From the NCBI GenBank assembly GCA_016748015.1, contig JAAOMT010000543.1:1-64000 (forward strand): a stretch of DNA of 64,000 nucleotides. Reading direction: 5' to 3'. Below, piece by piece: positions 1-64,000 of the stretch. The notes beneath the pieces are model-generated. The model ran no database searches, had not been told where the DNA came from, and worked only from the letters and a program-made list of their open reading frames with translations. Every line of letters begins with the position of its first letter. Position 1 is the stretch's first letter. Source of the stretch: Geosiphon pyriformis uo1 (taxonomy: Eukaryota > Fungi > Glomeromycota). A program made the translations under genes and the position numbers.

Positions 1-181
1 TAATTTTTCCTAATTCATAAATGTTTGTTTTAGCTTCAAAAATCTGGAGTTAATTTTTTATCTTTTTCTCTATAACTAATGTATACTAGTCATATAGTAA
101 AATAGAAATTGATTGATGAATGAAAATAATTTTTTACTTATCAATAGTTTTCTCTTTTATTATATTGATTGGTATTTCTAT

Positions 182-575
182 TCTACTTATAAATCCAAAT
201 TCCTTTATTTCTCTTGCTATAATCCCTAACTTTTTTCTTATTTCTACTGACACTAACTGAGCTATTTTAACCAAAGACAAGAATATTGCCTGTGTTATCT
301 TTTTGTTTGGTTTAATAGTATATTCTTTTTTTGAGTCATTTTGTAGTATTGCAATAATATTTTCTATATATTTTGTATTAATTATTCTTCTTTTGATATT
401 AATTTTTTTTTACTAAATTAGATTTAGATGCTAATTGAAATATTGTTATTGCCAAAATTTTTAGTACTATTTTTAGATCTATATTGGTATGTAAATGAGA
501 TTTCAATTAAATGGCAATTTTTCCTGAATATCTGAGATTAAACTTTGTATTAGTATTATGTATGTGTTTTGACAT
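182..575 (-). pseudogene. Degenerate trimeric dUTPase domain within a Ty3/Gypsy retroelement remnant
   Basis: Minus-strand reading gives, in order, mutated dUTPase motifs: 'KHIHNTNTKFNLRYSGK' (~AGFDL), 'QLASKSNLV' (~RSS), 'RRIINTKYIENIIAILQND' (~GIIDxxYxG), 'ITQAIFLSLV' (~IAQ) and 'ITAR-like IIAREIKEFGFISR' (~RGxxGFGSTG). Differences are mostly G->A changes. Confidence 0.7.
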
Positions 576-1911
576 AATATTTTTATTATTATTATTAAAT
601 CATTTAAGTTCCTGCTTTATTGAAAGATCTAAAAGTGCAATATATTGTTTAAAATTTTTATTGGAGTTTAAATTATTATTTTTGTTATTGCTATTGTAGA
701 CAAAATTGAAATTATAATTGTTATTATTGTCAAAATCTAAATCATAATTAGATTTTGATTTTAATTCTGATACATATTTATTGATTGGTTTTTTCTCTTT
801 AGAAATTAAATAGATTATGTATAATAGTGAATTGTAAATGAGGTTACAATTATTATAATATTTGAAGTCACTGAAAATTAGATAATATTTACAAAGTCTA
901 GTATTTAGTTGTTTTAACTACTGCTCTTGTTCTTTTTTAGTAAGTATTAAATCTTGGTAGTGTTTATAAAATTGTTTTAAATTGTTCAAAATGTCAATAA
1001 ATGTATTTAAATTAGAAATAAAAACAAAATCAACAGGTTTTGGTAGGTTGTTTTTAATGATAAGTATTTTATTGAGTAAAGTATTTTCAACTTTGGCACT
1101 AACTATTTACCAGATTTCATCTTCATTGTGTAAGTAACTATTTAAGTGTGAAAGTACTCTATTCCACATGGCATTAAAAAGTGTTTTTTGGCTTATTCAG
1201 TTACTGATAAGAATTGTGTATTAACCCAATGCATCATATATTCTTTTTTAATTAGAAATGTTGTTTTATATTCTTTCATTGAATAAGATTTTCTTACAAA
1301 CAAAACATAATTTGTTGTATTATTTTTCTTGTTATTTTGAATACCCAATATGTTTTTAGTGACATGGTTTACAATAATAATGAGTATGTATTCAGTAGTT
1401 TTTTTTAGATAAAATCTAAGCTCTTATAGAAGAAAACTTTTTATTATAATCAATATATCTAAATATAATATATAACAGTTTTTTCTTTATATTAATAAAA
1501 TATGATCTATTTTATCTACTGGTTATTTTTTAATAGCTATAGTGGTTTTTGGTTTGTCTTTTTTTTTTTATTGTCTTAAGAGAGTATTAGTGGTAATTTG
1601 TTAGGTTTGTTTTTAGCTCATGAAACTTAATAGATTTTTTATATAAGTTTTTTTTTTAATCAATAGTTGCTTTCTTAAAAAAGCTTTAAAGTATTCACAA
1701 ATGACAAACACTTAAATATATTGACTATTAAATGTTAACTGGAGCTTTTAAGTGTTTTAGTTGAGTATAGTGTTGGTTTTAGACAGCTAGTTATTACTAA
1801 TAAAAGCTTAATACTGTATGGTTTTTATTATCAACACTTTGATTGGTGTGATAATGCCATTGATTTTAAAAAAAAAATCATTAATTTTGTCAATTAAAGT
1901 CTTTGGCACTC

Positions 1912-2530
1912 TGTTATTACTTATAAAAAAATACAAAAAAAAGAAAGCTGGAAAAACAGATAAAAAAATAGACCAATAGAAGAATAATACTTAACATATA
2001 AACACAATGTTAAAAACTATGACACATTGTTTAGAAATGTATATAGTGCTAACAAATTAAGGCACACTACTTAACAATATAAGCAATATTAGTAAATTAG
2101 AACATACTGCTTAGCAATATAAGCAATATCAATAAATTAGGGCATATTGCTTAAGAAAATATGAGATTTTATAAAACAAAAAATATGTATATATAGTAAA
2201 AGTATTAGAAATGAAAAAGACAAAATCTAGTTTAGAATCAATTTCCACAATCAATTAATTATCTTATATCTCTTTCTTTAAAAGGAAGTTTTTTATAACT
2301 TAAAATAGAATTTAATTATATATTAATAAAAATATTAATTATTATTTGAATCCATGTTATTGTTATTTAATTAAGAACTATTTATTGTTTTTACTCTATT
2401 AATATTTTATGTTGATAAAATCCAATACTTAATTACACTGAACTAATAGTTCTTAATTATGACTATTAACAGGATACTAATTTTTTATTTTTCTTTTATT
2501 TTTTTTATTTTTTTTCTTTGATTGTTGCTT
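1912..2530 (+). repeat. LTR-like repeat, copy 1
   Basis: Shares blocks such as 'tttttataacttaaaatagaatt', 'aatacttaattacactgaactaatag' and 'ttatgactattaa' with 7491-7990 (+), and with 5090-5420 and 9110-9630 in reverse complement. Boundaries are approximate. Confidence 0.65.
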
Positions 2531-2539
2531 TGGCATTAA

Positions 2540-5060
2540 GAATAACTCTACTAAATAAAGATGTTATTGCTAATTCTTCTAATTCAAAAGGAAAAATGGC
2601 TGCAAAAGACTTGTTTTCAGTAATAGTTACTAGTGAAATGTTTTTAATAAGTAGTTGGTGATTGGTTTCTAAGTTGTTAGATGGGTTGTTTTTTGAAATA
2701 ACTAAGAGACTTAAATAATTTTAGAAATTCAGGTTTTGGATATATCTATTTTCTGAACTCTATTGATATAATTCTAATGGCTGGTTTGATGAACTGAAAA
2801 TTGGTTAGTATATTATTATTGCCAGTTTTTTATTTTGCCGAATATAAATGATTCTTGGTTTTGGATTTTTGGTTAATGTTAATACAGTAATTTAGAGCAA
2901 TACTTGAATTTATTGGTGTTGATAAATTACTTGTGACTGTGGTTAATATATTACTAATATTGAAGTTTAATATACTGAAGGTAAATATATTAGTTGTTGT
3001 ATTATTAAGGTGTAATAAGATTAATATTGATATTGTTCCTAATTCAAAATATAATTTAGAGTTTAAAACTAGCAATTGAGATTTTAATATTGATTTTCTG
3101 ATTATTAGTTATTAAATTTAGCATAATAATTTGCTTTTAGATAGCCTTTTTTATCACAATAATAACAATTATGTATTTTTTGTTGTCATAATTGATTTGA
3201 CAATAATAAACACAATTGATTTTGGAAACAATTAGAGTTTTTTTAATTGTTATAACATTGTGAAAATTAATAAATTGCTTAGCTGTTAGCTAAGTATCCT
3301 TCTAATTTCTGATTAATAAAGTTACTAAATTGTTTTAACTTAAAATCTAATTTAAATAATCTATTCATTACTAGATTTATGGTTTGGACATAGTTTGGCT
3401 TTAAGTTTGGTTAATTTAAAATCTCTGATATGTGTAACTATATTTTAGAAAATATTTGGGTGTATTAAATATACTTGTTGTAGTAAACTATTATATAATC
3501 CACAAATAAACTAGTTTAAAATCTTTGCTACTATAAAATAGTTAGCTTGAATTGGCTAAATTTAGCATAAATTTTTGTGAAAACATTTTAAGTAAGTAGT
3601 AATTACTTTAATATTATCTTGTTTGATTATAAAACTAGTTAGCAAGCAATTTAAGTTATAATTATTTCTAAAATATCATAGAAATGCAGTTTTGAATGCA
3701 TCAAAATCTTAGAATTTTTTTACAACATTTTAATATTATAAGTTAATAGTCCTAAAAATAGTATGGGATGGCTTGAATTGTTTTGGCATTATCTTATCTA
3801 TTGGTTACAATAGCTTTTTTTATATTGTTTAGTTATGCTTGAACATTGTTCTCTTTGCTGATAAATTTTTTTAATTTGACAATAGGTATATATGCCATTA
3901 GTACATATTGTTGTTGTTAAAATTGTGGTTGTAGTGTGATAATTTGTGCAACTGGTAAATCAATCACAATAACTAGAAGTAAAATTTGAATTGTTTAAGT
4001 TTGGCTAAATTTAAACAATTAAAGTTATAATTTTCAGATTAATTGAGATTAAGTTTTGATTATTATTTCTTTAATCACTGTTTTTTTTTCTTCTAATTTG
4101 GTATCTTTTCAATGACTAATAAATTCGAAATTGGGTTGAAATGGCAGTGATTAAAGTTCTGATGATGTTATTGGTCACAATTTAAATTCTTCAAAAAAAT
4201 TGCCATAAGTTCTTAATAATTTGGCTTTTTCTTAATAATAGTGTTTTTATGGCTGCTGTGAATACAACTGTTAATATTATGTTAATAGTATTTTCAGATA
4301 TATAGTGATATAATAAGTTAATAAGTTAATAAATAAAACAATTTTTGGTTTCTTCTAATTAGATAATTGTATTTTTTTTAATGTTTTTGCTAGAGTTTGT
4401 AATTTTTTTTTGTTTACAAAAGTAATAAAAAATCTCTGTTAAGTATAATGCTTAATTTTTCTGTTTATTTTTGGGCTTAATGATACAAACAAATGATTTG
4501 ATACAAATGTAGTGTTTTGTAGTAGTTTACTATAAAAATTTTTAAGGGTGGCTTCTGAATTTTCTTGGTTTTCCAAGTAAAATTTAATTTTTTTGTTGAT
4601 ATAAAAATTGAAAGCTAATTTTGCTGGCTAATAGTTACTTGTTAGTTTAAAATGAATTTGGTAATATTAAAATAAGAATTTTGTAAATTCTAAATGATTT
4701 TTTCCTATAATTTCTTAGTCTGTCACTTTTCTGAATAATTGATGTTGATGCTGGTTTTCTGTTAAATTATATCTTACAAAGAGTATTAAATATTACAAGT
4801 AATTATTTAAGTATTAGAACAAATAATAAACTCATAACTTGGTACTCAATAGCTGGTAATATTAGTAATTTCTGAAGATTTTGAAGTTTAAAAGTTTTGG
4901 TTGAGTTTTTTATATAATAAACAGAAATTTAATAGATTGTTTTTTTTGTAAATTCTTTTTTTCAACATAATGGCCAGTTTATTTTGGTAGTTGTATTCTT
5001 TTGATAAGCTATTTTTAAATTTCTATTCTTATTTCTGGGTTTTTTATTAGACTATTCTTG
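2540..5060 (-). pseudogene. Retrotransposon gag remnant
   Basis: Minus strand at 3370-3850 gives decayed retrotransposon-gag text: 'QAIPYYF', 'FDAFKTAFL', 'QILN*FICGLYNSLLQQV', 'LKPNYVQTINLVMN'. It has many stops. 4260-5060 is repeated at about 8330-9110. Confidence 0.65.
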
Positions 5061-5089
5061 ATGTCAAATACTCAATACTTAATTTCTTT

Positions 5090-5420
5090 AATTAATTAGT
5101 AAACAACAAAAAAATAAAACAAAAAAAAATAAAAAAAAATAAAAAATTAGTATTTTGTTAATAGCTATGATTAAAAACTATTGGTTTAATATAATTAAGT
5201 ATTGAATTCTATTACATAAAGTATTAATAGTATAAAAGTAATTAATATTCTTAATCAACCAATAATAACATAGATTAAATAATAATTAGATATTTTATTA
5301 ATATTGATATATTTCTACTTTAAGTTATAAAAAACTATTTTTTGAAAAAATGGTATTAGAGTTTTGAACTTGATTAAATTCTGTATTTTTTTTGCTTTTA
5401 ATACTCTTACTATATATAAT
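5090..5420 (-). repeat. LTR-like repeat, copy 2 (reverse orientation, upstream of gag remnant)
   Basis: Reverse-complement match to 2190-2530 and 7650-7990; direct match to 9110-9420. Confidence 0.65.
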
Positions 5421-5629
5421 TCTCTAAAAAAATTCTGGAATTTTGGAATTCTATAATTCTTCCAGAGAAATTCTGCAATTCTAGAATTCTACAATTCCCT
5501 ATTTTTATTATGTCTATTTTTGATTGGCTATTTTACTTATTATTATAATTTCTAATTTTTATAAGTAATATCTGTTATTCAAAATAATTATTGAATTAAA
5601 GAAAGAAATAATTTTGTTTAATATTTACT

Positions 5630-6660
5630 CAAATTCAACTGCAGAACATTTTTATAAAAAAGAATCCATAAAAAAAACCAGAAAAAAATACTATTGGCCA
5701 TTAATATATTCAAACATTATTTAAAATGTTTAAAATTGTAATCTTTATCAAAAAAAAAAAAAAAACCCAGCAAATTATTAAAAACAATCAAAGTAAGACA
5801 ACTATTTGATTAAATTAGAATTAACTTAGTTAGATTATTGACAATAACTAGTAAAAACAACTAATATATAACAATAGTTATGGATTATTTTACAAAATAG
5901 CCAGAAGCTAAAATTATTCAAAAAGTAAATGCAAAATTTGTAGCCAAATTCATATATCAAAATTTAATTTATTAATATAAATATTCAAAAAAAATTGTTA
6001 TTAGACCAAAACAACTTATTTTGTAAACAAAATATTAACAAAATTAAGTCTAAAATTTGAAATTAAAAAATCATTATTATCTCTATATTATTTACAAACA
6101 AATGGTTTAGTCAAAAGATTTAATAAAACATTATATGAAGTAATAATTAAGATCAGTCAAAAAAACTAAGACAAATAAAATTTGTTTATATCATCAGTAT
6201 TATTTGCTTATTAGACAATAAAGCAAGATATTATATAAGCAATACTATTTGAATTAATCTATAGTAGAAAAATAATATTATCAGTTAAAATAGATATTAA
6301 TATATATCAAATAAAGCCAATAATAGAAGCCAATTTTTAAGAAACATTGCTAAAAAAACATATAATTTAATAGAAATTCTAAAAAACAAAAAACAAAAAA
6401 CAGCTAAGAATATATAAAAGTTACAAAAAAAACAAAAAAAATAATATGACAACCAATTATTAAATAAACTGGTCGAATTTTAAATTGGAAACAAAATATT
6501 TTTACATTATATTAAAGCAAAAAAATAATGAAATAGAAAGTTTGATTCCAAATAGGACAGTCTATTTTACATTAAAAAAATTCTAAAAAATAGAACTTAT
6601 AAATTAAGATGTAATAACAAAATTTTAATCAAAGCAGTACATAATAATTAACTAAAATCA
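5630..6660 (+). pseudogene. Ty3/Gypsy integrase remnant (H2C2 Zn-binding domain, rve core, C-terminal GPY/F region)
   Basis: 'TAEHF', 'KYYWP', 'CNLYQ', 'LFD*IRINLVRLL' (~PFDRIGIDLVGPL), 'MDYFTK*PEAK' (~MDYFTKWPEA), 'LYYLQTNGLVKRFNKTL' (~PYHPQTNGLVERFNxTL), 'SVLFAY*T', 'KFDSK*DSLFYI' (~KFxPKWxGPF). Stops and frameshifts throughout. Confidence 0.85.
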
Positions 6661-7490
6661 TATTATAATATAGTATTATTATCTATTAGTAATATTTTAT
6701 AATTGAAAGTACAAGAAATATTAGTTAAACCAGATAAAATTTTACGAGATTTGGAACCAATTATAATTATCAAAAAAAACAAAAAATAGATTAAGATAAA
6801 AATATATAAAGATATAGTATATATAACAAAAACAATAGTAAAAAATAGAAATCTCAGATTATATTTACACAATAGTACAACAATTGTTTTAAGCCATAAA
6901 TCAATAATAATTAAAAATAAAAATCATTATTAATTATCAAAAAATTTGTTATAAAAATACAAAAAAAAAGCTAAGATCATTCTATATTAGTAGTTACATA
7001 GTCAAACAAAGCATTAGTTAGATAAAATTATAGAAAAAGTAAAGAACACTTTTGAGAAAATACCAGTTATTGTTCTAACAAAAAAACCAACTAAAAAAAA
7101 CTAAAAGCTATCGATAAAACAATTTTTAATAGTATACTGTTATTATCAGTTAAAACAAAAACTAAATATTTAGAAATTATATATTGACAAATCCAAAAAA
7201 ATGTTTAATCAAGAAATTGTACAACAGATTAAAGACTTTATTAGAAAGAAGACAAATTTTATACTATATATCAAAACAATTTACTGATTATATGTCATAT
7301 TTCAAAATTATCTAAAAATACTACTATATTTAAAATGGAATCTATAACTATTAACCAATAAAGAAGAATAACCAACTCTTAATTTAAAGAAATAAGAACC
7401 AGAATTAAACAAACAATATTAAAAAAAGAAGTAATTAACTTAATTTAAATTAAAAATTTTAATAAAGCTTAATATTAAAAGAGAAAATAT

Positions 7491-7990
7491 TATTATTCAT
7501 AAAAAAAAAAATAACAAAAAAAGATAGGAAAAACAGATTATAAAATAGACTAATAAGAAAATAGTACTTAACAAATGAACACATTTCCAAAAAATAGCAT
7601 AGAAAAAAATAAAAATATGTAAGATTTTGTATAAAATAAATTATGTATATATAGCAAGAATGTTAAAAGCCAAAAAAACAGAATAGTAACTAATGATAAG
7701 TAATTATTAATTATTTTTTTCTTTAAAAAATAGTTTTCTATAACTTGAAATAGAATTATATTTATATTAATAAAAATATCTATTCTTATTTAATTTATAT
7801 TGTTATTATTTGATTAACAAATATTAATTATTTCTATACTATTAACAATCTATATTAATAAAATCTGATACTTAACTATATTAAACCAATAGCTTTTAAT
7901 TATGACTATTAATAAAATACTAATTTTTATTTTTTCTTCTTATTTTCTTTTATTTTTTTTATTTTGTTTTCTTTGTTGTTTACTAATTAA
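7491..7990 (+). repeat. LTR-like repeat, copy 3 (3' of integrase, preceded by a purine tract)
   Basis: Matches copy 1. Preceded by 'aaaagagaaaa' (decayed PPT-like) and followed by a fragment of the gag 5' region (about 8000-8240). Confidence 0.65.
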
Positions 7991-8249
7991 TTAAGAAATT
8001 AAGCAGTAAATAATTAATATTAAGAATAATCTGATAAAAAATCCATAGAACAAAGATAAAAAAACTTAAAAATAACTTATCAGAAAAGCATAACTGTTAA
8101 AATAAATCAGTCACTATGTTAAAATAAAAAAATTATTAATTGAATTTTTGTTTATTATACAAAATACTTAACCAAAATCTTTAGATCATAAAACCTTCAG
8201 AAATCACCAGCATCAACAACTATTGAACACCAAGTTATAAGTTTGTTTT

Positions 8250-9630
8250 TTGTTTTAACATTCTAAATAAACATTTATAATAATAAAATTTTTGTGACAA
8301 TTGGTTTTGCTATAGATAATAACATAAATTCTGCTAGTATATTAATAGTATTTTTTAGTATATAATTATATAATAAATGTATTGGAAAAACAACTCTTGG
8401 TTTTTTTTAGTTAGGTAATTATACTATTTTAGGTATATTTACTAATATTTGTATTTTGTTTTGTTTTTGTTTGCAAATATAATTAAAAACTTTTGCTGAG
8501 TGTATTTTTTAATTTTACAATTGATTTCAGTAATAATTATAGCAAAATTGTAATTCAATAATAAGCTAGTATATTGAAATAATTCATTAAAAAAATTTTT
8601 TTTTGCTAATTCAAAATCTGCTTGTTTTTCTACAAAATATACAATTTTTATTAATGTAAAAATTGAAGACTAATTCAGTTGAAAATAGTTGTTGGTTAAT
8701 TCTAATTATTATTAATATTATTAGAATAAAGATTTGGTAAATTCTAAATAGTTTGTTTTTACTATTTTAATTCTGTTACTTTTCTAAATAGTAGATGTTG
8801 ATAATAGTTTTTTGTTAGATTATACTTTATAGAGAGCATTAAATATTACAAATAATTATTTAAGTATTAAAAATAAATAATAAATCTGTAATTTAGTGCT
8901 CAATAACTATTAAGAATAGTAAATTTTGAAGATTTTATTTTGGTTAAGTCTTTTGTGTAATAAACAAAGATATAATTAATGTTTTTTTTATGAATTTTTT
9001 TTAATGTAATAATTGGTTTAATTTAACAGTTGTGCTTTTCTGATAAGTTATCTTTAAATTTTTTACTTTTATTTTATAAGTCTTTTATTAGACTATCTTT
9101 AACATCAATTAATTAATAAACAATAAAGGAAAAAAATAAAAAAAATAAAAAATAAATAAAAAATTAGTGTTTTATTAATAACTATAATCAAAAACTATTG
9201 GTTTAATATAATTAAATATTAGATTCTATTAATATAAGTTGTTAATAGTATAAAAGTAATTAATATTTTTTAATTAAGTAATAATATGTATTTTTATTAA
9301 TATAAATATAATTCTATTTCAAGTTATAAAAAACTATCTTTTAAAGAAAGAAATATTTTATAATTACTTGTTTTTAGTTATTGTTTTGTCTTTTTTGCTT
9401 CTAATATTTTTGCTATATATATATAATTTGTATTATATAAGATCTTATACATTTCTACTTTTTTTTATGCTAATTTCTGAAAATATGTTTATTCTAAAAA
9501 ATATATACATTTCTAAAAATATGTTATAATTTCCTAAAAATGTGTTTACTTATTAAGTACTATTCTCTTATTGATCTATTTTATAATTTGTTTTTTCTTA
9601 TTTTTTTGTATTTTGTTTCTATAAATAACA
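8250..9630 (-). mobile_element. Second copy of LTR plus gag 5' region (minus strand), abutting a LINE remnant
   Basis: 8330-9420 is colinear with 4260-5410. On the minus strand it begins TGTTA at 9630. Confidence 0.65.
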
Positions 9631-10700
9631 GTATGCTGATGAGCTAGCCAACTTAGCTTTATATTTAAATTTAGTGCTTTTTGTTTTTGTTAAAGAGAAA
9701 TATATTAAAATTGAGAAAATAATAGTTTTTAAAAATGTCTGTCATTTTATTTGCAATGTTTTTAGAACTGTTTGTTATACTTACTAAAAGATTGAGTTTG
9801 AATCTAATATTATTAATAAAGAGATGATTAAAAATGTGGATTGGATTTAAACATTATCAATTTGGTATTCTAATTTGTATATAATTTCTGATTTTATAAA
9901 TAAACTTATTGCTGGTTTATATTCATATTTTATGAAAACTTTTTATTATTGTTTTTTAGTTATTGTACATAAGTGCTTGTATAATAAGAAGTATTCTAAT
10001 GTATTATGTTTCCATTGTAAAGAAATAGAACTTTTTAATTACTTTTTTATATGCAAGATGAATTTTGCTTTTTACAAAAATCTGTTTAATAAACATTTGG
10101 CTTAGTAAAATTTTATATCAGGCTTGAACTTGTCATTATTTCATATTTTACAAATGCTTTTTTTGTGTGTATTTAATAATATTGTATATACTACTGTGTA
10201 TAAAAGTTTTATGTTTAAAGAATAATATTTAGAAACTGTGTTTATTTTCGGCTGTTCTAAAATTATTGACAAGAAAATTATTGATTTGGTGCAGAACTTG
10301 AGAATAGTTTATTGTGTTAAAATGTAATTAGTATAGTTTAAATACAGAGCATTAATAGAAAGAAGTAGTTTGATTGTGCAGAATGATTCTATGTTTCTAG
10401 TAGTCTATAGTCTATTGTCTTTGTTTTTTGATAATATTGTTAAATAGCTTGAAATTGTAAAAACATATAGTATTGATTTCAGTTTGCATAGACTATGTAA
10501 TTTTTTTTCTGGTGTTGATTGTGCAATTTCTGTCAAGATAAATTTATAATATTGTTTTAATTGGCTTGAGTAACTGGTCATATGTAAAAAATACATGATT
10601 CACACCTAGTTTAGATTACTTAATTTGATGTATTGTGCTAAATAGCATTTAGACCTTACTTGTAAAATGTTAATAATAAAAAAATATCACTGTTGTTAAA
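9631..10700 (+). mobile_element. Non-LTR retrotransposon (LINE) 3' remnant: end of RNase H plus C-terminal CCHC zinc finger
   Basis: 'YADELANLA' at about 9632 (~RNase H NExADxLA). ORF 9875-10105 reads 'GLYSYFMK...LCFHCKEIELFNYFFIC', matching the zf-RVT-like CxxC-x7-H-x3/4-C pattern with H mutated to Y. Confidence 0.6.
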
Positions 10701-10892
10701 ATTAGCATTTTGAAAATATTACATTTAATAAATATTAAGTGCTATTATAAGTATTAAATTTGAATTACTTTGTTTTAATTTATAAAGTTATTTTTTTTGC
10801 TTTAATTAAAAATTCTATTTTTAAATATACATATGCTAGAAAACATAAATAGTGCTTAAATTAAAATTTGTTAAATTATTTTTGAAAATATA

Positions 10893-11294
10893 TGTTATTA
10901 TTTCAATATTACTATAATTAAATCTTTAAATTAAAAAAACATGCTTTTATATAATTTAATATATAACTTATGTCTTAATTATCTTATTTTAGAATTAATT
11001 GTTGATTTAATTAATGATTAATTATTGGTCTAGTTAATGACTTGATTATTTGTTTTTTTATTAGTTATATAAGCAAACTCTTTTAAAATTATAAAAAATT
11101 ACTAATTGAATTATTTTTTTACTTTCAAAAAGTTTTTGAAAAAATTAATCTTTTTAATTTTTGAGACTAATCACATTAATTGAATTGTCTACACATTAAG
11201 TTGCTTTTTAATTAAAATTTTTGATTGGTTTTTTTATTACTCTAAGTTATTTTCATCTTTGCTATCTATTAGTTTGTTATTTTAACTTGTAACA
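10893..11294 (+). mobile_element. Decayed solo LTR, related to the intact solo LTR at 29346-29746
   Basis: TGTTA...GTAACA ends, 402 bp versus 401 bp. Shared internal landmarks: 'ttttagaatta.t.gttgat', 'tatataagc', 'tgagact.at'. Confidence 0.55.
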
Positions 11295-12103
11295 ATAATA
11301 TCCAATTACTTGAAACATATATTATTTAATTTTTTACTCTATTTTACATTTTATTTTTAATATTAATGTTACTTCTTCTTAAAATATGCATAAAACAACA
11401 GTATTTTCATAATCAACTTTGCAATGAATTGTCAATGACTTAACACAAATAATTGTAGTGTTTAATGATGATTGATTTTGAGACTGCTACATAAACTGCT
11501 TCAAAAATCATGTGTGTGTTCATGTTGCAATTACTTTTCATTACATTGCACATGCATTTTCCAATTCAATTGTTCTGTATTTTTATCACTTTAGCATTGG
11601 AATTCATTACAAACAGCATCTTGAGCTTTTCATATCTAGTATTTATTATTTGAATTTTCAAATCTAGTAAATGAGTCGGCAAGTTTCTAGCGATCATTTC
11701 GGCAACCAACAAAACCACTCTCTGGAAAATTATGAACCTATTTATCCGATTCCCTATTTTAATGACCAAGACGTTATTTACGTAAAAGCTAATAAAACTT
11801 CCTTATTTTAACGAACCGTTGGCGCATTCAAGATTCGACCAAGTCCAAATTTAGGAATTATGAATTATGAATTATCTCCCCTAAAGACCACAGCAAAATA
11901 GCACTCACCCTTAAAATCTTGAACTTGGTGAAATGCAGAGCAAATTTATATCCTGGTCATGGTTTGGCTAATTATTAATTCCTGTACTGAAACTTCAAAT
12001 CTAATTTAAAGTTAAGCAGTTAAACCATAGTCTTCGATATGGAAATTGCATTGTTCATCAATTTTTACTATTAGTTTTCTAAGGAATTCTTTATCCTAAA
12101 ATG

Positions 12104-13733
12104 TTATCTGCCAAGCCGATTTTGGCACCAATCTTCAATCTATTGAAATAAATTGATCAATTAAATCCTTTTAGTTTCAAAGATAAATTGCAAGAAAATT
12201 TTTTCTACCTGATTACATATAGTTTTTATTTTGTGAAAATGAGGATCTTTTTCATCATCGTTTTTCGCGTGAATTTTACGCATAAGATCAATTAGAATTC
12301 TCGCGACATTTTTCATATTGTTGGTTTCAAGCATGAGCTAAAAATATTTTTAATAAATTAATTGACCCTAATACGTTCAATGCGAATAAATGAATAGACT
12401 TCAAAAATTCATACCTGAACAGCCCTACCCTTTCGAATTTTGATCGTTCTTATAAAGGTCGCATGATTTTTGAAATTATATTCCAATTTGGCCATTGAAG
12501 CAACGAACGGTATAGCACACAGCTTAAAGACCTGTGGATTATGAACATGATCAAAATGAACCAAGAAATCCGGCACATTTCTCAAAGCATCGTATATCAT
12601 CTCAGAAAGACAGTAAACCGCATTGCACTGGTGTTCGGATAGTGTGAAATCGCTTATATTTTCCACATACTTTGACCATATTTCCTTTGGCCAATATTTT
12701 CTATTAGACATCAAGTCCTCATAAAAATCCCCAATTATGTTCACTTTTTGTAAAAATATTCCTATATTATCTGGGCTTTAGAAAACGAATAAACATAAAT
12801 GGCTCTCTCTTCTTCCAAAGTTGAAACGAGGGTAATTTAAGAAAGCTTACTTTTTGTTGTTGATAACCATTTCTAGATTCAACCATCCAGCTGCTAAAAA
12901 AATCTCGCCGATCCCTATTCCAACAAGACCAGCAACATAATGTCCATACGTCTCGTATTCTTTAATTGTATTTATTGCAAAGGTATTTTCAGCTGCTTTT
13001 TTTGCATAAATTATCATTCCTTTGGCCATCTTTTCAGTAATGTTGCCTATGATAGTTTTATACCTAAACTTTGCAAATTATTACTTTCAGAATAGATTTT
13101 AGAATCCCGAGAATTTCCAAGTTAAGAATATTTTACAAACTTTTTGTCAAGAATCAAAAATTCTTCAATTACTGCGTCAAATTCAACCAATAATTGGCGG
13201 TCTTTTTCATTCGGACCACCTGTAAATCCCAAGAGAGTGTAAACAGTTAGCTTTTGAATTCTTGAAGGAATGTCACGTCTCTGGAAAAAATATTAACTTG
13301 CTTTTGGTAAAATTCCATCCTGAATGAAAAATAGCCTCAGGAAATTTCGTCAATAAATCAATTTTTTCTTCAATAGGAAGTGTCATATCATCTTCAATTG
13401 TGTCCAATCCACGAAGAATCAGGTAAAAGATGCAAAGCTGGAAATTGGAATTTTCATTTACAATCAAGTAAGCGGTAGGTAAAAAGTATATCTCTAGATT
13501 GGTCGAAATTTATGGAGACTTACGGGATCATAGAGCTCTCCACCATAATCTTCAATTATAGCAGCATAAGAGCGTGAAAAGTTTTTCAAAAGGTGCAAAC
13601 ATCTAGATTGACTTTTCCTGGATTCTTTTGATTTTACCAGCAGAGGAAAAGTTCTGGGACGAAATATTAAATATTTTAAGAAGTTAAATGTTTCGATTGG
13701 ATGCGAAATCAGTTCGAATATAAGTGAAGCCAT
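12104..13733 (-). CDS. ERG9: Squalene synthase-like protein (farnesyl-diphosphate farnesyltransferase family), 7 exons, about 387 aa, divergent
   Basis: Exons 13733-13524, 13437-13302, 13219-13141, 13063-12851, 12775-12415, 12337-12209 and 12139-12104 join in frame; intron 2 has a GC donor. Motifs: SRSY, CIFYLILRGLDTIEDD, GPNEKDRQLL, YGHYVAGLVG, GIFLQKVNIIGDFYEDL, CAIP, KIRKG. Confidence 0.9.
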
Positions 13734-14260
13734 CTAAAGAAAATTAAATTATTTAAAATAATCTATTTGAAATTTTTAAATATTTTGGGCGAAATCTATG
13801 AATTTATATTGAGGAAAAACCCATGATTAGAATATTTAAATTTAGCTATGATTGACAACTTCCTCAATCAGTGAACAAATAGATTTGCATTGAGTTTTAT
13901 TTGTATAACAATAAGGAAATTATTTTCCATATATTTGTCACATAAATTGCATGTTTAAATCTGTAACTCTAAGGAATAATTGTAACCATGACCCAAAATT
14001 ATTATTCTTCAATTGAAGAATATATACGGTTTTCCTTTATATTATTCAATTTGAATAGCGGCTATTAACAGATTAAATATATTCCCACGTTTTAAAATTT
14101 ACTTCATCCCCAAAGGAATTATAATAGTATTTCCTTACGATTGTAAAATTTCAATATGTTAAATATATATTATAACTCAGTTCATCGAGATTTAAATTCA
14201 GTTTCTCAATATTTGTAGAATGACATATAAAAAACAGATACATGTAGATAGATAGATACG

Positions 14261-14266
14261 AAGAAA

Positions 14267-14311
<45 letters not shown>

Positions 14312-14313
14312 AG
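14261..14313. repeat. (AAAG)n microsatellite
   Basis: Direct inspection. Confidence 0.9.
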
Positions 14314-16196
14314 AGAAAACCCATTTGCAGTTCTTGAATTTTCCAGGTGATTTACATTAGTTCTAAATATTCTTCACATTCATAAAAAATCATATCTAAA
14401 AACTTGACATTTTTTATAATACTTGCCTCAAGTTTGAGTAAAAAAAAAACACCATAAGAAGAATATTCATTACTTTGGTTATAAACTGGTGGTTGTTTTA
14501 TAAAATAGTTATGAGTTCTTTTATTTACATTTTTGCTGAGAAAATATCAACTTGATTTTTTATTCGCCTTATCTTTTTAAAAGTCAAGTTTTATTTATTG
14601 ATAACTTTGATATCAACGTTTCGGAACAATATCAATATATTAGAAGATAATTATCATAGTAAATTTTGATTGTGCAGAATTTTTTAAATTTATTTACCTT
14701 GGATTTTATCTCCCATTTTATTAATATTGTACTTTTTATAAATATTACAAAAGTTAAGTATTGTGCAAAATGTGTATTACCGATAATGAATATAAAAACT
14801 TGAAAAGAAAGATCTTTGTATTAATGCTTGAAAACAAATTGTAACTGTAATAAGCCAATTTAATGTAATTAGCAATTCAAATATAATTATTAATTTTAAA
14901 TTTAATATATTGAGGTAAATATTATAATATACTGTAAATAATCGAATTTTATCAATTTCAAACAAATTTTACTGACTTAGGTAAAATGATCAATTGTAAA
15001 TTTTAATTTTAATTCAATTTCTAAAAAATAATTTTTGATTGCAGATATTAACATATAATATAATATATTTTCAAGACTTCAAAAATTTTGTAAATTTTGA
15101 AATAATAACTTATAAAACTGAAATATTGGTTTTTTTTAGATAACACTTATTCTATTAATTAAGTATCTTCTTATTTTCTTGTTTAATTGAACACAATTTT
15201 GAAATCCATTTACTTGTAAATGTTTGATTATCAAATTGATGAAAAGAGAATCCATCATCTTTCACTTGAATGTTGAGTTTTTGGACTAGATTACTCATTC
15301 AGACACAAAACAAATACAAATTTCGAAACTTTTCATATGGCCACCGAAATGATTATTTGTTTTTACCTAAACATTACTACATGTAATTCCTTCTTACAGC
15401 GATGAGATCCGAGGACTCGTGATCAATAACAGATTAAAGATTTCATCAGGAGGTGTTCTTTGATCAGTAGTTATTTAGTTACTCTAGCAAGTAACAGATC
15501 GTGATGTCGATGTGATTAAGCTGTGAGAGGAATTGAAGATCATGTTAAATCAATGAATTGGCTGATCGCTGGTAATTTTCCTGAACTAACCAAAATGTTA
15601 AGACCAATAGGATGTAATAAATCGAAGGTTTTTCTATTTCATTTTAAATAATATATATGGTAATTATTCTGATCATATCTTGAATAAAGTTTCGATTTGA
15701 AAGAGCACAGTTTAAAATATATTGAAACAATATTTTTATGTTATATAATTCAAATGAAAATTATAAATTAATACTTTATCTAATCGTTGCTATATATATA
15801 TATACATATTTACACTACAATAATAAAATGTTTTTAGTTAGACATCTGTAATGACAAAATTTTCTTATAAACAGTCAATTATTGGGAACTAAATAAGAAA
15901 TTTAATAATATTATAATAAAAAAAAATCCATTCTGAATTTTTTTAAAATTATTCAAATATTCCATTTTTGCATGTTTAATCGTTTTTTTAACTTAATATC
16001 ATTCCATTGTCAAAAATTCATATTTAAAATAAAATTCAATATGTTGGAATTGGGAAATCAAATCAAATTAAATACAATATTAAATTTAAAAAAAAATTAA
16101 TATTCTTTTTTACATCAACAAAAAAATAAAGATTATTCAAACGTGATCATTTATAATTTGTTGAATCAATTTAACAGTTATGTTTAAAATTAACAG

Positions 16197-16465
16197 AATC
16201 TATAAAATATAAAACAAACCAATCATTTGTTTTTTGTTTTCAAAAATATGTACCACTTTTTTCAGTTTTATTGACATTATAATATTTAAAAAAGAGTTTT
16301 TAAATTTGTGCTTCAAATTAAAATTAACTATTTTTAGAAAATTTACTTCGTATGTTTAAGACGAAATTCTTTAAATAACTGATCTTTGAAAATTCTTCAT
16401 TTCATCATATGTAATAAGATAAATTAAAATTTTCGTTCATCATTTTCCTAATTTATATAAATGAT
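16197..16465 (+). repeat. Diverged direct repeat, copy A (upstream of the Kelch gene)
   Basis: 'aatctataaaatataaaacaaac.aatcatttgtttttt.ttttcaaaaata.gtacca' and the downstream blocks recur at 19801-20092. Confidence 0.8.
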
Positions 16466-16853
16466 CAGAATTTCATTATTAATAATAGTAAACCATGACC
16501 AATCATAAATGAACGTAGTGTTGTATCAGTTCTCTAAAAACTGGTTCTGTAACCGGTTCTATATTTTTAGCCAATAAAAAATTACATTACAATCATATGA
16601 TCAAAGTAGCTTGCGCCATAATTATCTTTATTATGACTATAAGGATTGTAATAATTTGTGTTCTAATTAGCTAATAAAATCGACATTTTTTCATATAACA
16701 GAACCGACTTTCAGAACTGGAAAATCGGTTCCATGGAACCGCACTGAGCTAGGCTTTGCCACTTGCGGTTCCAATAATAGTAAACCTAGCACATGTACAT
16801 AAATAAAAGCGCTGAAAGAATATGGTTTTGAATTTTTGAATACTATCATAACC

Positions 16854-18425
16854 ATGCCTTCACTTTTTAATTCACTAGTAATAGTATTTTTATCCTTTTC
16901 ATTCATAGACCTTGTCTCAAGTCAAGCTCCGGGCACAAGACATTCCCATTGTCTATTTGCATTTAATGACACATTATACATGTTTGGAGGAACAGTCGAC
17001 TGGGGTACCCAAGCAGCTACAAATTATTTTCACTCAGCGCAACTACCATTTAGCACTTTATCAACGCCATGGAAACCAGAAAATATAAATAATGTCACTC
17101 CGCTCCAGGACCCAGCATGTGTAGTTGAACCTTCTTTGGGATATGCTCTGGTTATTGGGGGTGGCAATCAATTAAACCTCCCAAATCCGGGGATCCAGAT
17201 TTATAATTTCAAAACAAAGGAGTGGAATGAGTCTGAATTAAAAAACACTTATTTTCCAACCTTTCCATCAGAATTAACAAAGCCTATATATCGACCCGCG
17301 GCTGTACTTTTGGCATCCAAGTTAATTTTTTATATATTTGAATTTGCAGAAACTGAAAAAGCAACAGGAAGTTATTTATTGGATCTTGGACAAACTCCTT
17401 GGAAATGGACTGCTATCAGTCGCAATGTATTGTAAAAATTTTTTTTTGTAAAATTTGAAATTAATAATCATAGTTAACTTCGTGAACTTTTTATAGAGTA
17501 CTCAGAAAATTATGAGTAGCCCCGGTCTAGCAAGCACAAAAGGAAATGCATTTATTTTTGGGGGTTGTGGGCCACCATCAAACGATTCCTATATCTACAA
17601 TCAAATCTATGGATATCTACCTACTCCTTATGCTCTTCCAGCTCCTATCGCTGATGCTGCTGTTGGTATTTTGAATGATCAATTAATGGTTATTGTTTTG
17701 GAGACCGGGTCACAAATTGAAAACCAACAAATGTTTATGATTCCTCTTGATTTAAAAACTATGAAATTGGGTATCCAAACAATTCCTACGGGTGTCCCTG
17801 CAAATACAAACAATACATTAATGAGAAATCGTGCCAATTATGTTCAGCTCCCTGGGTCTGACACCATTGTGGTGAATTTTCACAATCATATGTCATTGGT
17901 TTTTATAATTGCTATATTTAAATTTATCATTTAAATTCTAAAATCAGATATATGGAGGGGTTACTTCATGGCCAACGGGAAATACATCAAGTAGTATGAT
18001 AGCTTACAATATGACAACGAGAGCATGGACTACGAATGTGAGTATGGTGACAAATATTCCCTCAAATCAATACCAATTAGTCAAAGTAAACGGCTTGGAT
18101 CTCGAAAATGGCTTAAAATTTGGAAATAGTACAACATACGATGAACCAAAATCTTCGAACTTACCAACAGACCCAACAGACGCAAAAAAAAAGAATCACC
18201 TTCTAACTAGTACTATAATAGGAATCTCGATTGGGGTTATTGGAGGATTGGGCCTATTGGGAGGTATATCTGCCTATATTTTCTTATCATTAAAAAAGAA
18301 AAGATTACTAGCTGAAAAAAGGGAGTCTATGCATGCGAACAATGAGGTATTTCCTGGTCCATAATTGTAAAAGATTTATAAGTGGATACAAAAAAATAAT
18401 AATTTTATATCAGGTGGTCTTTTAG
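16854..18425 (+). CDS. Kelch/galactose-oxidase-like beta-propeller type I membrane protein
   Basis: ATG at 16854 with a signal-peptide-like N-terminus. Exons 16854-17426, 17497-17871, 17948-18346 and a possible last exon 18414-18425 (otherwise the stop is at 18364). Kelch hallmarks: RHSH..LYMFGG, LVIGG, FIFGG, IYGG, W at blade ends. TM segment 'IIGISIGVIGGLGLLGGISAYIFL' is followed by KKKR. Confidence 0.8.
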
Positions 18426-19800
18426 GGCGACGTGAGTCGCATAAACATACGGTAACTTTTTTTGAGATGAACCTCTCGATTATATTCTCATCCCGAAAAA
18501 ATTACGCTTGGGTTGCTTTATGAAATCTTGGAGTTTGTGAGTAGTTTCTAACTTTTCGCATAATAATTTTGATATCTATTCAAGGTTGAATAGTGAAGTC
18601 TATCGGTAAGAACAATTACATATTCCATTTCTCATGATTTGGCAGGTGTCGCTTTTCATTTCCTTCAATGTCTCAATGTTAGATTGTAGTTTTTATCTGC
18701 CAAGCTATTTTGCCACCAAACATTTATTTAACTCCGGCCTAATTCACAACGCTTATATTTCAGATGTATTTTTTGTAAAAATATTTATATATTCTTTGTG
18801 CTTTAAAAAATAAATATTTTGTTTTTTGTTAATATCATAAATTTTTATTATTAATATATTGTCTAAAAAATAATATTTTTAAAACTATTCAAATTTTTAA
18901 TTTTTAATTTTATAAATCATTGTTTTAATCATTTTAATTCTTTTCGCTACTTCAGAGATGCAGAATTAATTATCAAATTTCTAGTTTTTTCAAAAAAATA
19001 TGGATTCTTTTTGTTTATTAGGAAAAATCTCTAAAATGCTTTAAAATGTGAGCTTGTAACAATAATTAAAAATTCTTATAAATGAATCAGATTCCTTTTT
19101 TTTCAATACAAAATAAATGATTTTTCAAATATTAACATGTTCAAAATTAAAAATTGATCATTGCTATATTTTATTCAATCAGTTTCCTATAAAAATATTT
19201 TGAAAGAAAAATTTGATTCAAATTTGACTCATGACTCATGGGCAATTTATTATTTCATTTCTTTCATGGCTCAACTCCTGGTATGACGGATATGATGATG
19301 TGCAAGTAATTTCCTCAATGTAATATTTATTAATTATATTATTATTTGAGAAATAAAACAAAATTTCAACATATTTTACTATTTATTATATTTATGATTA
19401 TTGGGAAAATAATGGGAAAAGCATTCCTTATTAAACTTTATTAATATTATACCTTGCTTTTAAGCTTTCGAATAAGTATTTTATAGGTCATTTCGTGCAA
19501 TAATTGCAGAATTACAAAAAATTTTAATTTTTTTTCATATTAAATATTTATCTATTAGCTGTTTTATTCCTATCTTGACGAAACTCATCTACCGAGAGGC
19601 GACAGTGCATTGTGAATCTTTTCCCTATTTTCAATTTTATTTAAAGGCGAAACATATAATCTGATACACTAAAATTTAATTTTTGTTAAAAATAAAAAAT
19701 TGATGATTCAGACTTTATATTCAATGCTATTATATTATACTGCTAAGCTTTTCATACAATATCAAAATTTAAAAAATAAACAATTTCAAAAAATAAACAA

Positions 19801-20092
19801 AATCTATAAAATATAAAACAAACTAATCATTTGTTTTTTATTTTCAAAAATAAGTACCATTTTTTCAGTTTTATTTGGCATTTTAACATTTAATAAAAAA
19901 TTATTTTATTATTTCTTTAAGGAAAATTATTTCATAACTTTAAGCCGGAATTCTTTAAATTAACCAACCTTTGAAAATTCTCTGTTTCATACTATGCAGT
20001 AAAGGTAAATTAAAACTTTTTAAAAAATTTTGTTCGGGTTTTTTCAGTAAAATATTTACCATTATCATTTTCCTAATACATATATAATTATC
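19801..20092 (+). repeat. Diverged direct repeat, copy B (immediately upstream of the lipase-like gene)
   Basis: Matches 16197-16465 with a small insertion. Confidence 0.8.
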
Positions 20093-20119
20093 TTCAAATC
20101 GAAAAATTATTAAATATAA

Positions 20120-21793
20120 ATGATCGGGATTGTTGACATACTTTTATTTGTTACGATGATTCTCGTTTCAGACAATATTTATACTTCACAGAAACAAAGT
20201 TTAATAATCTCTTCTCAAATTAAAACTATTACTCTGAAAGCTTTCTGTCAATTTTTTCAAGAAAATTTGCCAATTTTGAAAGTAATGTTGTCTAAAAATT
20301 ATGAAGTTGTTTCAAAAACATTTTTAGTTATCACAATAATCTGGTTCTACTTTCTATTTCGTTATCTCCCCAAAAATCTTTACTCCCAATCTTCAAATTA
20401 CTACAACATTTCATCAATTACGAAGCTAAAATTGGATGATGCCTATAATCCACCTATTAAAATACGCATTCCATCTTTAAATTCTATCTCAAGTTGGAAT
20501 AAAGCACATCTATTAAAACGAATAAACCGGGGGTTTGGCAAAATAGAAAACACAGCTCCCCCGAAAATATTAGTCACTGATATAGCCTTGATTAATTTCT
20601 TAACAGAAATGGCTCGAGTAGCAAATATTCCCTATTGTTTTCCCCAAAATAACACAGAGGGTGAGTAATAGGCTGTTATGAATGAAATTTCAATTTTCGA
20701 AAGGAATTTTTCAAGCGTTTCAAAAGTGGCTGGTTTTTTTTAATATATTCCTGCTAAATTACAGGTGATGTATTCTTGGATGATAAAAAGGAATATATTA
20801 TTGGACATTTTAGAGGAAGGTGTTTTTAGTCCGTATTTTAAAATATTGATTCAAGGATTTTAATTCTTCATATTCTCTTCAATTAATAGGCCAAGAGATG
20901 ACAAGACTTCAATGGGAAAAACGTCAAAACATTCTTTATAAAAAGGAATCGGTAACTGGAGCACGACTGGACGGAAAACTTTGTCATTCAACTAATGATC
21001 CTACTACGCATTATGTTATTGAAAAAGTAATAACTTTAAGTCAAAAAGTATCTGGCTCAAAAATTAAACTAATTTTTACTGGACATGGAATTGGAGGAGG
21101 TAAAAAAATCATAATATTAAAGTTTCAAATATTTGTTTTATCGAGTTCATGTAAATATCTCTTGACAAATAAAATAATTTTGCTTAACTATTTCAAGCAT
21201 ATGCTTTAAACATGGCTTTATCCATATCGCTACTTCAAAAGAGGGGGATATTAAATAAATTTCAATTAAACCGAAAAATTGAGACTCAAGTTATTACGTT
21301 CGGTCAACCGCGTATGGGTAATAGTAAATTCGTTGAACTGGTTCAGAGACAAAATAATAATATAAAAATATACAGAGTGACCAATGGAAATGACTACGTC
21401 TCCCAATTGCCAAAAAAAAGTAAAGACGATATACAATATTGGCATACCGACACTGAATATTGGATTCCAGGTAGTGAAGATTGCGATTGTGGTTCAATTG
21501 GTGAGAAAAAAAAAGATGATGACCTGTATAGAGTTTATCAATGTCCTAGCTATTTTCCTAAAAGCCAGAAACGGTTTGGTGAGAATTTGGTAAGGATTTG
21601 AAATAGATTCTTTTCAGAATAAATATCATTTTTATCATCCAAAATGGGTGAGATTTCTCGCAAAAACCTAAAATTTAAATCTTAATTTCAGGAATGTAAT
21701 GCAGGAACAGATGGATCAAGCAATCTTGCACATTATGGTCCATGGTTTGGCACAACTTTTGGAAATTGTCAGAATTTCTTCCCAGTTAAATAA
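20120..21793 (+). CDS. Class 3 lipase-fold (Lipase_3) protein with nucleophile Ser replaced by Gly
   Basis: Exons 20120(or 20285)-20660, optional 20765-20815, 20890-21099, 21198-21589 and 21692-21793. Motifs: HFRG, LIFTGHGIGGAYA, ITFGQPRMGNSKF, RVTNGNDYVSQLP, YWH..TEYWI, AHYGPWFG. Confidence 0.8.
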
Positions 21794-22933
21794 CCAAAAT
21801 GAGGAACTTTTGATGTTTTTAACATTTAAGAGTCTTTTCTAGCTAAACTTTACACAATTGGGATGTTTTAGGTTTCTCTATTTTCCGAAATTAATTTTAA
21901 ATACTTATGTGGCACATTTCGATTTGATTTTTCAATTAATCCAATCAAAATAGGTTTTTCTGTAATACATATACCCCAACAATACTCTAAAAACATCTGC
22001 ATTCCTATTAAATGTATTAAAATGAAATTTCATTCATAATGATGGAAAAGATAAAGTATTCACCTTACTAATTTCCCAAATAATTACACTAACCTTAACT
22101 TGAGCCTCTCGACCAACACACCAATATACATATTGAAAATGACAACCACAGTTGACTCCGATCCAAACTTCGATTTCCGAGAGTCAAGTATTTTGATTTG
22201 GTTTTTTCCAAGGATTGTTTAGATACGTATTGACTGTTTTTTCTTCTTTACTTTTAACGTTTTTATTGATTCTATTAAAAACTGAATCCACAACATCAAG
22301 ATTGAAGTGAGTAACTGGATAAAGTCGAACTTTGGTAATCTATTTGCGTGGTTTTTAAAATCATTCTGTAAGTATCACGTTTTTAATTTCTTTAGTCATC
22401 TAGTAATTATACCTAAAAATATTTTAAATGTGTTTTAACTAATTGTTCTGTTGAAAGATCCGGTGCGAATAATCATAAATATTAATTGCATTATCATAAA
22501 TAATTATTAAGAATTTACAATTTTAAAACTAATTTATATACAACTTTGGATTTGAATTTTAATAAGTTATCAGACATTTAAAGAAATTTTACAGACAATT
22601 TTTATGAAATTTTATGCAAATCAAATAAATAAAAATAGTGTGCAATATTTGAAATATATTATTTGTGTTGAACAATATTAATTATATTTTGACGATGCAT
22701 TTTTGACAAAGTTTGTCCCAAATTTTTTGTTTTAATTTGAACTTATTATATGTAATTTTTTTAAATTTAACTTGCAAATTTCATATCCAATTATTATTTA
22801 ATTTAACTTCAAAACCCTAAATATTTTTTATTAAAATCCAGTATTTAATGACTCAACATGTAAATACACAAATATTAATCGATTTTTTAATTACAAATTA
22901 AAGAATAAATTTTTTTTTTAGTAATTATATAAA

Positions 22934-22975
<42 letters not shown>

Positions 22976-25900
22976 TATTTCAATGTAAGTTATTTGTTAT
23001 AAACCTTTGAGGGTAGATTTTTTATTTAGATTAAAAATAAATAGTAAGAAGATAGAAAATACATATGTAATATCTTTTTTTTTGGATTACCATGATTTAT
23101 GTAACAATACAATTTACATTCGAAATGTGCATTTAAAGAAATTTTTTTAATTATGCTTAAAAAAAAACGGTGTAATTCAACTGTTATTTAAATACATCCA
23201 ATATATACATGTTGAATAATAAATGCAGCTCATGCGCTTTCTACACGTGGCCAGTCACCTAAGGAATTTAGAATTTTGTTAATTATTTTTGGAAAATACT
23301 TTATGAGTTTTATATTAACCGAAATTGTCCATCGAAGTGAATTTCACGTTAGAATAATTATACACATATATATACTTGTTAAAAAGACCCAACAATTAGA
23401 TCAATAATTTTTTTAAATAGGAATATTATATATTAAAATAAGAAAATTATCCAAAAAATAATATGTTGATACTAAATATAAACTCAATAAATTAATAAAT
23501 AAAGAATCTAAATACAAACATAATTTACCAAATATCTGTAAAAAGTATTTTAATGTTTATAATAAAAATTCTGTGTGCTTTTCTTTCTTAAAAGTTAATA
23601 AATTAGTTCGTAAATAATATATGACAATAGCCAAATAGTCAGAATTTGAAAAGTTTTGTGATTTTTTGGCCTCTTTTTATTTTTCAATTGAAAATACATT
23701 GGTTATTTTCAAAAAGGAAAATATTATTCAGAATCTACCTTTTTAATTTTTGACATAGTATATAATTCCAAAGTGGTTGATTATTGACTTGAAATCATGA
23801 ACCATTTTATTAAGTTTCAATTAGTCTTTTGAACAATTAATTTAGAGTTTTGACAATCATATGATTTTTGAAAAAAATAACCAACACAAATGGGTATCAC
23901 CTTGATCTAATTTAAAACATTCAGTTTATTTTCAGATTCTATTTTTATCTTGAAATTTCCAAATATCAGATGGGTCACAATATGAAAATAATAACTTTTG
24001 AGTTTATAAGTTTGTACAAATTTCAACCCAATAAAGCTACAAAGTCTATGATTTTACGAGCGCTTGTGCATTGTATCATGAGAATGCAAGGATTTCCATC
24101 TTAATCTTTTCTTTAATAGTTCATCTCCTTACAATTTAATGCAATGGGAAAATTTCCAGAAGTTTCGAGGGTTCCAAACCTGTTCATCCAATAGGCGATT
24201 GATATTTATATAATATAAATTATAAAATAAAACAGGTTATGCATCCACCATGAGTTTTTTGTACAAGCTTTTTCGAACCGAGTCTTTTGTTGCGACTTTT
24301 TATGTGATTACTTATTTTGTGTTACACATAAAGAGAAGGGCGAAAATTTTTCCTACAAATATAATTGTCTCATTCTGCCATGTAACAGTGGTTAATTAAT
24401 GTTTCCTCAACCTTGCAATGTTTCAAATTACCAATCTAAGATAGATAAAATTCCTCATAACATTTCTCTTCATGATTGTATTTGGGAAGATCTTCGATTA
24501 CTTAAAGTATATAACGTAATAAAAATCATTGTTTATGCATATGAACCTTTCATCTGCCAATTAGTCTGCTTTCTTATCACTAAAAACAGGATGGAAATAA
24601 AAATACTTTACATAGTGTATACTTCATCAAAATTGTAGATCTGGCTAATAACAGAAATTTACAATTTCCATCCATTAAAAATATCTTCTTTGCTTGAAAC
24701 AAAAATCCAGCGCCAAAAATATGATTTTTTGAAGTGGTTGTTATATGCGAAAATCATGAAATCAATAGTTAATTTAAGATTTCAAATTACTGAATATGTA
24801 TTTTCAGTAAAGCACATGCAGAAAAAAATTGATCTTGCATAAGAAAAAAATTTAAACTTTGTAACCCTTTTTCCAAGAAAGATTTTAATTTCATTAGTAC
24901 GTCATCGAATTTAAATATCCCCTAGCTTGATCATATTAAAATGATATTTGTGCTACAGAAGTCTAATAAATTTTCGTCGTCTTTTTAGCTTTTAATGAAA
25001 CGTTTACCTTGCAGGAGTGTAGTGACTTTCGTTGCCTTTTTAGCCCTCAGTATAACTCATTCACTTCATAGAAAATTTTTTTGCAAATGCGATTTTCGAT
25101 CCCGTAATTATTTGTAATCTAAATGTCAGTTTAACATTTTTGGGAATCGGAAAATAAGCCTCATAATCAATCATTCTGATCCACAGATTTAAATATTGTC
25201 TATTTTCGTATTCTTAATGGAGTTAAATCATCTTTTATAAAAACAATTTTTTGATTATTTTGTAAAGTCTTTTTAAAATTTGGCTTCTTTAACTTTGAAT
25301 CAAAGTTAATGTTTTAATATTAAATAATATTTATGGAAATCTTTTAAGAAATAATTTAAAAATAAACAAAAAAATTTAAAAAGACATTTGAAAACAATTA
25401 CAAAAGTTCATCACAAATTAATAAACAAACTAATAATTAATTTTAAGTGCATTATTTGTATTTGTTTGTGAAATTCAAGAAAAATACTTTAGAATTTAAA
25501 TTTATCTTTTTCAAATTTTTCTGAATTACAGATTTCATAAAACGTATTGAGCGAATAACCCTTTTTAAACAATCTATCAAAAAAAGCAAGATTGATTCGC
25601 AAAAACTCGGGTACAAAAAAGATTTGGTTTCAATTAAGATCAAAATACTTTTAGGGAAAAGAGCATACTTAAAATAATCGGAAAAATTTACAGACATGCT
25701 CAATAGAATCCTTTTAGGAAATCTGATTGGCATTTAAATGCTATGGCCAAAATTTCGAGTGAAAATAAAATTAATAAGGGGTTTTCAATTTTTTTAAAGA
25801 TAATAAAATTTCTCCTCAACCATTTTTTCGTGCTAGCTTTGTAATCTCAAGAATTTTCGAAGGAATCGCTGGAATGATATTTAAAAGTTTTCACATTGTT

Positions 25901-26634
25901 TCAGTGAAATGAACCCACCACTACTATGCTTGAAAAAAACATATTGTAATATTAAAACCAAATCTCAAATAGTTATATTGTGTTTGATATAAATCTGGTA
26001 ATTTTACAGTTGGATCTTTAAGGAGTAATGGGTCTCTTTGGTGATACGTCTCCAGGTGTTTAATGGCTTTAATGAATGAAAAATTTCATTTTGAATGTTG
26101 AATGCCAAATTGGGTCTTTTTGAAATGTAATTCGTTGATATTATGTAGGCTTTCGAATTTTGGGTTAAGCATACAGTGAAAAAGAAAATATAAAACCCAG
26201 TACCCAGCCAAAAATTTCAGAATGCTGCAGCTGGCTTGAGATCAAAAGGTAAAGATTAGCAACGTGTCTTATTAAACTTTTAAATTCCAAGGAACTTCTG
26301 TTTAACAAGAAATTTCTTTAACTTACTCATTACAGGCTTTAAATTCTATTTTAAGCCGCGACTTTCTCAATTTTTAATCGATAAGAGTTAATATAAAAAT
26401 TCGATACTAAACCTTTTTTCCCAAAAACTTTTACTTTTTTGATGTTTATACCTTTTTCTCGTTATTTTCTTTTTTTTTATTCGCAAGTTCGTCGATAGCC
26501 AACGACGACGAATTTTTATTTACATCGATAATTTTGAATTTTATTTATTGATTCACGCGTTCTTTGAAGAAACTTTCAATATTAAAAAACACTAAATTTA
26601 TCTTTACCAACCGTCTGGTCATTTTAATTTTTAA

Positions 26635-27365
26635 ATGAAGAATTTTCAAATAATAATTTTGGTTTTCGTATTCTGCCATTTGGCTTTTACAACCGCAGAA
26701 CAATGTGGGACACAAAATTCCACCGGAAGTAAGCATCAATTTTCTTTTGCTGGATGGATTTATTTCTCTTTCCTATTTTTCAAGCTTGACTTTCTTTTAA
26801 ATTTTAAGAATGCAATTCAAATGCTGGTGAATGTTGTTCACAATATGGGTAAGAATAAATCCTTAAAAGTACTCTTGCATTTATTATTCCAGAATTTCTT
26901 ATAACCTTTATAACTTGATCATACAATAAAAATAAAAATAATTATTTTTAGATGGTGTGGTACAAGTAGCGCATATTGTGGAGCTGGTTGTCAAAGTGGG
27001 TATGGTCTGTGTAATGGTTCCAGTTCAGTGTCAACTAGTACGACCTCTTCAACGACGAGCACTAGTACTTCGACCTCATCGTCTGTCTCGCCTTCTTCGA
27101 CCAATTCAGTGAGCACTAATGGAAGTTGTGGTTCGAGCAATGGAAACACAAGTTGCCCTTCCGGGCTATGTTGTTCGCAATATGGATATTGTGGAACTAG
27201 TAGTGGTAGGTTTTCATTGATTTTGAATCTTCTAATTCTGAATAAATTTTCGAGTATTCTATTCACTTTATTAAATATTTATCATCAAATCAATCTTGGA
27301 TTCACGCATTTATAGATTATTGCGCAGCTGGTTGTCAAAGTATGTTTGGAACATGTAACGGTAGC

Positions 27366-27403
<38 letters not shown>

Positions 27404-28403
27404 TACATCTACGACTTCAACCACATCTACAACATCAACTACATCTACGACTTCAACCACAACTACATCTACAACATCAACTACATCTACGACTTCAACC
27501 ACAACTACATCTACAACATCAACCACAACTACAACATCAACTACATCTACGACTTCAACCACAACTACATCTATAACTTCAACCACAACTACATCTACAA
27601 CATCAACTACATCTACAACAACAACCACCTCAAGCTCTTCAGCGCCAGTTTACTCTAGTTGTCTAGTATCGAACAGTGCTGCGATTACTTTTGATGATGG
27701 TCCAGTAACGGTGAGTATTTAACCATGTTTATCTTTTAATCTCACTTTTCATCACAAATTAGTTTAATCTTAAATATCTGATATATTATAGGGAACTGCT
27801 GTTCTTCTCGATTCATTAAAAGCCAGCGGAAAAAAAGTAACATTTTTTGTTAATGGAAATAATTACAATTGCATTTATAATTTTGCCAGCACCATTCAAC
27901 GTATGGTGAATGAAGGTCATCAAGTCGCCTCTCACACTTGGTCACATGCACATGTCCCCACTTTAAGCGACGACGCGATTCGAACAGAAATGATCAAGCT
28001 CGAAACCGCATTTCGAAAGATTATTGGTAAGGTCCCCAAATATATGAGACTACCATATGGTGACGGAGCCAATGACCCTAGAGTTACTCGAATTATGGGC
28101 GAACTCGGCTATACAATCATTAACTGGGACGTTGATAGTGGTGATAGCCTTGGATACACAGTCAATCAATCAAAACAAGTTTATCAAGATATAATTGTAA
28201 ACTCCCCACCCCCAAGGCCACATATATTTCTCAATCACGATACTCAAAGTACCACTTCAAATACTCTTGGTCCATTTGCTGTTGATTTCCTTTCTAAAGC
28301 TGGTTATTCATTACAGACTGTTGGTCAATGTTTGGGAAAAGGAAATGATTGGTACAAGGAGAATGTTTCACCTTCTCCTAGGGATAGTACTTGGGTTTGT
28401 TAG
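26635..28403 (+). CDS. Secreted chitin deacetylase (CE4/NodB) with two N-terminal CBM18 hevein domains and Ser/Thr linkers
   Basis: Exons about 26635-26728, 26809-26847, 26952-27204, 27315-27710 and 27792-28403. Signal peptide; two CCSQYG[W/Y]CG..YC..GCQ domains; CE4 motifs TFDDGP, HTWSH, RLPYG, DSGD, LNHD. Confidence 0.93.
27365..27630 (+). repeat. Coding tandem repeat (poly-Ser, then TSTTST... mucin-like linker)
   Basis: (TCA)n followed by 'actacatctacaacatca'/'actacatctacgacttcaaccaca' units. Confidence 0.9.
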
Positions 28404-29345
28404 AAATATGAGTTTTTGGGTCTTGCGAAATTCTGAATATATAGAAATTCAGAATCAACATATCGGGTCATTCGCATTATATTTTATATTAATTTCGAAG
28501 ATTTGGGTTAAATCAACAGAACCCAGCTTTTATAAAGCATTTAATTTAAATAAAATTTTTAGCTTTCATTTCTGCATCACATTAAATTATTAGTACATGA
28601 AATTGGTTTAGAAAATTTTAATTTAAGGAAATTTTGATTTAGCAATTTAGCTTTTATATAAATAATAAAAAAGCTGAATTCTCCTTTTGTACATTTTCAT
28701 AAATATTTTTAATATTCCAACGAAAATATAAAGAAAATGTGTTGGAAGACCAAATTTTAAAGAATTTAAGAGTCTTTAGGAAATGAAGCTTTTTAATTGA
28801 ATGATTCATTTACGAATTATATTTTTACTCATATGGAGAGATTCCATGTTTAAAAAGTGGGTCAAAATCAAAAGTAATCAATATTTTAATTAATTCAAAC
28901 CATAATATAATAATTCCTATCAAAAAACAATTTTTTTATAATGTAATTTAATATCTTTGCAATCAATTTTTAGTCAAAGATTCTCAAAGTCTTTTTATCA
29001 AAGCTGGTATTCAAGCTGAAACTTGAGAATGACATGTAATTTGTTTACATCTTTTATCTAAGACTTTAATAGTGCAAAAGAAAAAAATTTTATGCATAGC
29101 AACACTCATCTATTTTAATTGCATAAAATAATCTCTACCAATGGGATTGAATTTAAAAAATAGATATGGGATATCTTAATTTCTTTTCTTTAATTTACTT
29201 AATTTGAAACTTTTAACTTTTCAAATCTTTTTAACTTCAAAGAGTTTTAAAAATATTTAGTAATAATTATTTCAAACTAATATTAAAAACATTTTTTTTG
29301 GTTAATTTTTTATTTATAATTAGTGTCGAAACAAATATATAATAT

Positions 29346-29746
29346 TGTTACGGTTGAAACTTAGTTATCTTATTTTATTTAGTCATATCTAGCCACATGT
29401 ATTAGCCAATTATGTCATTATATTAGCCTTCATATTTTTAGAATTAGTCGTTGATGTGATCATTGACTTGATTAGTCGTTGACTTGTGATCACTGAACTG
29501 ATCATTGATCCCTTTTTAAGAGTATATAAGCGAGACCGTAGAAATTCATTCACACTCGGATCAATTCATTTAAAACAAAGATCAATATAACGATATCAAC
29601 TCCTTTATTTCCTTTTCACTATTTCTTTTCCCTATTCTTTTCTTGAGATATTTATGAGACTGATCTCACACATTGAATTCTTACTAATTCAATTCGCTCA
29701 TTAAAGTTGAATTACCCTTTGATTATTTTTACATCTGACCGTAACA
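29346..29746 (+). mobile_element. Intact solo LTR (401 bp)
   Basis: Ends TGTTACGGT...ACCGTAACA (perfect 9-bp terminal inverted repeat, TG..CA), flanked by a 4-bp ATAT target duplication, with an internal TATATAAG. CpGs are retained. Confidence 0.8.
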
Positions 29747-30402
29747 ATATAACAATAATAATTTTGATAATATGTCTTTGCTTTTAATACTTTTAAAAAT
29801 ATAAGGTTTGATTTTATAAAAAAAAATATATATTTGAAATATATTTAAAAAATTAATATTTTTAACTTTATAAAGAAATATTTATTTTTAATATTTTTGC
29901 TTTAAATTTCGAATTTAGTTTTCTAATTTTCTAATGCACTTTTTTCATTAAAATTTGAAATAAATGCACATAATTAAAACATTTTTATTAGATATTTTTT
30001 ATAAGTCAAAAATTACATTAATTAACTAAAATTTAATTTCTTTGCTATATTATTTAATATTCTTTTTTAAGTCTAATAATTTTGATTATGTAATTTTAGT
30101 TTTAATTTTATATATTTCTAAAGCTTATTACTAAACACATAAGATAAAAATAATTTTTTTCTAAAAAAAATACACAAATATTTAAAAATCAATCTGAAAT
30201 TTGAAAATTCTTATCTGTTATTACATTACTCGATTTATTATTCTTTTAAAAATCAATAAAAATATGGTTTATTATATTATCAAGTAATTATATCATAAAT
30301 TCTGATGGGGTGTCTACGACCGAAACGTAATAGGGAAATTTTATGTCAAGGTTTTGGCTTAAAGGTAAAAACTTAATAGTAAAACCTCTCCTAAAATGGT
30401 AA

Positions 30403-30876
30403 AAAATGTATACCAATTTCAAAATTTTATTAATTGAATAGGTAAACAAATTATTACGGTTTTAACTATACTATATTGAATTTAGAAACTATCAAATTTA
30501 TCATTTTCTAAAGTCATATTATAGACTGCTAAAATTTAAAATTCGGAACCTTCGCGTGGGATGACCAATAAAATAAATCTTTCAAATTTTGGAACAAGAG
30601 TAATTCGGTATGCTCGACGGCCTGGGATTTTACGAGCACGTGCTCGTAAAATCCCAGGCCGTCGAGCATACCGAATTACTCTTGTTCCAAAATTTGAAAG
30701 ATTTATTTTATTGGTCATCCCACGCGAAGGTTCCGAATTTTAAATTTTAGCAGTCTATAATATGACTTTAGAAAATGATAAATTTGATAGTTTCTAAATT
30801 CAATATAGTATAGTTAAAACCGTAATAATTTGTTTACCTATTCAATTAATAAAATTTTGAAATTGGTACACATTTT
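30403..30876. repeat. Spacerless long palindrome (foldback)
   Basis: 30411-30868 equals its own reverse complement (458 bp, centre ..GAGCAC|GTGCTC.. at 30639/30640) and extends to 30403-30876 with one mismatch. The ORF track shows the identical 60-aa ORF on both strands. Confidence 0.95.
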
Positions 30877-31619
30877 CTTGCGCTTTCAGAATTTCTTGAT
30901 TTGGAAAATAAAATTTCTCAATAGGATTGGAAAAGGAAATCTTCAACGGCAGATTTTTTCAAGATCTTAAAATGAAATGGAGGATTCCAAATTTTACCGA
31001 TTAGTAAAATCTCCTTGGTTTTTTTTTGAATAAATTTAAATGTAGCTTAATGAAATACACCTTTATTAATCTTTTATACATATAATTTTTTAAATAACGC
31101 TAATGGTCGCATAAAAAATTCAAATATATATACATATTTAAAAGAACTTGGTCTAAAAAGTCAAAGCCCACGAAATTGAAGGTTAAGAAAAATATAAATT
31201 TTCATTATAAACATGACTTAAAAAGGATTGATAAAAGCATTTTCCTTAAAAAATATAAAAAAATGAGAATAGTAAAAACATATATAAAGCATTTTTTATA
31301 TAGAGAAATTATAAAATATGCTAGTTAATAGAGAAATAATCGAAAAAGTATAAAGGCTAAAAATAGAATAATTTAAGAATATAATTAAATAATATTTTCA
31401 ATGTTAATGTATTAAAAATATCAATTTCATAGATCTAAGCATAAATTTACAAAACACAAAAAAATGTTTTTTATAAATATGTATATGCTTCGTAGAATTA
31501 AAATCTTGATACCATAGTATAATGAAAAAACCCAAGTATTCTCTTGAAATACAAAAAAGTAATGTCTAGCAAACTATGCCCGAAATTTTCGTTTCGTACT
31601 CCACATTCCCAAATTCACG

Positions 31620-33165
31620 GTGCTCCAGAGAAACCAGTTGTGGGTGTTGGAAAAGAAATATTGCTAATAAAAATGTTTGTTCTAGTTCCTATTATTTTTT
31701 CAATGAAGCGGACAGCTCCCACCCATGCAGCTTCTGTTGACCATGACCTTTCCTAAACACTTTTCACAGGTTTTAAAATCTAAATTTAAAATATTCCCTG
31801 CATCTTAGATAATAAAGTTGGGTACCATTTTGAGATAAAAATCTCATTCATTGTTTAACAATTTCTTGTTCATTCTAATTTTTCAAATATTATGATATAA
31901 AAAAGGGACTCCTATCCACGATAATAATCTGATTCAAAGTAGAATTATCCAATATTCGCCAAGAACTACGCTTTCTTATTAAAGAATTAAATTATTTATT
32001 TAAAAATTAAATAAACTTTAAAGTTCAATAAGTAATTTAGAGTGAACATTTTCCCAAGATTAATTTGATTCACTCACTCTAAATTAATCATACTACTAGA
32101 GATATGTCATTTATTTCTTGAATATAAGCAATAGTCATTATTCTCTTCACTTTACTCAAAAAAAGAATTTTCACCTACAAGATAATACTTACCCCATTTT
32201 TCTTCGTATTGCTCTTGCCATATTGCTTTTCTCGCCTTTTACCACCCCCTCAAGCCCAAAAATCGCCTCAAAAAGCTTAGCTGCGAATTCGCAAGTGCCT
32301 CTTCATTTGAACCAACCTTCGAGTGCTACTTTACAAAATCGAGTCGTTCCAGGTTCCGAAAACCCCAATAATAGGTCAATTACAAGTGGCTGCTGAATCT
32401 CGAGCAACAAATCACTCTCCATATGCTAAATGTCGGCCACAAAAAACTCCTAAATGAAAGAAAAAATTAAATCAATCTTCACCACTTGATATCCTAGCCA
32501 ATTCGAGTTTTGTGAATTTATCTTTACGTCTCATAAATCAGAGAAGCTTGTCGTCAGATTAATATTTGTGGGGATATGGCGGCTTATTAATAAATTTCGT
32601 CACCATCTGATCAGTAACTAATATTAGCAGGTGCTAAACTGAAGCAACCTTATAAGCGCGTGCCCAGATGGACAACGATTCATTCAGAAGAGGACATTTT
32701 TGTTGAAACGTTATAGGCTACAGCTATTTTTTTCTGCAATGGTATTTTGCTTTTGTGACATAACGCAGCGTCTTTTGTTTCATCCGACTATGATATTAAA
32801 GGTAAATCTGGTCAAACCCATCCATTGTTTCAGAGGGTGGTTGGGATACACCTTTGACCAGCAATGAGCGGTTGAGAATTTTCCCAAAGATTGTCGCTTG
32901 TTTCTGCTATTATCCTGGTTTTTGTCTTGCACTTTTTGCTTATCTGATGATCTCCTTTATATTTAGCTACTCACCATTTTTGCATTTTGCAAATGAAGAC
33001 AGTGTTGATGGGGAGAATATCCTGGGAAAGTTTGTCGTTAAAAAAACCCAAGAATTTTGCAGATTCCTGAGCTGACACCGCTGAGAAGTTTGTAGGTTGG
33101 AAATCGAGAAAGAAAGAGCCACTTTTGTCTTCCAAGATCCTCTTTTCGCTCGAGGCTAGAAACAT
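31620..33165 (-). pseudogene. Decayed multi-exon gene of unknown family
   Basis: GC-richer blocks are bounded by splice-like sites (tttag| ... |gtaag). One block reads 'EFFVADI*HMESDLLLEIQQPLVIDLLLGFSEPGTTRFCKVALEGWFK*RGTCEFAAKLFEAIFG' with in-frame stops. Confidence 0.4.
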
Positions 33166-35488
33166 AGGTGCCGAATTAACTTTTCTCTAATATGCACATT
33201 GGACAAATTTTTTTTAGTCGAAAGGATGCGAGAAGAAATTCTTGCACTTGTTCTTTTAGCACAATGGCTTTAATTGCCCAAGTACTCCTATATATATATA
33301 AATTCTTGAGCTAAAATTTTTTTATAGTAATTTCCTCTACTTTTGAACTGTCTCACAAAAGTAAATCGTTTTTTAATGAGTCTAAAATTGATTCCGGAAA
33401 TATTTTATTATCCTATAATAACTACTGATGAGGAGGAAACATTCTTTGACTTCCACCCAAAAAATGAAGTGTCAAAAGCTTTTTCCAAATAAAAAGAGAA
33501 ACATTGATATGATCAAAGTCTCCAATACTTAATACCTAGTCGAGGGCTTGAAATTCGAGTGGGAGAAAATTTTTGCTTTCTTTCAACCAGAGAAGAAGTT
33601 GAACAAAATTATGCACGAATAGAAAAAGAGGAAATTTGGATCAATGTCAAATATCGATATCGTGGCGCAAGATTTTAACACAGAGCACTGACATTGAGCC
33701 GGATAAAACTATTTCATTAAAGATGATTCAATCAATAGGTTTTAAAATTTTTGATGGGAGAACATTTATTCATTCCTAAAATTGTTGACAAATCTAAATA
33801 TTAGAAAATTTTTTTTAAGTGAAGAATAATTTCAATTTCTTGATTGATTAATATTTCTATAAGACAATGAATAGGATTTTTCATATAAATCTGTTTATAA
33901 AATCAAATTATTTTTGAATGCAGATTTTGGGTTTTAAAACACGAAGATTTATCATAAAACTAGCAATAGAGACAAAAGTTTTGCTCAAAAAAATAGTGAT
34001 GTCTTCCGTTGAGGTGAATCCCTGTATTCTTTTGAATTGCATTATAGGCTGAAGGAATGTACAAAAGTACGTTAAAGGCCCTGAATAACAAGGAAATTAT
34101 ATAAATTTAATCATAAAATTCAGAGAATAAAAATTGATTGAAATTTGTTTAGCTATCTGTTTTATATATATATCATGATGGATAAAAGTTTTTTAAATTT
34201 GCGAGTTGACTATATCCCAAAGCAAAACATTTCATCCTTCGAACTAGAAAGAAGAAAAGCGCCGTCGTATGTTAACGTCATTGTAATTATACACGAGCAT
34301 TGACGAATGATGAAAGAATTAAAAAAAAAAAGACCTTTTGAAAATCTAACTTTTTCCATTGAAGTGACTATTATTATGCATTCATAAATTTTCAGAATTT
34401 TTCAGAATTTTAACGCAGCAGAAAAATTTTGAACACATAATCTATTTTTGAAATAATACAACTTTAGACACTTGAAAAATTTCAGATATTTATTATAATA
34501 ATCTTTCCTCTTATTCAAATTCACTTTTCAATTTTGAATTTTGAATTTTTAATGACTTCTTTATAGTTTTTGAAGGGAGAGTTTTCGTTTCAAAAAACTG
34601 AACCAACTTCTGGCAAGTTTGATATTTGAATTACATCAAATTTTGAAAGCTTAGATTTCTTGAAACTGAAATAACTTTACTGACACCCTTCATTTCATTA
34701 AAGCAAAGATAGTTAGTAAATTCTTTCAAGTTACCATTTTCACCATGCAATAATTTGAAACACATGATTATCAAGGCTCTATTGATGTGTGATGTTTGGA
34801 ATATCCCGAGTTTGAAAAACGTTTTTTGTTTCAGGTTGGAATTAAAAACTTTGGTGCCCTTGAAACTAAAAAAAAGTTCCATTTGCAAAATATCTAATCA
34901 AAATAATTGCGTAATAATTTACATGAAAAATAGCTCAATTTTCTAAGCTCCTCATCGCGTGGCTATTAGTTCCATCAAAATGTTTAGGTTTAAAAAGTTG
35001 AGCTTAGCCCATAGCGCCCAAACGTTATCATGAATTGGAACATTATTTTAGCCTGGGGGCGAACATAATATGATTTCCTTTGAAAATCCATAATAAAAGC
35101 GATCTATTTTGCCCTAATGATACAGCATATCCATCCAACAATGGTTAATATATATCTCCGTGATAAGCAAAGATTTTCTCTCTTTTGGTTTTGATCAAAG
35201 GAGGTTCACAGTAGATGCTACAGCAAACAAGATAGCATATATAATATTAAAATTTTCTTTACTATATTCACTGTTCTGTTGACAGAATTTTTGATTTAGC
35301 AGAACGGGTGTCTGCGATTGAAAACTAAATTTTTTCTAAACTTGAAAATACCTTATAAATTGTTGGTGCACTATTTTCACAACGAGAAGAGGCATACTAA
35401 AAACGTCAAAAAATCGAGATTCATCAAGTTTTTTTAATTTTGAAAAAATACGAAACGATTTTACCTTCACAAGGTCAAAAATAAACCA

Positions 35489-35884
35489 ATGACAGCTTCA
35501 CCAGCTCAAACCGTGCTTTTACGAAGCTCAACAAAACTAAAAGAAAGAAACTTAACCAAATTATCTTTACCCACCTCAAACACTAAACCACCTGAATCAT
35601 CATCAGAGACCCTGAATACCAGTTTTGTACAAGCTCCAGATTTTACTAAAGAGTCTGAAATTCAAGCGACACCAATGAAAAACACTATTGATAAAGGAGT
35701 AGCAAGTGTATTTTTAATTATTTTTATACTTTTAGTTCTTGTTGGAATTACATGGTTTTATGGGAGATGGAGACGTCGAGTTAGGCAACGAAGACGAGTA
35801 GAAGAAATTAAGAAAGAAATTGAGGAAGAAGCTGCCTGGCATATACCTGCCTTTATCATGGCAGAAATTGTTATTGATGAATGA
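35489..35884 (+). CDS. Small single-pass membrane protein (131 aa), unknown function
   Basis: Single-exon ORF: S/T/P-rich N-terminus, TM 'GVASVFLIIFILLVLVGITWFYG', basic stop-transfer 'RWRRRVRQRRR', acidic tail. Confidence 0.6.
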   Translation: MTASPAQTVLLRSSTKLKERNLTKLSLPTSNTKPPESSSETLNTSFVQAPDFTKESEIQATPMKNTIDKGVASVFLIIFILLVLVGITWFYGRWRRRVRQRRRVEEIKKEIEEEAAWHIPAFIMAEIVIDE

Positions 35885-38800
35885 AATTCGGATGGGAGCA
35901 AACTGAATCAAATTAGCAAAATATTTATCAGAAAAAAGTGAAAAACTGATTTAATGGCGGGGCGGGGGGGGGGGGAAATTTTTGCAGATTGCCACCCGAA
36001 AAGTTATGGTGCCGGAACATTTAATGAATCATTTTAACAAGTTCAAAGTCATATACTTCTAGATTACCCTATCTTTCAAATCAAGTTTAAAAAAGTTTAA
36101 AAGTATTCAACTTTCTCACATCTTTCCTTTGAATTAATCTTAATTAAATTTTTCGGGCTTTCTTAGCTTAAAATTTATTTTCTCACAAGATTTTAGTCAC
36201 CGTGTATCTTATTAATTTGAAGAGTAATATTTTTATTATTATCTATTTTGAATTTTGTTATCAAACCCAGTTTTATTTTAAATTTAAACTATTTGGTGGT
36301 TTACTTTTATTTTCTACTTTTTTAATGACAGAAATATGATAAATTTAAATAAAAAGGGGTTAGAATACTTTGACTTTTAGTGGTACAAAAAGCTTTATTC
36401 CAAAGAATGATTTGAATGCTATAATTTTTGAATTTCTATGTCAAATTCACGGGGCAACATTTTTTCATTAGTCAAAACTATATTTGAATTCAAAGGGTTA
36501 AGATATTAAAGCCAACGGGAACCACATATTTAAAAAGAGGGACTATTAATAGCCCTTTTTACACAAAAAATATCAATAATGTTACAATATTTGTCTAAAG
36601 AAGTCACGTCTCATGGCATATTTGAAATTCTTATTTAATAAAGTTTTCAAAGCTTTCTTCTCCTTTTCTTGTTACTCAAATTAAAAAAAAAAGGATGGCT
36701 TCATTTAACAATGTCATAGGGACTGGTTGCTGCAAACAAAGGCAAACTATATGCGTCTCTTTGAGTCAAAATGCAACTTAGAAAATCATTCAATTTATAA
36801 TATTGAATCTTGAGTACATATTCACAATCTCATTGATCGGAGACACCTTGCTGGGGTGGGACGTAATTTCAGATCATTATTAAGTACAGTGATAAAGTCT
36901 TTGGATGTGAAAAAGGGTATCCGATAAATTATGTTATTGTAGTTGGGTTTCTTGCCTTTGAAAAACTTTCATATTCTTTATTAGCCAGATTGCGATTACC
37001 TTCGCCTGATCGGGTAATGAAGGAAACGCTGATGATCTAGACTTTTTAGAATATTATTAAGGCTGCGGTGACACTGTAACACTTTGATTGATTAATATAG
37101 TATTTTTTACAAAAAAAATATTTTCATCGCCAAAATAAAGATTCTAAAATGCATAATATATTCCTTTTTCACCAAAGTAAAAATTTAAAAGTTGTATGCA
37201 ACCAAAAAATTATTGCTCCAATAGATTTCTTGTCCCAAGACGAGAGCAGTGAGAGAAAACAAGATTTTTCTTGACTTTTTTTTTAAAAAAAAAAAAAAAA
37301 AATTATGAAAAAAAATTTTCTTTCAAATGGTTTGTTGACCCTTTTTGGTAGCTAACCTATTTTCAAAGAGAAAAAAAAATTAGTGTTCAAAAATTACAAT
37401 TTCTAAAATGCTCATTGTTTCTGTTTAAAAATGAAAATAATATGAATTAAAGCTTGCAAGTTACACGCAACAGTGATTCTGTCAAGACTCCATTGAAATT
37501 CTTTAAATTCATTGGTAATTCAAAAAACGGTATCAATTTTTTTAAAGAACTTTGAAAAAAGGAGAAAAAAAGTTAAATTTACTTTGTTAAAAACTTGGGC
37601 ATACCACGATTAAATGACTTGATATCCCTTTATGGAGACCAAAGGTATCCTTTATCAAAGAAAATATATTTTTTGTTTCACCAATAAATTTAAGATTCGC
37701 TTCAACCCTTATTAACGTTGACGTGATTCAAATGTCAAAAAAGTCTTGATTGACTTTTTTAAGGTTTAACAATGTCATCAAAGTGAAAAGAAACGGTCTT
37801 TTTTTTTTTTTTTTTTACTGGGACTTTTTTGTGCGTATAATGGGTCATTAAAAATTTGCTTATTGCCTCATTCGTATTTTAATCCCTGCAAAATGAATGG
37901 TGATATGTGTGAGAGAGACGATGAGTAATTAAAAAAAAAGCATTGTGACACTAGATGCTTTAAAGACACCACCCAAATTAGAAAGAAGGCGGGAAAAATT
38001 TTCTAAATTTAAAATTTTTGCATTTTAAAGCATGTCAAATTTAAAATTGTATATATATATATTTTTTTAACAATCTATTTCATAGAAAAAAAAAGACCGA
38101 ATTTATTTAGAGTTTTTCTATTGATAAAAAAAAAAATAAAAATTATCTTTTTAACTCAGCCATAATATTCTAATGTTTTACTTGAAATTAATTGTATTGT
38201 ATTCCCATGAACATAGATTAGATGATTCTTTTCGAAAATGAAAAAGCCGAGAAAATTTTTTAAGAAAGAACATTAGCACACAACGTCATTTTAATTTAAA
38301 TTTTCTTTCTGTAATTTTAATTCTTTGTTTGTCTAATAAGATTTAGGCAATACAGAATCTTAAACTCCTATTTGAAAAAATAACAACAAAAGCAACAACA
38401 ATGTAAACGCCAAAAAGTTTTCTAAATTTTTTTTAGTGTAATCTTTTTACGTAAAAATTTTTATTATAAATCTTTTTCTCATACATTCTAAAATGTTTAA
38501 TGTCATTTATTTTTATTTAATTTGAATATTAAGATTTTTACTGGTTCTCTTTTACTTTGATTAATCTTTTGCTTTGATTATGTCAAGCTAAATGCCAAGA
38601 GTATATTTAAAATTCATTAAAAAGCTTAGTAAAATTTTTAACACTTTTTATTTTTTTTTGATTAGTTCAGTGATCTTTTGATTGATATAATCTCCTATTT
38701 TTACAAAAAGTATCAAAAAAATAAGCGTAATTTGGCAGAAAATAATTTATGGGGAATAATTACAATTATGAAATTTATTAAAATAAACATATATATATAT

Positions 38801-39214
38801 ACATATATACATATATACATATATATATAAACAAAAATGAATTTTAACTTATAATAGTGTAAATAATAATAATTTTTTTAAATTAATACATATATATATA
38901 TATTTCGTTTTTTTAGCTTTAGAGTCTATAACACTGATCAGCACAGCATTGCTAATTCAAAAATGGTTATTCAAGTTTTTTTAAAGAATTTTATAAGGAC
39001 TAGTAAATATTTTTCTTTAAAATTTGCAAAACCTTTCAATTTACAAAACTTAAAAAATTTTTAATAAAAGATAAAATATTTCAAGAAAGTAATCAAATAA
39101 AAACAAGTATTCACAATTTCACTCATGTAACGTAGATTCCCTAATTAAAAGTTATGAAATTTTATACACTCAAGCTAAAAACTTGATATTTTCATAAAAG
39201 GTGAAAAATAAACC

Positions 39215-39261
<47 letters not shown>

Positions 39262-40051
39262 CATACTAAAAACGTGTAGATTTTTAATTATCATACTAGT
39301 GAAAAATAAATAAAATTACACACGAAATGTTTTAAAAAATGTTATCAATTTTTTAAAATTTTTAGAAAATGAAAAAAATTTATATCAAGTTATTAAATCA
39401 TATTACAAAAAAAAAATTCATTAACTCGGTTTTTATGATAAGCCCCAAATATTCATCGCGTTTTCAATAATGTGAACTTTCATGAACGCGATCAAATGTT
39501 TTTCATTGAATTCCAATTTTCAAAAAGTATCAAATAATTTAGACCATTTCTATTTCAAGTTATTAGCTTTCCAAATCAGGCATGACTAATTATATTTATT
39601 AAAAAATACATCAATCTAAACCAAAAATTCTCGTGTTTCTTTGAAACATTACAAAAATAAAACGACTAGTGTTTATCTATTCAACTTTAACTACAAAAGC
39701 TACTCTAGTTCTTCTACTTAAAGTTAAAAAATTTAATTCACATCATTTGTAAAAAAAAAAAAATACAAATGCAAAAACTGTTTAGCTCTTTTTCTCAAAG
39801 AAAATGGGTCTACTATTTTTTTTTAACTGAATTAGGAATTTTGTAAATATTGTTACCATAGCATTATTACTACAATTTTTTTTGTAAAAGAATATTTACC
39901 TAAATTCAGGTTTCTCGAAAAAGATGTAATTATGTATATATATATATATATAGTGAAATATTACAATATTTGACTTTTTTTTTGTAAAAAAGCAAATTAA
40001 TTTTACTATTGAAATTTATCGTCTGGATAAATTTGAATTTGTGGTTTTTTT

Positions 40052-42328
40052 TTATATTAAATTCTGATATGCATAAGGTTGGTTTACTTGGGAAATTTGC
40101 GAGGAATAAATTCCTGACGCAAATTCTGGTGCAATTTCAAATAAATGATTGTCTTGCATCAATTCAACAACCTGTATATGTTCTAATTGTGACTGTATTT
40201 GAAAGATTTGTTGTGGTGACAGTTGGTGTTGCTGTTCGGAATTGAGACTGTTTGTTGTGACCATTTCAATATCTGAAATCGATTGCAATGTTCCCGTCCA
40301 TGGATAATACTCGATTGGAGTTGTAGGTGTTGGTGGCAAATCCGAATTCACATGATTTAGTTGATTAATAGCTGAGTTGTTATAAGATGGTGGTAACCAT
40401 TGATGAGTCAGAGTTGAGTCAAGTGAAGAAGTAATAGGAATATTTTCCAAGTTAACCTGAGAGTTTTCATTAATGGGTAATGTCTGGCCAAAGGAGGTTT
40501 CAAATTCAAGTGTTTCTAAAGCAGGGGTTAACAGGTTGTGAGATGATTCAGTTAAAATTGAAAGTTGTGGTTTTATATCTCGCATATAGTTTAGCATAGA
40601 ATTTTCTTGAATTAAAGATTGGCCATTAACATCGTGCTCAAAACTACAACCACCCAAGATCTGATTCATGATAAAATTTTCAAGCATTGGAGATTGTGAT
40701 TGTAATGTAGGAGAGGTGTTAACATTGGAAGAATTTGAAAGTAAATGAAAGTTTTGTTGTTGTTGTTGTTCAAGTGGAGAGGGTAAAGGCGAAGCATATG
40801 TAGAATATTGTTCTGGGGGAAAAGAGTTTAAATGTTGTTGAGATTGAGTGGAAGAAGAAGAAGAAGAAGAAGAAGAAGAAAGTTGATCAAAGGAGAATTC
40901 AGGGCAATGGTCAATCTGGCTATTGTACAATTGGTTATTTACATTTGAATTTATCCAAAGGATGGGTAAGTTTATATTGGAAGGTGAATTGATTTTCTCA
41001 GGAACAATGGCATTATTTGTGTCTGATGCAACTTCGAGTTGCGTCACATTGAAGTTTTCGGAATTATTGGAAAAATTTGAGCAAACGATTGGTTGTTGTG
41101 AATGGTGGATTTGATTTTTGGTCTCTAATGGATTTATATCAAAAACCGTAAAAGCTGATTCCATTGATGCTTGTTGACGATGCTCATATGGAACTTGAGA
41201 TTTGTGACCTTTGGCAATTTTTGATCTGGACTTTGACTTTGACTTTGAATCGGCTGAAAATTGTTCTAAAGAACAATTTGTCTCACCATTGGCATTAACT
41301 TTGGTTTTGCTATCTCTTTTTTGTGGCTTATACTTGTAGAACGGATGCATCCTTTTATGTTCAACAAGAGCGACATCGGCTTCTCGTTGATAACGTAATT
41401 TTACGTGTTCCGGTTCTTCTCGCCACATTTCTGCCACAGTTTTCGATGGATGCCGAACATCGGGCCTTGCACGCATATTATTTGACTTTAATTGTGCCAA
41501 TTCCCTGGACTTTGTTCGGTGATAAATGATGAAAGCATTGGGCGGCCTTGGGACTTTAGAGTCATTAGGTTTAGATAGTGTAGAGGTAGTGGAAAGCTTT
41601 CGTTTTTTCGTAGTCTCTTTTTGTGAGAGAAACTTTTTGAAAGAAAGATGAAAAAAAATTAAAAATTAAATTTAATACCAAAAGATAGATAATTATTTCA
41701 TGAAAGTGATATATATATATATATATATTTATATGAAATTATTTTGAATAATTACCTGATGATAAGCTTCGGAAGGCCAAGAAAATTGACCCTTCCCTAA
41801 ATCAACAATCGCCATTTTATTATTGTCTTCAGTGTGTTTTCTTTTTTCTGAAGAATAAGAGAAAGAATTCTGAAGTTCAGCTTTTCTATCACCAAGAGGA
41901 ATCGTTGATAAAGAAGAAGAAAAAGAAGAAGAAGAACAAGAAGAAGGAGAACAAGAAGAAGAAGAAGAAGAAGAAGAAGAAGAAGAAGAAGAAGAAGAAG
42001 AAGAAGGGGAGGTAGGATATTGAGGATGATGATACGTCAATGAAGATGGGATTGATTTGGATAAGGAGTTTTTGTTAATGATTTGTTCCTTTATTATAGA
42101 GGGTTTGATTGAAAAAGAAGAGTTTGGTATATCACTTTCTATTAAAGCTTTGGTTAATACTTTGTGAGGAATGATTTGAGGTCGATGATGATGATTATGT
42201 TGTTGTTGTTGTTGTTGTTGTTTTTGATTATGATAATGTTGATGTTGGTTTATGGTAGGATTGAGAGTTTTCAAAAGAATTTGGGAAGATAAAAATGAAT
42301 TTAATGACCCAGTGGGTTTAGTTTCCAT
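40052..42328 (-). CDS. MATA/SOX-TCF-type HMG-box transcription factor, 2 exons, about 717 aa
   Basis: Exons 42328-41756 and 41632-40052 join in phase 0. HMG box: KVPRPPNAFIIYHRTKSREL...SKTVAEMWREEPEHVKLRYQREADVALVEHKRMHPFYKYKPQKR. Flanked by poly-Q/H/S and N/Q/S/P-rich low-complexity regions. Confidence 0.92.
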
Positions 42329-42429
42329 ACTTTAAAAATACGTCCTTTTAAATAGTTGAAACTTGAGTAGTTGTCGTTGTCCAAATTGACGACAAAAAAA
42401 ACCAAATAAATATATTGGTGTGTGTGTGT

Positions 42430-42460
<31 letters not shown>

Positions 42461-42790
42461 ATCGCGTTTATAAAAATCCCAATTCTCGGTTCAAAAAAAA
42501 AAAAAGAAATTATATCCAAACTTGAAAACTTGCAGAAATTGTAATAAGAAAAAAAAAAGGATTGTTTTAAGTAAGTAAGTAATATATATATATATATATA
42601 TATATATACCGTCAAAAGGAATGAAGCTTTTATGAACACACCACAACTCTCTTTCAAAAAGAAGGATGAAAAAGAATCAAAAAACCGAATAATGAACTGT
42701 TGAAGCAGTGTCTCGTTGGGCTTCGCGAACTTTAGTGACCAGCTTATATGTTTTCAACTTTGTTAAATGATCACGAAGATTTGTTAAAAG

Positions 42791-42838
<48 letters not shown>

Positions 42839-42979
42839 TAATAATATATGCAATTGATTATTAACATTTAAACTAATCAAAGTAATTTAAATATATATAA
42901 TATTATATGATCTACACCTTCAATGAGTGCATTGATGCACAAATTTATTTATTTATTTATTTTTTTTACATTGTAAAGG

Positions 42980-43014
<35 letters not shown>

Positions 43015-44785
43015 ATATGTATATAAATATAAAATAATAATATAATATATAAAATAAAACAAAATAGAATAGAATAAATGAAAATAAAATAAAATAAAAT
43101 AAAATAAAATAAAATAAAATTAAATGAAATGAAATCTTTTAAAAGAAGCTATTTTGATTTTTTTCCCCGAATATTTGATAAAAAACTTTTTTCTCATTCT
43201 AATTTGTAAAGACCTTATCTACCCAGAAAATAATTTTTTGAATAATTTAAAATTTTAAACTATTCCAACAACAAAATATCTGGAAAAACCAAATAATAAA
43301 AACAGTATAGAATGAACTTTTTTTATTTTTTTTTTAAAAAAAATTCGCCAAATATTTTAAATCTAACCAATGTCCCTCTTCCTTCCCTTTGAACTAGTAT
43401 TAGCAGCAAACATATAAACAATCGAGATCTAGATTTTTTTGAGCGAATGAGCCCCTGTAAATTTCCTGATAAAATATTTAAACTGGGCATTTAATTTATC
43501 CTAACGAATTTTCATTTTTTTGAAAGATTTTTTCGGCGACGACGACGACAAAACTTTTTTTGATTACATTTTATTAATGGTGATGATGGTGATGGTGGTG
43601 GTGGTGGATCATCGCTGATCTTTTTCCCGGATTAACTTCCCTTTCTGATTTGATGCAGGTACTGGGACGACAGTCTTCCAATAAAACTATATTGATAAAA
43701 GGGAGAAGATAATGAAATCAAAAAATAGTAATTAAAATTTGATCTTGATATACAATTATTTTTGATGATAAATGGTAAAGAATTACGATCGATAAAAAAA
43801 TCTTAATAAACATAGTTCCTTTTAATAAAAGAAACAAAAATAATATCATTGACAAAATATCGAGGCAGAACAATTTTCTTTTAAGGTAGTATACATGAAA
43901 GATTTACTCCCTGGTTCTTTTAAGAGGAATTTTTTATGTTTTACATTTTAGTTTTTAATTTAATGTTTCAAAAAAGATCATCAAATAATAATGACTGTCT
44001 GACTGCAGAAAGAGAAATGAAACGTTCAAATAGTGATAAAATTCAATCAATTATCATTCACGCCATTAATTTTTAATTAAAAGATTAAATACAAAATTAT
44101 GAAATAATTATGTGAAACCATATGTATTAAAATCACCAACAAATTTGATCCCTGAGGGAATCTATAGATTCAAATAATTTCAAAGACTATTTGAAATTTT
44201 TAAATTCTGAAATTTTTTCATCATGAAAAACAAAAACATGTGGATACCACTGCTTAATTTTACATGGATATTTAAATCAGGTGATCCCTTTTTCTATGAA
44301 AAGTTTTAAATATCTAAAATTTTTCAAGTTATGAACGTTGATAGATTACTGTGAACTCAGATCGGGGGCTTCATTAAAACAAGATCGAGACTTGTTTGCA
44401 GTTTTTTAAAAAAACATGGTTTCAATGAGATCCATCATCCAATGAAAGGAAAATTTCAGTTAACTACTATTACTATTACTATTACTACTATTACTACTAT
44501 TACTACTATTACTACTATTACTATAATTAGAAAATCCTAGAAATTTTGAGTTTATGTTACCATCGATCATCTTTAAATATTGTACTATGATGCAATTATG
44601 CTACTAATTAACTGGTGCATTAAGAATTAGCATATTCTCCTTAGTTCTTTTTTTGAATATCACCGTAGTTCCTGAAACCAAATGTAGTTTAATTGGTGCA
44701 CAAATAAACTTTGATAGTGCAAAAATTGTATGCTTTTAACCCAATCAGTCAAGACTTTTTTTCAAAAAAAAAGTCTCGAATATTA

Positions 44786-44835
<50 letters not shown>

Positions 44836-45920
44836 AATAGATTTAATTAACCTTTTCTTTTTTCATTTTTTACTCTCTTGTTGCACTGAAAAGCCAAAAA
44901 TAATCAATACCAAAGAAACCAATGAAATTTGATGGTTTCTATGAAATTATTTTAACTAATTTGTTTTCTATACAAAAAACTTTTGAAATTTAATTATCCT
45001 CTGAATCAGGATATCTTTAACTTACTAATTGCTATAATGATTACCCTTTATTGATTAAAATAATTTAAACATTTGAGGCAATGAATTATTTGTGAAAAAA
45101 ACTATTAAGGGGATTTCCTTTATAAAAAATTACAATCTACTAAATCTAGAAATTTAACATATTTACAGGGGGACTAGAGTAAAATAATAACGTTATCCTT
45201 TCAAAAGCACTATGTAGATTAAGAAATTCTATTGGTCATTTATTTTTTATTTTTATTTTTGGAGGGGGAGGGGCCTGAGATCAGCGAAAATTGAACAGGA
45301 TGCCAAGAATTTACGTCACCAAAATCAGGAAAAAAAAAACGACTAATTAGGATGAACCCGAATTCCACAAATTCAGAGTTTTAAGTAATTCCCAAAAGTC
45401 ATTAACTTTGAATTTTTATTACAAAATCCTAAATAAAAAAAAAATGTCAGTATTATTGATTTTTAATTTTCGATTTTCGTAACAACTTGAACCAATTCTC
45501 GGAATAAATTCAAATAGACATAACCCCTAAAGATGGTAAAAAAAAAAAAAAAAAAAAATTTTTCTTTGTAATTTTTTGTTGACAAAATATTTGGCTATTT
45601 ATGAAACGAGATGTTAAATAGTGGTCTCTAAACATGTTTAAAATCAAGAAATATATTTTTTTGGTCTAAAAAATTTAAAAGTTTAAGATTATAATAGTAT
45701 AGAAATTTAAAGTATAAATCTTTGATAGAAACGAAATATTTCAAATTCATGGATTATATTTGAAATGTGTACTCTTATGAAAAAGAAAAAAAAAATGAGA
45801 ATAACAGTTGAACTCTAAAAAATAATACTTTTTAATAAATATATATATATATTTATTTATTTATTTATTTATTTTGATCACCATATTGAAAAATAATCTT
45901 TAATTCAACAAATTAGATCC

Positions 45921-46045
45921 CAAGAAAACGAATACCATTTAAAAAGTTTCTAATCAAGAAAACGAATACCATTTAAAAAGTTTCTAACCAAGAACACAGA
46001 TACAATTTAGAAAGTTCCTAACCAAGAACACGGAAAATTTTAAAA
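45921..46045 (+). repeat. 34-bp minisatellite, about 3.5 copies
   Basis: 'caagaaaacgaataccatttaaaaagtttctaa(t/c)' twice, then progressively diverged copies; no spacers. Confidence 0.85.
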
Positions 46046-47069
46046 CTTGTTCAATATCAACAATTTTTTTTTTTTTAAAAAAAAAAAGTGGGAGGAGAGG
46101 TCATCCTTTTTTTAATTATTTGTATAAACAAAAGGCCACAAGGGAATTTTTTTTATAAAAATATCAAGTTTTACCCAAAACTAACGTATTTTCGCGTTTC
46201 CGGTTTATTTAATTATTTTTACACTTTCGGAAATATCACTATTTAAATACAAAAAATATGCTAAATTTTAAAATTTAGGAAATTTACAAATAAAAATTGC
46301 ACACAAATATTTTTTAAATTTCAAATATTTTTTTCCATCTTGCCTTTTTTGTATAAAATTAAACAAAAATTGAAACATTAAAAAGGAGTAAAAAGCAAAA
46401 AAAGTCATAAACAAATGATTAACAATTTTATGTGAACCCTAGATTAATTGTATGATGTTTAAAGTTAAAATAAATAAATAAGTAAATAAATAAAGATAGT
46501 TTAATAAAAATAAAGTTGGCGATCTAACTAAACTAACACCCATGTTTTAAAAGTTGTGTATCGTAGTATAAATTTCTTGTTAAACCATAAAAGATGTTTT
46601 ATCAAACTTGCCTTTTTTTATTATTTTTCAAAATCTCAAGAGTATTTTAGTTGATGTTGATTTATTTTTTTGAATTACTGAGAGAGTAAAATAAGTTTAT
46701 GCCCGAAATAATTTTCAACTTTAAAATTAGAAATTTATTTTCTTCTGTGTATATATGTATGTATGTATGTATGTGTGTATTTGTGTGTATATATATGTGT
46801 GTGTATATATGTATATGTGTATGTGATTCATTAAAGAACCCATGAGCTAGTCTCTATTCAATTTCCTTCTAAAGCATGGGTAAAAATGAAACAGGTCACA
46901 AATTAAAATATATATATATACATACCAATTGTTCCAAGGGAGCCTTAACCATAGTTCCCCCCCCCCCTCCCCCCATGTGGCTTTATTAAAATTTAATTAC
47001 ATGCCTAAACTTTTGATTTTTTTGTCAACGGATATGACTCTAAGAGGGGGGAAATATGTTTGTCATACA

Positions 47070-47100
47070 ATGCTGCTGCTGCTGCTGCTGTTGTTGTTGT

Positions 47101-47134
<34 letters not shown>

Positions 47135-47141
47135 GTTGCTG
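47070..47141. repeat. (TGC)n(TGT)n microsatellite
   Basis: Direct inspection; it explains the poly-Cys and poly-Leu ORFs. Confidence 0.9.
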
Positions 47142-47414
47142 CCGAGATAATGACCATGATCACAGGCTAGAAATTATCAAAGGCATTTTCAAAAGCTTCC
47201 TTCCTTTTTCAATAAAGGACAAAGAATCAAATATAAATTTTTTAAAATTAATTATCTAATAAAATATTAATGTTAATTAAACAATGTCACTTACTTAAAC
47301 TATTAATGTCGTCCAAAATTTTCAAAAGTTTTTTCATTTCATTTTATTTTATTTAATTTTATTTTATTTTATTTAATTTTATTCTTTTTTTGAACATTTA
47401 ATATTTTTCTTATC

Positions 47415-47452
<38 letters not shown>

Positions 47453-48049
47453 TTTACTACGAAATTGTTTTGTGTAGTATAAAATTATCAAACTCCTATA
47501 AATTTATAAATATTCTAAAGAAAAAGAGATAAAGACAAAGGAAAAGATGAACAAAATCAATTGTGAAAAATAAAATAAAAAATAAAAAATAATAAAAATA
47601 AAAAATAAAAAAGTATAGAGAGCTGCACAATTTTTTTTTCTTTTTTTAAACAGTGACAATTCATCCTAATTAGTGAAATTTTTAAACAAAGATCAGAGAT
47701 AAAAAAATTTTTATAAATAATTTTTTGATTCGTATGAAAAAAAAAGTCTGCAAAAGATAAACTTTAGAATTTTTGCAGGCTGTTGCATAAAAATAATAAA
47801 TTTAGAACCTTTCTACTTTAATATTCTTTGAAAATAAATTTATCCCTGTTCTACAAGCAAGGCTCAAGTCCAACAAAAAAAAGGAATTGATTAACGAAAA
47901 AATTGCTGCAGCTTTTAAATAGCAATTAAAACAAATTCAGCTCGAGCATCAGATGATGCCACAAAAGTTGGTATCTTTTTTTTTGATAAACTCTTAATTT
48001 TCTTTGGAAAAGAAAAAATTAATCTCTCATTGTTCAAGATTTCCGAGCA

Positions 48050-48088
<39 letters not shown>

Positions 48089-48149
48089 TTAGGGTTTTTT
48101 TTTTTGAGATTGAAAATTGTTTGGATTCATGCCTTTTGAACAATATCTT

Positions 48150-48190
<41 letters not shown>

Positions 48191-48194
48191 TTTA

Positions 48195-48770
48195 NNNNNN
48201 NNNNNNNNNNNNNNNNNNNNNNNNNNNNNNNNNNNNNNNNNNNNNNNNNNNNNNNNNNNNNNNNNNNNNNNNNNNNNNNNNNNNNNNNNNNNNNNNNNNN
48301 NNNNNNNNNNNNNNNNNNNNNNNNNNNNNNNNNNNNNNNNNNNNNNNNNNNNNNNNNNNNNNNNNNNNNNNNNNNNNNNNNNNNNNNNNNNNNNNNNNNN
48401 NNNNNNNNNNNNNNNNNNNNNNNNNNNNNNNNNNNNNNNNNNNNNNNNNNNNNNNNNNNNNNNNNNNNNNNNNNNNNNNNNNNNNNNNNNNNNNNNNNNN
48501 NNNNNNNNNNNNNNNNNNNNNNNNNNNNNNNNNNNNNNNNNNNNNNNNNNNNNNNNNNNNNNNNNNNNNNNNNNNNNNNNNNNNNNNNNNNNNNNNNNNN
48601 NNNNNNNNNNNNNNNNNNNNNNNNNNNNNNNNNNNNNNNNNNNNNNNNNNNNNNNNNNNNNNNNNNNNNNNNNNNNNNNNNNNNNNNNNNNNNNNNNNNN
48701 NNNNNNNNNNNNNNNNNNNNNNNNNNNNNNNNNNNNNNNNNNNNNNNNNNNNNNNNNNNNNNNNNNNNNT
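48195..48770. other. Assembly gap (N run) beside poly-T
   Basis: N characters. Confidence 1.
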
Positions 48771-49842
48771 TTTTTTTAATTCAAGAAAAAAAAAAGAATT
48801 AAACACACAAAATATTCCCACGTTGAAAAAAAATAATTATAAAATTTTTATATCAACATCCAATAGATAAGAAATAAATCATTAATTAAAAATCTTTGCG
48901 ATACTAGTTTAAAAAAAATGAAATCAGTGGTTCAAAGTTTTTTTTCTTTTTTTCTTTTCAATAACAAAAAGAATTCAATAAGTCCAGAGTCCAGAGTCCA
49001 GAGTTACAAAATTAAAAATTAATATTCTGAATTAATAAGAGTATTTTAAAATAAAATAAAATAAAAAATTAGTGCCAATCAATGTTACTTTTATCATGAA
49101 AGCTTCGAATTTTCTTTTAATTTTAAGAAAAAAAAATTCACAGTTCCATTGAATTTAGATTAAATTTCACAAAATGCACAAGTTTTTCCATCAAAAAAAA
49201 AATACAAAACGAGAATATAGTTGAAAATGAAAATATCGTCAAATAAAAAAAAAAAATGTTGAAAACAAAATTTTTGAGGCCTATTTTCGTGATCCAAATA
49301 GTCGGTTCATCCCCAAAAAGAACAAAAATTATTATCAACTAATCTCCGATTGATCCAAACTAAGGGTACTGGATGCTTTCCCTCAAAAATAAAAAATAAA
49401 AATTCTATTAATCTGTTCGACGATTCGTCAACAAGTTTTACAATCTGTAATATCAAAAAAGTATATTCCAGACCCCACGTTTAAAAAATATAGAAGAGAG
49501 GACAAATGAGAAATGGTAATGATCTACGAATAAATAATAAAATTTTGAATTTTGAATTTGGATTTTCGTTCTAGCGTTTCATCATATTTGAAGCAATTAA
49601 ACTTCATCGTCTTAAAAATTATTGATACGGAAAAAAAAGCGCGGGAACTAAAGTATCACCCTAACAAAAATCCTTTAAAAGGCAAATATCTTAGCCCATC
49701 TACTTTGATCTGTTCATGGTTTTAAGTAATACAAAGTTCAGTAATACAAAGATTACCATAAAAGGTTTTGAGTAGGCCAAAAATTGGTACCGATTGACAA
49801 AAACTAATAAAATTTCAAACAAATTAACACACACACACACAC

Positions 49843-49873
<31 letters not shown>

Positions 49874-50749
49874 TATATACAACACAAATATACAACACAT
49901 ATACACACCCGGGTAAACAATGAACAAAACTGATCAGAGGACAATAGCAAATTTTGACGTATTAACACAATCCCCTTTTTTTTTTGCATTCCTGAAACTT
50001 ATAATTCTCGAAGAAAAGTCTGGAAAGGATTGGCTTGCATAAGTTTTGATATTTTTTAAATTTGCATCTTTCAAAGATAATTTTTTACAATTAATTTTAT
50101 GAAAATCAATATTCTCACTGGAAAAAAATTTAAAATTTCTCATGAATTTGGACAGAAAAATCTCCCAAAATAAATTTTTGATAAATCTACGAACAACATG
50201 AGTGATATTCTGAACTGCAGAAAATCTCCCAAAAAGATACTTCTATGGTCTTCATATATGTCTTTCATAGAGTGTCAAATAAATCAATGATATTCATATT
50301 AATGAAAGTTTATAAATTGTTAATACCATTCACTGGGTTTGTCCTATCCAATCCTGTCTTTGACCTGAACTGTGACCTTCCCTTAAAAATGATTTTCTGC
50401 ATAAAGCATTATTCTCAATGGTACCAAATAAATGATCTTTTTTTTATTTTTTTAAAAAAAATAAAAAAAAAAGGAATATCAACTTTGTTCTTTCAGCAAA
50501 GTAAAAAGTCTAGAACTCTGCCTCAGAGATAATTATTACGCGATGACGGGTTGACTTTTTTATCTATGATTAACTTTGATGGGAAATCAAATTAAACAAA
50601 TTTAGAAAGAAGAAAGAAATCTATTTATATTAAACTGTACTCTATTTTGAAGATCTAAATGATTTCTGCCACCTTACAATCGAAGAAGGAATGATTGTAA
50701 CAATTCCAAGCCTTCTCAAAAATTTAAAAAACAAATTACTGATCTGCTT

Positions 50750-50799
<50 letters not shown>

Positions 50800-52076
50800 T
50801 AATAATAATGATAATAATAATGATAATGATAATGATAATTATTATTTTATTTTTACTCGGGACCTCTGTCGTTTCAATTTTTAATATCTTGTTCGATTTG
50901 TTGAATCCTTCCGAAAAAATAAACTTTCTTAAAAGCTGTCAATCTAGAAAGTTTGAAATTCATAATGTTCATCTCATAAATCATATAAAGAAAAAATGAT
51001 GCAGTTGAAGGCACCTTGTGAAAATTTAAAATAATCTACTATTTTCATTTTCCTTTCGATAGAAATTGTCGATTTTAAAAATTGATTGCATAATTAAATG
51101 GCGTTAGATCACTGATTATTTTTTCGATTTATTCAGTGATGACTTCAAACATTCTCGCGATTTTTGCTCTTTCAGAGAGAAAAAAAAATGCATGCAAGTT
51201 TTGAAACTTATCAATAGTGAAACAAAAAATAAAAAATGAAAAGTTCATAAAACTCTGAATATTTTTAATTCTAAAGAAACATGAGAAGAAGAAATTAGAA
51301 AGTCTTGAAATAAATAAATAAAAAAAAGAAAAAGGGGGTATTCACAGCCACTAATATGCAATATAAAATGAGAAAATTTTCTTTCGGTATTGATTTAAAT
51401 AATTACATGCAATATGATATAATTTTTGCCTAAATTTCGGAGATTCGTCCTGAAATATTAATGCGGATAGTCATTCACTCAAATTTTTAAGAAATTCAAT
51501 CCCATTAAACAATAATAAAAATACCGACAGGTTGAAAAAATCTAAAAATATCTTTAATCAAAAAATAAGTTCTCGCCCTCAATAATACTTTATTATTAAA
51601 AGACTTTGTTCCTCACGTAAAAATTCATCCTTAAAGATTTGCCCTCACATTACGCAATAGAAATCTAAATTTTCTGTAGTACATTTCGGATCACATTTAA
51701 TTATAAGTTTCAAAGAATATGGCATTCAAAGGAATCTTAAAGAATTTTACTGTGCATCAACTTTTTACTTGCCAAAGATCTCAAGGTTCAGAAATGATTC
51801 TCAACGTTTGGGATGGTGTTGCTATCCATATTTGAAGTAAAGGCGCATACCTTTAAGAATAAAAAACTTTCGAATGAAGTTTTCATACCGATAGAAAGAA
51901 ATTTTGAAAGAAATTTTAATACAGGGAATTTAATGCAAGTGTCACGAACACGACTGGAATTTCATGTTTCTAAACGTCATTCATTATCATCGAAAGGTGT
52001 AGTTATCTAGGCCAACCTGAAAAAAGAAAAATCTTTTTACAAAATGAATCCATTTTCATTAATCAATGTCATCAGC

Positions 52077-52110
<34 letters not shown>

Positions 52111-52588
52111 TTTTTGCTTTGTAACGTTCAAAAAGGAAAATTGAAATACAAAGTTTAAGAAAAGGTCTTTAAAAAAAACTATTTTTGAGCTGAATGACAA
52201 TTTTTTGAAAATCACGATTGAAAGAATCATAATTTCTTTACAATTCAAAAATGGCAGTTAAAAAGATTTATTCAACGCGTTTTAATTCTAATAAAAGATC
52301 AAAATTGATCGACTGCATCTCATATAAACTTTTGTCAAAAATGGATAAATTCATTATCACCAGTGTGAGATGTAACACTAATTATGAACTATTACACAAC
52401 GTGTGCTTGAATTGCATTAATAATATCACGTATAGAAAAGATTTCTGCCCATCAAACGCGTGCCATGCTTCGCGTTCTTGTCTTATATCGACGCACGGCA
52501 GACAAAACATGTATGACAATAGTATTTCGTCTGCATTGCCTTTTAAAAATGTATAGAATTCTAGCCGCTGACGCGTTCTCCAAAATAG

Positions 52589-52635
<47 letters not shown>

Positions 52636-53403
52636 GAATTAATGTAACACCTGGTCTCAAGCAATATGGCGTGATGTCAAGTCCAAAATATACAAAGGTC
52701 TAACATTGTTTTGGATTTTATACATATTACTAGAATAATTAATGTTAATATAAACGAGATAATCGTTTTTGTACTCTTGCTGCAAGGCTTCATTCGGCAA
52801 GAGAGTTTATCCAAAGCTACTGTTGCGTTATAGACGCGTGCAAGCACTCACCATTGATTACAAGTCTCGGGAGGATCAGACAAATAGTTGTAAATCTCAT
52901 TGTATAATATTATGTCACAAATTAAAATCTCAATTTTTAAAAGGCAATTTTGTTTAGCACTAATAATTTGTGTCAACCATGTGGTTGAGCGTTTTTGAAA
53001 ATTAATTTCGTTTCAACTATAATTTTTTATTTTTACATGAAAGAGTCTGCAGTGGAACTTTAAAAAAATTGCCAATTATTTTGATTGTTTTGCCAAATAT
53101 TTTTTACATTATATTTAAAAAAAGAATAGGTAAAAAAAAGTTTAAAATTTATTCTCACAATTAGCAGCACAAAATTAGGATTATAGTTTAAAGATAAAAA
53201 TCAGTGTTACAAAAAAATAATTCTAATTATCGAATCTCAAAATATATTCTCACTTATACAATATATTTAAATTACTTTTTTAACTAAAAAAAAATGTACT
53301 CATCAATAAGCATAACTACTAGATCACACACATAAGTACTAACTGTTTTAAATTTAATCAAGCTTTTTATTTTAATTAATGAAATTTTTATATTTTATTT
53401 AAA

Positions 53404-53433
53404 GTAATAATAATAATAATAATAATAATAATG

Positions 53434-53510
<77 letters not shown>
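53404..53510. repeat. (TAA)n microsatellite; similar tracts at about 22938, 39218, 44785, 48052, 50751 and 52590
   Basis: Direct inspection. Confidence 0.9.
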
Positions 53511-54603
53511 CTGAATTAAGTATATTAGTTTTAAGATTATTTTAAATAATTATATTTTGTTTTTAAGAAACTACTCATTTATAATATTATTTTATTTAAA
53601 CATTTATAAAATACTTTAAAAAATTTATTTTTATGTGATTGGGGATTTTTTCTAAAAAGTTATCATTAGATGAAAAAATTTGTTGCTAAATATTGCAATA
53701 AAAAAATATATTAATCATATTATTTAGTGATAAATGTATTTTATATTAAAAATCATTCCCCCCATTTTAATACAAAAATATGTTTGCTGAAAAGATAAAT
53801 CGGAGTTTTTCGGAATTATATTATCCTTTGGTAATGAAACATCATTCAACTGATTTTGAATGCTACAACATAAAAATCATGGAGTTCTCGAAAATATTAT
53901 ATAAAAAAAAATATATATATCACATTATTTATTTACCTTTTTTCGGTCTTTGCCGACTTCTAAAATAAAAGCTTTGTCCCACTCTTTATACTTTTTTGAC
54001 CAGTGATTCTTTGTAAACAATATTAGGTTTCAAGATAATCAATTCTATTTATGTGATCAATGCTATTTATGTGATCAAGTCATATATATTAGTAAGATAT
54101 TAAACTAATGAAAATCGCTTAATAAGAATCCAATTGGGTTTAATGATATGGTCTTTTTCTTATTTGGACAGTATACTTGAATTTTTTGAAAACTTCATTT
54201 TTTTAACAAGATTTTATCTATCATTGTTAAAGAAATGTGAGTACTACTTGAGACTTTTGGGATTCTTGATTTGTAAAGAAAAGTCCAATTTGAAGTTTAG
54301 TAGCATATTTTTTTTTTGACTAAAATATCATTGCCACGGAACTTTCAGTTAAGAGTGTAAATATTCAATTAACAAAATAAAACCCTTCAAGTTTTCGTCT
54401 TTTTTAATTGCACCCTATACCAACGTCTAGATAAATTTAATGCTTAACACAAAGCAACTGCCTAATTTGTTGGATAAAATAAAAAATTAGCTTTATACGA
54501 GTGAAATATTGATACTGGAATTAAAGGTTTTAAAACAGTCGTAAATGTCGCTGAAAATTTTCCAAACTAATTCATATTAATAAAAATACTACAGGTTCAA
54601 AAA

Positions 54604-55142
54604 TGTGACAATAAATCCTCTTTTTTTGCCATATCATAGGCAAATAGAAAACTTGTTATCTCATCAGACAGTTTAAATTGTTGGTTTAAGCAAGGAAAAG
54701 TCATCGCTAAGAGATTTCCAACTGGAATTCGTCTCTACGATATCTTTTCCCTTTTTCCAAAACTAAAACAGCCATATTAACACCGCTGTCATCCCTACCT
54801 CTACTGACCCTAAGCAAAAAGAGGGACAAAACTAGCTACTCCTTTCTCGATTACAAAATGCTCAGTAATATCAGCTCAAGTGTCAAATTCAAACGACCGA
54901 GACTTAAAAATCTTATTGAAATGGGCAAGTTACGGATGGCCTTCGAATTTGTAGTTATTTATCGTGACCGTCTTTGCCGCTTGTCTTCAACCTCCTCCAA
55001 ATACATCTTCTCTACCCATTCTACAAAATTTGTGGGTTCTTCCGACGAGCACAAATTTTACCAGTTTATTCTTACCATTGATGCTGTCTCCATCTGCAAA
55101 ACTCAAGGATGGTGAACAGCTAAGTATAAAAGAAAGTACTAA
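54604..55142 (+). pseudogene. tnpA: IS607-family TnpA serine-recombinase transposase remnant (N-terminal MerR-like HTH plus catalytic domain)
   Basis: 54640-54745 reads 'ANRKLVISSDSLNCWFKQGKVIAKRFPTGIRLYDI' (~A..LGVS..TLR.W...GKI...RTPGG.R.Y). Then 'STDPKQKE' (~VSS.KQK.DL), 'DYKMLSNISSSVKFKRPRLKNLIE' (~DIGSG.NFKRPGL..L), 'EFVVIYRDRLCRL' (~VVV.YRDRL.RF) and 'AVSICKTQGW*TAKYK' (~VF..RLYG.RS). Confidence 0.8.
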
Positions 55143-56009
55143 ACGAGCAAAAAGTGCAAGACAGACACCAAAATAATCACAGCAACGGCCCCCTTGTTGC
55201 TGATCAAGGTAAACCTCAACCACTCTAAGAATGGGTTTGATGTGATTTGCTTTGAATACTATATTGAAGTGGAACAAAAGATGTTTGTCCAGTGTTAACA
55301 CCTCGGACCAAAATTATCAGATATAATACACAGCAACAAGATCCCTCTTTCTTTCCAGTCACATTACAGTATTATGATTCATCTTCAGTATCTTTTATCA
55401 TTATCGTAGAATTGTTTTTATGTCTTGTCTATTCACAATTTCTCAATGCATACCTATCCCACATTGACACAAGGTAAAAATTTTAGTTTCTTAACCTATG
55501 ACTACATTTCTTTGGTTTTTTTATATAATAAAGATAAACGCGCGTTATGGACTTTCTACTTCGAAACTAAGCACAGAAACAATAAGCGACCCTATCGACA
55601 CATAGTTACATTTAAAAAGAGACGTCTATAAGATACAAATATAAGTCTGCAATACCCAAGCTCATCCATGCAGTTTCTATTGATCCTGGCGTTTGCACAT
55701 CCTTCACCTCCAAAAACGGACTTTGATGATATCAGACCAATTGTTACCTGTATAAGTATAGATGATCTCACATTGAAAAAAGTCATACTGGGCTGTCCGT
55801 AAATCATAAGAAAAAAGTGGGGCCCAGCGACTCGACAAAGCAATTTTGCACATATGACAAAAGAAGTTTGCAGAGTGAAATGTATCAGAGGGTACGAAGT
55901 GTATAATTGCCGAAATTGCGGGCAGAGATGAAAATGACGCTCGAGAATCCTTCTCCGGGTATTGCTTGATGGAGTCATGATCCTTTTGTGGAGTCCTACC
56001 TACTATTGA
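55143..56009 (+). pseudogene. tnpB: TnpB/Fanzor2-like RNA-guided nuclease remnant, with internal deletions
   Basis: Colinear fragments: 'FYFETKHRNNKRPYRHIVTF' (55550-55615), RuvC-I 'HAVSIDPGVCTSFT' (55667-55708), helix 'RLDKAILHI*QK' (from 55828), 'IRGYEVYNCRNCG' (55884-55922), RuvC-III 'RDENDAR' (from 55924) plus 'ILLRVLLDG' (from 55947). The RuvC-II region is missing. Confidence 0.78.
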
Positions 56010-56276
56010 TGTGTTACAATTCATCAGAATTCACTTATTAATCAATTGTTATTTGCATTTATTCGATTTAAATTTTTCCTAAGCTAAATACAAATAAATG
56101 GTTATTAGTAAAAACTTAAGAGTGGATAAATTTCAAAAGATGCGAGTTTTAAACCGTCTTGTGTTAAAAACTATTGATAGTTTTACAAATCATTGGAAGA
56201 AAATTCTCCTACATAATTCTCAAACTATTGAGGCAAGAAAATGTAATCTACTTATTAATCTCAGCTGTATAAAATA

Positions 56277-58624
56277 TTAATTTAGCATCGACCTATCATA
56301 AAAAGATTGAAGAGCATCCATCATCTTTTGTTTTATAATAACTTTATCTATTTTTCCCTCATTGCTCTTTCGCGAAGGGTAGATTTTTTCTCTAATTTCC
56401 TTTTTATTTTTGTCAATGGAGTGATTTTCAGAATTTTGATTTGTATTAGACTGACCATTTTGTTCACTACCAATCGTATAATTGCATTTAAGAAATTTTC
56501 CCTTGGAATTTTGAGTTGTAGTAGGACTTTTTGCAGGAAATCTATATTTTCGGAATATTTCTTCATCGACTATTTTTTTATCTTTCCTTCTATCTTCTCC
56601 ATTATCAGATTCGTCGTCCAAATCATGACCGATGGGACTCGTGATGGAAACCTTGGAGCTTGTTTTACGATAGAAATCTTCAATCGCCTCAAATGACGCC
56701 TGAAAGATTGATTCGGTAATATTTGGATTCAAGATATCTAATTTTCCCTTTGAATTTTGAGTTATAGTAGGGCTTTTTGCAGGGAATCTATATTTTCGGA
56801 ATATTTCTTTATCGACTATTTTTTTATCTTTCCTTTCATCTTCTCTATTATCAGATTCGTCGTCCAAATCATGATCTATGGGACTCGTGATGGACAGCTT
56901 GGAGTTTGTTTTATGATAGAAATCTTTAATCGCTTCAAAAGACGCATGAATGGTTTTTTGGGTAATATTTGGATTTAAGATATCTGATTTTTGTTTTTTA
57001 CGGATAATTTTTGGTTTCCAGTTAGACGATACCTCTTCTTCAGTATCATGCACTTCAGTATTACTATTTATAATATCTTGATTGTTCAAAAACTGTAAAC
57101 CACTCGACTGTAGACTCTCACTGTTGTGACCATCAAAAGTTTGGTCTCCTGATCTCATTTCAATTGTTAGCAATTTAGGCTCGGAATTTAAAATTTCACT
57201 CTTTTCATTCTGGAGGTCTTCATTCGATTTACAGTAGATGTTTTCAATAGCTGGAAAATGTGCCTTCCTTAAAGCTTTTAGAAACTCTTCAACATTAAGA
57301 TTTTGATTGAGAATCTCTTTAGCCATTTCTTCGGTCAAAATATCTTTAAATGTTTCATTGGAGTGAAAGTTATTGATCGCATGAAGGCATATATCACGAA
57401 TCGATTTAGTAAAATCCTCAAGGGTCGAACAAAGATTCGAATAATTATCCCGATATAAAGATCCATTGAATTCTGAGCTTGATTTGGCCATGTAACTTTG
57501 CAAATTTTGTTTCATCCTCTCACTTAACCTCACGAGTGCCTCTAACAAAGGTTCGAACACTAATGTTGCAAATTCTTGTGTAATTTTTTGTTTATAACCT
57601 CTACTGAAAATCGTGATTCAATCTCTTTTTTAACCTTTACCTTAGCAGAAAAGAACAAGGAATTAAGGCAATTGAATTATTAAATGTTTAGCTAATGAAA
57701 TTTCAAACTTTTTTACCCTCTCATCAGCAGAGTACTCTAAAACTCTATTATATTCTGTGAAATATAAGTCAGCTATTTCTTCTACTGATAGGAAAACGTT
57801 TTGTTTGTGAATTAAGGCTTGAATTTTGAGTTTTGTCGCGTAGTCATCAAAGTGGTCTATTTTTTCAGCTTCTTTTGCTGCGTCCTTGTCAGGGAAAAAC
57901 ATCCTTTTACCCTAATTTATTCCTTTAATGTATCTGTTGATAAATATTTTTGAGTTACAAAAGATAATTACAATATGGAGAAAGTGCTAAAATGAACTAT
58001 TGCAGGAATAAGGAAAATTAAAAAGAAGGAATGAGGCTTCAATGATGAAATTTATTAAATTAGCTGGCTCCATCAATTGATTTTTAACAGAGTCATCCTT
58101 GTTCAATATGTCGATAAGATTAATTTATGATAATAATTTATCTATGATAGTTTTATGAGGCTTCAGGCCGATATGATCATGCTAACCCAAATTATTATAC
58201 TTTCTTTTGTTCCTCTTGACCCATTGCTTCGTTCCCATTATGCTTTGCTTGTTCATCATGAGGAGAATCATATCGATTTTGGTCTGCCACTTTTCGATGA
58301 TTGTCTAGGGACTTTCGATCATCCTCATAACCCTCCCATTCTCTTAGAAGCTGTCCTATAATTTCTGTGATTAATAATTTAAGATTTTATCTTTTTTAAA
58401 AATTTTGTTTATTCAAATAAAGTATCCATGTTTCCTAATTAATAATTGCCTTTTGAATCGCTGTCACCTGGAGGATGTCCAATATTCTTTCTATCTTGCC
58501 GATGTTCTTTCACATTAGGCAAATCAAATGGACTAGCATTACTTTGACGGGGAATACCATGACATATAATAGGTGAATTTGGCTTCGAACCTGAAGAAGC
58601 TTTGGTTATAAAGAATGAAGGCAT
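56277..58624 (-). CDS. Lineage-specific hypothetical protein with internal 82-aa tandem duplication; 5' structure uncertain, possibly frameshifted
   Basis: 427-aa ORF at 56277-57560 plus upstream coding-like blocks 57663-57902, about 58170-58357 and 58439-58624. Continuity at 57580-57680 needs frame changes. Confidence 0.5.
56493..56984 (-). repeat. 246-bp coding tandem repeat x2
   Basis: 'DILNPNIT...ASFEAI.DFY.KT.SK.SITSPI.HDLDDESDN.ED.RKDKKIVD.EIFRKYRFPAKSPT.TQNSKGK' occurs twice. Confidence 0.9.
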
Positions 58625-59049
58625 GAAAAAAGAAATGAATACAAAATGTTACCAGGCTTTACCAGTTGAAACAATATGAATCTTTCCTTTTCCCGATCCG
58701 AACATTTCTAAAAGCTTTCTGAAAAGTTGATCTCTGAAGATGATTTTACTCCTATATTTATATAATTCACGAAATACCATAAATTTTTTTATCATAATGC
58801 AATATTTATTTTGATTGTTCAAATTACGTTATGTTGTTTTGCATCTTAATCATACTGATGTCATTTTGATTACAAACGATAAAATAAATAAGGCTCTAGT
58901 TCAGTAGATCAGTGAGAAATTGATAAATATACTGTTATCTTTGTATCAAATTTGCAAAATATTTATCAAATGCGACAATTTTTAGTTTCAATAATGAAAT
59001 TCCATAAAAAGTTATTTAAATAAGCATCTGATTTAATTACTTTCTAATT

Positions 59050-62000
59050 GGTTCAAAAAATAGTATTTTCTTTTTTTCAAAGAATATAAATGGTTTAATA
59101 AATAATTTTATTTCTTTATTATGTTGTTGTGTTGTTTTTGTCAATTTTTTAAAAAAAAGTTCAAAAAGTTTATTTAAAATAAACAAATATAATGTTAATA
59201 AAATTGATTTCAAATTTATAATAAAAATTCTTATTAAATTTATGTATTGTAATTACAATGTTAATTAAATATTAAGACCTTTAAAATTTATTTATCTGAT
59301 ATTTAGACTTAATTGTTTTTCTAATTATATATATAAAATATTTATTATTAGCATACACTAAAATGTAAATAAATAGTATGTTTTTAAATTTCAAAAATGT
59401 TTATAAAATATATTCGTTTAATAAAATCAAACTTATTGCAAGTCAAGTTAATTAAAAGTATAATTTACAAATTAACAATTTAATAATGAAAATATGACTA
59501 TGATATTATATATGTTTGTAAATATTTAATTTTATAAATTGGTATTTTAATTATTTTATTTAATAAAAAAATAATATTGAAATAACAACTAATTGCAAAA
59601 ATATTGTTTAAAAAAATAAAATAAAAATAAAATAACAACTAATTGCAAAAAAATGATTTATAGAATAATAGTTAATATGATTTTATAATTTTTTGTAATA
59701 TTTTACATTTGTTATTATTTATTAAATAACAATATAAGTAATTTTTTATTATGCTTTAATAAAGTATGGTCCTTTGAATATCTATTTTAATTCTTATATA
59801 AAATAAAATTTTAAGTTTAAATCATGTACTTTTTATATATAACTAGTCATTTAAACTTTATATTAAAACTACATTAAATTATAGTTGTTAAAACAAGATA
59901 AAACAAAAAAACCCAGATAAAACAAATAAGTAAATAGCCAAAAGTTAATTTGAATGCTTATTTTTATATCTGGTATTGATTTACATAAAAAATAAAGAAC
60001 AAATTTGGTTTTTTTTATTATATTTGAATACTTTTTAATATATATTATTAACTGAAATTAGTATTTTTTGAAAAATTCTGTGCTTTGTTACAGATTTTTT
60101 AAAAATAGTGTAAAGACCAAAAAAGCACAATCTATTTATTTTACTTATAAAATAGTTTAAGTTTTTAGTTTTAAAAATGAACTTACTTATTTAAAACTTA
60201 ATTTTCTTAATATTAAACTTAATATCAAAATTTAAAATTACACAAATGTTTAAATTAATATTATCTATAACAAAAAAAAATTTTATAACAAAAATATTAT
60301 TATTATTTATATTATTGTCAATAGCAAAACTTTCAAAACAATTTTGTATTTTATAAAATATTAGCAAAAGATTTGATCTAATCTTTTAAAAATAATTTAT
60401 TTTTAAAGAACAACAAAAACATAATAAAAATAACCAAAAAGCCAATAGACTTAACAATAAATTCTATCAGATTACTCAATTTTTAAGTTAAATATTAGCT
60501 TAAATTTAGCCTTATAAATAGCATAAAAAATATAATGAAAAAGTTAACTAATTTGGTTTTCAATATATTATAGATAACAATTGTTTTTTTAATTATTAAG
60601 ATTTTAACACTATTTTTTTATTAAAACCAACCAACTAACCAAAAAAAAACAGCTTTAAACTTTTAAAATACACAATAAAATATTGTTATAAGTCAAAATA
60701 TTTTACTTTAATACTAAAAATTTTGCCAAAAATTTCAAGAGTATTTTTATAATTATTTAATGAAAATATTAAAACAAACATTATAAAAAGTAATAGCAAC
60801 AGAAGCGAAAACAAACTTAAAAATCATGGAAAATTTTACAATATTAAAAATAAAATAAAAAAATTAATTTTAGCAATTATATTTAAAAAATCTAAATGTA
60901 AACTTTATAAACATTAATAAAATTATGCAAAAACAAATTAAAATCGTTTTTATTAAAAGTGTGTTTTTAGTAATAACACCAAAATTTTAAAATAAAAACT
61001 TTTAATAATTAGTAATTGTTTTTTAAACATTATTAAAAACTAATAATGTTTTCAAAAGTAAAAGAAAAAATGCTTTAATTTTTATTTTATTAGTCCAATT
61101 TTTGTGATTAAACAATTTAACAAATTAAGTAATAAAAATTATATTGTATTAATTTTTAATTTTAATTTAATTAAAACCATAGTAATTAATACAAAGCCTA
61201 AAAAAACTATTTTTTTTTAAATATTTATGAAGAGTTTTAGATTTTTAAATATTATAATTAATCTAATAAAAGTGGTTTATCTTTTACCAATTTAATAAAG
61301 CAATTATATAGATAATATATTAAAATAAATTAGCTTATTTTTTATTAAACATATTACAATAATTGATTGGTAATTTACAATTATTAAGAAATTTTAACTT
61401 ATTTTTTTTGTTAATATATTAAGTTAAGCTTTAATAATAAAACTTTTTTAGCATTTTTTAATTAATATATATTAATAATTTTAGATTTATTAAAAAACTT
61501 AATAATATTAAAAATAATTTTTTAATGTTTATTAATAACAAAAATTAATTATTGAATTTTTTGGTTAATATTTTCTAAAATTATAAGTTATTTATCAATA
61601 ATTTCTAACAACATAAGATGCTGTTTTTTAACAAATAAAATATTGGTTTGAATTACAAAGTCTTAATTAATAGAACAAAAAATAATTTTTAAATTAATTA
61701 ATACTTCTATAATTATATTAAAATCAAACTTATAATAAAACTAAAAATTCAATACCAAATTAATAATAAATTCTGGACTCAAAACTAGACATAAATTATT
61801 CTGATTTGAAACTAGAAATAAAACTTAATTAAAAGCTAAAATAAGATAAAAAATTTAATTTACTGTGTTAATAAAATCTTAAATATGAATTACAAAAACT
61901 ATAATATTTTAACTATATAATTTTTACTGTATTTAAACCTGATTATTTTTTGGCAAAACTGCAGAAATATTTTTTGTTATTTTTACAAAATTTTGATAAG

Positions 62001-63400
62001 TAATATAGCTAAATTATTTACAATATAAACAAAAATTATTATTTTGTTAACAAAATTTTCTGCTTTTGTAAAAAATTTATGATAAGTTATATTAATTTAT
62101 ATTAAATTATTCTAAAATAAAGCTAATAATTAATTATTTATGAAGAATTAAACAAATACAGAATTACTAATATTTAAATATTGTATTACAAACTAAATTA
62201 AAATTGATTAATTAATACTTTTTTTAGTTAATATTATATACAAACTGTTAAAATTCAATAATATATATTAAAGTAGCTTAATTTTTTTTAATGAAGATAG
62301 CATAATTGGTAGGCCAATATTTATATTCTTAAATATTATTTTAAAATCTTAAAATGATAAAAACAATTTCTTAATTTATATTACAAACCAAATAAAAATT
62401 ATATTTATATATAGTATATTAATAAATATAACTTAATTAGTATTATCAAACTTTCAAGTTAACTAATTTTTGGTTTAGAAATAATAGTTTAAAGTAAAAT
62501 AATTTAAGTATATTGTAAATATGAAAAGATATTTTTTAGTTAAATGTTCTTTTATTAAACTACTTATAATGCTTTAAAAATTTAATAAGATCAATTCCTT
62601 TTGAAAACATAATAAATAATTAAAAAAATAGATTAAACTATTATAATTTAGCAAAATAGCAAAAACAACTAAAAATTAAGCACAAAACAAAAGAATAAAG
62701 CAAAAAAATTAATTTACAACTAATGTTAATTTACTTAAAAAACTAAAAATGGATTTAGATAATCTTTTTTATGTTTAAGAAATTTTAAATCGATTACTAG
62801 TCATATTAGTAAGCTAATCCAAAATATTCTGGAATAGTTTATAATTTCTATAATTAACTATTTTTTTATAACAACTATCTTGAAATTTAAAGAACAAAAA
62901 TCAGATATAATCAGCTTCTTTTTTTATATTCAAGTATTCCAAGATTTATTATTAATTAGATTTGTAAGATGCTTAAAATATTTTAGAATGATCTGCAGTT
63001 CCATATTATTCAAGCTCATAACAAAATTAAAATTAAACACATAATGAAATTATTAAAATAAAATATAAAAATAAAAACAAATAGACTTACTTAAAAAAAG
63101 GAAAAAATTATAGCTTTATGTAAAGTGTAAACACCTTAACCAAATCATTTATATTTCTTTTCAAAAATTAATGAAATATTTGAGCTATATTCTAGCAAAT
63201 AGAAATCAATTCAAAAATCATTAAAAAATCATTTTTATAATTAAATACAAAATATAATAATTCACAATCCTGCTTTTTAGTTTTATCCATTTTCAAAGAC
63301 TTATAAATAAATTTTTTTAACAAGTCAATAGTTATTTTATATTGGTTTATTTAAAAACTTGAAAAAAACATTAGGCTTATCTTTAAAGTTTTTGACTTGT
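59050..63400. mobile_element. Extremely AT-rich, CpG-depleted block; probably decayed transposon DNA (family not identified)
   Basis: Same compositional signature as 1-11.4 kb; no ORF of 60 aa or more in 4.3 kb. Confidence 0.4.
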
Positions 63401-63572
63401 TGTATAAAAATCAACCCTAAAAAAAGCTTCTTCGGACATCAATCAACCTGGGTTACCTTTAGTAATAATATTGGAAAATTTTAACAGCGACAACATTCAT
63501 ATTCAAAATTCAGCTTGTAATGATATAATAGTTTGACTTTGGTCAAAATAAAAATTACCATAAATCTCTTTT

Positions 63573-64000
63573 TCAAAATCCCAATAACCTATTGACAACT
63601 TTCCAAACTGAGATCGTTATCTTCGTTTCCTTTACATCCTGATCAGCGACATGACCATCCAAGCCATCATCATCACTTGGACATTTAGGAACATTAGGGG
63701 GCCGGCCATCAGAATCTTGGGCAAAATTTTGCGTCCAGTACTTGTCCTGAAACCCAGAGCCAAAATGTGTATATTCCCGATTCAAGATATTTGCTCGGTG
63801 GCCTGAGGAATGCATCCACCTATGAAATTGTATTTTAAGATAATTGTGACAAGTTCAGATAATTTATGTTGGCAATTCGAAATACTACTCACGCATACAT
63901 CACCCCGACATCATCATTTTTTTCGAACCCAGCAGCGATATTCTCACCAGCAGTCCACCAATTTAAAAATCCTTGATCGTCAATACGTTTTCCGAGATCA
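63573..64000 (-). CDS. CAP/SCP (PR-1-like, bacterial YkwD-type) domain protein, 3' part; truncated by the window edge
   Basis: 'DLGKRIDDQGFLNWWTAGENIAAG..DVGVMYA', then an intron (about 63892-63820), then 'WMHSSGHRANILNREYTHFGSG..YWTQNFA'. Confidence 0.85.

Follow-up and report, generated by a model that had tools for sequence, protein, structure and literature searches.

The window analyzed here, 64,000 nucleotides of a contig (JAAOMT010000543.1) from the glomeromycotan fungus Geosiphon pyriformis, contains frameshifted fragments of a serine recombinase and of a nuclease. These raise the question of whether the fungal nucleus once hosted a transposon combining an IS607-type recombinase (TnpA) with a Fanzor2 nuclease, or whether bacterial DNA, a viral fragment or a live gene accounts for them. 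Positions 54549-56027 of the + strand carry a fossil IS607-type element in which a TnpA serine recombinase is followed downstream by Fanzor2, and we are highly confident that it represents a fossil eukaryotic IS607-type DNA transposon ('IS607EU') in the nuclear genome of G. pyriformis. This kind of element is already known; new are the host lineage and the copy number, both previously unreported, and a literature search found no paper connecting Fanzor or IS607 with Geosiphon or with mycorrhizal fungi in general.

Identity and extent of the element

A preliminary description had placed a dead IS607 TnpA-Fanzor2 element at 54604-56060 based on a series of short motifs. All of these motifs were found, on the + strand and in the stated order, which is far beyond chance. 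The element itself stood, while its bounds shifted to about 54549-56027, extending a little further on the left and ending earlier on the right. Its identity is corroborated by a recombinase profile, alignment to an intact TnpA, a family DNA profile and the closest PDB relatives discussed below. NCBIfam NF033518 (transpos_IS607) matches the window piece 54711-55112 (E 1.9e-6), so that the serine recombinase expected earlier was recovered by profile; a Pfam search of eight stop-free window pieces gave no match, the pieces being too short and decayed. The intact environmental TnpA of locus L085 aligns by tblastn to 54843-55136 (E 2.5e-16). An nhmmer family profile, built from 24 other genomic copies with the window copy left out, matches the window at 54775-55284 (E 1.3e-67), 55288-55886 (E 7.9e-73) and 55879-56030 (E 9.4e-25). 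Nuclease HSPs of intact relatives are weak one by one (tblastn, E 0.01-1), and the case for the nuclease half therefore rests on DNA homology to better copies.

Read support at the junctions with flanking DNA, named as a check in the preliminary description, is present at both ends. An independent Logan contig (7945 nt, word depth 80), from a sequencing run whose sample is shared with the assembly, spans 53520-57400 with zero differences from the window, and both element/flank junctions therefore stand. GC content is 37% in the element versus 25% in the window. The following features could be assigned to the window copy:

54549..54639, + strand: left end (LE), non-coding; CG junction at 54549-54550, then conserved subterminal sequence
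54640..54777, + strand: remnant of the N-terminal MerR-type helix-turn-helix (HTH) of TnpA in a separate reading frame (tblastn with L085)
54778..54842, + strand: degenerate stretch where the TnpA catalytic-serine segment is expected; third frame, stop inside, covered by nhmmer
54843..55136, + strand: catalytic and C-terminal part of the TnpA serine recombinase, stop at its end (NF033518, tblastn)
about 54889-54924, + strand: relic of the Fanzor2 N-terminal extension overlapping tnpA, SNDRDLKILLKW, in the +1 frame of the TnpA part
55143..55284, + strand: start of the Fanzor2 core, HTH_OrfB-like (LLLIKVNLN... / FALNTILKW), with frameshift and stops (nhmmer)
55285..55287, + strand: internal deletion 1, ~200 bp missing (profile 737-936, REC region; nhmmer gap)
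55288..55886, + strand: Fanzor2 REC/WED remnant, RuvC-I and next helical segment, with several stops and frameshifts (nhmmer)
55884..55886, + strand: internal deletion 2, ~243 bp missing (profile 1638-1880; adjacent nhmmer matches)
55887..55985, + strand: Fanzor2 C-terminus with second CxxC, RuvC-III and tail (third nhmmer match)
55986..56027, + strand: right end (RE), terminal conserved block; similarity drops sharply beyond it

The LE of the window copy is ~25 bp shorter than that of other copies. When 54450-54700 was compared with their LEs by BLASTN, the alignments (L004, E 1.3e-8; L011, 8e-5; L032, 0.004) began at window positions 54546-54551. Residues 10-43 of the L085 TnpA align to 54646-54744 in the HTH remnant (44% identity, E 6.6e-4), and giant-virus TnpAs carry the same HTH motif. 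The stretch 54778-54842, which gave no significant HSP, is tentatively read as the catalytic-serine segment by eye comparison with the L085 TnpA. The following part, translated as KFKRPRLKNL ... VVIYRDRLCR ..., aligns to L085 TnpA residues 97-199; its KRPRL...YRDRLCR motif lies within the open piece 54711-55112, and the NF033518 match covers profile positions 91-152. A TnpA fragment from another copy, searched against its own genome, matches 54843-55157 (E 1.9e-8).

In the nuclease half, the first two nhmmer matches correspond to profile positions 138-736 and 937-1637. Residues 214-238 of the intact relative P0018 give a weak collinear tblastn HSP at 55231-55302, and collinear HSPs with P0018 and the intact relative P0023 fall at 55545-55610 and 55664-55708. 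The DPG motif of RuvC-I is found in VSIDPGVCTSFT at 55673-55708 (SIDPGVCTSFT at 55676-55708, SIDPGV at 55676-55693), and RLDKAILHI (55828-55854) belongs to the helical segment after RuvC-I. Deletion 1 appears as columns without window bases in the alignment with 24 copies. Lost with deletion 2 are the first zinc-ribbon CxxC, the RuvC-II bridge and the catalytic glutamate in its shifted position (NE.YTSKTC in other copies, which keep this motif); the window copy has no bases in alignment columns 3150-3400. The C-terminus, split into two frames by an 11-nt loss, retains YNCRNCG (55902-55922, second CxxC), RDENDAR (55924-55944, RuvC-III) and ILLRVLLDG (55947-55973, tail), and DNA matches of this stretch coincide with PF07282 matches in other copies.

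Decay and copy number in the Geosiphon genome

The window copy is dead and functionless. Its tnpA is spread over three frames with stops, and its nuclease has lost ~200 bp of the REC region and a further ~243 bp that encoded half of the zinc finger along with the catalytic glutamate. It is 62-68% identical to sister copies (best 0.675, median 0.615), and the median pairwise identity of genomic copies is 0.648. Substitutions among copies are C>T in 24% and G>A in 18% versus T>C in 7% and A>G in 10%, and the GC content of the fossils is 38-41% versus 44-51% in intact relatives; the relics have drifted toward the AT-rich composition of the host. CpG-specific decay of the copies was not seen (0.219 vs 0.203).

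The family amounts to hundreds of relics in the Geosiphon genome, spread across many large contigs. PF07282 matches above the cut-off number at least 68, matches to a TnpA fragment at least 102 and those to a RuvC-I fragment at least 156, and a search with P0023 returned 367 first-look candidates, with 89 of the best 92 scored reaching E <= 1e-10. At 24 loci, TnpA, the N part of Fanzor and its C part follow one another in that order within 1.3-1.8 kb; the full element is ~2.1 kb long with tnpA and Fanzor2 on one strand. At least two subfamilies are present, an L026-type and an L021-type, which are 46% identical to each other. Fossil fragments reach PF07282 scores of 52 bits (L026) and 45 bits (L032), and an ORF of locus L026 corresponds exactly to GenBank KAG9307454.1, 'hypothetical protein G9A89_017284 [Geosiphon pyriformis]', which identifies the host genome. 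Five ORFs of the window had no exact counterpart among recorded proteins, and a protein homology search with a TnpA fragment, limited by its word filter, gave a single match. The frameshifts, stops and two deletions of the window copy, together with the hundreds of relics, agree with the initial view of a dead copy of a once-active family.

It had also been suggested that intact copies may exist. Within this genome the suggestion failed for the copies scored: no intact gene was found among the best-scoring matches of the 128 Mb assembly, and all P0023 matches longer than ~140 residues contain stops. It held for environmental relatives, as L084 (SRR15128685) and L085 (ERZ27397459) are intact elements from environmental assemblies, each with tnpA followed by Fanzor2; a further relative, L086, comes from JGI 3300066541. 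The L085 TnpA matches Resolvase (72 bits) and MerR. The L085 contig has an ankyrin-repeat neighbor, and the neighboring ORF had no match in viral contigs. Searching P0023 alone against genome contig and viral contig collections revealed no related locus. Among other Glomeromycotina, one Funneliformis geosporum fragment shows ~75% identity.

Assignment of the nuclease to Fanzor2

The RuvC-I D-P-G motif is present in the window (SIDPGV), in sister copies and in the relatives, and the family as a whole is characterized by SIDPG, (Q/S)NE[AV]YTSKTC, CxxC..CxxC and DRDENGA. Its catalytic glutamate lies six residues ahead of the zinc finger, a shifted position found in the family and not in the window copy because the segment is deleted there. 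A C4 zinc ribbon (PF07282) is followed by the RuvC-III R-D motif in the family; the window keeps only the second CxxC and RDENDAR. The best PDB relative is mimivirus L79/ApmFz2 (9b0l), with E 3.9e-11 for a fossil fragment and 2.1e-19 for P0023, ranking ahead of Cas12f/TnpB (~1e-7 and ~1e-10, respectively). A nuclease-domain tree likewise groups the family with Fanzor2-type sequences. The earlier assignment to Fanzor2 is thus upheld by the DPG motif, the shifted glutamate of the family and the closest PDB structure. The serine recombinase with N-terminal MerR-type HTH that marks IS607 is present in the family, in the window as a relic only. The IS607 gene order proposed for the window, tnpA then nuclease on the same strand, was confirmed there, in 24 sister copies and in both intact elements, L084 and L085.

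Element ends and proposed mechanism

In 19 copies, and likewise in the intact L085, similarity is lost abruptly past the RE. The RE of the window copy terminates in ..TTACAATTCATCAG, the family form being ..ACAATCCATC followed by CG, with the family RE closing in ..ATCCATC. Across a few dozen decayed junctions, the LE and RE boundaries are sharp, with CG at each junction and unrelated flanks. Read from these junctions, CG appears to be a short target used without target-site duplication.

Based on characterized relatives, we hypothesize that in the living element TnpA would have excised the double-stranded element and inserted it at CG without duplicating the target. An omega-RNA transcribed from the element's 3' end into the flank would have guided Fanzor2, which would have cleaved empty sites and so caused the element to be copied back. 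By analogy, the RE would form the 3' part of a putative omega-RNA scaffold, with the guide coming from the flank after 56027; this role of the RE follows from Fanzor2/TnpB biology (PMC11832414). Across 14 right ends, RNAalifold yielded one 5-bp hairpin and no real covariation, the RE of the intact relative folded no better than shuffles (z -0.35), and an Rfam search for omega-RNA returned no family, with only a chance PsrR1 match (E 0.31). Material for testing a fungal-clade Fanzor2 and its TnpA is available in the two intact environmental relatives, together with the ends as defined here and the apparent CG target.

Origin of the family and alternative explanations

In the nuclease-domain tree, the Geosiphon copies cluster with environmental sequences only, including the two intact elements. 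The tree sampled 30 bacterial sequences (including Nostocales) and 12 IMG/VR giant-virus sequences, all of which fall outside the Geosiphon clade. Transfer from the Nostoc endosymbiont is not supported because this clade holds none of the sampled bacterial sequences, and the same goes for the endosymbiont origin raised in the preliminary description. More broadly, a bacterial IS607 recently transferred or mis-assembled from Nostoc or another associated bacterium is highly improbable. Geosiphon does house Nostoc, the prokaryotic sister group of Fanzor2 is mostly cyanobacterial (Yoon et al., 10.1101/2023.08.09.552727; atlas neighbors), and the GC content of the element exceeds that of the window. 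However, a recent arrival or assembly artefact is at odds with hundreds of diverged, AT-decayed copies over many large contigs and with a read-derived contig crossing both junctions into eukaryotic, AT-rich flanks. Bacterial relatives are only ~30% identical to P0023 over the full length, and those of Brasilonema, Scytonema and Anabaenopsis lie far from the Geosiphon clade.

A viral source has somewhat more in its favor but is still improbable. Giant viruses commonly carry IS607-Fanzor2 elements, relatives 34-48% identical are encoded on 15 IMG/VR contigs (up to 340 kb), most with tnpA adjoining the nuclease, and the closest solved structure is mimiviral. An integrated fragment of a giant virus (Nucleocytoviricota) is refuted by the sharp element ends: sister copies cease to be similar precisely at the LE and RE, beyond which lies unrelated, AT-rich host DNA, and no viral genes flank the window copy. 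First delivery of the family by such a virus, the weaker form of this explanation, may have occurred; in the tree, no sampled viral sequence falls inside the Geosiphon/environmental clade. The least credible explanation, with a negligible chance of being correct, seems to be a live or domesticated gene in which introns or assembly errors mimic frameshifts. Many fungal Fanzor genes contain introns (PMC10530073), and GenBank annotates sister-copy fragments as hypothetical proteins, but here two deletions have cost the copy ~440 bp of conserved coding sequence, catalytic residues among them, stops fall inside conserved blocks, and substitutions are AT-biased and unconstrained. Sequencing error is unlikely because the depth-80 read contig differs nowhere. 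A fossil nuclear IS607EU transposon thus remains our preferred reading.

Comparison with known IS607 and Fanzor systems

The nearest counterparts include IS607EU elements with Fanzor2 such as ISvMimi_1 of Acanthamoeba polyphaga mimivirus, which encodes the TnpB-like protein L79 (ApmFz2). As in Geosiphon, tnpA lies upstream of Fanzor2 on one strand, and the nucleases share the DPG RuvC-I motif, a glutamate right before the zinc finger, DRDxNGA and an N-terminal extension ahead of the TnpB core. However, the nuclease domains are only ~30-45% identical, and such elements number 1-3 per virus, whereas the nuclear genome of the fungus holds hundreds of copies, all examined ones being dead. The terminal sequences and apparent CG target are likewise specific to the Geosiphon clade; Fanzor2 TAMs published so far are G-rich (PMC13565253). 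Prokaryotic IS607 elements of the 'pro-Fanzor' type (Yoon et al. 2023), known from cyanobacteria, Chloroflexota, large sulfur bacteria and others, share the gene order, the rearranged active site and a nuclease frame that overlaps tnpA over a long stretch in the +1 frame, but they show ~30% identity over the full length, form separate tree clades and reside in bacterial chromosomes, many of them intact.

Like Fanzor1 of Spizellomyces punctatus (SpuFz1), the Geosiphon protein is a eukaryotic TnpB homologue in a fungus and, by analogy, would have been an RNA-guided nuclease. The partner gene, motifs and best structural relative, in contrast, are those of Fanzor2/IS607. Fanzor1 is carried by DDE, Helitron or Crypton transposons, which lack a serine recombinase, and to our knowledge IS607EU is the only eukaryotic transposon type using one. 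In eukaryotic genomes, IS607EU has been described as sporadic and low-copy. The hundreds of relics in at least two subfamilies indicate that IS607EU can burst on a large scale in a fungal nucleus. Fungal Fanzor2 has so far been reported as single copies in Saccharomycetes (Ashbya, Eremothecium, Torulaspora and wine strains of S. cerevisiae; Bao and Jurka 2013, PMC3627910), with one family per genome at very low copy, in contrast to the many TnpA-bearing relics of Geosiphon.

Overlap of the nuclease frame with tnpA

In this family, the +1 frame of tnpA contains the start of the Fanzor2 reading frame. A structured Fanzor2 N-terminal domain has been described as unique to ApmFz2 (PMC11832414), and a PDB search with the N-terminal extension of P0018 gave no match. 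The nuclease frame is open for 300-640 nt across tnpA in 24 of the 26 bacterial/archaeal pro-Fanzor IS607 loci with a TnpA match, and the same holds for 9/10 giant-virus loci and the two intact relatives. Within the part shared with tnpA, stops number 0-5 in the +1 frame (0-3 except in the two Uabimicrobium loci) versus 3-19 in the +2 frame, and the +1 frame holds a conserved ..PYW..LWLPT..SWFST.. peptide. Frame-wise identity across the overlap (0.31 in the +1 versus 0.27 in the +2 frame) is not discriminating, and the dual-coding case therefore rests on stop depletion, not on peptide conservation. With some doubt, we entertain the possibility that tnpA carries, in its +1 frame, the coding sequence of the structured Fanzor2 N-terminal domain, and that this domain is older than eukaryotes. 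If the +1 frame is indeed translated, ~0.5 kb of dual coding would lock transposase and nuclease together, and the Geosiphon clade would represent a eukaryotic lineage with live environmental members (L084, L085).

An eroded IS607-type element encoding a Fanzor2 nuclease

All motifs named in the preliminary description of the window copy can be found by translation, spread over three plus-strand frames with stops between them. The GC content of the region concerned, 54604-56060, is 37% compared with 25.3% for the whole window. Stop-free pieces of the copy, searched alone against Pfam, gave no match, while 54711-55112 matches the NCBIfam model NF033518 'IS607 family transposase' (E 1.9e-6, profile positions 91-152). 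A family DNA profile of 2095 positions, built from 24 aligned loci with the window left out and used for detection only, yielded three matches.

Matches of the family DNA profile in the window copy
54775-55284, plus strand: profile positions 138-736, E 1.3e-67
55288-55886, plus strand: profile positions 937-1637, E 7.9e-73
55879-56030, plus strand: profile positions 1881-2081, E 9.4e-25

Based on their order, the window copy is collinear with the family, with profile positions 737-936 and 1638-1880 absent. RuvC-I (55673-55708), the second CxxC (55902-55922) and RuvC-III (55924-55944) are retained; a 243-bp deletion took the first CxxC and the glutamate ahead of it. Stops, frame scatter and the two missing stretches confirm that this copy is dead, as had been claimed. 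A Logan contig of 7945 nt (word depth 80), from a run on the same sample as the assembly, spans 53520-57400 and crosses both junctions with fungal DNA with zero differences, ruling out a chimeric join.

Conservation across the aligned copies climbs and drops abruptly at both element boundaries. The left end comprises about 100 nt of non-coding sequence common to the copies, which starts directly after CG and holds a TTGCTTA.TAATGC.TATCA-like motif twice in direct orientation; in the window copy it begins at 54549-54551 and has lost about 25 bp internally. The right end reads ..ACAATCCATC followed by CG in 19 copies and in the intact environmental relative L085, with unrelated flanks beyond, and falls at 56027 in the window copy. 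The element is therefore delimited to 54549-56027. Past the shared CG, the copy junctions show no evident duplication of flanking bases, a pattern that would fit serine recombinase crossover at a dinucleotide.

A large relic family in the Geosiphon genome

The search for other copies that had been proposed revealed a large family in the assembly (128.3 Mb, 792 contigs). The 1.46-kb stretch has 50 diverged DNA matches at 64-90% identity, and at least 68 matches score above the cut-off of PF07282, the TnpB/Cas12f zinc-ribbon domain. A TnpA-like open fragment of another copy is found in at least 102 places, including window 54843-55157 (E 1.9e-8), and a RuvC-I fragment in at least 156. With the intact environmental nuclease P0023 as query, 367 first-look candidates were obtained, 89 of the 92 scored having E <= 1e-10. 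The canonical IS607 order of TnpA followed by nuclease, seen in the window copy, recurs at 24 non-redundant loci, where a TnpA part, a nuclease N part and a nuclease C part span 1.3-1.8 kb. Some fragments are already annotated: an open reading frame of one copy (L026, contig C701) has the exact sequence of GenBank KAG9307454.1, 'hypothetical protein G9A89_017284 [Geosiphon pyriformis]', and another is 97% identical to G9A89_018258.

A second Fanzor2 subfamily (L021, L023 and L024 on contigs C701, C404 and C588) gives the top PF07282 scores of the genome. The L021-type and main subfamilies are about 46% identical in the C-terminal domain, and the nearest environmental proteins of the former are P0010 and P0021.

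The family belongs to an already known kind. IS607-type elements with Fanzor2 have been on record since 2013, when the known fungal examples were single-copy and came from Saccharomycetes (PMC3627910); eukaryotic IS607 was called sporadic in later work (10.1101/2023.08.09.552727), and IS607EU is the class name used in a 2026 review (PMC13565253). In the literature searched, nothing links Fanzor to Geosiphon or IS607 to the term 'mycorrhizal', and a 2025 survey of mycorrhizal-fungus transposons mentions neither Fanzor nor IS607.

Nuclease type and putative guide RNA

Better-preserved copies carry SIDPG at RuvC-I, a CxxC...CxxC zinc finger, DRDENGA and the motif (Q/S)NE[AV]YTSKTC, which places a glutamate six residues ahead of the first zinc-finger cysteine. 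A rearranged active site of this type is the defining mark of Fanzor and pro-Fanzor proteins (10.1101/2023.08.09.552727; PMC13565253). When a fossil fragment is compared with solved structures, the mimivirus 'TnpB-like protein L79' (ApmFz2, 9b0l; E 3.9e-11) comes first, with Cas12f/TnpB structures behind it at about 8e-7; P0023 matches 9b0l at E 2.1e-19. Active site and structural match thus uphold the Fanzor2 assignment.

The scaffold RNA of ApmFz2 is about 205 nt long and reaches the element end (PMC11832414). By analogy, the omega-RNA would take in the nuclease gene's 3' end together with the right end, and the guide would come from the flank past 56027. A consensus fold of 14 right ends contained a single 5-bp hairpin only, the intact right end folds no differently from its shuffles and an Rfam search for omega-RNA matched no family.

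A nuclease frame overlapping tnpA

Across tnpA, the nuclease frame runs on without a stop for 300-640 nt, and always in the +1 frame. This holds for the intact relatives, for 9 of 10 viral loci and for 24 of the 26 prokaryotic loci that have a TnpA match; bacteria, one archaeon, giant viruses and eukaryote-type relatives are all represented. Over the tnpA stretches examined (L084:40-640, L085:878-1624, L069-L081 and L087-L166), stops number 0-5 in the +1 frame (0-3 outside the two Uabimicrobium loci) compared with 3-19 in the +2 frame. The +1-frame peptide, ..PYW..LWLPT..SWFST.., was recovered from bacteria to eukaryotes by jackhmmer (E 1e-38 to 1e-52) and forms a conserved N-terminal extension upstream of the NCBIfam TnpB model start. 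The argument for dual coding rests on stop depletion, because the +1 and +2 frames barely differ in peptide identity (0.31 against 0.27).

Partial overlap of both IS607 ORFs is already in the literature (PMC9956272), and the structured N-terminal domain of ApmFz2 has been described as unique (PMC11832414). The +1-frame extension probably corresponds to this domain; taken together, these data suggest that the domain may be older and encoded by dual coding with tnpA. A trace of the +1 frame is kept in the window copy at about 54889-54924.

Relatives and origin

An alignment profile of 13 unaltered nuclease C-terminal fragments, searched against 1.84 billion representative proteins, returned 9121 matches at E <= 0.001 and 7 at E <= 1e-30. 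Geosiphon's own annotated fragments and unnamed metagenome and Logan proteins ranked highest; complete transcripts of the heterolobosean Pharyngomonas kirbyi were among the lower matches. Also among the top matches is P0009 (CAI2201829.1), a partial, internally deleted Fanzor2 fragment on a 631-nt contig of Funneliformis geosporum. It is about 75% identical to Geosiphon copies and points to a family that is shared or was transferred, or else to contaminating DNA in a single-spore assembly.

Two environmental contigs carry intact elements in the same clade as the Geosiphon fossils. L085 (ENA ERZ27397459, 3812 nt) encodes a 248-aa TnpA (Resolvase 72 bits, MerR) together with a Fanzor2 of at least 463 aa, has the right end ..AATCCATCCG as in Geosiphon copies and an ankyrin-repeat neighbour; in L084 (Logan SRR15128685, 2032 nt), both frames are open. 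P0153, a 288-aa open frame on a JGI metagenome contig in which the TnpA HTH motif runs straight into the RuvC-I region of Fanzor2, has the appearance of an environmental derivative of the family with an internal deletion. Relatives on IMG/VR giant-virus contigs are 34-48% identical, with tnpA mostly adjacent. Pro-Fanzor-type relatives number in the hundreds in GTDB genomes and share about 30% identity with P0023 across its full length; they occur in cyanobacteria, Chloroflexota, large sulfur bacteria, Synergistales, Uabimicrobium, Parachlamydia and even Methanothrix.

In a maximum-likelihood tree (69 rows, 254 columns), whose fragments are short and deep branches weak, the main Geosiphon subfamily and three environmental proteins form a starred clade (98*), which next groups with the intact environmental nucleases P0018 and P0023 (97*). 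The L021-type subfamily enters the same larger group, which includes no bacterial or IMG/VR viral sequence. An endosymbiont had been considered as a possible source; acquisition from the Nostoc endosymbiont is unsupported because nothing on the tree, with its weak deep branches, puts the family near Nostocales. Candidate donors are a giant virus, another fungus or a protist.

Decay of the family

The median pairwise identity between copies is 0.648 (range 0.52-0.82), and the window copy reaches at most 0.675 (median 0.615) against the 24 others. Scored only where three environmental relatives agree, C>T (24%) and G>A (18%) exceed T>C (7%) and A>G (10%) in the fossils, and this comparison shows no special CpG effect. 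GC content is 44-51% in the relatives but has dropped in the fossils, where the median is 41%, and stands at 38% in the window copy. Among the best 92 of 367 candidates, every P0023 match longer than about 140 residues contains stops, and the family looks extinct in the Geosiphon genome, judged on these best-scored candidates only. Intact copies, which had been considered possible, were thus absent among the best-scored genome matches; intact relatives exist as the two environmental elements.

Other features of the window

32481-33207, minus strand: second truncated relic of the family, with a tnpA remnant and the start of the Fanzor2 core
40052-41476, minus strand: open frame of 474 aa
56277-57560, minus strand: open frame of 427 aa

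The second relic matches the profile across positions 154-921 (nhmmer E 3.5e-68 and 7e-19), with a weak piece at 1247-1372, and is backed by tblastn HSPs with the L085 TnpA and P0018. The 474-aa frame has no exact-sequence entry in the protein collection; its start resembles, by eye, HMG-box proteins expanded in mycorrhizal fungi. The 427-aa frame, with about 250 bp between its start and the window copy's right end, holds a segment of about 80 aa (..DILNPNIT...FEAI.DFY.KT.SK.SITSPI.HDLDDESDN..) twice in nearly identical form.
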